Source: Octopus bimaculoides (Eukaryota). Taken from it: DNA of 37,879 bases. The DNA lies in the NCBI RefSeq assembly GCF_001194135.2, contig NC_068990.1, positions 16,843,860-16,881,738 of the forward strand. The letters run 5' to 3'. The translations under genes were made by a program, and so were the position numbers. Shown piece by piece: positions 1 to 37,879 of this stretch (its first letter is position 1; every line of letters begins with the position of its first letter). The notes beneath the pieces are model-generated. The model was not told where the DNA came from and did not search any database. It saw only the letters and a list, made by a program, of their open reading frames with translations.

Positions 1-258
1 TATATATATATATACACACACACAGACACATATATATATATGTGTGTGTGTGTATACACACATACACACACACATATATAAAGGAAAATCCAAGTCAAAC
101 CAGGAAAAACAATAAGATGTGTGTGTGTGTACATGCACATATAGATAGTGCCAGAAAGAAGGAATCTTTGAGTGATACCTATAACATATTACAACTGAAA
201 ATCAATTCTTCAAAAAGAAATAATACATAAGAACTGAAAATAAAAGACTGGTCCCTAC

Positions 259-376
259 CTCATAGAGATGTTCCACAGAGGGACCATGTTTTGCTATTGT
301 ATTGTTGTACATGTAACTCTCTCGAATCTCATCTCCTTGGCTGGAATTGTAAATTACCTGATCTGGAGTGGATTTA
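259..376 (-). CDS. Integrin alpha exon (KSTPDQVIYNSSQGDEIRESYMYNNTIAKHGPSVEHLYE, calf-2); gene continues beyond position 1
   Basis: Acceptor ctatttcag, donor GAG|gtaggg; 118 nt, phase 2 to 0; S.P.QV and GP.V.H.YE motifs. Confidence 0.94.
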
Positions 377-685
377 CTGAAATAGGAAAGAAAAATTTAT
401 TATTATATTTACATAAAATCCTTAGTCAAAAGTCTTTAATATTTATAAATATTTAACCAAATATATATAAAAAAAAATTGGTTATGCCCTGTAGTTGTTC
501 AGTTAAAGGTGATGAGTTATTTTGATAGATAAGTTTCATGAATTGGGTGTAATTAGAAGAACAATTGTTCAAGATCAGGTAAAGAATTAAGGCAGATTTT
601 GTAATGTGCTAACAATTGTACCAGCTCACCATGCTAATAACACAAAATAATATTGAAAGTATGGAAACATCATATTGTTATTTAC

Positions 686-775
686 CCAAGAATGATGATG
701 TCTGCTGCAGCCTTAACTGGAATGCTGACATTATGGAAATTATTGTGAATATCTTGGTTTTCTTCTTTATTGGAA
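686..775 (-). CDS. Integrin alpha exon (SNKEENQDIHNNFHNVSIPVKAAADIIIL-G, calf-1/calf-2 boundary)
   Basis: Acceptor ttccacag, donor GG|gtaaat; 90 nt, phase 2 to 2; SN.E....N and A.+.I.G motifs. Confidence 0.92.
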
Positions 776-950
776 CTGTGGAAGAGAAATTCATAGAAAT
801 TAATAGAGAAAGCAAAAATGAAATTGGTAAAAGGAAAATCCCAACAAAATAAACCCCTACAGCCAAAACTAAGAGGAGAAGCATACATTTTGAAGATTCG
901 TTTAGCTTCAACTCTGTTCAAAACTTGTATGTGAATATGAGTGTGTGCAA

Positions 951-987
<37 letters not shown>

Positions 988-2286
988 TGTATACAGGTGA
1001 ATGTGTGGGGGCAAATGTATGAGTGTATGTGAATGTGTGAGTGGATGTGTGTGGGTGAATGTGTGTATTTTTCTTTCTATCGTTCAACCAATCTCACCAT
1101 CATCACCATCTCACAAGTATAAATGTGTTCCTCTCACCTTACTTTATCCTCCCTCATCAACACACCCTGCTCCTAGAAGTATTGCACCCTTTCTCTTCTA
1201 TTCCTGTTCAGCTATAAGGTCTACTTTAAGCCCCTAGTCATGCAATTTGCAAGTTGATATCACTAGTATGAGTCCCATGTAAGAAGAAAGTCACCCAGTA
1301 CCACTTCCTGTAAAGCTGTAGAAACCAATCCAAAACAGATATTGGCACACAACATCGTCTTTTGACATGTTGGATCCCGTCAAACTATCCAACTCGTGTA
1401 AACATGGAAGATAGGACATTAAAAGATGATGGTGAATCATGTGGGAGAGCAGAGCCCATGACATTTTGTAAGGGTCTCTGAGAGTGACAGGAGGGAGTGA
1501 TGGAAGGAGGAAGATATTTTCAAACCAGAGACTTGACACAAATACTTACAACAGAGTGCTCAAACTAAAGATATCAAAGGTGACAGATTTGTACCTTGAA
1601 TGGAAAGAGGTGGAACAAATACCACAAGATACCCTGGTCTGATACTCTTACAGTACCACCAATTCTAAGGTGCATGCCTTAGGTATTAAGGTGTTGGATT
1701 CATGAACCTAAGATTGAGTTTTTGATTCCTGGACTGGGTAATGTGTTGTGTTCTTGAACAAAACACTTCATTTCATGTCATTCCAGTCTTCTCAGCTGGC
1801 AAAAATAAATAATTCTGCAACAGATCATTTTTCTGTCCAGGAGGGAATGTATGAGCCATGAAAACTAGCCCCTTGTGAGCCTATAGGACCCAAGAAGGAT
1901 CTCTGCCACCAATTCACTGCCTTAGATTGGTATTTCTTATTGGCCCTAAAAGGATGAAAAATAAAGTTGACTCCAGTGGGATTTGATCTCAGGATGCAGT
2001 AAGTTGGAATAAATACCAAAAGGTATTTTATCTGATGCACTAACAAATCTGCCAAGCTGTCACCTAAAATTGGTGTATGTATGTGTGTATATGTATGTAT
2101 GTTTGTGCATGTGTGTGTGTGTGTGTGTGTATGTGTTTGCCTATGACTCACACCACTTGAGAACTGGTTTTGACTTAGCAGTTGGGCAAAAGTGATCAAT
2201 AGATTAAGTATTGGACTTAAAGTAAGTGGAAGGTAAGTCAGAGGGAGAAAGATGAGGAGTGTTGGGGAGGCAGCAGAGAAGCTGTT

Positions 2287-2288
<2 letters not shown>

Positions 2289-2338
<50 letters not shown>
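2289..2338. repeat. (GA)n microsatellite (one of many (GA)n, (CA)n, (TA)n, (TAA)n tracts)
   Basis: Direct reading; others at 1-140, 930-1070, 6020-6105, 6360-6425, 27270-27570, 28440-28520 and 33135-33300. Confidence 0.95.
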
Positions 2339-2342
<4 letters not shown>

Positions 2343-2549
2343 GTGAGAGAAAAGGAGACAGAGGGTAAAGGGAGCAGCAGGCAAATGTGATGAGAGAAGT
2401 AAAGGAGAGAGAGACCCTGGAAGGTACCATTAGGTCAGTATTCAAGCTCACAAGGACCATAACCAGCCAAGCTATTCTAGTGATAGCCTTTAACAAATTA
2501 GCTTTTTGGGTAATTAAAGTAAATGAATAATTAAATACACAGTTATTAC

Positions 2550-2629
2550 CAATTCACTTGGATTTGGAAATCAAGGAATTTGTTTGATCCATTGACATGT
2601 TTTGGTGAGAATTTCATTGTTAAGGAAAC
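2550..2629 (-). CDS. Integrin alpha exon (VSLTMKFSPKHVNGSNKFLDFQIQVN-C, calf-1)
   Basis: Acceptor ttttctccag, donor TG|gtaata; 80 nt, phase 0 to 2, matches the phase-2 start of the 686-775 exon. Confidence 0.87.
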
Positions 2630-3471
2630 CTGGAGAAAAAATGGAAAAAGAATCAAAGCTTGTAAACATCATAATTTCATTAGAAGCAGTGTAAATCAGT
2701 TGATTAACTTGTTTAATTATAAATCTTTTTGTTTTTCTTTTGGTCTATGAAAAAGGTAAATGTTTGTTTCAAGTGAGAATCATCTTCAGTAGCAGTTCTC
2801 AACCATTTTTTTTACCTTTGGCCCTTTATGATTACTGTTTTACTCTGGTGGACCCTATACAACCATTTGATGCTTAAAAAGTAGTTTCAAAGAAACTTCT
2901 TTCAAAATGCTGAATGGGTGGTCAGAATCATGTTAAATTATGCAAAACATCTGAGAAAGAAACCTAGTATATTGTTTTTTTTTTGTTTTTTTTTTGCAAT
3001 AAATACATCTGAAGCAAAATTTTTTCATGGACCTTAAAATACTGCTGTGGATCCTCAATTTACTATTTTGCTTGTATTGATTCCCAGGGGAGCCCCTGAC
3101 CTACAGGAACTAATGATATTGGTAATGTCATGGAGTTATTTTGCAGCCAAGTCATTGTAAGAGGCTTGAATCAAGAAATGAGGAATTAGGATTCAGAGAC
3201 AGTTGCAAGCATGACTGCGTGGTTAAAAAGGTTTGCTTCAAACCTCATAGGGTTTCAGGTTTAGTCCTACTCTGTGAACATCTTGGGCAAGTGTCTTCTA
3301 CCATATCTCTGGGTTGACTCAAACTCTGGGAGTGGATTTGGTAGAGAGAAACTGAAAGAAGCCCATCCTGAAATTATTTTACTAAATTCTTTATTTTCAA
3401 AATTAGCTATAACAAAAGTAGTGTATGGCATCAAGCAAAATCTGGAATCAAAAGGAATTAAACCAACTTAC

Positions 3472-3561
3472 CTTTTGCTTTTTCTTCAAAGGATTGCCCA
3501 AATCACATACAACAACATTCACATCCCCACTATCAATGGCTTTGCAACCAACTGAGATTTT
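3472..3561 (-). CDS. Integrin alpha exon (KISVGCKAIDSGDVNVVVCDLGNPLKKKQK, calf-1)
   Basis: Acceptor ttccag, donor AAG|gtaagt; 90 nt, phase 0 to 0; CDLGNP motif. Confidence 0.96.
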
Positions 3562-4145
3562 CTGGAATGAAATAGAAAACATTTTTCTCAAATAACGAGA
3601 ACAGTAAAACTGCATCATCCCCATATAACATCCATTTTTCGTGCTGGCATGGGTTGGACAGTTTGACAAGATCTTGGCTAACCAGAGAGCTGCACCAGGT
3701 TCCAATTGTCTGTTTGGGAATGATTTTTATGGCTGGATTCACTTCCTAATGCCAACCACTTTACAAGGTGTACTGGATGCTTTTCATGTGGCACCAGCAT
3801 GGAAGCTTTTTATGTGGCACAAGTTGCACAATAATAATAATGCTTTCTCACTGAGGCACAAAGCCAGCATATTTGAGGGGAGGGAGTTAATTATTCTATC
3901 GAACCCAGTACGTGACTGGTACTTATTTTATTGACTCTGAAAAGATGAAAGGCAAAGTTGACCTCAGTAGCATTTGAACTCAGAATGTGCAGACAGACTA
4001 AAATTCCACTAAACCTTTTGTCCAGAGTGTAACTATTTCAGCCAGCTCACCACCTTAAATTAGATATGGAATTATGGAATGCATTAGGTAGTGAGTTTGC
4101 TCTTTAAACTTTGATTAAAGTGGCTAAAGCTTAAAAAGAACTCAC

Positions 4146-4293
4146 AGCTTTCACATCTTGTATTTTCACATAAGTGACATCTGGTGGCAGAGTCACAAAC
4201 AACTGGGTTTCGAATGCATCCTCTTTATGATTTTCAACTTTAATCTGTATTTCCAAATTTTTGCGATTACCAATAATTTGCTGCGATGATGTT
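4146..4293 (-). CDS. Integrin alpha exon (TSSQQIIGNRKNLEIQIKVENHKEDAFETQLFVTLPPDVTYVKIQDVKA, calf-1)
   Basis: Acceptor ttttacag, donor GCT|gtgagt; 148 nt, phase 2 to 0; V.N.xEDAFE motif. Confidence 0.95.
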
Positions 4294-4961
4294 CTGTAAA
4301 ATATAAATAGAAAAATATTAAATTATAGCATGAGGATGATGACAATAATGATGATGATGATGGTAACATGACTTTGTAGAGAGCCATAGTAACTCACATT
4401 ATTCCATACTTCTATAGCATTTTGGGTTTTTATTATATATGTACATAGTTCACCTGAAACAGCTGTCAAGAAAAGACTATTACATAACTCCTTTCACTCG
4501 TTTTTATTTCTTATTTTAGCATTTTTTAATACTCAGCAGCATGTTGTGTCCTTGAGCAAGATACTATATTTCATACTGTTCCAGTCCACTCAATTAACAA
4601 TAATGAGTGGTACCTGTAATTCAAAGGGCCCAACCTTGTCAGTTCTGTGTCATACTGAATCTCCCTGAGAACTATGTTAAGAGTATGAGTGTCTGTGGAA
4701 TACTTGGCCACTTGCATGTTGATTTCACAAGCAGGCTGTTCTGTTGATTGGGATTAACAGGAACCCTTGTCATTCTAAGGAATGGAGTGCCAGTCCTTTA
4801 CTATATAGATCTCACTGTAGGGTAGTGCCTGAGGGGATTTGGCTTTGCACACAAATATACTGAGTGATGGAGGTGTAGAAGGGAACAGAACTAAGTTATT
4901 CCAAAAATCGTTAAGCAGCTAGAATTGCTTTCATTTTGTGAACAAATCAACCCCTGTATTT

Positions 4962-5256
4962 ACTTTTTAAGCCTGGTGCTTCTTCTATCAGTCACTTTTA
5001 CCAAATCATTAACTTATGGGATGTAAACAAACCGACACCAGTTAAGTAGTGCTGGTGGAACAAACACACACACACATAATGGGCTTCTTTCAGTTTTCAT
5101 CTACCAAATCCACTCATATAAAGGCTTTGGTCAGCCAGAGGCTATAGTAGAAGACACTTGCTCAAAGCATCATGCAGTGGGACTGAACCTGGAACCATGT
5201 GGCTGGCAAGCAAACTTCTTACTAAGTAGTCATGCATATATATAATAAATAAAAAA
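4962..5256 (-). mobile_element. Composite SINE copy (reverse)
   Basis: Reverse complement of head (5081-5256) and tail (4962-5070) separated by (CA)n. Confidence 0.75.
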
Positions 5257-5270
5257 AATTTGAAAATGTA

Positions 5271-5510
5271 TTAACCCTTTTGACAGCAGTTTGCACGAAA
5301 CCATTCTAGGTTCTGTGATACAAACTTCCTGTTTTAAATTTTGATGGAAGGTTTTAATATAACTAAAACCTTCCACCAAAACTTTTATGTTAATTTATGT
5401 TCCAAATACCAGTTTAAAAATGACAGATTATTTTATGAAATTCTTCATTTTCAAAATTAATTGATACAAGGACAGTTTATTTCAACAGAAATATGGTAAC
5501 AAAACGTTAA
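5271..5510. mobile_element. TTAA-flanked MITE, second subfamily
   Basis: Starts ttaacccttt, ends aaaacgttaa; the internal sequence recurs at about 5560-5740, 20755-20982, 27963-28140, 34240-34560 and 35580-35720. Confidence 0.7.
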
Positions 5511-5748
5511 GCAGACCTATGTTCAATAGCATTCCAGTCATTCTTTTAAATCTAGTAAGAGTAAAGTGTGAGTTAAAGAGATCAAAATTAAAATCTTCCA
5601 TCAAACTTTCATATCAGTTCTTGTTCCAAACACGAACTTAATAATGACAAATGTTATTTTACTAAATTCTTCATTACTTTTAAAATTAATTGAAAAAAAA
5701 GCAGTGTGTGTCAACAAAAATATGGTATCAAAATGGTAAAAGTCATAC

Positions 5749-5816
5749 CTGGGAACATATAAAACAAGATCAGGTATACAAATATTATCTGGGCCACAAT
5801 CTTTCTGAATTTGGAT
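5749..5816 (-). CDS. Integrin alpha exon (IQIQKDCGPDNICIPDLVLYVP-R, genu)
   Basis: Acceptor ttcacag, donor AG|gtatga; 68 nt, phase 0 to 2; CGxDNxCxPDL genu motif. Confidence 0.96.
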
Positions 5817-6369
5817 CTGTGAAAGAACAAAACATCAAATTGTGATCAGAAGGAAAATTTTACTTGTTAACATTATTGTTGTGATTATTATTATTAAAAG
5901 TTGCTATTTTTTTGTAGATGTTTGTATTGGTTGATTAAACCCTAATGGTTTTTAACCCTGCCAATGATTGCATAGTTACCAATCAGGTGAAGGGGTTTTC
6001 TTTTGGATAGGGTTTAAAATGCTTCTGTGTGTGTGCGTGCATGTGTGTGTGTGCGTGCATGTGTGTGTGCGTGTGTGTGCATGTGTGCGTGCGTGCGCAC
6101 GCAGTATAATCCCAGGTCTGCTGGATCAGATCGACTCTTCGACTAGACAATGGCAGCCTTCTAAGTTCTTTTAGGGGTGGAGAACACAATTACATCATTG
6201 CTATAATTATTATTTCTACATTATGCACAAGTTCTGAAATTTTGTGGAGAGGAGCTAAGCAATTACACTGGACCCCACCCTGACCTCAATTGGTACTTGT
6301 TTTAGCAACCCCAAAAGGCTGAAAGGTGAAGTTGACCATGGTAGAATCATCTTTGGCATAATGATGATG

Positions 6370-6408
<39 letters not shown>

Positions 6409-6473
6409 GTAGTAGTAGTAGTAGTAAAACTAGTGTGAAAAAAAATGTTAAGATTTATGGAAGCTGGCCTTAC

Positions 6474-6605
6474 TGTTGAGATTTTAGTCTCTGATGTGTA
6501 TTTATTCAAGATTGGGGTAAGTTCTCGCTTTTTCCGTCTTTGACTCTCAACAATCTTATATTCCAAGCTCACACCAACTGGAGTCAATTTGTCTCGTATA
6601 TTTTC
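6474..6605 (-). CDS. Integrin alpha exon (ENIRDKLTPVGVSLEYKIVESQRRKKRELTPILNKYTSETKIST, thigh)
   Basis: Acceptor cttttaag, donor ACA|gtaagg; 132 nt, phase 0 to 0; RDKLTP and L.PIL motifs. Confidence 0.95.
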
Positions 6606-6642
6606 CTTAAAAGACAAACAAAAATAAAGAAACCTGTTATAT

Positions 6643-7164
6643 NNNNNNNNNNNNNNNNNNNNNNNNNNNNNNNNNNNNNNNNNNNNNNNNNNNNNNNNNN
6701 NNNNNNNNNNNNNNNNNNNNNNNNNNNNNNNNNNNNNNNNNNNNNNNNNNNNNNNNNNNNNNNNNNNNNNNNNNNNNNNNNNNNNNNNNNNNNNNNNNNN
6801 NNNNNNNNNNNNNNNNNNNNNNNNNNNNNNNNNNNNNNNNNNNNNNNNNNNNNNNNNNNNNNNNNNNNNNNNNNNNNNNNNNNNNNNNNNNNNNNNNNNN
6901 NNNNNNNNNNNNNNNNNNNNNNNNNNNNNNNNNNNNNNNNNNNNNNNNNNNNNNNNNNNNNNNNNNNNNNNNNNNNNNNNNNNNNNNNNNNNNNNNNNNN
7001 NNNNNNNNNNNNNNNNNNNNNNNNNNNNNNNNNNNNNNNNNNNNNNNNNNNNNNNNNNNNNNNNNNNNNNNNNNNNNNNNNNNNNNNNNNNNNNNNNNNN
7101 NNNNNNNNNNNNNNNNNNNNNNNNNNNNNNNNNNNNNNNNNNNNNNNNNNNNNNNNNNNNNNNN
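6643..7164. other. Assembly gap (522 N); other gaps at 15165-15174, 21761-21998, 27341-27515, 31187-31717, 33209-33253, 37238-37370
   Basis: Runs of N in the sequence. Confidence 1.
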
Positions 7165-7536
7165 GTGGATGTTACTGTTGCTTTAGCCCCAGGAGGACAT
7201 CTCCTCCAGCTGGCTTATCGACACACTACTGTGTCCTGTTTGTTTTGCCAAGGGAAGTTATCCCTCTCATCGTGATCTGTAGCACGAACGGACCCGGGTT
7301 TCAGGGTTATTTCCCTTCGTCAGCGTCCGATAGCTACCGACCTTCGATGAGAGATATAAATTCTTGGCAACCTTATGTATATTTTTCCAGTGAAATTCTT
7401 CACTGATATCGAAAAAGTGAAAACAAGCAATGTTAATTCTCTAAATGAAGTATTAACAGTAACTGCACGATAAAGTGAAGTGTATTGCCACTTAAGTGTG
7501 GCTGACCCTTAGGGGTGGATGTTACTGTTGCTTTAG
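7165..7536 (-). mobile_element. 350-bp HHR-containing unit with a 22-bp direct repeat (retrozyme or Penelope pLTR-like)
   Basis: gtggatgttactgttgctttag occurs at 7165-7186 and 7515-7536; the unit contains HHR-1, is CpG-rich relative to its flanks and abuts the gap 6643-7164. Confidence 0.65.
7285..7329 (-). ncRNA. Type I hammerhead ribozyme motif (HHR-1), sense to the integrin pre-mRNA
   Basis: Minus strand reads CGGACG-CTGACGA-AGGG AAATAA CCCT-GAAA-CCCGGGT-C-CGTTCG: intact CUGANGA/GAAA core, 4-bp stem II, palindromic stem III ACCCGGGT, GUC cleavage triplet, 6-bp stem I with further flanking helices. Confidence 0.88.
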
Positions 7537-7932
7537 GTTATGTTTAAAATCAAAATTTAGATAGAAGACTTTAATTTGTCGTATCTAAACCTTGTTTTGG
7601 GTATGTTACTGGTGTGCCTTGGGAGCATGTTCACCACATATGGCTACCAAGCATCATCCACGGTACTGCACTTTAGTCACAGGATCTACATAAGGAATTC
7701 CTCAGTGCATGTTTAGTATATATTAAATAATTGATGGGGAAGACAAAGTACTGTAAGTTTTATTTAGGCACAGGAGTGGCTGTGTGGTAAGTAGTTTGCT
7801 CACCAACCATATGGTTCCGGGTTGTATGTTGTCCATAATTAAAAAAAAAATTCATAGTCAGTGTAAGTAATAGAGTGACCATACTGAATATACTGTGAAC
7901 CCAGCCATGCAGATCTTAAGTAAATGAAATAC

Positions 7933-8081
7933 CTTGAGATAAGCCTGGTGTCGGACAGATTTGGCTTCACCTTTTACTAAAGTGAATGTTTGAGTCTTTG
8001 AGATCTCATTGCCAGCTTCCATGTAAAAAACTCTGTGAGTTTTGTTATTCAAGGCATCTAAGGTCCATTTTACTTCCAAAC
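7933..8081 (-). CDS. Integrin alpha exon (LEVKWTLDALNNKTHRVFYMEAGNEISKTQTFTLVKGEAKSVRHQAYLK, thigh)
   Basis: Acceptor ttttcaaag, donor AAG|gtattt; 149 nt, phase 1 to 0; LD..K..R.F and AYL thigh motifs. Confidence 0.92.
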
Positions 8082-9685
8082 CTTTGAAAAAAAAATCAAA
8101 CAAGTAAGGAAAATGTAAATATATATAAATATACATAAATATAAATAAAAATGCAGTTGTTGTTCTTCTCTTTTTTGTTTGTTTATTAGTATTTTACATA
8201 ATTTTTCTCATCGTTACAGGAATTAAATGTATGGTGAAGGGTATTTTTTTTTAAAGTAATTATTTTTCCAGCTGTCTGCTCTTTTAACTTTTGGCTTGTC
8301 ATATTCATTCGCTTCTTTCATTTTTCCCCATTTATTTTAATTTTATCCAATCTTATTTGAATTAACTCAAAAAATATTTTTATTGTAGTGTTTTATAGTT
8401 GATTTTTTTTATTGTAGCTCTATTCGTCTGCTACAACTGTTGCTTATTGGTTTTTGAAATTTGAAGAAATTTTTATCTTTTTTTCAGGTATAAACCAATG
8501 AAAAGCCAATTGGAAAAAAAATGAATGAATTTATCTAACAACCCAGTACAAACTACGTTTCTTCATCTTGATCCCTCAACTATCAATGGAGTCATAGGGG
8601 GTGGTGTCATGAAACACTGTACATCAGTCCCCATCTAATGCAGTTGTGTGTTAAAGATTTTGCTAGCCTTTGTTAGATGGGTCTTATTGTATCCTGATAT
8701 GGTCATCAACAGCAAGACTAAAGACTTCTTTTTCTTCTGTATGAATGTCTTTCTCTTCATAGTTACTGCTCTCCTTGACTGGCTGCCTGCATATTGGCTT
8801 GCAGAGGTCATATCTTGCATTTATTCCTTTCATTTTTGGTATGGACTTGTCTACCTTAGGATACTGGATACTTCCAGAAATAACCGACAAGTGTATTGTT
8901 AGTTCACAATACTGAGTATGAAATTATCTCATGAGCTATATATACAATAGACTATAATTTCTATCCAGGAAGAGAAACAACATGGCACAAATAGTCATCA
9001 TGATGAAAACTACTATAATTTCTCAGACACCAGGGAAAACAGGTACCAAATTCCACTGGGGGAAATGGTGAAAGATCTTGCCTACCATTTTTTATGGCAT
9101 ACAGGTTGATGTAGTACATAATGTAAACATTTAATGTGAACACTCAAACATTGTCACAATCTTTATAAGTCCTGCTGTGTTTCACATGGAATTTTTGATC
9201 CTCCAAATTCATCTTGGAGAATAATAGGCTGATCTGTTGCCTTTTTGTATGCTGGAAAATACAGTACATTAGATTTAATGAACAGAAACTCTTGGTTCTG
9301 TAATTCAAATTGACACTGGCCCAAAACACTTCAGCATTGAACACAACTACAATTACAGCCATTTGTTAATGAATTATAGGAAATCAATGAGTAATAATTA
9401 AAACACATCATAATTATGTTATTTACTACATGCATTAAGCATTTAGATCAGTGGTTCTCAATTGAGGTCCATATCACCCTTAGGGTTCCATATAAAAGTT
9501 CATTGTTAAAGTTTCAGAGCAAAGGATTTTTATATTTGTATCAAACACAAAGTATTTCAACAATTTTTTTTATCCAATTCCTAATAATATTTAATTATAA
9601 AAATATAACAGGATTTTTTTTTTAACATTGGGGGTCCAGTAGAGTAAAATAGGAATCAAAATTTAGAACAAAAATTAAAACTTAC

Positions 9686-9741
9686 GCAGCTTAGGTGGTA
9701 AATTTATTCCATCATAACGCAATTCTGTATGTATTTGCATA
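9686..9741 (-). CDS. Integrin alpha exon (C-MQIHTELRYDGINLPPKL-R)
   Basis: Acceptor catttctag, donor C|gtaagt; 56 nt, phase 2 to 1, exactly the phases needed to bridge its neighbours. Confidence 0.88.
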
Positions 9742-10678
9742 CTAGAAATGAAAGAGGAAAGAATTATATTTAAAATTGTTAAAGACTGGAGAATAAAAAA
9801 ACTCTTTACATAAAATGTATATTCCATGCAAGGTTTCTATAAAATATCTTTATGTCATTTGCAAACAACTTGCAGATACAAGTGCTAACAGTTGAAAGCA
9901 TCACATACTGGACACTAGCAGACTTTTGGGGTCATCAGGCTAGAATGTGCACCATTTTGAGACCTTCCTCTTGGTGGAATTATTGCATACTGGACCTTTC
10001 ACTGAGACGAGGCCCTACTTGATAGATCAGCTGGTTACTAAGCTTCACTCAGTAAAATTCTTGCCATTGCTCATAATCTCACTTTAACCAAATCCAGTAG
10101 CTTGCTTCCTCCACTGTAGCTTGGACATTACTCATGGTGGTCTTTATGTTGAGTTAGGCTTTGTGACAGCAACCATTGCCTCATATCACTTCCAAGGAAT
10201 CCTCTGCATTCAACTTCAATTGGATAATGTTCCACTTTTCAATAAAACCTTTGCTATTGTTTGTGAATGAAACAATCCCTTGGTAGCTCATACCATACTA
10301 TCACGAATTGGTTTAGGTCCCTATATAGTCATGAAGTAACTCAAACATCTGCTTCACTCTCTGACCTTTGACCCCGCAAATCACCAAGGATGCATCCTGT
10401 TCCAGTACTTGGCTGCTAATCATTTTCATGTGAGTGGAGTGAAGCAACATGAAATGAAGTGCCATGCTCAAGGACACAATACACTGCCAAGTCCAAGAAT
10501 TGAATCTTAGACACATTAATCACTAAGCCACACATACACATACACACACACACACACACCTTCATACAATTTCATATACCCATGTCTATATACATTATAT
10601 TGTACACACACAAGATTTGATTCTTATCTGTCACAAAATGCTTGAAGCCTTGAAGTGTCATCTCAAAGACCACTGATC

Positions 10679-11082
10679 GTCATCATCATCATCATTTAAT
10701 GTCTGTTGTCCATGCTGGCATGGGTTGGATGGTTTGACCAGGGTAGGTAAAGCTGGAAGGTTGCACCAGACTCAGTCTGATTTGGCATGGTTTTCTATGG
10801 TTGGATGCCCTTCCTAATGCCAACCACTCTGCGAGTGTAATGGGTGCTTTTATGTGCCACCGGCACAGGTGCCATTTGTGTGACACCGGTATCTGCCATG
10901 ACTGTGATCTTGATCAGCTTGATGGGTCTTCTTCTCAGGCACGACATAATGCCAAAGGTCTCAGTCATTGCTTCCCAGAGGCCCAACACTAGAAAGGAAC
11001 TCACCCACTTTTCCTCCGTGAAGCCCAATGCTCGAAAGGAACTTAGCCACTTTGCCTCTGTGTGGCCCAATGCTTGAAAGGA
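10679..11082. mobile_element. (ATC)n-tailed short element family, long copy with internal 42-bp tandem repeat
   Basis: catcatttaatgtc...catgctggcatgggttggatggtttgac...ggatgcccttcctaatgccaacc; related copies at about 1300-1430, 3620-3800, 16205-16245, 18110-18170, 31036-31186, 35728-35845 and 37560-37733. Confidence 0.7.
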
Positions 11083-11233
11083 TTATAATAAAGATTATTG
11101 GGATAATGTAAATTAATAGAGAAAACTATTATCCATCAAAAATGTAGCAGTCATCACTCACACATACACTCACTCTGTCCTTCCATCTACAAAAGGACTT
11201 TAATTATAATGTATAAAAGAATTGGCTACATAC

Positions 11234-11338
11234 CAGGTCCTGGGGTTTCTATTCAATAATCGACAGGTTTTCTGTTCCAGATTTATCAATTGAGGATCTA
11301 GGTTTAATTCAGTTTGAACAGAAACTACAGGACGTGCT
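11234..11338 (-). CDS. Integrin alpha exon (RARPVVSVQTELNLDPQLINLEQKTCRLLNRNPRT-C, start of thigh domain)
   Basis: Poly-T acceptor ending taag, donor TG|gtatgt; 105 nt, phase 2 to 2; RARPVV motif. Confidence 0.95.
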
Positions 11339-13379
11339 CTTAAAAAAAAAAAAAAAAAGAGTAACATTAGTATTGGTCTGAAAGTTTGGCTCAAGGCCAG
11401 CAATTTTGCGGGAGGGGATAAATTGATTACAATGATTCCAGTGCTCAGCTGTTGATAGGCAAAATCGACTCTAGCAGAATTTGAACTCAGAACTTAAAGA
11501 CAGTACTATAATCAACCTAACTCCCTCCCCGGAACTGCTGGAGTTGATGTACTTGACTTAATCCTCCTGCCAAAATTTTGGGCCTTATGCCTATAGTAGA
11601 AAGGATTATTATTATTGTATTCACCAAGTTCAAAAGGATGACTGTGTCTTTCATCCTTTTGGGGGGTCAATAAAATAAGGTATCAGTTGAGCACTTGCCC
11701 CCCTCCCTCAAAATTTATAACTCTGAGCTAAAATTTGAAACCATTCTTACTTCCCACATTGTAAAGTGGTGAACTGGTAGACTCATTAGTGTATCAGACA
11801 AAATGCATTGTGGCCCCTTAACTAACGAAGTACAGGCGTTGATGTAAATGACTAATCACACACTTCCTAAAAATTGCAGGTTTTGTGCCAATATTTGAAA
11901 GAATAGTTAATCTCCACATTGTTCTATCCTGCATTATTCCCTAATGTTTTTATGAACCCTAAGTAGAAGAAAAAGAGAAAACAATACTGCTACAAGTACT
12001 ATTGTTATCATCCTCATCACTATGGCTACTACTATTGTTATCATCATCATCATCATCACTACAATTACTATTATTGTTGTGGTTGTTATTTTGATGGAAG
12101 GGGATCCAGAGATTAATTTCATTGAGAAATTCTGAACCTTTTGGGTTTATAGCCTTTCAAAAAATCTTCCTTAAGTAGATGAGGAAATAAAACCTAAAAG
12201 GTCGCATTAATTTGTTAGGGTATTGTAAACGAGTGGGAGGGGCAGCTGAGATGATGGGGGGTGCTTTCAATTGGTTTTATATTTGTTACATCCATCTATC
12301 TAGTTGTTTTATTTTGTGTTGTATTCTGTGTAGTAGAGAGAATCATGGAAAGAGTAGAGAGAGAGAGGAGGGAGGGAGAGATAAAAACAGAGACATATGT
12401 AGAGGCAACGAATTCCCAAGGGAAACAGTTAAATATAAGCAGAACATAGGAAGGCAATGTGGAGGGGTAGGGTTGAGAAGCAAAACAGTTATACATGGTA
12501 GTGGTGAAATAGATTGATGGAAACAATTCTGTTTATTCCAGAAGGGTTTAGGATGAAGCTTGAGAGAATTGTAAATAAAACAGGCTATTATGATAATCAC
12601 CCTCCACCTCTCCACACACACACATAGAGATAGATGTGAAGATACACACAGTTACATGAACATTAAGCAAAATCCCTCTATTGAAAGAAGGATGAATGTT
12701 GTCAGCTGTAGATGTGTTTACAATAAATTCACTAAAATTTGTGAGAATTGAGGACAATCTATGTTGGTAAGATTAGAATTGAAGCAAGCAAAAAAATAAA
12801 ATTAATTTTTCATGAGATGGTGAAATAAGTTTTGTACAAAGGTTTTCACCAATCAGACATTAAATTGTTTTGTTGTTGTTTAACCCTAGGTCAACCTTGA
12901 TTGAGTAGAACTAGAATCAAATGCATTCAGATCATGAATATATTTTTCTTCTGGCAATCTGATACAGATTTTATGTTATTCATTGAGTTGTTTCCTTTCT
13001 CAGATGGTTCGTTGTTGTTTCGGTGAGATGTGAAGATGCAGGGTTTGACTGAGGCAGATTTGGTTATAAAGCTTACAGGACATGCTCAAAAGAGATGTCA
13101 CTGATATTAAGATGGTTGGTGATTTTGAGAGAGACTTGTTTCTTAAGATAGTAGGGGTGGGATTCAGAAAGATTTGGTTCTATGATAGTAAGGTGTAAGT
13201 AATTCAATGAGTTTTGTCTCTATTTCTGTTATGTCAAATGACTGCATAAAGGCTTCTTCGTTTGTTCACTTTAGTTCTGTTCTATATTTGATGGCTAATT
13301 AGTTGGAAGACAAACAACAAACCAAAATGTTAAGGGTTCATATTCTTTCACAACAACTGTATTTTGTCTGTAGTCAACA

Positions 13380-13770
13380 TTGCCTTGTGTGTCTGATGCT
13401 CAACACAGGCAGCAAATATGGAAAATCTATGGAATTTAAGGAGAAATGAGTTGAATAGAGCTAGTGGGATTAATCTTACACGCAAGAAAGTCAAAGTAAA
13501 AATGGTTTGGACATTAATGACATCAGATGATATATGGAGGAAAGATGATGAGACAGTTAGCATTGGTATGAACATATGATGCAAATGGATGATGCTGGTT
13601 GGGTGGTAGAAAAGAAAAGGGTTTTGTGTTGACTGGAGAAGGTAGAAGGTACAAAAAAGATTGAGGAAGACATAGTAAAAAGTGATGAGGTCAGATATGA
13701 GAAATTGGGACCTCACAGATGAGATGGGAATTAGAGAAGTGATGACATGAGAAACTACAGATGGCTCTTA
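13380..13770 (+). mobile_element. Old degenerate RTE-type LINE 3' fragment
   Basis: Broken frames give HWYEHMMQMDDAGWV and LRKT**KVMRSDMRNWDLTDEM, resembling RLRWYGHVMRMD and PRKTW.EVV..D...L..EM. Confidence 0.6.
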
Positions 13771-15174
13771 TCCATATACATATGAAGAATAATTTAAAAT
13801 GGACTTTAAAATGATGATGGTGGTGGTGGTGGTGGTAGTGGCTGTAATGGCAGTGATGAGGGTGATGAAGAGGATATTGATGGTGGTGGTGGTGGTGGAG
13901 GTTGCACAGGTAGTTGGCGGTGGTGGTGGAGACATTGATGACTACAATAATCATGATGATGATGATATCTCAAAGTGTTTAGTTACCCTAGTTTGTAAGA
14001 GAACTTCGGATAAAAGCAACAAAAAAAAAAATGGATGAAAAATAAATAAATAAAATCTTGTATATTGCACTTGATTCCCAACATCGTTCTTTCACTTATT
14101 TGACCTTTTCAGCAACAAATCAACTAAATTTAACAAAAAGAACTAACAACAAACAACAAGACAAATAGGGACACATCAGAAGAACATACATAATATTTGA
14201 TGGTGGTACAGAAGACACAGACACATGGACAATGTAAAAAACTGCCTGCTCAATTTTGGCTGGGAATATACAAGAAAAAAACTGTTTTGTCTATTTAAGT
14301 ATTCAATATTTACTGAAATGTGAAGCTACAGTATAGCAAACATAAAACAAAAATGGTTGTTAATTCATTAAAAAAAAGTAATAACAAAAATGTTATATTT
14401 TGGATAGGTCACTTTGCCAATAAAAGTACATGCACTGGTTATATTTATTATTATTATTATTAGTCAATTAATTCTTTCTAATTTTAGCACAAGGCCAGCA
14501 ATTCTGAGAGGAGGAGAAGTCAATTACATTGACCCTAGGGTTCAACTGGTACTTTATTTTATCAACCCCAAAAGGATTAAAGGCAAAGTTGACTATAGCA
14601 GCATTTGAACTCAAACATAAAGAGTTGGAAAAATGCCTCTAAGCATTTTGTCCAATGCAGTAATGATTCTTCTAGCTTGCTGCTATTAGTCAGCTAATTA
14701 AGTAATTTACTAATTGATTACATAACTGATTGTTTGATCTGCCAATCACTCGGCTGATTTATTTGAATATTTTCATTATTGTTCATGACATTATCAATGA
14801 TGGTCCTTCATTCTTCCAGTTCCATCGTGTGCTGCACAGAAACTTAACAGTAAAGCAAATCACAAAAATACTTGGTGCAGCAAACCAAGAAATTTTAATT
14901 AACTAATTTATTTTGATAGGAGACTGGCAATTTTGAGGGGAGGGGACTAATAGATTACGTTTTACCTCAGTACTTGTTTCTTTATTTCATTGACCCCCCA
15001 AACAGAAAAAGCCAAAGTTGACCATGGCTTGATTTGAGCTCAGAATGTAATAAACCAGAAGAAATGCCACTAAGCAATTTGTTTGACGCACTTCTGATTT
15101 TGCCAGCTTGCCTCCTTTGTTTCAAATTTTTGCACAAGGCTAGCAATTTTAGGTGGAAGTGGGGNNNNNNNNNN

Positions 15175-15200
15175 CGCTGCATAAGAGCCAACTAAAAGAT
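15175..15200 (-). CDS. Integrin alpha exon, partial (DLLVGSYAA...), 3' end lost in the N-gap 15165-15174
   Basis: Acceptor ttttctgcag|AT completes Asp; DLLVGSY is the expected end of repeat 7. The donor is not visible. Confidence 0.9.
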
Positions 15201-15459
15201 CTGCAGAAAACAAGGAGAGTAAAGATAGAGAAATATTAAGAATTGTTGTTTATGTTAAACAAACTGTAAATACAGAAAACATAGGAATGAGAAGCATGTG
15301 TGAGTGGAGTGGGTATCATTTGGGTCATAACTATTAGTGAATAAACCGCTCTGTTAGAGATACTGAGCCAGATTTAATAGTTAAAGACAGTAGTTTATGT
15401 AGACATCATCAAGTAATCTTGTTAACCTTGTAATGAATTTATGCTGACGATGCTTCTCT

Positions 15460-15845
15460 GCTTCAGGACTTCAGAAATATGACCTTCATTGGCTTTGTAC
15501 CAAGATGAAGGTCCATTAGAAATAACAGCCCCATCGATAGAGGACCAGTACAAGCGAGGTAAGATGCGGATGGTACTGATGTTACACGACTATGCCAAAT
15601 GTTTATCCCTTCAAGAGATAAGGAATGGAAGAAACTGGATAGACTCTAAGACAACAGAGAAGTTTGTGGTGTCCCTAGAATATTTGGTCAGACACAGACC
15701 AGTAGGGAAAGACTTGAAAGCAATGAGTTTAAACCATGTTATGCCATGAATGAGAAGGAGAAAAGGATTGCAGTAACCAACCAGGTAGAGAAAGAGGAGG
15801 TGAAAAGCCACTTTATGGAATTGGTACTCTGTTATGAACAGGGAG
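15460..15845 (+). mobile_element. Degenerate post-RT fragment of an RLE-type non-LTR retrotransposon (HERO-like)
   Basis: LALYQDEGPLEITAPSIEDQYKRGKMRMVLML..GRNW..SLE, frameshift, then IFGQTQTSRERLE..FKPCYAMNEKEKRIAVTNQVEKEEVKSHFMELVLCYEQG; follows the LY..L.LP.SS..EEFK..K.R / GRKW / IVG..Q.GR.GLG / KERR..V..EV...EEE...QG pattern as I recall it. Confidence 0.6.
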
Positions 15846-15890
15846 TGTCAGCTTCACCATCTTTATGACCTTCCCAATGTTCTTCAGTTT

Positions 15891-15955
15891 TAGAGTCTGA
15901 CGAGACATTCACGGGGCTTAAACCCCTTATGGATGCGAAACCACTGGTCACCCTA
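15891..15955 (+). ncRNA. Type I hammerhead ribozyme motif (HHR-2), antisense to the integrin gene
   Basis: TAGAGT-CTGACGA-G(A)CATTCA..GGGG CTTAAA CCCC..TGGATGC-GAAA-CC ACT GG-TC-ACCCTA: intact core, G10.1-C11.1 pair, stem III ACC/GGT, GUC site, stem I 5 of 6 pairs. Confidence 0.82.
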
Positions 15956-16259
15956 TCACTGGACATAGTCTTAACTACCTATAAATATGTTACTGCTCTA
16001 TACTTTAGGGCGAGCTTCTTTCTCAGATATTGATATGTCCCATTATGACGATGTATTTCGTTGTCTCTGCAGAACTGGTCCAAACAACGTACCTTTGCCG
16101 ATTGACATTACTGACTGTGTCAGTCCACTGTTTATTAGTAGTGGACCAGCCCACTTCCCACCTGGGGGTGTCCACCAGAACAGATATATGATACACTGAC
16201 AATCCCACCCATGCTAGCATGGAAGGCAGACATTGAACGATGAAGATGACAATGATACA

Positions 16260-16453
16260 TACAGGGTGCAGTGAATAAAGTGTTGTCTAAATTACACAAA
16301 AATGAAAATAACACTGACATCTCATTTTAAAAGATATATTTACCAAAATTACATAAAAATATCTTGAAATACTAAAGAGTAAATTTATTCAACAAAATCG
16401 CCATTGGTTTCAACCACAGCCTCCAGACGACTCCGGAATCTCCTGCAACACTT
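16260..16453 (-). mobile_element. Tc1/mariner transposon 3' end remnant
   Basis: Minus frame KCCRRFRSRLEAVVETNGDFVE* (16453-16385) is a typical transposase C-terminus; the element ends in TA-CAGGGTG (16260-16268), a Tc1/mariner-type terminus with TA target. Confidence 0.8.
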
Positions 16454-16553
16454 GGTCTCAGTAGTACATACGTTGCTGTAGGCTCTGTCTTAGCTCTACC
16501 ACCACCTCAAGATAAATGACTGATTTGATTGATTGACTGATTGATCAACATAC

Positions 16554-16644
16554 CTGTATAACCATTTCCATCTAAATCCATGCCACCTGATAAAGAATAT
16601 CCAAATGTTCTTAGGCCGTTTTTCAAGTCGCTGGCATCAATCAC
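16554..16644 (-). CDS. Integrin alpha exon (VIDASDLKNGLRTFGYSLSGGMDLDGNGYT, FG-GAP repeat 7)
   Basis: Acceptor attttcag, donor G|gtatgt; 91 nt, phase 0 to 1; FGYSLSGGxDLDGNGY motif. Confidence 0.96.
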
Positions 16645-16962
16645 CTGAAAATGAATAATAAAACTTTTAATTAAAAGAAAAAAAACTGGTGAATGCAACA
16701 CACACACTCACAGAGGCATACAGAGTAAAAGGAATAAAATTATTGAAGATATTGAAGTATATAGCTCCCCCACCCCCACCATGTCCTGTATATAAATTCC
16801 ATCAGGGTTTGACTTCATCTGTTAACTCTCCAGGGTCTGATGGAATGAGTACAAGTAATACACTAAGGCATATTTCAAATGGCTAACTGAAAAGTCAGTC
16901 TAGTGTGTGTGCGTATATGTATATATACATACACACATATTTATGTATGTATGTATATATGT

Positions 16963-17133
16963 AGGCATAGGCATGGTTATATGGTAAGAAGCTTGCTTCC
17001 CAATCATATGGTTCTAGGTTCAGTCCCACAGCAGGGCACCTTGGGCAAGTGTTTTCTCTTAAATCCTTGAGCTGACCAAAGCCTTGTGAATGGATTTGGT
17101 AAATGGAAACTGAAAGAAGCCTGACATATATGT

Positions 17134-17220
<87 letters not shown>

Positions 17221-17456
17221 TGTGTATGTATATCTATTCTCTGTGTCTTTCTGGCTTTGTCCCCACCACTGCTTGACAACTGGTGTTGGTGTGTTTACGT
17301 CCCTATAACCTAGAGGTTCAGCAGGGAGACCGATAGAATAAGTACCAAGCTTTAAATAAAAAAAGTTCTGGGGTCGATTTGTTCCACTAAAACCTTTCAA
17401 GGTCGTGTCCCAGCATGGCCAGTGTCAAATGACTGAAACAAGTAAAAGATAAAAGA
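16963..17456 (+). mobile_element. Composite tRNA-derived SINE (CORE-like head, internal microsatellite, conserved tail)
   Basis: Head with B-box-like ggttcagtccc and ccttgggcaagtg, (TA)n/(TG)n middle, tail ending gtaaaagataaaaga; same layout at 23713-24135 and 35850-36257. Confidence 0.8.
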
Positions 17457-17472
17457 TATATGTATATATACC

Positions 17473-17780
17473 TTTATTCTTTTACTTGTTTCAATAGTAT
17501 GACTGAGGCCATGCAGGAGCATCGCCGTTTAGTCAAAGAAATCGACCCCTGAACTTATTCTTTGTAAGCCTGGTACTTATTCTATCAGTCTCTTCTGCAC
17601 CAAACCGCTAAGTTACGGGGACATAAACACACCAACATCGGTTGTCAAATGATGGTAGGGGGACAACACAGACACAGAGACACACACATACATATATACA
17701 CATACACACACATATATATACATACATATTTATATATATATATATGACAGGATTCTTTCAGTTTTCATCTACCAAATCCA
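17473..17780 (-). mobile_element. Same SINE family, inverted 5'-truncated copy
   Basis: Reverse complement of the tail, microsatellite and ggatttggtagatgaaaactgaaaga head end. Confidence 0.8.
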
Positions 17781-18583
17781 TATATGTATGTATATATATA
17801 TAACATCATTATCACCTTTGCTAACATTTGTTTTCTATCATCAACCTCATCATTTTCTTTTAATGTTTGTCTTTGTGCTGTGTGAGGAGCAACATGCCAA
17901 AAATTAGACCCAATTTTTCCTTGGCATATCGGAGAAGGTGGCTTACGAAGGTTGAGGTAGGGTTTGCACTCCAACTTCATAAAACCCTCACCAGCAATGA
18001 CGACCCATAGAGACCCATGGGTTGGAGGGTTATCACCTGAGTGGGGCAAAGATGTCAACAGCCAGAAGTAGGGAATCACTAGCACATGCCACATAATACT
18101 ACAACTTCTATTCCCATGCTGGCATGGGTTGGATGGTTTGAGAGGATATCATGGGTCCAAGGACTGCATTGTGCTCATATATGTATGTACGCGTGCACAC
18201 ATGTACTGTCAATGTTAATTAAATTAGCAAGAAATGGCTATTATGTAATTAAAATAATAATAATTCTTTCAAATTTTGGTACAGGACCAGCAATTTTAGT
18301 GGAAGAGGGCTTGCTAATTTCATCAACTAATTTAATGTTGCCCTAATAACAATCTTTTCTTCTATAGGGACAGGGCCTGGAATTTTGGTGGAGAGGGCTA
18401 GTTGTTTATATTGACCCTAATACTCAGCTGGTACTTATTTTATCAAATCTGAAAGGATGAAAGGCAAAGTTGACCTTAGCAGAGTTTGAACTCAGAATGC
18501 AGTGAGTCAGAAGAATTAACACTATAAACTACTATTTAATACTATTTTGTCTGGTGAATAACAATTTTGCCAACTCACCAACT

Positions 18584-18614
<31 letters not shown>

Positions 18615-19550
18615 TAAACAAAGAAAGAAAGAAAAAATAAGGGAGCTGAAATTACAGTTGGAATCTAATCAAAATGCCAAGATTTTCTTTGTGATAGTAA
18701 GAAATTTACGATTGCCTTTCCAACAGAATGATCTCTGTGAAGTGAGAGAACTTTGGATTTTTCTATTCAAAATGCCTAGATTTTGATTTCAGATATCTGA
18801 AACAAAATTTATATTTGATTGAGGAGTGAAATGCCATTGATTATTGCACATTTAGCATCCAGAGTAACTTGATATTTTAATGAAATTTAAAGATAAAGAG
18901 GAAGGAAATGAAAATAAATGGGAAAACTCCCCAAACTTCTGCTTTACAATTATTGTAGTTTGAATGACTCAGTGAAGAGTTACTTCAGTTACAGGAATAG
19001 AAAGATTGAGGAGAATGTAAATAGTAACTGTTTATCTATTTTATAAATTTATACAATTCTGTTTGTTTGTTTTATGCATGATTTTTTTTCTTCCATGATA
19101 ACATGGGTTAGATGAGTATATATTACTGATACATTATTTTAACCAGCTGTCATTCATGCAACTCATCTTTACTTGTTGTTCAAGCAAAGAATTTTTTGTT
19201 CTACATTTGTTTGACAGTATAGAATATAGACATTCATAAAAGATGTGTGAGTACACAAACACACATATTCATATATATATATATGTGAAGTGCACATTAA
19301 TTTCATGAGCAAGGCACACTCAATGTTGTATCCAAGAGAGTGCCTGTTTTTATATCTACAAACATACATTTGGTTGTTTTGTTTGTAACATGTCACCTGC
19401 AAAAGCCTTTCTTAAACCAAGGATTAAGCAAAACCAAATGAGACAATATTCTCAGCATTGTATTATTGGATCCTTTATTTTTGATTGTCTTGAAAATGTC
19501 GGTACACAGAAGCTGGAAACATGAGATTGTTGGTCGTTAAAGCTACTTAC

Positions 19551-19648
19551 CTGTGCAGGTTCAGCGATAACACCCTTCACAGATCCATGGTAAATATACA
19601 CGGCACCTTTGCCATCTTTACCTCCATAGGGAGCAGAAGTGGCAAAAT
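19551..19648 (-). CDS. Integrin alpha exon (DFATSAPYGGKDGKGAVYIYHGSVKGVIAEPAQ)
   Basis: Acceptor ttttccag, donor CAG|gtaagt; 98 nt, phase 1 to 0; APYGG..GAVYIYHG motif. Confidence 0.96.
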
Positions 19649-19689
19649 CTGGAAAAGTATAAAAAAAGTTATTAGTTATTCTAATTGTC

Positions 19690-20040
19690 AGGATCATGAT
19701 AATAACGATGACAATAATTAGCATTGTTGTCATTGTGGTCTTCACCATCAACATCATCATCACTGTTGTCATTATCACCATACCGATGATAATCGTCAAT
19801 GTTACCACTGTCATCATCATCATCATTGACATCATCTTCACAACCACCACCACCATCCTCCCCATCATCATCATCACCACCTTCAACATCATCACCATTA
19901 TTATCAAAATTGTCATTGTTTTGCTGTGATCATCATGGTCATCATCAATATCATCACCATCATCTTCAACATCACTATTGTTATCAATATTGTCATCATT
20001 ATCATCATCAACGACCCTTGTCCTTATCAGCATCATAGGT
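19690..20040. repeat. Long degenerate (ATC/ACC)n trinucleotide tract
   Basis: About 350 bp of CAT/CAC/TGT-interrupted repeats; source of the spurious low-complexity ORFs here. Similar tracts at 11985-12090 and 13805-13970. Confidence 0.9.
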
Positions 20041-20522
20041 ATCACTTTGCATCCACTTTTTCCATGCTGGCATAAGATTGCCAGAGACTTCTTGAAGCAG
20101 CACTGCACACTAACTGGCTATATTCCAGGAACCAATTCTTATTTACTTCTTCCAACTAAGGCATTTGATTCTATACTTTCACCTATCAAAGCATCAAACA
20201 GCCAAACTTTTTTTTATCTATGTAAGACTTAATCCAATTTCATTGCTGCCCAAAGACAACACATAAACATGTCATTTTAAAGTTCATTTTTCCATGGTTG
20301 AATGAGTCAGATTTATTGAGGCAAATTCTCTATGACTGGATGCCCCTCCTGTCACCAACCGTCACCAGTTTTCTGGTAAGGTTATATTTCCCCATGGCCT
20401 GACATGTTTGCTTTGAAGACTGGAAAGGTATAACACCACCTGTATGACAACGCAAACATACACAAATAAAAATGCATACACACCCTACCACAACATGCAC
20501 AAACAAAACAGTTGAAACTCAC

Positions 20523-20631
20523 CATTGTAGCCATCAAAGTTGATATCCTTCAATTTGGCAAATGCCCAACCGAATCTACCCTTCATTGTCTTGCCTACAA
20601 GGATGTCTTTGTTGTTTTGGTGGAATGTATG
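20523..20631 (-). CDS. Integrin alpha exon (HTFHQNNKDILVGKTMKGRFGWAFAKLKDINFDGYN, FG-GAP repeat 6)
   Basis: Acceptor ccttgcag, donor G|gtgagt; 109 nt, phase 0 to 1; RFG and DxNxDGYND motifs. Confidence 0.95.
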
Positions 20632-20988
20632 CTGCAAGGAGATAAATTAGTAAATATTTAATTAGATATACCCATTAAAATAAGGATTATAAAAATTTTC
20701 TGATACCAGAAATTGTATCACAGAATCCTTTGGTTCTATGACACAACTTCCTGTTTTAATCTTTTTGTTATCATATTTCTGTGGAGATGCTCTGTGCTTC
20801 TTTCAATTAATTATAAGCATAAAGAATTTAGTAAAATAACTTAGTTATCATTAAGCTAGTGTTTGGAATATAAATTGAGACTAAGGTTTGGTGGAAGATT
20901 TTAATTCAGAACTTTTGAAAATAAGACTTTTGTACTACAGAGCCAGAGACAGTTACAGGTGGGTTGGTTTCAAAAGGGTTAAATCAAT

Positions 20989-21203
20989 TTAACCCTTTAG
21001 CATTCAGATTTCTCTGTCACATGTAATACTCATTTATTCACATTGATATCAATTGATTAATCATTATCTTGTAGCTTCATGTTATTGATGATGTGATTAT
21101 TTTTAAAATGACATTGTAGGGGAAGTGTGAGAGAGCCAGATTTGGTCAGTCTGAAAATAAAACAGGTAGATTATTTTGGCTGGCTTAAATGCTAAAGGGT
21201 TAA
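20989..21203. mobile_element. TTAA-flanked MITE with perfect terminal inverted repeats (piggyBac-like)
   Basis: ttaaccctttagcatt at 20989-21004 and its exact reverse complement aatgctaaagggttaa at 21188-21203. Confidence 0.85.
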
Positions 21204-21407
21204 ATTAAAACTTAAGGTAGCAAACTGGCAGAATTATTAGTACATGAGACAAAATGCTTAGTGGAATTTTCTCCTGCTCATTACATTTTGAATTCAAATT
21301 GCACCGAGGTCAATTTTGCCTTTCATCCCATCTGGGTTCATAAAACAAAGTAACCATCATATATGCTAGAATGAATGGTTTGCTGTTGACGACTCCACAA
21401 AATTAGT

Positions 21408-21550
21408 GGAGGCGCAATGGCCCAGAGGTTAGGGCAGCGGACTTGTGGTCATAGGATCGTGGTCTCGATTCCCAGACCGGGAGTTGTGAGTGTTTATTGA
21501 GCGAAAATACCTAAAAGCTTCACAAGGCTCTGGTAGGGGGTGGTCGCGAA
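21408..21550 (+). mobile_element. tRNA-derived SINE head (second family), truncated by the following SINE
   Basis: ggaggcgcaatggcccagaggttagggcagcggac...ggtctcgattcccagacc with A- and B-box-like motifs, followed by non-tRNA body sequence. Confidence 0.7.
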
Positions 21551-21552
21551 AG

Positions 21553-21760
21553 TAGGCGCAGGAGTGGCTGTGTGGTAAGTAGCTTGCTTACCAACCACAT
21601 GGTTCTGGGTTCAGTCCCACTGCATGGCACCTTGGGCAAGTGTCTTCTACTATAGCCTCAGGCCGACCAAAGCCTTGTGAGTGGATTTGGTAGACGGAAA
21701 CTGAAAGAAGCCCGTCGTATATATGTATATATATATATATGTATGTGTGTGTATATGTTT
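21553..21760 (+). mobile_element. Composite SINE head plus (TA)n, running into gap 21761-21998
   Basis: Little-diverged, CpG-retaining copy (ggcgcagg, ggccgacc, agacggaaac, cccgtcg). Confidence 0.85.
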
Positions 21761-21998
21761 NNNNNNNNNNNNNNNNNNNNNNNNNNNNNNNNNNNNNNNN
21801 NNNNNNNNNNNNNNNNNNNNNNNNNNNNNNNNNNNNNNNNNNNNNNNNNNNNNNNNNNNNNNNNNNNNNNNNNNNNNNNNNNNNNNNNNNNNNNNNNNNN
21901 NNNNNNNNNNNNNNNNNNNNNNNNNNNNNNNNNNNNNNNNNNNNNNNNNNNNNNNNNNNNNNNNNNNNNNNNNNNNNNNNNNNNNNNNNNNNNNNNNN

Positions 21999-22047
<49 letters not shown>

Positions 22048-22083
22048 TCCATGCCATAGAAGATGGTGGAGAGATGTTATTAC

Positions 22084-22180
22084 CTTTGAAGATTGGTAAT
22101 AGACGTAGACACAGCCTACTTCAAATGATACATCTTCGTAGATGGAATGCATTGGAGCTCCAACAATGATATCATCTAAT
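22084..22180 (-). CDS. Integrin alpha exon (LDDIIVGAPMHSIYEDVSFEVGCVYVYYQSSK)
   Basis: Acceptor tctttcag, donor AAG|gtaata; 97 nt, phase 2 to 0; GAP motif present. Confidence 0.95.
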
Positions 22181-23712
22181 CTGAAAGATTAATTAAAAAT
22201 AAATTAATAAATAAAAGAATGAACAAAAAAAAAATTAAAATAAATTGAAATGGAGTTTTAATATGGCTGTGAGGTTAAAAAGCTTGCTTTACAACCATGT
22301 TCAGTCCCACTGAAGGACCTCTTTGGCATGTATCTTCTACTATAAACTCAGGACGATCAACACCTTAAGAGTGGATTTGGTCAGCAGAAACTGTATGAAA
22401 GCCCATCATATATATTATATAAATGAAAAAATATATAAACAAATGACATAACATACTGAATGTAAAAACAAACAGGAGACAAAGAGAAAGTCCATAATTC
22501 TTCATCAGTTATCGACCAACGGGACACTTCAGTTTCACACCTTTAACGATAAGACTGAATGCTTCCCAAATGGCAGTGCACGCAAAAAAAAGTTTTCTTG
22601 CATAGAATTAGGGACAAGAGCAAACAAAACGAAACAAAACAAGCAAAACGACGCAGTGTGATTTAGAACAGGGAACAAGGACAAACAGTTGAACAAAATA
22701 TGGCCTTGGGGCCAAAAAGAGAAGAATAGTAGGTAATGCTTCGAAAATGTTTTGAACAATGGAGAACTGTTAGACAGAATTTGCAACTGGTCAGCTAAGG
22801 GACCAATATAAGAAAGGAAGAAAAAGAGGAATTGGCTGCTGGTCACATGACAGCAGCATATGTGTGTGAGTGTGTGTGTGTTACCTTGCTGCATAACACC
22901 TGGTGTTGCTTTGTTTATGTCTCTGTAACATTAGTAGTTTAGCAAAAGAGTCCGATAGAATAAGCACCAGATTTTAAAAGTAAGTCATTGGGGTTGATCT
23001 GGTCAACTAAAACCCTTCAAGGTAGTGTTCCAGCATGGCCACAGTCCAGTGATCGGAACAAGTAAAAGATAGAATGAAAGTAATTTTAGGTGAAGTGGAG
23101 AGAAGGGTGCTATGTGGTCACTCTACATGCTAGAAAAAGCCACCAAATACCCTCAAATAACACCTAACTGGTTTATGTAAAGAAAAGGCAACATTATAAT
23201 GATAGTGAATGATATTGTAATCTCATGCTCTTCTAAAATCATGCCATGGTTGTAGCTGGAAAGTTTTTGATCTCGTCAGCTTTGGGATCTAGAATCAGTG
23301 AAGTTTTGGTGAATTTGAAATTTGAAGACTTTAATATCATCTTAGTAATGAGAAAATCAGTTGTTTTACTACATTTTTCTAAATGTTTAATGCAGTCACT
23401 CATGTATAAGTTGCATACAAATTTTTTTCCCCTTGTATTTTTAGCTATGTTCTGTGTATAAGTTGCACCCCAGTTTTTTCACTTAAAATCAACTATAGAA
23501 TAATACAACTTAACCATGAGTAAATACAGCAATTATTTTCAAAATGAAATGAAATAAAAAGACAGTGCATTTCATTGGAAACATTGTAAAGAAAGGGTTA
23601 AGATGAAGCTCCACATACATGCCGACTAATTATTATTTTTACAAGTTCTTTTAAAAATTATGGGTGGAGTAGCAGACTAGGAAGTAGAAAGGGAAATAAA
23701 CTCCTGAGTAAT

Positions 23713-24135
23713 AGGCACAGGCGTGGCTGTGTGGTAAGAATCTTGCTCCCTAACCACATGGTTCCGGGTTCATCCCCACTGTGTGGAAGCTTGAGCAAGT
23801 GTCTTCTACTATAGCCTCAGGCTGACCAAAGCCTTGTGAGTAGATTTGGTAGATGGAAACTGGAAGAACCCCATCGTATATGTATGTATATATATATGTA
23901 TGTATATATGTATGTATATATTTTGTGTGTGTGTGTGTGGTTGTGTTTGTTCCCCTGCCATTGCTTGACAACCGATGGTGGTGTGTTTATGTCCCTGTAG
24001 CTTAGCAGTTTGGCAAAAGAGACCAATAGAATATGTACTAGGCTTACAAAAAATAAGTCCTGGGGTCGATTTCTTCGACTAATAGCCTTTAAGGCGGTGC
24101 TCCAGTATGGCCACAGTCAAGTAAAAGAATAAAAA
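23713..24135 (+). mobile_element. Composite SINE, full-length copy ending about 25 nt from the 24159 splice donor
   Basis: aggcacaggcgtggctgtgtggtaagaa head, (TA/TG)n middle, tail ending gtaaaagaataaaa. Confidence 0.85.
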
Positions 24136-24158
24136 AAAAGCATAAAATAAGTTCTTAC

Positions 24159-24211
24159 TTATCCCCATTTAGATCTGCAGCTTCAATAGCGGTGCCAAAA
24201 TATTCTCCGAA
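24159..24211 (-). CDS. Integrin alpha exon (FGEYFGTAIEAADLNGDK, FG-GAP repeat 5)
   Basis: Long poly-T acceptor ending gtag, donor AA|gtaaga; 53 nt, phase 0 to 2. Confidence 0.95.
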
Positions 24212-24761
24212 CTACAAAAAAAAAAGAAAAGAAAAAAAAAAAAGAAATCAAAAAAAGAAAAAAATTAATATATTCAGGTTTTTTTTGTCAATATAAAACA
24301 ATATGATAGTGAAAAAAAAAAAAAAAAATGATGAATACATTTCCCAAATGATAATGATAATATTTTACAAAATTAGAAGGAAATGAAATTTTAAAATTAT
24401 TATGAAATAACTTATCCAAAAGTTTAATGAATAATTTTAAAATGATAATTTTTTGCTAAACAATATTATCAAGAGTTTAATGAACACATATTCATTATAA
24501 AGGAGTTGCTTTTCCTCAAGCTGAAACTTTGAAAGCTTTGTCAGTAATTACCTCGCAAAAATTTATATATATTGTAAGTGAGGTTCTGTGAGGAGATAGA
24601 TTCCTTTTTAAAGGGATGTCAAAATCCAAGCGCCCTCTGGTTTTAACTCATATATCGATATATTGATCATAGGATTATATAACTGACAAAGTGTTAATAA
24701 ATTGATTATGCTCTGTTCAAACACCCCATTTTCTTTATGCTATATATATATATATATATAG

Positions 24762-24943
24762 TTGACTGAACACTATTCAATTTATTTTCTCCGTGTTTTT
24801 CTCCTTGTCTCCGTATTCTTTCTGTTGAAGAGCGTAGCTCGAAACGTCAAAGACTTTCCGTATTCCCGAGCGTCATACTAATATATACTTTTGTTATTTA
24901 CACCACCTGTCCTCGTCTGTTGTTATTTTTTGTATATTCTCCC
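24762..24943 (+). mobile_element. Probable Penelope-like element terminal fragment inserted in (TA)n
   Basis: About 180 bp of CpG-containing sequence flanked on both sides by (TA)n and carrying the CTGnnGAAG...CGAAACGT signature typical of Penelope-like element repeats. Confidence 0.55.
24817..24853 (+). ncRNA. Minimal hammerhead-like motif (HHR-3, A6-to-U core variant)
   Basis: TCTTT-CTGTTGA-A-GAGC GTA GCTC-GAAAC GTC-AAAGA: 5-bp stem I, 4-bp stem II, palindromic ACGT stem III; one core deviation. Confidence 0.55.
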
Positions 24944-26162
24944 ATATATATATATATAGTGGGATAAGAAATAGAAAACTCTTGGTACAGTATTATATAT
25001 TTGAAAAAATGTGAATAGAAATGACTTGCTTGATAATTTTTCCACTTTAATAATTGAATGTTCATAAGTTATTAGGTGTTGCCATTTCATCATTATCATT
25101 TAATGTCTAATTATTTCCTCATGGCTGGGGATGTTTTCATGGAAGATTAAAAACAAAGGAAACATCTTGAATACCAGTGACACTCATTTACAAATATTGT
25201 ATGATGCCAAAACAAGGAAATAAATACAAACACACAAAACTTATATAAACATGTGTGTGTGTGTATACACACACACACAGACACACATTCACACACACAT
25301 ATGTAAATACACATACACACATGTGTATGTGTATATATATGTATATATATACACACTTATACATACACACATGTACACACACACACACGGTCCTTTTTAA
25401 AATAGCTTTTTTTCAGACTGAAGAACTTAAGTAGGCAAATAGAAGATAGCTCAAACCAGATGTTCCCTCAAGAAATGTCCTAAAATAGAATCTGCCCTCA
25501 ATTATATCACCTTCTCTTGATATCTTCTAGTTTATCGGTTTTATGCACAAGATACATACATAAACAGAGAGGAGGAAGATGAAAGAAAGGGGGAGAGAGA
25601 AGGAGTGTGTTAATTTCAGTTAGTCATAAATAAATTGAGAAACTTTGAGTAAAAATAAAATGTGTGGGCCTTTGGTCATTTCATACAAGATACAAAACAG
25701 AGATGGAAATCGTAAAATGAAAGTCTTTTACTACAATCTATTTTTTCATCAGTTCATGGTTGATGAAATGAGGACCAGCCGAGTTCTGGGACAATGTAAT
25801 TGACTGGCTTTGTCCCCCAAAATTTCAGACAACTCTAATAAAGTTCCAACTCTAAACACTTTATCAGTATAAATTTTATGAAATATTCTAAAAGATATAA
25901 AAAAATAAAATTATTTCTTTATAAAACTGAAGCAGGAGCTGGACTAAACACTACCAAGTGTCCAGTTCAGTCCACAAGCCTATGTCTAGCACACTAAGAA
26001 TATGGATTTATGACTAACAAGCCAGTAATTCATTAATCCTGTGAATTTAACCATTTCACTTCCATTGTGTCTAAAAGAAGGAAAATGTGAATAGTTCCAT
26101 CCATCTTTTAATATAGAAATTTTGTGAATTCAAATTTTAAATAATTGAAAAGTTTAACTTAC

Positions 26163-26216
26163 CTGTTGTCCTAGAATACTTTGGATATGTATTAATTCCT
26201 GGGTGTAAATCATAAC
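26163..26216 (-). CDS. Integrin alpha exon (VMIYTQELIHIQSILGQQ)
   Basis: Acceptor tgttccag, donor CAG|gtaagt; 54 nt, phase 0 to 0. Links GK-V.I to the G.Q-xGxYFG motif. Confidence 0.9.
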
Positions 26217-26489
26217 CTGGAACAGAACAAGAATTATGGTAACTTATGAGAACTGTTGATATAGAAGGAAAGAAAGATACTGAAAGAGAGGAGGAAAGAC
26301 TATTGGGCCAAATGTACTTGAATGATGGAGGTATGAGATCAAGCAGTTCTGAAGAACAGGAGCAATTATGATAGTAATGGAAAAGACATAATGAGGAGAC
26401 AGCACGCCTATGGGCCAGAGACTAGAGTGTGTCTATTAGTGACAGGATGCAAATCAGCTGAGTAACCATTCTCCAAGATGTGAGTGTGC

Positions 26490-26760
26490 TTAGCAACCGC
26501 AGGACCATCCCAGATGTGGAAGCAGTGTTCCATTATGGGGCCTCACTTGAGCCTTGTAGAAGGTCAGTGACTGTTGGGGTGCTAAAATAACTTCTGGCCC
26601 TTAAAAGAAGGGCTAGTCTCTGGCATGCGATCCTTCACATGCTAAGGATATGCTTTTGCCAGAATTCTTCAGTTATAGTGAGGCCCAGTCTTTGGAGCAA
26701 CTGCCAAGGTTCTAACTCATGATTAGAAGGAATGTGATGCAATGGTGCTTTCTTAATGTT
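26490..26760 (-). mobile_element. Degenerate CR1/L2/Jockey-group LINE, RT C-terminal fragment
   Basis: Minus frames give LGLTITEEFWQKHILSM*RIACQRLALLLRARSYFS then, after a shift, LTFYKAQVRP and MEHCFHIWDG, matching the W..HI / LYKAQVRP.MEYCSHIW motifs; stops and frameshifts present. Confidence 0.8.
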
Positions 26761-27292
26761 CATAGAGCTTTAGTATTATCTTTTGTTAAAAGAGACAAGG
26801 TTGGCATGGCTCCACTGAACAATGCACACAAAGTCTCTATTTATGTGGTGTATAACCTAAAGGAGATTTAGCTGCTATTTCTAGTAAGTTGATTGTCCAC
26901 ATATGAGCTTCCTTGTTGGTTCAAGATACATGATGTCTTTAGAAAGAGTAGTGGTATTGTTATTGATCAAAAGGTATTCCAGTCCTGATCCTCCTGCTTT
27001 TTATTCAGGTACAGTATATCAAAGAGTACATCTATCTTTTTATGTTTCCTTCAAGATAATACAGTTTGATTTGAAGGAGATTTAATTGCTATTTTTTGGT
27101 GGATCAAGTGACCACAACAAATTTTTATTTGACCTGAGGTATAAATGAATGTAAGTGTGTACGTAGTCATGGTGATGGTGGTGGTGGTGATGGTAATAAT
27201 AGTAGAAGAACAGGGAACAAAAATAAGGGTACCTTCCACTCCCTGTTTTTTACATATGAGCAGAGAAAGAGAGAGAGAGAGAGTGGAAGAGC

Positions 27293-27340
<48 letters not shown>

Positions 27341-27515
27341 NNNNNNNNNNNNNNNNNNNNNNNNNNNNNNNNNNNNNNNNNNNNNNNNNNNNNNNNNNNN
27401 NNNNNNNNNNNNNNNNNNNNNNNNNNNNNNNNNNNNNNNNNNNNNNNNNNNNNNNNNNNNNNNNNNNNNNNNNNNNNNNNNNNNNNNNNNNNNNNNNNNN
27501 NNNNNNNNNNNNNNN

Positions 27516-27569
<54 letters not shown>

Positions 27570-27794
27570 AATATTCTATTTTGTTTTCTGGTTCCATCAA
27601 TAAGAGGAGAAAACTTTGTAGAGAAATCATGATTATGTGAAGAATTTGAGGACAGGGAGTGGTGGAGGGAATAGTTATTTCACAATAAATAGGCTAGTAT
27701 ATATAATACACATACTTTTATTAAAAGAATGTTGCAGAAAAAATACTGGACAAGCTGAAAAAATATCTCTAAATATTTTCTTAATGTAACTTAC

Positions 27795-27838
27795 CTTGCC
27801 ATAATGTCTATCTGCCTTGGGAGCACTAACCACATAAT
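27795..27838 (-). CDS. Integrin alpha exon (DYVVSAPKADRHYGK)
   Basis: Acceptor ttttacag, donor AAG|gtaagt; 44 nt, phase 1 to 0. G|AT junction completes the Asp of the Ca-binding loop. Confidence 0.93.
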
Positions 27839-28374
27839 CTGTAAAATATTAAATATAAATGCCATATTGTAGTCTTAAGCAGAAGATGAGATATTACACT
27901 CCCTTAGGCTATTATTATTATTATTACTATTATTATTATTATTACTATTACTATTATCATTATTAACCCTTTTGTTACAATATTTTTGTTGAGATGATCT
28001 GTGTTTCTTTCAATTAATTTTAAATATTACAAAGGATTTAGTAAAATAACTTAGTTATCTTTTAGGAACATAAGTTGTGACTAAGGTTTGGTGGAAGATA
28101 TTAATTCAGAATTTTTGAAAACAAGACATTTGTTTTCAACTGGTATTTATATTATTGACTCTGAAAAGATGCAAAGCAAAGTTGACAGAATTTGAACTCA
28201 GAATGTAAAGACAGACAAAATGCCACTAAGCATTTTGCCTGGCATGCCAATGGTTCTGCCAGCTTGCCTGTCTTACACAAATTTTGTAATATTGCTAACT
28301 TTAAAACATTTGATTATCCTTTACTTAACTAAGAAATGAATGTTACTAAAACAGAGAAAATGTGTTTGTCTCAC

Positions 28375-28419
28375 CTTGGATATCATCACCATTAAATTCA
28401 CCAACAGCAGTAGCATAAC
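28375..28419 (-). CDS. Integrin alpha subunit, first visible exon (FG-GAP repeat 4: GYATAVGEFNGDDIQ)
   Basis: Acceptor ttcatccag, donor G|gtgaga; 45 nt, phase 1 to 1. Motif YxxAVGEFNGD matches the alphaV/alpha5/alpha8/PS2-type Ca-binding loop. Confidence 0.93.
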
Positions 28420-28691
28420 CTGGATGAAAATAAAACCATATATAGATAGATAGATAGATACACACAGATACATAGATAGGTAGGTAGGTAGATACATACA
28501 AACATACATACACACACACTTGATGTACTGCTAAAAACAATTTGTATATATTTCCAATACTTAAAATACCCAACCCATTCATAACTGTTTGTATGTATTC
28601 AAACTATAATTTAAAAAAGATTTTTTCATGTGTATGTACAAACTTCCATTTTATTCATAAATTTATATATTACCCATTTTATTTTCATCTA

Positions 28692-28736
<45 letters not shown>

Positions 28737-29000
28737 ACGTACACACATACGTGTGTGAAGCTTTTTTAGCATACATTTATATACTGTAGTTTCTAATTTC
28801 ATTGGATAGCTCCACATAGCTGAGATTGAGCCAATCTATAGCCAAAAAGGATGAACAACCTGAAGCATGTTATCAAATTCTGATCTACTCTCTTAGCCAT
28901 GATCATCTCAGCCTTTCACAATAAACGCAGGCTGTTCTTCAAAGCAAATAATTTAATTAAAAAATGTCATCTCAGTTTGAAAAAGGACAAGCAAATCTTA

Positions 29001-29060
29001 GGGGTAAGGGAAAGTAGGAAGGGGTAAGGGAAAGTAGGAAGGGGTAAGGGAAAGAAAGGG
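29001..29060 (+). repeat. 20-bp G-rich tandem repeat (ggggtaagggaaagtaggaa) x about 3
   Basis: Two exact units at 29001-29040 plus a partial third. Confidence 0.95.
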
Positions 29061-29852
29061 TTAACATAAAAGTACCTTTCCTTCCTTTGTTTCTCAATAG
29101 TTCAGTTGAGAAGTTGCTTCACTGGTTTGTTATGATCAAATGTTGAAGAGAGGCTCCTGCTGAGTTTTGAATCATCACTCTCAGGTTTTCCCAGCTCAGG
29201 ACCACAATTTACTGTGTTGCCATAAAAGGCAATAATACCTACACAAATATGGCTTGACCAATCATTACTCATTGACTTGTTATGATTGATGCAACAAATT
29301 TCAAAGGAAGTGTGCAAGTTGTTCTGCCAAACTGTCTAATTGAGAGTTCTAGAAATTTTTACCAACAGTTATAAAAGCTGGCAAATTCAACCTCAGACCA
29401 GACAGCTACCCAGTGGTCTTCACAGAACTATTATGCTTTGCTCAGTGAGATGGTCTCTTACCCACTTCTCCTTTTCCTTACTTAGTATGCTGGTGTTGTA
29501 TTCAACAAAAGATACCAGCACTGAGTTATAATGTCAAATCACGTGCATATTACTTACTTGCAACAGTTTAAACTTCTCAAGCTAATTATGCCTACAATAA
29601 TTATGAACTACTTTCATAATATTATCTAACATATATTACAGAAGATTCTTAAATATTATGTTTGTTATCTCATGAATGTTATTCCCTTAAATCAAATCTA
29701 TGTACACATGGAAGTATAAATGATGTGGATTAATAAAAATATATGAAAATTTAAATATTAGTGTGGTTATTATCTCACATGGAGCCAGCCTAATATTGTG
29801 AATCACCAACAATACATGATTAAAACCTACACTAAAAATACTCTTTTCTACT

Positions 29853-30049
29853 CTAGGCACAAGACTTGAAATTTTGGTGGAGGGGGCCCAGTCGATTAGA
29901 TCAACCCCAGTACACAGCTGGTACATAATTTATTGACCCCAAAAGGACGAAAGGCAAAGTCAACCTTGGTGGAATTTGAACTCAGAACGTAAGGACAGAC
30001 GAAATACCGCTAAGCATTTTGCCTGGCGTTTCTGCCAGCTCACCGCCTT
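29853..30049 (-). mobile_element. tRNA-derived SINE with Meta/Sauria-like central domain (third family)
   Basis: Minus strand aaggcggtgagctggcagaa...gttctgagttcaaattcc...gcctttcgtccttttggggtcaataaa; related copies at about 3853-4058, 14485-14685, 14922-15112, 18367-18580, 21213-21350 and 31976-32160. The superfamily name is from memory. Confidence 0.75.
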
Positions 30050-30738
30050 CTCCCCTAGAAATATTAATCTTCCAATCTTTATAAAATGCCCACCACTACC
30101 ACCAACACCACCACAGTGATAGATGTTATATTAAAATCTCAAGGGTTTATGTAAAAGTACTTTTCTTTCCCTTGTTCTTTGATGGTTTGCTTAAGAATTA
30201 GCTTCACATCAGGGAATCCCAATTACTACCACCAACATTACCACCACCATCACACAGCTACCATCACCACCACCACCACCAGGTGACAATCACAGACCAA
30301 ACAAGGCCCAGGCAGCTGAGACTTTGACTTATCTGTGACACTTAAGCAGTAATGATGTGTCTTATCTATTATACCACACCAGCATCCTTACTGTAACAGG
30401 ACTGTTTACTTCATGACTCCATAATGATCGGGGTGGAAGGCAGAGGGTAGAGGTGATGGTAAAGAGTAAAGGTGGATAGTGAGGGTTGAGGGGGAGAGAT
30501 GATGAGGGGGTGGATAAAAAAAAATATAAACAAGGAACAAAAGCGAGACAAAATAAACCTTTTTTTCCCCCTCAGTTTCTCTCTAACACATGCATGTATA
30601 TAGACTCACACACAAGGACACGTGTAGATTCATGTGCATGTAAAACCACAAGCATACATATGATCCCAATGAAAAGACATCTGCAAGAACAAACAGAAAA
30701 TACACATGTACCAGCACAAATATTTGTGCATAATTATA

Positions 30739-30892
30739 TCATCATCATCATCATCATCGTCATCATCCAGTCGTGCTTATTGCACGGATCACAGTGACTT
30801 GTCCTCTCCAGTCTGTTTGGTCCACCATTGCACGTGGTAGGTTTTCTCGGGTGCACTTGGAGTTCTTGCACAGTTGCTTTATGTATGTCCGT
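30739..30892 (-). mobile_element. 3' end of a LINE (RTE/RTEX-like) with (TGA)n tail
   Basis: Minus frame RTYIKQLCKNSKCTRENLPRAMVDQTDWRGQVTVIRAISTTG* followed directly by TGA repeats; resembles the TYIDQL..D..C..EDL..AM.DR..WR..V..IRA.S terminus. Confidence 0.7.
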
Positions 30893-31002
30893 GCTTTATG
30901 CATGTGGTCTATCAATATTTGCACATAATTACACATAACTAGTTACATACACACACACAAATGTAATTACTTGCACAAACTAATGTATACACACACACAC
31001 AC

Positions 31003-31038
<36 letters not shown>

Positions 31039-33136
31039 TCATCATCATCATCATCATCATCGTTTAACGTCCGCTTTTGGCAACACCAGGCTCCAATCTA
31101 AATTTGGCAGAGTTTCTACAGCTGGATGCCCTTCCTAACGCCAACCACATGCTAGCATGGAAGGCGGGCGTTAAACGATGATGATGNNNNNNNNNNNNNN
31201 NNNNNNNNNNNNNNNNNNNNNNNNNNNNNNNNNNNNNNNNNNNNNNNNNNNNNNNNNNNNNNNNNNNNNNNNNNNNNNNNNNNNNNNNNNNNNNNNNNNN
31301 NNNNNNNNNNNNNNNNNNNNNNNNNNNNNNNNNNNNNNNNNNNNNNNNNNNNNNNNNNNNNNNNNNNNNNNNNNNNNNNNNNNNNNNNNNNNNNNNNNNN
31401 NNNNNNNNNNNNNNNNNNNNNNNNNNNNNNNNNNNNNNNNNNNNNNNNNNNNNNNNNNNNNNNNNNNNNNNNNNNNNNNNNNNNNNNNNNNNNNNNNNNN
31501 NNNNNNNNNNNNNNNNNNNNNNNNNNNNNNNNNNNNNNNNNNNNNNNNNNNNNNNNNNNNNNNNNNNNNNNNNNNNNNNNNNNNNNNNNNNNNNNNNNNN
31601 NNNNNNNNNNNNNNNNNNNNNNNNNNNNNNNNNNNNNNNNNNNNNNNNNNNNNNNNNNNNNNNNNNNNNNNNNNNNNNNNNNNNNNNNNNNNNNNNNNNN
31701 NNNNNNNNNNNNNNNNNAAAAAAAAAAAAAAAAAACGAGCAGAAAATAAAAATTAAATCTGGAAATTTTTTTAAATAAAACAAAGAAATAAACAATGAAA
31801 ATGAAATTTAATGACTTCATCAGATAAACAGAGTAGTAGTCAATTAAAATACATTTTATCTTTTACATTTTCCAGTCATTAGACTGTGGCCATGCTGGGG
31901 CACCACCTTGAAGAATTTTTAGTTGGATAAATTGACCCCCGGTACTTACTACTACTACTACTACTACTAACTATTAAGGCAGTGAGCCGGCTAAATTTTT
32001 AGCATGCCAATTTGTTCATCTTAACATTCTGAGTTCAAATTCTGCTGAGGTCGATTTTGCCTTTCATTCTTAAGTACATTGCCTAAGTATTAGTCGATAT
32101 CATAGACTCTCTCCCTCCCTCGAAATAGCTGGCCTTGTGCCAAAATTTGAAACCATTATTATTATTAATTTTTTTTTGTTAGCCTGGTACTTATTCTATC
32201 GGTCTCTTTTGCCAAGCTGCTAGGTTACAGGTACTTAATGTACACATATTGTCAATAGGTCAGTTCTTGCAGTATTCATCCTCTCTTATGGAGTTGCTGG
32301 GTTAAAAATATCAGAGAAAGGCAAAAATTCATACCAGCAGTGGCCTAGCAGGCACACCAGATGTATTTTGGCCTTTTGGTGCCTTTTCAATGGTCCATAT
32401 TCATCATAGTAGTATTATAATGAGAGGGACAAAACATTGAGGGAATTGTAGTAAGGATATGTACCTTGCTAGAAATAGCAGTTGAATTCCTTCAAATCAT
32501 ACATTGGGTTTTCTTTTACTAGTTTTGGTCACTGGAGTGAGGACATGCTGTGATGCTGACCTCAAAGGTTGAGTTGTTTATTTCAGATTCGGTATTCTAT
32601 CTGGTACTTATTTAATCTATGCTGTTAGAGGAATAATGCAAAACAGATGAGATGGAAACTGTACGAAGCTCACTGAACACATATGTATACATATATATAT
32701 GTATATATTAAAATAATAATAATATATGTATACAATTATATTAAGGGGGCAAGGATGAAAACGGTATGTACAATTATTTGTATCTATATTCCCTGTGTAT
32801 TGTGTTGGCAAAAGAAAAATGCCTGTTTTATGGTTTTAATCCAGAAATTGGAACCAATTCACAATTAACATGAGGTCTTTCACTAGTCTGCTTTCAGCCA
32901 TTTGTATATTTCATCTGGAGTTTTTGGTAGTTTTTTGAAGGTCTCAGCCCTTCAAGCATGCTGGAGATAGGTCCTTTTCACCATTGCTCCCTTAATATAA
33001 TTATATACATATGTATATTATTATTTTGATGTATAAATTACCTATAAATTTTTATAGCATGCTGACTAGTTGATAAATTTTTATCCTTATAATCTATATA
33101 CGTATATATATACACACTTACACACACATGAATGTA

Positions 33137-33208
<72 letters not shown>

Positions 33209-33253
33209 NNNNNNNNNNNNNNNNNNNNNNNNNNNNNNNNNNNNNNNNNNNNN

Positions 33254-33303
<50 letters not shown>

Positions 33304-34562
33304 AGGGAAAGAAGAGAAAACTGAATTACAATACAAAACACTGGGAAAAAATAAAACAGAAAATAACAAAAATATAAAATAAAAGAAAAAAATTGTGAAT
33401 TCTGTGACACAAGAAAAGGTGAAACTGGAAGCGCCAGGCAAATCAAAATGACTTCTAAATAAGGTTCTGGTTTCTCGTTCTGTGTTCTTCAGTTTATTTA
33501 ATTTCTATGGGGTTCTTTGATTGGGATGTGTAGTATGTTTATATAACAATAAAGTTTCTTTGGCATTAATTTTAGTTTTTAACATACAGGAAGCTTTGTG
33601 CTATTTGTTCCAATTCTCTGCACCTTGAGATCAAATCTAACCAAGGTCAATTTAACCTTTCAACCTTCTGGGGTCAATTAATAAAGTATGAATTCAAAGT
33701 GGTAAACTGGCAGAACTCTGGCATTTATTCCAGTTCTTTACATTCTAGGTTCAAATCCTGCTATGGTCAACTTGGATAGTAGACTTAAACTGTTGTCCAG
33801 TTTAACACCTCCAAATTTGACCCCTTGGGTGATATTAGTGAAGTCTACACTGTTGTAAGCTTTGGAACCAGGTTTCTGGTTTAAAGAACCCTTCCACTCT
33901 TCCCCTCTCCCATCAGTCTCGGAAGCATTGTAAAAGATCATGGCCACTGCTCCATTTCCTGACTAAAATATATAAAAAAAAGTTTGACTTTTAGATAGTC
34001 TTCTTTTCTAATTTCCTTCTTTCAGTACTAATGCTCTATCTTTTCAGTTTCCTTAACTCCCTCAGTATTTACGTAAGTGGTTCTGTTCCAATTCTCATCT
34101 CTGATTAAATGTAACATTCTTTGAGCATATTTGTCCTATCCTCCACTCCTTTTTTGATATCACTGCTGAATTCATGTCCAGTTTTTAATAGGTTCTCCAG
34201 CTGGCAATTGTCACTTGTATAGAGTTCTGAATCAACCATACCCCTTTTGTTACCACATTTCATTTGAAATACACCCTCTCTGTTTCAACTAATTTTAAAA
34301 ATTAACAAAGAATATAGTAAAGTGATGTTGTCATTATTATAAAATGGTGTTCAGAATATTAATTAACATAAAATTCTAAAGGGAAATTTTAATTTAGATT
34401 ATTTTAACCCCTTTTGTGACCAAATTTCAATTGAAAATACATTGTATTTGTTTTAATTTATTTTGAAAATAATGAATAATGTAACAAAACAACTTTGTCA
34501 TTAATAATCTGATGTTTGGAATATGAAATCAGTGAGAAACATTGATGAAAGGTTTCTTTAAC

Positions 34563-34786
34563 TTAACCCTTTAAACATTCAGATTATTCTGTTCAAAGTA
34601 ATGCTTCTTTATTCAAATTGTTTTGAATTAATCATGCATTTTCTCATAGCTTTGAGATTTCAATATGATTGCTAATTTTTAGAATGACAATGTAGGGCAG
34701 GAGTGAGAAGCTGGACCTGGTGAATCTGAACAAAAGACAGATAAAATATTTGGGCCAGATATGGCTGGTTTGGGTACTAAAGGATC
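34563..34786. mobile_element. Degenerate copy of the 20989-21203 MITE family
   Basis: Starts ttaaccctttaaacattcagatt, shares the internal aatgaca.tgtaggg motif, ends in a decayed actaaaggatcaa. Confidence 0.65.
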
Positions 34787-35849
34787 AAAGTACTTTAAAA
34801 CAGGAAAGTTTGTTCCACAGAACCAAGAACATATTCAGGTGGGTTGGTAACAAAAGGACAAAGAGGAGATTTTTTCTTTCTGTTTTTTTTTTTCTTTACA
34901 CTTTGTCCAAAGCTTTAGCTCAGTAATGATTTGATTCAGCAAATTTGTTTGAATGGAATCAAAGTAAGAGAGGAGGATAAGCAGTGACTCTTTCAGAAAT
35001 CATCATCTTTTAATGGTAGATCACATGCCCTGAAGATCAAATTATTAGTTTATTTGTAAAAGTTCTTTTGTCATAAATACTGTGACTTCTTTGATGATTT
35101 TCTGACCGGTGTGTCTCCTCTTGTCCTGCTTGTCCCGTTTTGGAAAGTCACTGAAGAAATCACAGCATGTGTGGTGAAAGAACTTTGCCAAATAAACTAA
35201 AATTAATAATAATAAAGCTAGAGTGAAGATCAAATAAACAGTGTGTGTGTTTAATTGTCAAAAGATGACCATCCCCAAGTATAACAATATCCCTTAACAA
35301 TATTTTGATACTTTCATCTTGAAATAGTACAGTTTATAAATATAGTGTTTGTATTAACCTTTGCTTATCAACCAGTCATGTTCTATCATTTTGTCAGATA
35401 GAGGGGGGAAGCTCCATGACACTCTCAATCCTTTTATTTTTCAGAGTCACCAGAGAAGAGAAGAAATGCAAAGAGACCTTGCATGAACTCTAGCAACAAA
35501 CCAAATTCCATTTAAAACACTCAAGGATTGGACAGGAGTTAAGCTGACTCATTTGGTACCAATCCAACAGATGCCACTCCTGATAGAAATTTTATTTTAA
35601 AGTGATCAAACTAAAACCTTCCATCAAAATTCAATATTAATTTATGTTCCAAACACCAGCGTAATATTGACAAAGTTACTTTACTAAACTCTTCATTTTC
35701 AAAATGAATTGAAGCAAAGACCATGGATCTGCCAGATCAGATTGGAGCCTGGTGCAACCATCCGGTTCACCAGTCCTCAGTCAAACCGTCCAACCCATGC
35801 TAGCATGGAAAGCGGACGTTAAACAATGATGATGATGATGATGATACAT

Positions 35850-36257
35850 AGCAAGCATGACCGTGTGATAAGAAGCTTGCTTCCCAAACACATGGTTCCA
35901 GGTTCAGTCCTACTGCATAGCACCTTGGGCTAGTATTTTTTACTATAGCATTGTAAGTGGATTTGGTAGCTGGAAACTGAAAGAAGACCATCAAGTATAT
36001 GTGTGTGTGTGTGTATGTGTGTGTGTGTGTGTGTGTGCATGCATGTGTGTTTATGTCTGTGTTTGTCCCCCACTACTGTTTGACAACCAGTATTGATGTG
36101 TTTACATCCTTGTAACTTAGCAGTCCAGTAGAAGTCACTGATAGAATAAGTATCAGGTTTAAAAGAAAAGTACTGCAGTCAATTCATTCAACTAAAATTC
36201 TTCAAGGCAGTGCCCCAGCATGGCCACAGTCTAATGACAGAAACTGGTAAAAGATAA
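35850..36257 (+). mobile_element. Composite SINE copy
   Basis: Same head, (TG)n middle and tail ending ggtaaaagataa. Confidence 0.8.
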
Positions 36258-37733
36258 CAACAGCATTACAGCTTCAAACTTGCAAGAATGTGATTTGCTG
36301 TCAAAAGTTTTTTCAGTAACCAATCCATGCCAAGCTTATGTTTTTCTGCCTCTTTCCACTGTTTTCAATAACTTATTCTGTTTATTATTAATAGCTCTTC
36401 TTCACACATAATAAAACACTTCTTGACACTCTTTCATTTCCTTTCATAAAACTTTATTATTTTCCACGTGAGCAGCTGGTCTGATGATACAGATACCGCA
36501 TCTTTGTAAGTTATTATTAGTAAACAGGTTATTGGTCTGCAGTTAAAAACATCCCGATTATGAAAGAAATTTGGCTGCTATTTTTAGCAAATTGAGCAAC
36601 CATGTAAAGGCTGCCTCTTTCAAGTCGTCATATTTAATTAGTTGTGATAGTTGACAGTTCTTACAAACAAAACAGATGAAAAATAGTAGTAAAAGAATTC
36701 TGTTTTTACCCTATCAGCCAGCATCCTGAGGCTATTTTAAGTCAGCAGATGCCCTAAATGTGAAACCCTGTATGGGGTCTCCTCTTGACTCACCATACTG
36801 ACTTCCTCACTATCATAGATGACCCCACAAAACACTAAATGACTTGGAGACAATTAGGAAACAGAGTCAAAATAGAAACACAACCTGATGGGGGAATTAA
36901 CAGATGTTATTATTAGGAAATATGAGACTAATGAATCATTGAGAAGCTCAGCACTAATACAGTAAATCATTGTCAGACATTGCTGTGTGGTTAAGGAGCT
37001 GACTTCCCAACCACAGGGTTTATGGTACAATCCCACTGTTTGTCAGTTTATGGAGTTTGTATTTTTTTCATGGCTTTGAGTTGACCAATGCCTTCTAAGT
37101 GAAATTTGGTAGATAGCGACTGTTTGGAAGTCCATCCTATATATGTGTGTTTGTAAGCATGTGTTTTAAGTGCATGTGTACGTGCACACACACACACACA
37201 CATATGTATATAAAAATATATATATACAGACACACACNNNNNNNNNNNNNNNNNNNNNNNNNNNNNNNNNNNNNNNNNNNNNNNNNNNNNNNNNNNNNNN
37301 NNNNNNNNNNNNNNNNNNNNNNNNNNNNNNNNNNNNNNNNNNNNNNNNNNNNNNNNNNNNNNNNNNNNNNNATATATAAACAAATAGTAAATGAGTATAT
37401 GCATATATACGTACAGGTATGTGCATACCGACATCCACCTGTATGTATAGGTGCATATCTGGGTACAGGACATTGCAAACAAACGTAGACGAGAAAACAC
37501 ACAAGCCACATAGAGAACATTCTACTTCATCAGCTACCCACGTTTTAATGAAAGATAAAAAGCACCCATGGCAGTGTCATATTTAGAGCACCTCATGCTG
37601 GTGCCACATAAAATTCATTCAGCCACAGAAACCATGACTAAACAGACAATTGGAGTGTGGGCAGTTCTCTGGTTGGTTAGTCCCTGTCAAACCATCCAAC
37701 TCATGCAAGCATGGAAAACAGACGTTAAATGAT

Positions 37734-37879
37734 GGGGTTGGAAATGAGTACAGCAATGAATTCCGGGTAGAGGTAGGGGTCCACCAAGGTTCCGTCCTCA
37801 GCCCCCTCTTATTTATCATAGTCCTCCAGGCAATCACAGAGGAGTTCAAGACAGGTTGCCCCTGGGAGCTCCTCTATGC
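37734..37879 (+). mobile_element. 5'-truncated RTE-type LINE, reverse transcriptase fragment (runs off the window)
   Basis: Stop-free frame GVGNEYSNEFRVEVGVHQGSVLSPLLFIIVLQAITEEFKTGCPWELLY(A): non-LTR RT motif GVxQGSVLSPLLF leading into the expected YADD. Confidence 0.9.

What the first reader, a model, noticed from the sequence alone, without database searches (positions are those of the whole stretch)
6643..7536. Candidate cephalopod retrozyme: a 350-bp hammerhead-bearing unit probably tandemly repeated into the gap
Seen: the 22-mer gtggatgttactgttgctttag recurs with a period of exactly 350 bp (7165 and 7515); the unit holds HHR-1, has no evident coding capacity and runs straight into a 522-N gap. 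Known: animal non-LTR retrozymes are tandem units of a few hundred bp, each with a type I hammerhead, processed into circular RNAs; they have been described in amphibians, cnidarians and bivalves. Inference: a second unit in the gap would put another hammerhead at about 6935-6979, supply the dimer partner in cis and release a roughly 350-nt monomer from the integrin intron. A Penelope pLTR remnant is the main alternative. I cannot tell whether this family is already catalogued.
Basis: partly seen in the sequence, partly recalled or inferred. Interest (0 to 1): 0.85.

Follow-up and report, generated by a model that had tools for sequence, protein, structure and literature searches.

The report
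Hammerhead-ribozyme repeat in an integrin intron
A 350-bp non-coding repeat unit carrying one intact self-cleaving hammerhead ribozyme sits in an intron of an integrin alpha gene and restarts just before an assembly gap; it looks like an ordinary member of the known animal "retrozyme" class, but the second ribozyme needed to make RNA circles cannot be seen.

Summary
The 22-mer occurs exactly twice, 350 bp apart (7165 and 7515), with none expected by chance. The left copy starts at the first base after the 522-N gap. One canonical type I hammerhead lies on the minus strand at 7329-7285: helix I 6 bp, helix II 4 bp, helix III 2 bp with the palindromic loop CCGG, and cleavage after C7291. It is the only such motif in the window; 2 of 300 shuffles gave any hit. 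No frame is open beyond 86 aa. The unit is 43% GC against 33% in the flanks, and its 350-nt RNA folds far better than shuffles (z about -5.9).

These features fit a non-LTR retrozyme better than a Penelope pLTR. The ribozyme is not the Penelope minimal type, and no RT or GIY-YIG sequence lies within 4 kb.

Only 1.06 units are readable, so the defining feature, two consecutive ribozyme-bearing units, is untested. No other copy could be reached with the tools. No Rfam hammerhead model matches the motif, and its 10.1-11.1 pair is A-U instead of the usual G-C.

The ribozyme is sense to the host integrin alpha gene.

Verdict: a probable new member of a known kind, of modest interest.

The parts
7165..7536 (-). 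Readable part of the repeat: one full 350-bp unit plus the first 22 nt of the next unit. In RNA sense, on the minus strand, it starts at 7536 and runs into the gap.
   Evidence: GC is 43% against 33% in the flanks. No ORF exceeds 86 aa.
7515..7536 (-). The 22-mer at the 5' end (RNA sense) of the first unit. The boundary with unrelated flank is at 7536/7537.
7165..7186 (-). The same 22-mer one period (350 bp) later: the start of a second unit, cut off by the gap.
6643..7164 (.). Assembly gap of 522 N (estimated length). It may hold the rest of the second unit. The predicted second cleavage site would be near 6941 if the gap size were exact.
   Evidence: This is inference only.
7279..7337 (-). 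Type I hammerhead ribozyme. Distal helix I is GUAGC (7337-7333) paired with GCUAC (7283-7279). Loop 1 is UAU (7332-7330) opposite U (7284). Proximal helix I is CGGACG (7329-7324) paired with CGUUCG (7290-7285). The core CUGACGA is at 7323-7317. Helix II is AGGG/CCCU with loop AAAUAA (7316-7303). GAAA is at 7302-7299. Helix III is A-U and C-G with loop CCGG (7299-7292). C17 is at 7291.
   Evidence: Read directly from the sequence. The descriptor scan gave a single hit in the window, and 2 of 300 shuffles gave any hit. The relaxed minimal-hammerhead scan found nothing else.
7290..7291 (-). Predicted self-cleavage site, 3' of C17 (7291).
   Evidence: Position follows from the hammerhead numbering. 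Cleavage was not tested.
7245..7272 (-). 3' arm of an inverted repeat that extends helix I into a long stem closing the monomer RNA.
7345..7370 (-). 5' arm of the same inverted repeat.
7933..8085 (-). Upstream integrin alpha exon (approximate 5' limit). The GT of the 5' splice site is at 7932-7931. The repeat starts 396 nt into the intron.
   Evidence: pairwise E = 8e-6 to an integrin alpha fragment. The splice site was read.
5748..5816 (-). Core of the next integrin alpha exon downstream, containing the CGPDNICIPDL motif.
   Evidence: tblastn with P0008 and P0009; for neighbouring Ig-like domain exons.

Best explanation
This is a copy of a short, non-coding retroelement of about 350 bp that carries a hammerhead ribozyme. 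It belongs to the non-LTR retrozyme kind. It is inserted in sense orientation 396 nt into an intron of about 2.1 kb of an integrin alpha gene, and it is present as a short head-to-tail array whose far end lies in the assembly gap.

Proposed working, with each step marked:
1. The array is transcribed on the minus strand, most simply as part of the integrin pre-mRNA (inferred from orientation).
2. Each unit's type I hammerhead cuts after C17 (the motif is shown; cleavage is inferred). Helix III is only 2 bp with a palindromic loop, and the single active fold is predicted to be much less stable than an inactive alternative. The ribozymes of two neighbouring units would therefore most likely pair through the 8-bp palindrome ACCCGGGU into a double hammerhead (predicted).
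3. [quoted passage not shown] It folds into a compact, highly paired structure (the fold is predicted with z about -5.9; the release is inferred).
4. A host RtcB-type ligase circularises the monomer, and a reverse transcriptase from Penelope-like elements copies the circle into new, often multimeric, insertions. This step is taken from the published model and was not tested here.

If the gap holds less than about 245 nt more of the unit, there is only one ribozyme. The locus would then be an inert solo copy.
For: - The exact 22-nt restart after 350 bp has zero chance expectation. The restart sits at the very edge of the contig, which is what is expected if the repeat continues into unassembled sequence.
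- Five of the seven gaps in the window are flanked by simple repeats. At this gap the only repeat at an edge is the unit itself.
- There is a single hammerhead with a full catalytic core and helices of 6, 4 and 2 bp. This is exactly the 'canonical metazoan' architecture described in PMC4209133.
- The unit size of 350 bp, GC of 43% and lack of ORF or homologues match the published retrozyme description.
- The monomer RNA folds at -111 kcal/mol against -78.5 +/- 5.5 for shuffles. Helix I is extended by a 26-28-nt inverted repeat.
- The predicted double hammerhead is -57.1 kcal/mol against 2 x -25.8 for two monomers.
- The host gene and the ribozyme are on the same strand.
- Penelope-like elements are reported in octopus and other cephalopod genomes.
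Against: - Only 1.06 units are readable, and a second hammerhead is not seen.
- The 300 bp left of the gap share nothing with the unit. The array therefore ends inside the gap or something else lies there.
- TRF finds no tandem repeat.
- There is no second copy of the unit in 37.9 kb, and no copy was reachable elsewhere. Those collections probably do not hold this genome.
- No Rfam hammerhead model matches, even at E <= 10.
- The 10.1-11.1 pair is A-U, where G-C is described as highly conserved. Activity may therefore be low.
- A 2026 preprint finds retrozymes depleted in introns.
Confidence: 0.5

Rival explanations
1. Solo monomer. A single unit of about 328-350 bp of the same retroelement family is flanked by a short terminal duplication: a target-site duplication or the 30-40-bp 'tail' seen at Penelope-type insertions. 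The gap holds unrelated repetitive DNA. With one ribozyme it can at most cut the intron RNA once and cannot release a circle.
For: Only 22 nt of repeat are visible. The left flank of the gap is unrelated to the unit. Published work reports many solo monomers and large target-site duplications for these elements, and 30-40-bp tails for Penelope-like insertions.
Against: The repeat begins exactly at the contig edge. That needs a coincidence if the duplication is only 22 bp, whereas a repeat continuing into the gap needs none. An unassembled stretch of about 500 bp next to the unit is most simply more of the same unit.
Confidence: 0.3
2. Penelope-like element remnant. The unit is the pseudo-LTR of a truncated or partly assembled Penelope-like retrotransposon, and the ribozyme is its pLTR hammerhead.
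For: Penelope-like elements carry type I hammerheads in their pLTRs and insert as partial tandems that break short-read assemblies. They are reported in octopus genomes. A preprint places retrozymes as sister to pLTRs.
Against: The ribozyme has the canonical 6/4/2-bp architecture with a loop 1 and a loop 2. It does not have the minimal Penelope form, which has helix II of 6-8 bp, helix I of 4-5 bp, a bulged base after A9 and no helix III. The repeat period is 350 bp, not about 3 kb. There is no RVT_1 or GIY-YIG hit in any ORF piece of at least 35 aa between 3000 and 11500. The estimated gap of 522 bp is too small for an ORF of about 2.5 kb.
Confidence: 0.1
3. Assembly artefact. The 22-nt duplicate at the contig edge was produced by the assembler or gap closer, for example a de Bruijn loop or a k-1 overlap. 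The genome then holds one copy with no duplication.
For: The duplicate sits at the first base after a gap. A 22-nt overlap equals k-1 for k = 23 (my inference; the assembler is unknown).
Against: Such overlaps normally arise only where the sequence really is repeated at length k or more. Typical gap-edge artefacts duplicate sequence across the gap, not 350 bp apart on one side of it. The hammerhead, the fold and the composition do not depend on the duplicate.
Confidence: 0.07
4. Chance hammerhead-like motif in ordinary intron sequence, with no mobile element.
For: No Rfam model matches. The 10.1-11.1 pair is A-U.
Against: The descriptor hit rate in shuffles is 0.01 per window at looser thresholds than those observed. 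The motif lies inside a compositionally distinct block with a sharp boundary, a 350-bp restart and a fold z-score of about -5.9.
Confidence: 0.03

Closest known systems
Metazoan non-LTR retrozymes (Cervera and de la Pena 2020, PMC7229834): coral, mussel and axolotl families, with the mussel family of about 350-390 bp closest in host phylum
   Same: Unit of a few hundred bp (350). GC below 50%. No coding capacity. One type I hammerhead per unit with 6-bp helix I, 4-bp helix II and a short helix III capped by a palindromic loop. A highly self-paired monomer RNA. The unit restarts head to tail.
   Different: Only 1.06 units can be read, so tandem organisation with at least two ribozymes is unproven. 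No sequence comparison with published families was possible. The 10.1-11.1 pair is A-U. The element is in an intron in sense orientation. No RNA data are available.
Newt and salamander satellite 2 hammerheads, and axolotl Rtz_331 and Rtz_353
   Same: A repeat of about 330-350 bp. A weak helix III with a palindromic tetraloop, implying action as a double hammerhead between neighbouring units. Helix III here, at 2 bp plus a tetraloop, is like HHR_Amex2.
   Different: [quoted passage not shown] Here one short locus is seen. The host phylum is different and no sequence relation has been shown.
Minimal hammerheads in pseudo-LTRs of Penelope-like elements (Cervera and de la Pena 2014, PMC4209133; Lunse et al. 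2017)
   Same: Type I topology. A palindromic 15.2-16.2 region, implying dimer action. Association with partial-tandem insertions that disturb assemblies. These elements are the probable source of the reverse transcriptase.
   Different: The Penelope-type motifs have a long helix II, a short helix I without a defined loop 1, a bulged base after A9 and no helix III, and they flank an RT/GIY-YIG ORF about 3 kb apart. None of this is seen here.
Schistosoma Sm-alpha SINE-like element with a canonical type I hammerhead
   Same: A short non-coding retroelement of about 330 bp with one canonical type I hammerhead, found dispersed as well as in tandem. The similarity of the loop sequences is from my own recollection only.
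   Different: No sequence relation was tested, and no RNA polymerase III promoter boxes were looked for systematically.
Intronic hammerheads of amniotes (HH9 and HH10 in RECK, CTCL, DTNB)
   Same: A type I hammerhead in sense orientation inside an intron of a protein-coding gene.
   Different: Those are single, deeply conserved, domesticated motifs that match Rfam models. This one sits in a repeat unit, looks like a transposon insertion, and matches no Rfam model.

Membership tests
Hammerhead ribozyme, type I (canonical metazoan form) | Catalytic core C3 U4 G5 A6 N7 G8 A9 ... G12 A13 A14 ... A15.1-U16.1, with H17 at the cleavage site | tested here: met
   CUGACGA at 7323-7317, GAAA at 7302-7299, U16.1 at 7292 and C17 at 7291 on the minus strand.
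Hammerhead ribozyme, type I (canonical metazoan form) | Open helix I of 6 bp followed by an internal loop 1; helix II of 4 bp capped by a loop 2 (PMC4209133) | tested here: met
   Helix I is 6 bp, then UAU/U, then 5 more bp. Helix II is 4 bp with the 6-nt loop AAAUAA (and the sequence). It was the single hit in the window, and 2 of 300 shuffles gave any hit.
Hammerhead ribozyme, type I (canonical metazoan form) | Short helix III (1-2 bp) with a small (2-4 nt) palindromic loop | tested here: met
   A-U and C-G pairs with the loop CCGG. ACCCGGGU is an 8-nt palindrome.
Hammerhead ribozyme, type I (canonical metazoan form) | Highly conserved G10.1-C11.1 pair | tested here: not met
   The pair is A10.1-U11.1 (7316 and 7303). 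It is still a Watson-Crick pair. Compensatory changes at this pair are reported in cricket satellite hammerheads.
Hammerhead ribozyme, type I (canonical metazoan form) | Match to a curated covariance model (the Rfam hammerhead families) | tested here: not met
   No hammerhead family was reported at gathering score or at E <= 10, even on a 96-nt slice.
Hammerhead ribozyme, type I (canonical metazoan form) | Self-cleavage at the predicted site | not testable with these tools
   This needs in vitro transcription of monomer and dimer constructs.
Non-LTR retrozyme | Tandem repeat with at least two consecutive units, each with a complete hammerhead (operational definition in 10.64898/2026.07.22.740005) | tested here: inconclusive
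   1.06 units and one hammerhead are readable, and the rest is an N gap. TRF finds no array.
Non-LTR retrozyme | Unit of about 150-450 bp, GC below 50%, no LTR, PBS or PPT, and no ORF | tested here: met
   The unit is 350 bp and 43% GC, with the longest open frame 86 aa and no Pfam or protein homologues.
Non-LTR retrozyme | Monomer RNA predicted to be compact and highly self-paired | tested here: met
   The circular fold is -111.1 kcal/mol against -78.5 +/- 5.5 in 200 shuffles, giving z = -5.9, with 60% of bases paired.
Non-LTR retrozyme | Multi-copy family in the genome, in dimers to multimers | not testable with these tools
   There is no other copy in the window. The protein, ORF and pattern searches were empty, but these collections appear not to hold this genome.
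Non-LTR retrozyme | Expressed as linear and circular RNA of unit length | not testable with these tools
   No transcript data are available.
Non-LTR retrozyme | Co-occurrence with Penelope-like elements in the same genome | not tested
   Support comes from the literature only: Penelope-like elements are reported in octopus and squid genomes. The source organism of the window was not verified.
Penelope-like element pseudo-LTR | Flanks an ORF encoding RT and GIY-YIG endonuclease; direct repeats about 3 kb apart | tested here: not met
   There is no RVT_1 or GIY-YIG hit in ORF pieces of at least 35 aa between 3000 and 11500 on either strand. The repeat period is 350 bp. The content of the gap is unknown.
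Penelope-like element pseudo-LTR | Minimal hammerhead: long helix II, short helix I, an extra base between A9 and 10.1, and no helix III | tested here: not met
   The observed architecture is 6/4/2 bp with defined loops. The relaxed minimal-hammerhead scan finds no other motif.

The most novel reading that the evidence does not exclude
This would be the first documented cephalopod retrozyme family. It would be present here as a dimer inside an integrin alpha intron in sense orientation, so that the host gene's own transcription feeds a double hammerhead that excises a 350-nt RNA, later circularised, out of the pre-mRNA. Its ribozyme would be an A10.1-U11.1 variant that current Rfam models miss, which would imply that such elements are under-counted in mollusc genome annotations.
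Probability: 0.25. Interest if true: 0.45.

Novelty: new member of a known kind. Interest (0 to 1): 0.3.

Why it matters
If confirmed, it would extend hammerhead-bearing circular-RNA retroelements to cephalopods. It would also give a concrete locus where a host gene's intron transcript could be the precursor of a ribozyme-processed circle.

It is also a small warning for annotation. A hammerhead with a complete core and textbook helix lengths escaped every Rfam model, so counts of such elements based on Rfam alone are likely to be low.

Beyond that it adds an example to a class already described in many invertebrate phyla, and it does not open a new question.

Tried and rejected
- **Rfam.** I ran it at gathering score on the whole window, at E <= 10 on 5600-9000, and at E <= 10 on 7255-7350. 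No hammerhead was reported. The only hits were microRNA-like matches on a (TG)n tract and noise.
- **Other copies through translated frames.** I searched the 79-aa frame, then a concatenation of all other open pieces from six frames of a virtual tandem. Neither gave a homologue.
- **The same locus or its orthologue through the host gene.** A concatenation of integrin exons found only fragments at 51-69% identity from other organisms, not this gene. These fragments were useful only for mapping exons.
- **Exact-ORF look-ups.** Two flank ORFs and two unit ORFs are not on record.
- **Pattern scans for the ribozyme.** The metagenome, bacterial/archaeal genome and viral collections gave no hits with the specific pattern. 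A looser pattern gave one unrelated GC-rich bacterial contig lacking U16.1 and helix I.
- **TRF.** It found nothing.
- **Pfam on raw six-frame references.** I repeated the scan with stop-free pieces.
- **A YADD motif at about 15440 (+).** It has no RT hit and I dropped it.
- **Own covariance model.** I considered building one from remembered hammerhead sequences and rejected the idea, because sequences recalled from memory are not a sound basis.
- **The exhaustive profile search of protein representatives.** I did not use it. The unit is non-coding and the two word-based searches were empty.

Full report
**The observation**

The 22-mer GTGGATGTTACTGTTGCTTTAG occurs at 7165-7186 and 7515-7536 on the plus strand. 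It occurs nowhere else in the window, even with three mismatches, and no shuffle gave a match. The spacing is exactly 350 bp.

The left copy starts at the first base after the N run 6643-7164. The right copy ends sharply at 7536, after which the sequence is unrelated. What can be read is therefore one complete unit plus 22 nt of the next, or 1.06 units. Tandem Repeats Finder accordingly reports nothing.

The 300 bp left of the gap share no more than chance 7-12-nt words with the unit or with the right flank. Continuity across the gap cannot be shown, and the array, if there is one, must end inside the gap.

The scaffold join itself looks sound. Integrin alpha exons lie on the minus strand, in N-to-C order, on both sides of the gap: FG-GAP repeats at about 19.6 and 16.6 kb, Ig-like domain 1 at about 11.3 kb, an exon at about 8085-7933, the CGPDNIC exon at 5816-5748, and Ig-like domain 2 at about 4.2 kb.

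**The ribozyme**

The hammerhead is on the minus strand. Read 5' to 3' from 7337 to 7279, it runs as follows.

| Element | Sequence | Coordinates |
|---|---|---|
| Distal helix I, 5' strand | GUAGC | 7337-7333 |
| Loop 1, 5' strand | UAU | 7332-7330 |
| Proximal helix I, 5' strand | CGGACG | 7329-7324 |
| Core | CUGACGA | 7323-7317 |
| Helix II and loop 2 | AGGG-AAAUAA-CCCU | 7316-7303 |
| Core | GAAA | 7302-7299 |
| Helix III and loop | C-CCGG-G | 7298-7293 |
| U16.1, then C17 (cleavage site) | UC | 7292-7291 |
| Proximal helix I, 3' strand | CGUUCG | 7290-7285 |
| Loop 1, 3' strand | U | 7284 |
| Distal helix I, 3' strand | GCUAC | 7283-7279 |

A descriptor I wrote required the core boxes, helix I of at least 4 bp, helix II of at least 3 bp and helix III of at least 2 bp. 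It finds this one site in both strands of the window, with helices of 6, 4 and 2 bp. Of 300 dinucleotide-preserving shuffles of the window, 2 gave any hit. A relaxed descriptor for the minimal Penelope type finds nothing else.

The architecture is word for word the 'canonical' metazoan type I hammerhead of Cervera and de la Pena (PMC4209133). That description is helix I of 6 bp, helix II of 4 bp, and helix III of 1-2 bp capped by a 2-4-nt palindromic loop.

Two things do not fit:
- No Rfam hammerhead model reports the site, even at E <= 10 on a 96-nt slice.
- The pair next to the core is A10.1-U11.1, where G-C is called highly conserved.

I cannot tell whether the second point fully explains the first. 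Both lower the confidence that the ribozyme is fast.

**The unit**

- The unit is 43% GC in flanks of 33%.
- In a virtual tandem no frame stays open beyond 86 aa.
- None of the frames has a homologue or a Pfam hit.
- Cut at the predicted site, the 350-nt RNA folds at -111.1 kcal/mol as a circle, against -78.5 +/- 5.5 for shuffles (z = -5.9; none of 200 shuffles did as well).
- Helix I is prolonged by a 26-28-nt inverted repeat (7245-7272 with 7345-7370) into a long stem that closes the molecule.
- For the isolated ribozyme, the active single fold scores -14.8 kcal/mol and an inactive alternative scores -25.8.
- Two copies are predicted to form the classic double hammerhead through the 8-bp palindrome ACCCGGGU, at -57.1 kcal/mol against -51.6 for two separate monomers.

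The published data say, however, that invertebrate motifs with a 2-bp helix III can also cut alone.

**What it is**

The published description of animal non-LTR retrozymes has these features (PMC7229834 and PMC7761336):
- tandem units of 150-450 bp;
- GC below 50%;
- no coding capacity;
- a canonical type I hammerhead per unit;
- highly paired monomer RNAs found as circles.

Every feature that can be read from one unit is met.

The Penelope pLTR rival is weakened for four reasons:
- Those ribozymes are the minimal type, with a long helix II, a short helix I, a bulged base after A9 and no helix III.
- Their repeats lie about 3 kb apart around an RT/GIY-YIG ORF.
- No RVT_1 or GIY-YIG signal is found in any open piece of at least 35 aa between 3000 and 11500.
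- The estimated gap is far too small for such an ORF.

A 2026 preprint argues that retrozymes derive from pLTRs in any case. It also gives an operational definition of an active retrozyme: a TRF-detected tandem with at least two consecutive ribozyme-bearing units. The readable sequence does not meet that definition.

**The gap**

Five of the seven gaps in the window are flanked by microsatellites. This one is not, and the only repeat at its edge is the unit. That the restart coincides with the contig edge is what one expects if the repeat continues into unassembled sequence.

An overlap of 22 nt would equal k-1 for a k = 23 de Bruijn assembly. This is my inference, as the assembler is unknown. 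It shows only that the repeated stretch is at least about 23 nt, not that a whole unit follows.

A second cleavage site needs at least 245 more nt of the unit. I put that at roughly even odds. The main rival is a solo copy with a short terminal duplication or 'tail', as described for Penelope-type insertions.

**Context and working**

The unit starts 396 nt downstream of a GT 5' splice site (7932-7931) in an intron of about 2.1 kb. The ribozyme has the same polarity as the gene, so the pre-mRNA carries it in active sense.

With two units, double cleavage would free a 350-nt RNA with 5'-OH and cyclic-phosphate ends. This is the substrate of RtcB-type ligases in the published model. With one unit, the ribozyme could only nick the intron.

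Penelope-like elements, the proposed source of reverse transcriptase, are reported in octopus and other cephalopod genomes. The same preprint finds retrozymes depleted in introns, so the position is mildly unusual but not remarkable.

**Novelty**

The held literature has six papers that mention non-LTR retrozymes, and none deals with cephalopods. The giant squid genome paper lists 235 Rfam 'hammerhead 1' hits without further comment. The 2020 paper states that such repeats occur 'from molluscs to arthropods'.

This is therefore at most a new member of a known kind. I could not check Dfam or Repbase, and I did not verify the source organism.

**Limits**

No tool gave access to the rest of this genome. 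Copy number, tandem organisation elsewhere, relation to Penelope termini and expression all remain open.

Noticed in passing
window 16962-17163, 21553-21754, 23712-23913, 35851-35949 (+); 5121-5239 (inverted); fragment 7765-7830: A tRNA-like SINE family is present in at least five copies at 75-89% identity. One fragment lies about 230 bp to the right of the hammerhead unit.
   Followed up: no
window 1932-1991, 3923-3982, 6297-6356, 11430-11489, 14554-14613, 14983-15042, 18435-18494, 28147-28206, 29925-29984: A second dispersed repeat, seen as nine copies of a core of about 60 nt (AAAGGATGAAAGGCAAAGTTGAC...TTTGAACTCA). One copy lies about 290 bp left of the gap.
   Followed up: no
window 37638-37877 (+): A reverse-transcriptase fragment (weak RVT_1 hit, E = 1.2e-4) runs off the end of the window. 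By eye it looks like a LINE-type RT, not a Penelope-like one.
   Followed up: partly
window gaps at 21761, 27341, 31187, 33209, 37238: Five of the seven assembly gaps are flanked by microsatellites or homopolymer runs ((TA)n, (GA)n/(TG)n, A-run, (GA)n, (CA)n). Gaps in this assembly therefore mostly mark repeats.
   Followed up: yes
window 6027-6113 (+): The sub-threshold Rfam matches to mir-297, mir-466, mir-2060 and others fall on a (TG/CG)n tract. They are low-complexity false positives.
   Followed up: yes
window 19455-20117 (-): A 221-aa open frame rich in D, M, V and I runs through trinucleotide-repeat DNA. It overlaps an FG-GAP exon of the integrin alpha gene. Only its C-terminal part looks like real coding sequence.
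   Followed up: no
window 7291-7329 (-): A hammerhead with a complete core and canonical helix lengths scores below E = 10 against all Rfam hammerhead models. The A10.1-U11.1 pair and C7 are the visible departures from the usual consensus.
   Followed up: partly
L001 1429-1454 (+): A GC-rich, apparently bacterial metagenome contig carries CTGATGAAGGGAAATAATCCTGAAAC in an intergenic stretch. It has the same helix II and loop as the window's ribozyme, but no U16.1 and no helix I were found. It is probably a chance match.
   Followed up: partly

What the first reader, a model, noticed from the sequence alone, without database searches (positions are those of the whole stretch)
7258..7358. Intact hammerhead ribozyme in the sense strand of an integrin intron
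Seen on the minus strand: stem I CGGACG/CGTTCG, core CTGACGA (7323-7317), stem II AGGG/CCCT with loop AAATAA, GAAA (7302-7299), perfect palindrome ACCCGGGT, and cleavage triplet GTC with the predicted cut between 7291 and 7290. Stem I extends through GTAGC/GCTAC, GGTC/GATC and a perfect 9-bp CTCTCATCG/CGATGAGAG helix, about 30 bp in total, which is hard to explain by chance. Known: type I hammerheads with a short palindromic stem III occur in Penelope-like elements and animal retrozymes and cleave as dimers. Inference: the motif is transcribed as part of the integrin pre-mRNA (intron 6606-7932), so it could cut the nascent transcript or release a small RNA. Stem II closes with A-U rather than the usual G-C.
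Basis: partly seen in the sequence, partly recalled or inferred. Interest (0 to 1): 0.9.

Follow-up and report, generated by a model that had tools for sequence, protein, structure and literature searches.

The report
Retrozyme-type hammerhead ribozyme in integrin intron
The motif is a real, intact hammerhead self-cleaving RNA, but it sits in a 350-base mobile-element repeat (an animal "retrozyme", related to Penelope-like elements) that landed in an integrin-alpha intron, so it is a new copy of a known kind of element, not a new kind of gene control.

Summary
On the minus strand, 7329-7285 is a complete type I hammerhead: CUGACGA, GAAAC and GUC, with the predicted cut between 7291 and 7290. 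Helix I is 6 bp, helix II 4 bp, and helix III is 2 bp plus the palindromic loop CCGG. Helix I extends into a 126-nt hairpin. The motif lies in the sense strand of intron 7932-6606 of an integrin-alpha gene. A strict descriptor gave 0 hits in 2000 shuffles of the window. A covariance model built from four published, self-cleaving retrozyme hammerheads ranks this site first (22.1 bits). No Rfam family reports it at any threshold.

The motif sits in a 350-nt unit (43% GC, no ORF, very stable fold). The first 22 nt of that unit recur exactly 350 nt downstream and run straight into an assembly gap. That fits a non-LTR retrozyme, or Penelope-derived repeat, in tandem or with a tail.

A lone copy is predicted to prefer an inactive fold. 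A modelled tandem dimer has the double hammerhead as its minimum-energy fold.

No other genomic copies could be retrieved, so family conservation, covariation and cleavage remain untested. I rate it a new member of a known kind, of modest interest.

The parts
7285..7329 (-). Type I hammerhead ribozyme proper: helix I (6 bp), CUGACGA, helix II (4 bp plus loop AAAUAA), GAAA, helix III (A-U, C-G plus CCGG), GUC, and the helix I 3' strand.
   Evidence: Read directly from the sequence. Top hit of model R1, which was built from four published retrozyme hammerheads: 22.1 bits, E about 3e-4, all 12 pairs standard. It is the only descriptor hit in the window, and 0 of 2000 shuffles matched at the strict setting.
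7290..7291 (-). Predicted self-cleavage site, between C17 (7291) and C1.1 (7290).
   Evidence: Follows from the hammerhead numbering applied to the motif. Cleavage itself was not tested.
7245..7370 (-). 126-nt hairpin domain: helix I extended by imperfect inverted repeats out to UUGCCAA (7370-7364) / UUGGCAA (7251-7245).
   Evidence: RNAfold of the 101-nt stretch (z -4.76) and of the 350-nt monomer; inverted repeat I8.
7187..7536 (-). One full 350-nt repeat unit (candidate retrozyme monomer). 43.4% GC; no ORF over 36 aa on the sense strand.
   Evidence: The period is defined by the exact 22-nt direct repeat (D8). GC. The circular monomer folds at -111.1 kcal/mol, z -6.4 against 200 shuffles. 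No tRNA-like head. No other copy in the window.
7165..7186 (-). First 22 nt of a second unit, identical to 7536-7515, cut off by the gap. Alternatively a PLE-type 'tail' or a long target-site duplication.
   Evidence: 100% identical repeat at 350-nt spacing. It directly abuts the N run.
6643..7164 (.). Assembly gap (522 N) that hides the rest of the insertion. As sized, it could hold one more complete unit, including a second hammerhead.
   Evidence: Five of the seven gaps in the window are flanked by microsatellites; this one is not.
6606..7932 (-). Host intron (GT at 7932-7931, AG at 6607-6606) of an integrin-alpha gene. The hammerhead is in the sense orientation, 641 nt after the donor site.
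   Evidence: splice sites and reading frame; Pfam.
7933..8081 (-). Upstream integrin-alpha exon (Ig-like domain 1).
   Evidence: The joined exons match PF08441 at E 2.9e-12.
6474..6605 (-). Downstream integrin-alpha exon (Ig-like domain 1).
   Evidence: PF08441 at E 7.8e-8 alone and 2.9e-12 joined.

Best explanation
The motif is the self-cleaving ribozyme of a small non-coding retroelement: an animal non-LTR retrozyme, a class now argued to derive from the terminal repeats of Penelope-like elements. The element inserted in sense orientation into an integrin-alpha intron. At least one 350-nt unit is present, and the start of a second copy runs into an assembly gap.

Inferred mechanism, taken from the published family:
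1. Multimeric transcripts form the hammerhead. Here this is most favourably a double hammerhead, in which the palindromic ACCCGGGU segments of two adjacent copies pair into an 8-bp helix III.
2. Each core cuts after GUC, releasing a 350-nt monomer with 5'-OH and 2',3'-cyclic phosphate ends.
3. A tRNA ligase circularises the monomer.
4. A Penelope-like reverse transcriptase copies the circle back into DNA.

For the integrin gene the element is a passenger. It is transcribed in the pre-mRNA. If the gap hides a second copy, the intron could be cut and a 350-nt RNA released. A lone copy should cleave poorly.

Shown here: the motif, the repeat unit, the intron context and the predicted folds. Inferred: cleavage, circularisation, mobility and copy number.
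For: - All invariant positions are present: CUGANGA, GAAAY and RUH.
- The architecture equals the canonical metazoan type I hammerhead described in PMC4209133: helix I 6 bp, helix II 4 bp, helix III 1-2 bp plus a palindromic 2-4 nt loop.
- The layout is the same as the self-cleaving mussel Mg353 (GAAA-CGCGCG-UC) and axolotl Ax353 (GAAA-CACGUG-UA) retrozyme hammerheads in the PMC7229834 supplement.
- Model R1, built only from those published sequences, ranks the site first in the window at 22.1 bits.
- The 350-nt period falls in the published 150-450 bp range and matches mussel repeats of about 350-390 bp. GC of 43% fits the published <45-50%.
- The unit has no ORF, no tRNA-like head and no LTR.
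- The monomer fold has z = -6.4.
- The modelled tandem dimer has the double hammerhead as its unconstrained minimum-energy fold: -161.0 against -145.6 kcal/mol for two single hammerheads.
- Chance is excluded by shuffles.
- The gap adjacent to the repeat is not microsatellite-flanked, unlike most gaps here.
Against: - Only 1.06 units are visible, so a tandem arrangement is not proven. The 22-nt repeat could be a tail or a target-site duplication.
- No other copy exists in the 38-kb window.
- No related sequence could be retrieved from any collection. Multi-copy status, core conservation and stem covariation are therefore untested.
- Rfam hammerhead models do not report the site.
- The 10.1-11.1 pair is A-U, not the highly conserved G-C.
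- The isolated motif prefers an inactive pairing by about 6-8 kcal/mol in the nearest-neighbour model.
- The source organism is unknown to me, so the presence of Penelope-like elements in it is unchecked.
Confidence: 0.75

Rival explanations
1. It is a solo or truncated terminal repeat (pLTR) of an autonomous Penelope-like element, not a retrozyme. The hammerhead would be the element's own pLTR ribozyme, and the 22-nt repeat would be the 30-40 bp 'tail' typical of PLE insertions.
For: PLE pLTRs carry type I or minimal hammerheads that are thought to act as dimers (PMC4209133). PLE insertions often carry a 30-40 bp extension at one end and often break short-read assemblies (PMC8557442). Retrozymes and pLTRs are reported to be homologous, so the distinction is partly semantic.
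Against: There is no RT or GIY-YIG reading frame in the visible flanks, and the 522-nt gap as sized cannot hold a PLE ORF. Metazoan PLE min-HHRs typically have helix II of 6-8 bp, an unpaired base before 10.1, helix I of 4-5 bp and little or no helix III (PMC4209133). This motif has the canonical 6/4/2-bp layout instead.
Confidence: 0.15
2. It is a domesticated intronic hammerhead with a host function, as proposed for the amniote RECK (HH9) and CTCL (HH10) ribozymes. It would modulate integrin-alpha mRNA biogenesis or isoform choice by co-transcriptional cleavage.
For: It has sense orientation within the intron, an intact core, and lies 641 nt downstream of the donor site. Intronic type I hammerheads derived from retroelements are conserved in amniote genes (PMC6155905).
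Against: It sits inside a repeat unit with a duplicated end next to an assembly gap, which points to an insertion and not to an old conserved element. There is no Rfam HH9/HH10 hit. The lone copy is predicted to misfold. Conservation in orthologous introns could not be examined.
Confidence: 0.05
3. It is a chance match to the hammerhead consensus within an unrelated inverted repeat.
For: Rfam models are silent. Chance core matches are abundant in very large databases.
Against: 0 of 2000 shuffles matched at the strict setting. Fold z-scores are -4.8 and -6.4. The site matches the full length of a model built from validated ribozymes, with no non-standard pair. The palindromic helix III, the 6/4-bp helices and a repeat unit of retrozyme size all coincide.
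Confidence: 0.03

Closest known systems
Metazoan non-LTR retrozymes (Cervera and de la Pena 2020, PMC7229834), especially the mussel Mytilus galloprovincialis repeats of about 350-390 bp and the axolotl Rtz_353
   Same: Type I hammerhead with 6-bp helix I, 4-bp helix II and GAAA + 6-nt palindrome + UC/UA. The monomer is 350 nt, low in GC, non-coding and highly self-paired, with the hammerhead embedded in a long hairpin. The hammerhead is predicted to work best as a dimer, as in axolotl.
   Different: Only about 1.06 units are visible, against dimers to large multimers. The 10.1-11.1 pair is A-U (Ax353 has a U-U mismatch there; most others have G-C). There is no primary-sequence similarity to the published units outside the core. 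Expression, circular RNA and copy number are unknown.
Minimal hammerheads in the pLTRs of Penelope-like elements (Cervera and de la Pena 2014, PMC4209133)
   Same: Type I topology, palindromic helix III positions that allow dimerisation, and a retroelement context. A short duplicated end resembles the PLE 'tail'.
   Different: The helices have canonical sizes and a 2-bp helix III, where the PLE type has a long helix II with a bulged base and no helix III. No RT-endonuclease ORF is nearby.
Classical satellite or SINE-like type I hammerheads: newt satellite 2 and Schistosoma Sm-alpha (my knowledge, plus PMC6155905)
   Same: A canonical type I motif with a weak palindromic helix III in repeats of about 330-350 bp. 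An A/U-rich 6-nt loop 2 (AAAUAA here) resembles the CAAAAA loop of axolotl Ax330.
   Different: No tRNA-like head, which Sm-alpha has. The loop 1 / loop 2 tertiary-contact nucleotides could not be verified.
Conserved intronic hammerheads of amniotes: HH9 in RECK and HH10 in CTCL (PMC6155905)
   Same: A type I hammerhead in the sense strand of an intron of a protein-coding gene.
   Different: Those are single, ultraconserved and free of repeat context. This one carries the hallmarks of a retroelement insertion, and there is no evidence of conservation.

Membership tests
Hammerhead ribozyme, canonical metazoan type I | Conserved catalytic centre: CUGANGA / GAAAY / RUH | tested here: met
   CUGACGA 7323-7317, GAAAC 7302-7298, GUC 7293-7291. 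Criterion as worded in the PMC7229834 supplement.
Hammerhead ribozyme, canonical metazoan type I | Type I topology with helix I about 6 bp, helix II about 4 bp, and helix III 1-2 bp capped by a 2-4 nt palindromic loop | tested here: met
   The helices are 6 bp, 4 bp, and 2 bp plus CCGG. Definition from PMC4209133.
Hammerhead ribozyme, canonical metazoan type I | G10.1-C11.1 pair at the base of helix II | tested here: not met
   A7316-U7303 occupies that position. A validated retrozyme hammerhead (Ax353) tolerates a U-U mismatch at this position.
Hammerhead ribozyme, canonical metazoan type I | Loop 1 / loop 2 tertiary interaction | tested here: inconclusive
   An internal loop (UAU / U) lies exactly 6 bp from the core, and a 6-nt A/U-rich loop 2 is present. 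The specific contacts cannot be judged from sequence with these tools.
Hammerhead ribozyme, canonical metazoan type I | Match to a curated covariance model (Rfam hammerhead families) | tested here: not met
   No hammerhead family was reported at gathering score, nor at E<=10 on 601 nt or 106 nt. By contrast, my own model built from four published retrozyme hammerheads gives 22.1 bits, the top hit in the window.
Hammerhead ribozyme, canonical metazoan type I | Site-specific self-cleavage after H17 | not testable with these tools
   Requires in vitro transcription. The energy model predicts an inactive alternative fold for the lone copy and the double hammerhead as the minimum-energy fold for a tandem pair.
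Non-LTR retrozyme (animal) | Type I hammerhead inside head-to-tail repeats of 150-450 bp (dimers to multimers) | tested here: inconclusive
   One 350-nt unit is visible, plus an exact 22-nt restart that runs into a 522-N gap. TRF sees no array.
Non-LTR retrozyme (animal) | Low GC (<45-50%), no ORF, no LTR/PBS/PPT | tested here: met
   GC is 43.4%. The longest sense-strand ORF is 36 aa. The 79-aa antisense open frame has no homologue. There are no flanking long repeats.
Non-LTR retrozyme (animal) | Compact, highly base-paired monomer RNA | tested here: met
   The circular 350-nt monomer folds at -111.1 kcal/mol, z -6.4, and 0 of 200 shuffles fold as well.
Non-LTR retrozyme (animal) | Many genomic copies; expression as linear and circular RNA | not testable with these tools
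   There is no second copy in the window. No collection on hand holds the source genome.
Penelope-like element pLTR | Adjacent RT plus GIY-YIG ORF, or homology to a PLE terminus | tested here: not met
   No such ORF lies in the visible flanks. The only RT fragment in the window is 30 kb away at 37638-37877. Homology to PLE termini could not be tested without a repeat library.
Domesticated intronic hammerhead (HH9/HH10 type) | Conservation at the orthologous intron position across species | not testable with these tools
   A search for orthologous proteins and loci found nothing.

The most novel reading that the evidence does not exclude
The retrozyme depends on the integrin-alpha gene for its transcription. 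Because it sits in sense orientation in an expressed intron, a tandem pair hidden in the gap would cut the nascent pre-mRNA, releasing a 350-nt circular-RNA precursor and lowering or re-routing integrin mRNA output. That would be an early stage of the domestication seen in the amniote RECK and CTCL hammerheads, in an invertebrate lineage where no such case is described.
Probability: 0.07. Interest if true: 0.6.

Novelty: new member of a known kind. Interest (0 to 1): 0.3.

Why it matters
If confirmed, this adds one more retrozyme family, possibly in a lineage where none has been catalogued. It also gives a clean natural example of a sense-oriented self-cleaving ribozyme inside a cell-adhesion gene intron. 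Such a locus can be used to ask how far co-transcriptional ribozyme cleavage is tolerated by splicing.

There are two practical points. First, the curated Rfam models miss this canonical-looking motif, so covariance-model annotation alone under-counts such ribozymes. Second, the repeat probably caused the assembly gap.

None of this changes current understanding. Type I hammerheads in 150-450 bp repeats are well documented, and a large share of them lie in introns.

Tried and rejected
1. Rfam cmscan of the whole window at gathering score, and at E<=10 on 601 nt and 106 nt. No hammerhead family was reported. The only weak hits, a pestivirus 3'UTR and the ClpQY promoter, are chance.
2. A search for related copies through the 79-aa antisense open frame and through two 36-aa ORFs of the unit. 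Nothing was found.
3. A search for orthologous integrin loci with the 93-aa joined exon peptide, to compare introns or close the gap. Nothing was found, so the source genome and its close relatives appear to be absent from the protein collection.
4. A metagenome scan for CTGANGA-N10-18-GAAACCCGGGTC. The 120 loci were all chance matches in bacterial coding sequence without the stems. They served only as a negative control.
5. Scans of viral contigs and genome contigs with a more specific pattern. Zero hits.
6. Literal sequence strings in the paper library. One irrelevant hit.
7. BLAST of the unit against the window. No further copies.
8. A tRNA-like head, as in Sm-alpha SINEs. None.
9. A MAFFT alignment of this motif with the four published ones. 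It put gaps inside helix II, so I did not use it for pair counting.
10. The second R1 hit, at 32396-32354. Rejected as a functional hammerhead because G12 is A.

Full report
**1. The observation**

Read on the minus strand and indexed base by base, the stretch 7353-7264 is:

CUCUCAUCG-AA-GGUC-G-GUAGC-UAU-CGGACG-CUGACGA-AGGG-AAAUAA-CCCU-GAA-A-C-CCGG-G-U-C-CGUUCG-U-GCUAC-A-GAUC-A-CGAUGAGAG

- The core CUGACGA is 7323-7317.
- GAAA is 7302-7299.
- The palindrome ACCCGGGU is 7299-7292.
- C17 is 7291, so the predicted cut lies between 7291 and 7290.

The three conserved boxes used by the field (CUGANGA / GAAAY / RUH; PMC7229834 supplement) are all intact. Helix I has 6 bp next to the core, followed by an internal loop (UAU / U). 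It then continues through 5, 4 and 9-10 bp blocks. In the fold of the whole unit it extends to UUGCCAA (7370-7364) / UUGGCAA (7251-7245), giving a 126-nt hairpin. Helix II is 4 bp with a 6-nt loop. Helix III is A-U and C-G plus the palindromic tetraloop CCGG.

**2. Is it more than chance?**

I wrote a descriptor requiring:
- CUGANGA;
- a helix II with its loop, then GAAA;
- an A15.1-U16.1 pair with at least one inner pair;
- H17;
- a helix I directly abutting the core.

It finds exactly one site in the window on both strands. In 2000 dinucleotide-preserving shuffles of the window it found 8 sites at helix I>=5 / helix II>=3 and none at I>=6 / II>=4, the values seen here. This does not count the extra 18 or more base pairs of helix I.

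The 101-nt stretch folds with z = -4.76.

As an empirical control, the metagenome scan returned 120 sequences matching CTGANGA-N10-18-GAAACCCGGGTC. All were chance matches, mostly in bacterial coding sequence, and none combined a 4-bp helix II with a 6-bp helix I.

**3. Curated and home-made models**

Rfam 15 reports no hammerhead family here. This holds at gathering score over the window and at E<=10 over 601 nt or 106 nt.

I therefore took the four retrozyme hammerheads whose self-cleavage was shown experimentally, as printed in Supplementary Table 2 of PMC7229834:
- coral Amil224;
- mussel Mg353;
- axolotl Ax353;
- axolotl Ax330.

I aligned them, imposed the hammerhead structure, built a covariance model without the window sequence and searched the window with filters off. 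The site 7329-7285 (-) is the best hit at 22.1 bits. Its E-value of about 3e-4 is rough, because calibration was short. It is aligned over the whole model with no non-standard pair. The next hits score 16.5 and 15.6 bits and lack an intact core.

The layout GAAA + 6-nt palindrome + UC is the same in mussel Mg353 (CGCGCG) and in axolotl Ax353 (CACGUG, with UA).

**4. The surroundings**

The flanking exons, 8081-7933 and 6605-6474 on the minus strand, join in frame (phase 0). Together they match Pfam Integrin_A_Ig_1 at E 2.9e-12. Weaker FG-GAP and Ig-like-2 matches lie further up and down the same strand. The hammerhead is in the sense strand, 641 nt after the donor site.

- The 22 nt CTAAAGCAACAGTAACATCCAC occur twice, at 7536-7515 and 7186-7165, exactly 350 nt apart.
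- The second copy is cut off by a 522-N assembly gap (6643-7164).
- Five of the seven gaps in the window are flanked by microsatellites, and this one is not.

So the hammerhead lies at positions 184-273 of a 350-nt unit (7536-7187) that starts again at 7186.

The unit has these properties:
- 43.4% GC;
- no sense ORF above 36 aa;
- no tRNA-like head;
- no second copy elsewhere in the window.

Permuted to run from cut site to cut site (7290..7187 + 7536..7291), and using only observed sequence, the 350-nt RNA folds as a circle at -111.1 kcal/mol. Shuffles give -78.2 +/- 5.2, so z = -6.4, and none of 200 shuffles folds as well.

**5. How it most likely works**

These features match animal non-LTR retrozymes as published (PMC7229834):
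- type I hammerheads in head-to-tail repeats of 150-450 bp (about 350-390 bp in mussel, 330 and 350 bp in axolotl);
- GC below 45-50%;
- no LTR, PBS or PPT;
- compact self-paired monomers;
- abundant linear and circular RNAs;
- circularisation by a tRNA ligase, not by the ribozyme.

A 2026 preprint (10.64898/2026.07.22.740005) argues that these elements derive from, and depend on, Penelope-like elements.

In the nearest-neighbour model the lone motif prefers an inactive pairing. CGGAC.CUG pairs with CGG-GUCCG at -40.3 kcal/mol, against -32.7 to -34.3 for the active fold. This fits the known weakness of hammerheads with a 1-2 bp helix III (PMC4209133; axolotl data).

I then modelled a transcript with two copies 350 nt apart, assuming the hidden copy is identical. 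Its unconstrained minimum-energy structure is exactly the double hammerhead:
- both cores are unpaired;
- both helices II are formed;
- an 8-bp helix III forms between the two ACCCGGGU segments;
- helix I of the inner junction closes the monomer.

This fold has -161.0 kcal/mol, against -145.6 for two separate hammerheads.

So the best-supported mechanism is cleavage of multimeric transcripts as dimers, release of a 350-nt monomer with 5'-OH and 2',3'-cyclic phosphate ends, ligation to a circle, and reverse transcription by a Penelope-like RT. Only the motif, the unit and the folds are shown here. The remaining steps are inferred from the family.

**6. Consequences for the integrin gene**

The element would be transcribed within the pre-mRNA. 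If the gap hides a second hammerhead, the intron could be cut twice and a monomer released. As sized, the gap has room for one more full unit: 328 nt would complete unit 2. With a single copy, cleavage should be slow.

Intronic copies are not unusual for this family. In Xenopus about 43% of retrozyme copies overlap introns, only a mild depletion after normalisation. Nothing here indicates a host function.

**7. Rival explanations**

- A solo or truncated Penelope pLTR. This is possible, and the 22-nt repeat resembles the 30-40 bp 'tail' of PLE insertions (PMC8557442). However, no RT/GIY-YIG frame is nearby. The helices are canonical and do not match the long-helix-II, bulged, helix-III-less PLE type.
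- A domesticated intronic hammerhead like HH9 or HH10 (PMC6155905). This could not be tested, because no orthologous locus was retrievable. The repeat context argues against it.
- Chance. Excluded for practical purposes (section 2).

**8. What could not be done**

It remains untested. None of the collections on hand holds the source genome or a close relative, and the window has no second copy.

I do not know the organism. Integrin alpha makes it a metazoan. The AT-rich, microsatellite-rich, SINE-rich, gapped sequence looks like an invertebrate draft assembly. My impression that it is cephalopod-like rests on memory and was not tested.

**9. Verdict**

It is a genuine, intact type I hammerhead of the retrozyme / Penelope kind in the sense strand of an integrin-alpha intron, but it is a retroelement passenger and there is no evidence for a gene-regulatory device.
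- Novelty: a new member of a known kind.
- Interest: 0.3.

Noticed in passing
window 16962-17163, 21553-21754, 23712-23913, 35846-35953 (+); 5121-5239 (inverted); 7765-7823: A family of roughly 200-nt repeats that look like a SINE and end in microsatellite-like tails. One 59-nt 5' fragment (92% identical to the copy at 21553) lies in the same integrin intron as the hammerhead, antisense to the gene.
   Followed up: partly
window 32354-32396 (-): This is the second-best hit of the retrozyme-hammerhead model (16.5 bits). Its core is UUGAAAA, i.e. U3/A8, a covariation reported for Schistosoma PLE hammerheads. However, it has AAAA where GAAA should be (G12 to A) and no repeat context. It is probably chance or a dead relic.
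   Followed up: partly
window 6643-7164 and the other N runs (15165, 21761, 27341, 31187, 33209, 37238): There are seven assembly gaps. Five are flanked by (GA)n, (TG)n, (TA)n or poly-A. The gap next to the hammerhead unit is not, which suggests the 350-nt repeat itself broke the assembly.
   Followed up: partly
window 37638-37877 (+): A reverse-transcriptase fragment (Pfam RVT_1, E 1.2e-4, below gathering score) is cut off by the window end. It is about 30 kb from the hammerhead and not linked to it.
   Followed up: partly
window 1932, 3923, 6297, 11430, 14554, 14983, 18435, 28147, 29925 (about 60 nt each): A second dispersed repeat family (nine copies, 60-85% identical to the reference copy) of unknown type. 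One copy lies just downstream of the integrin exon at 6297-6356.
   Followed up: no
window 7329-7289 (-): The helix I 5' strand CGGACG can pair either with CGUUCG (active fold) or, shifted, with GUCCG, which spans the cleavage site (inactive fold, favoured by about 6-8 kcal/mol in the lone copy). This may act as a built-in switch that keeps monomers or circles uncleaved.
   Followed up: partly
window about 19.5-19.6 kb and about 5.7 kb (-): Further integrin-alpha exons lie on the same strand. One is FG-GAP-like (FATSAPYGGKDGKGAVYIYHGS), and one is a calf/Ig-like-2 start (DCGPDNICIPDL). Their Pfam matches are weak. The gene therefore spans at least about 5.6-20 kb of the window.
   Followed up: partly
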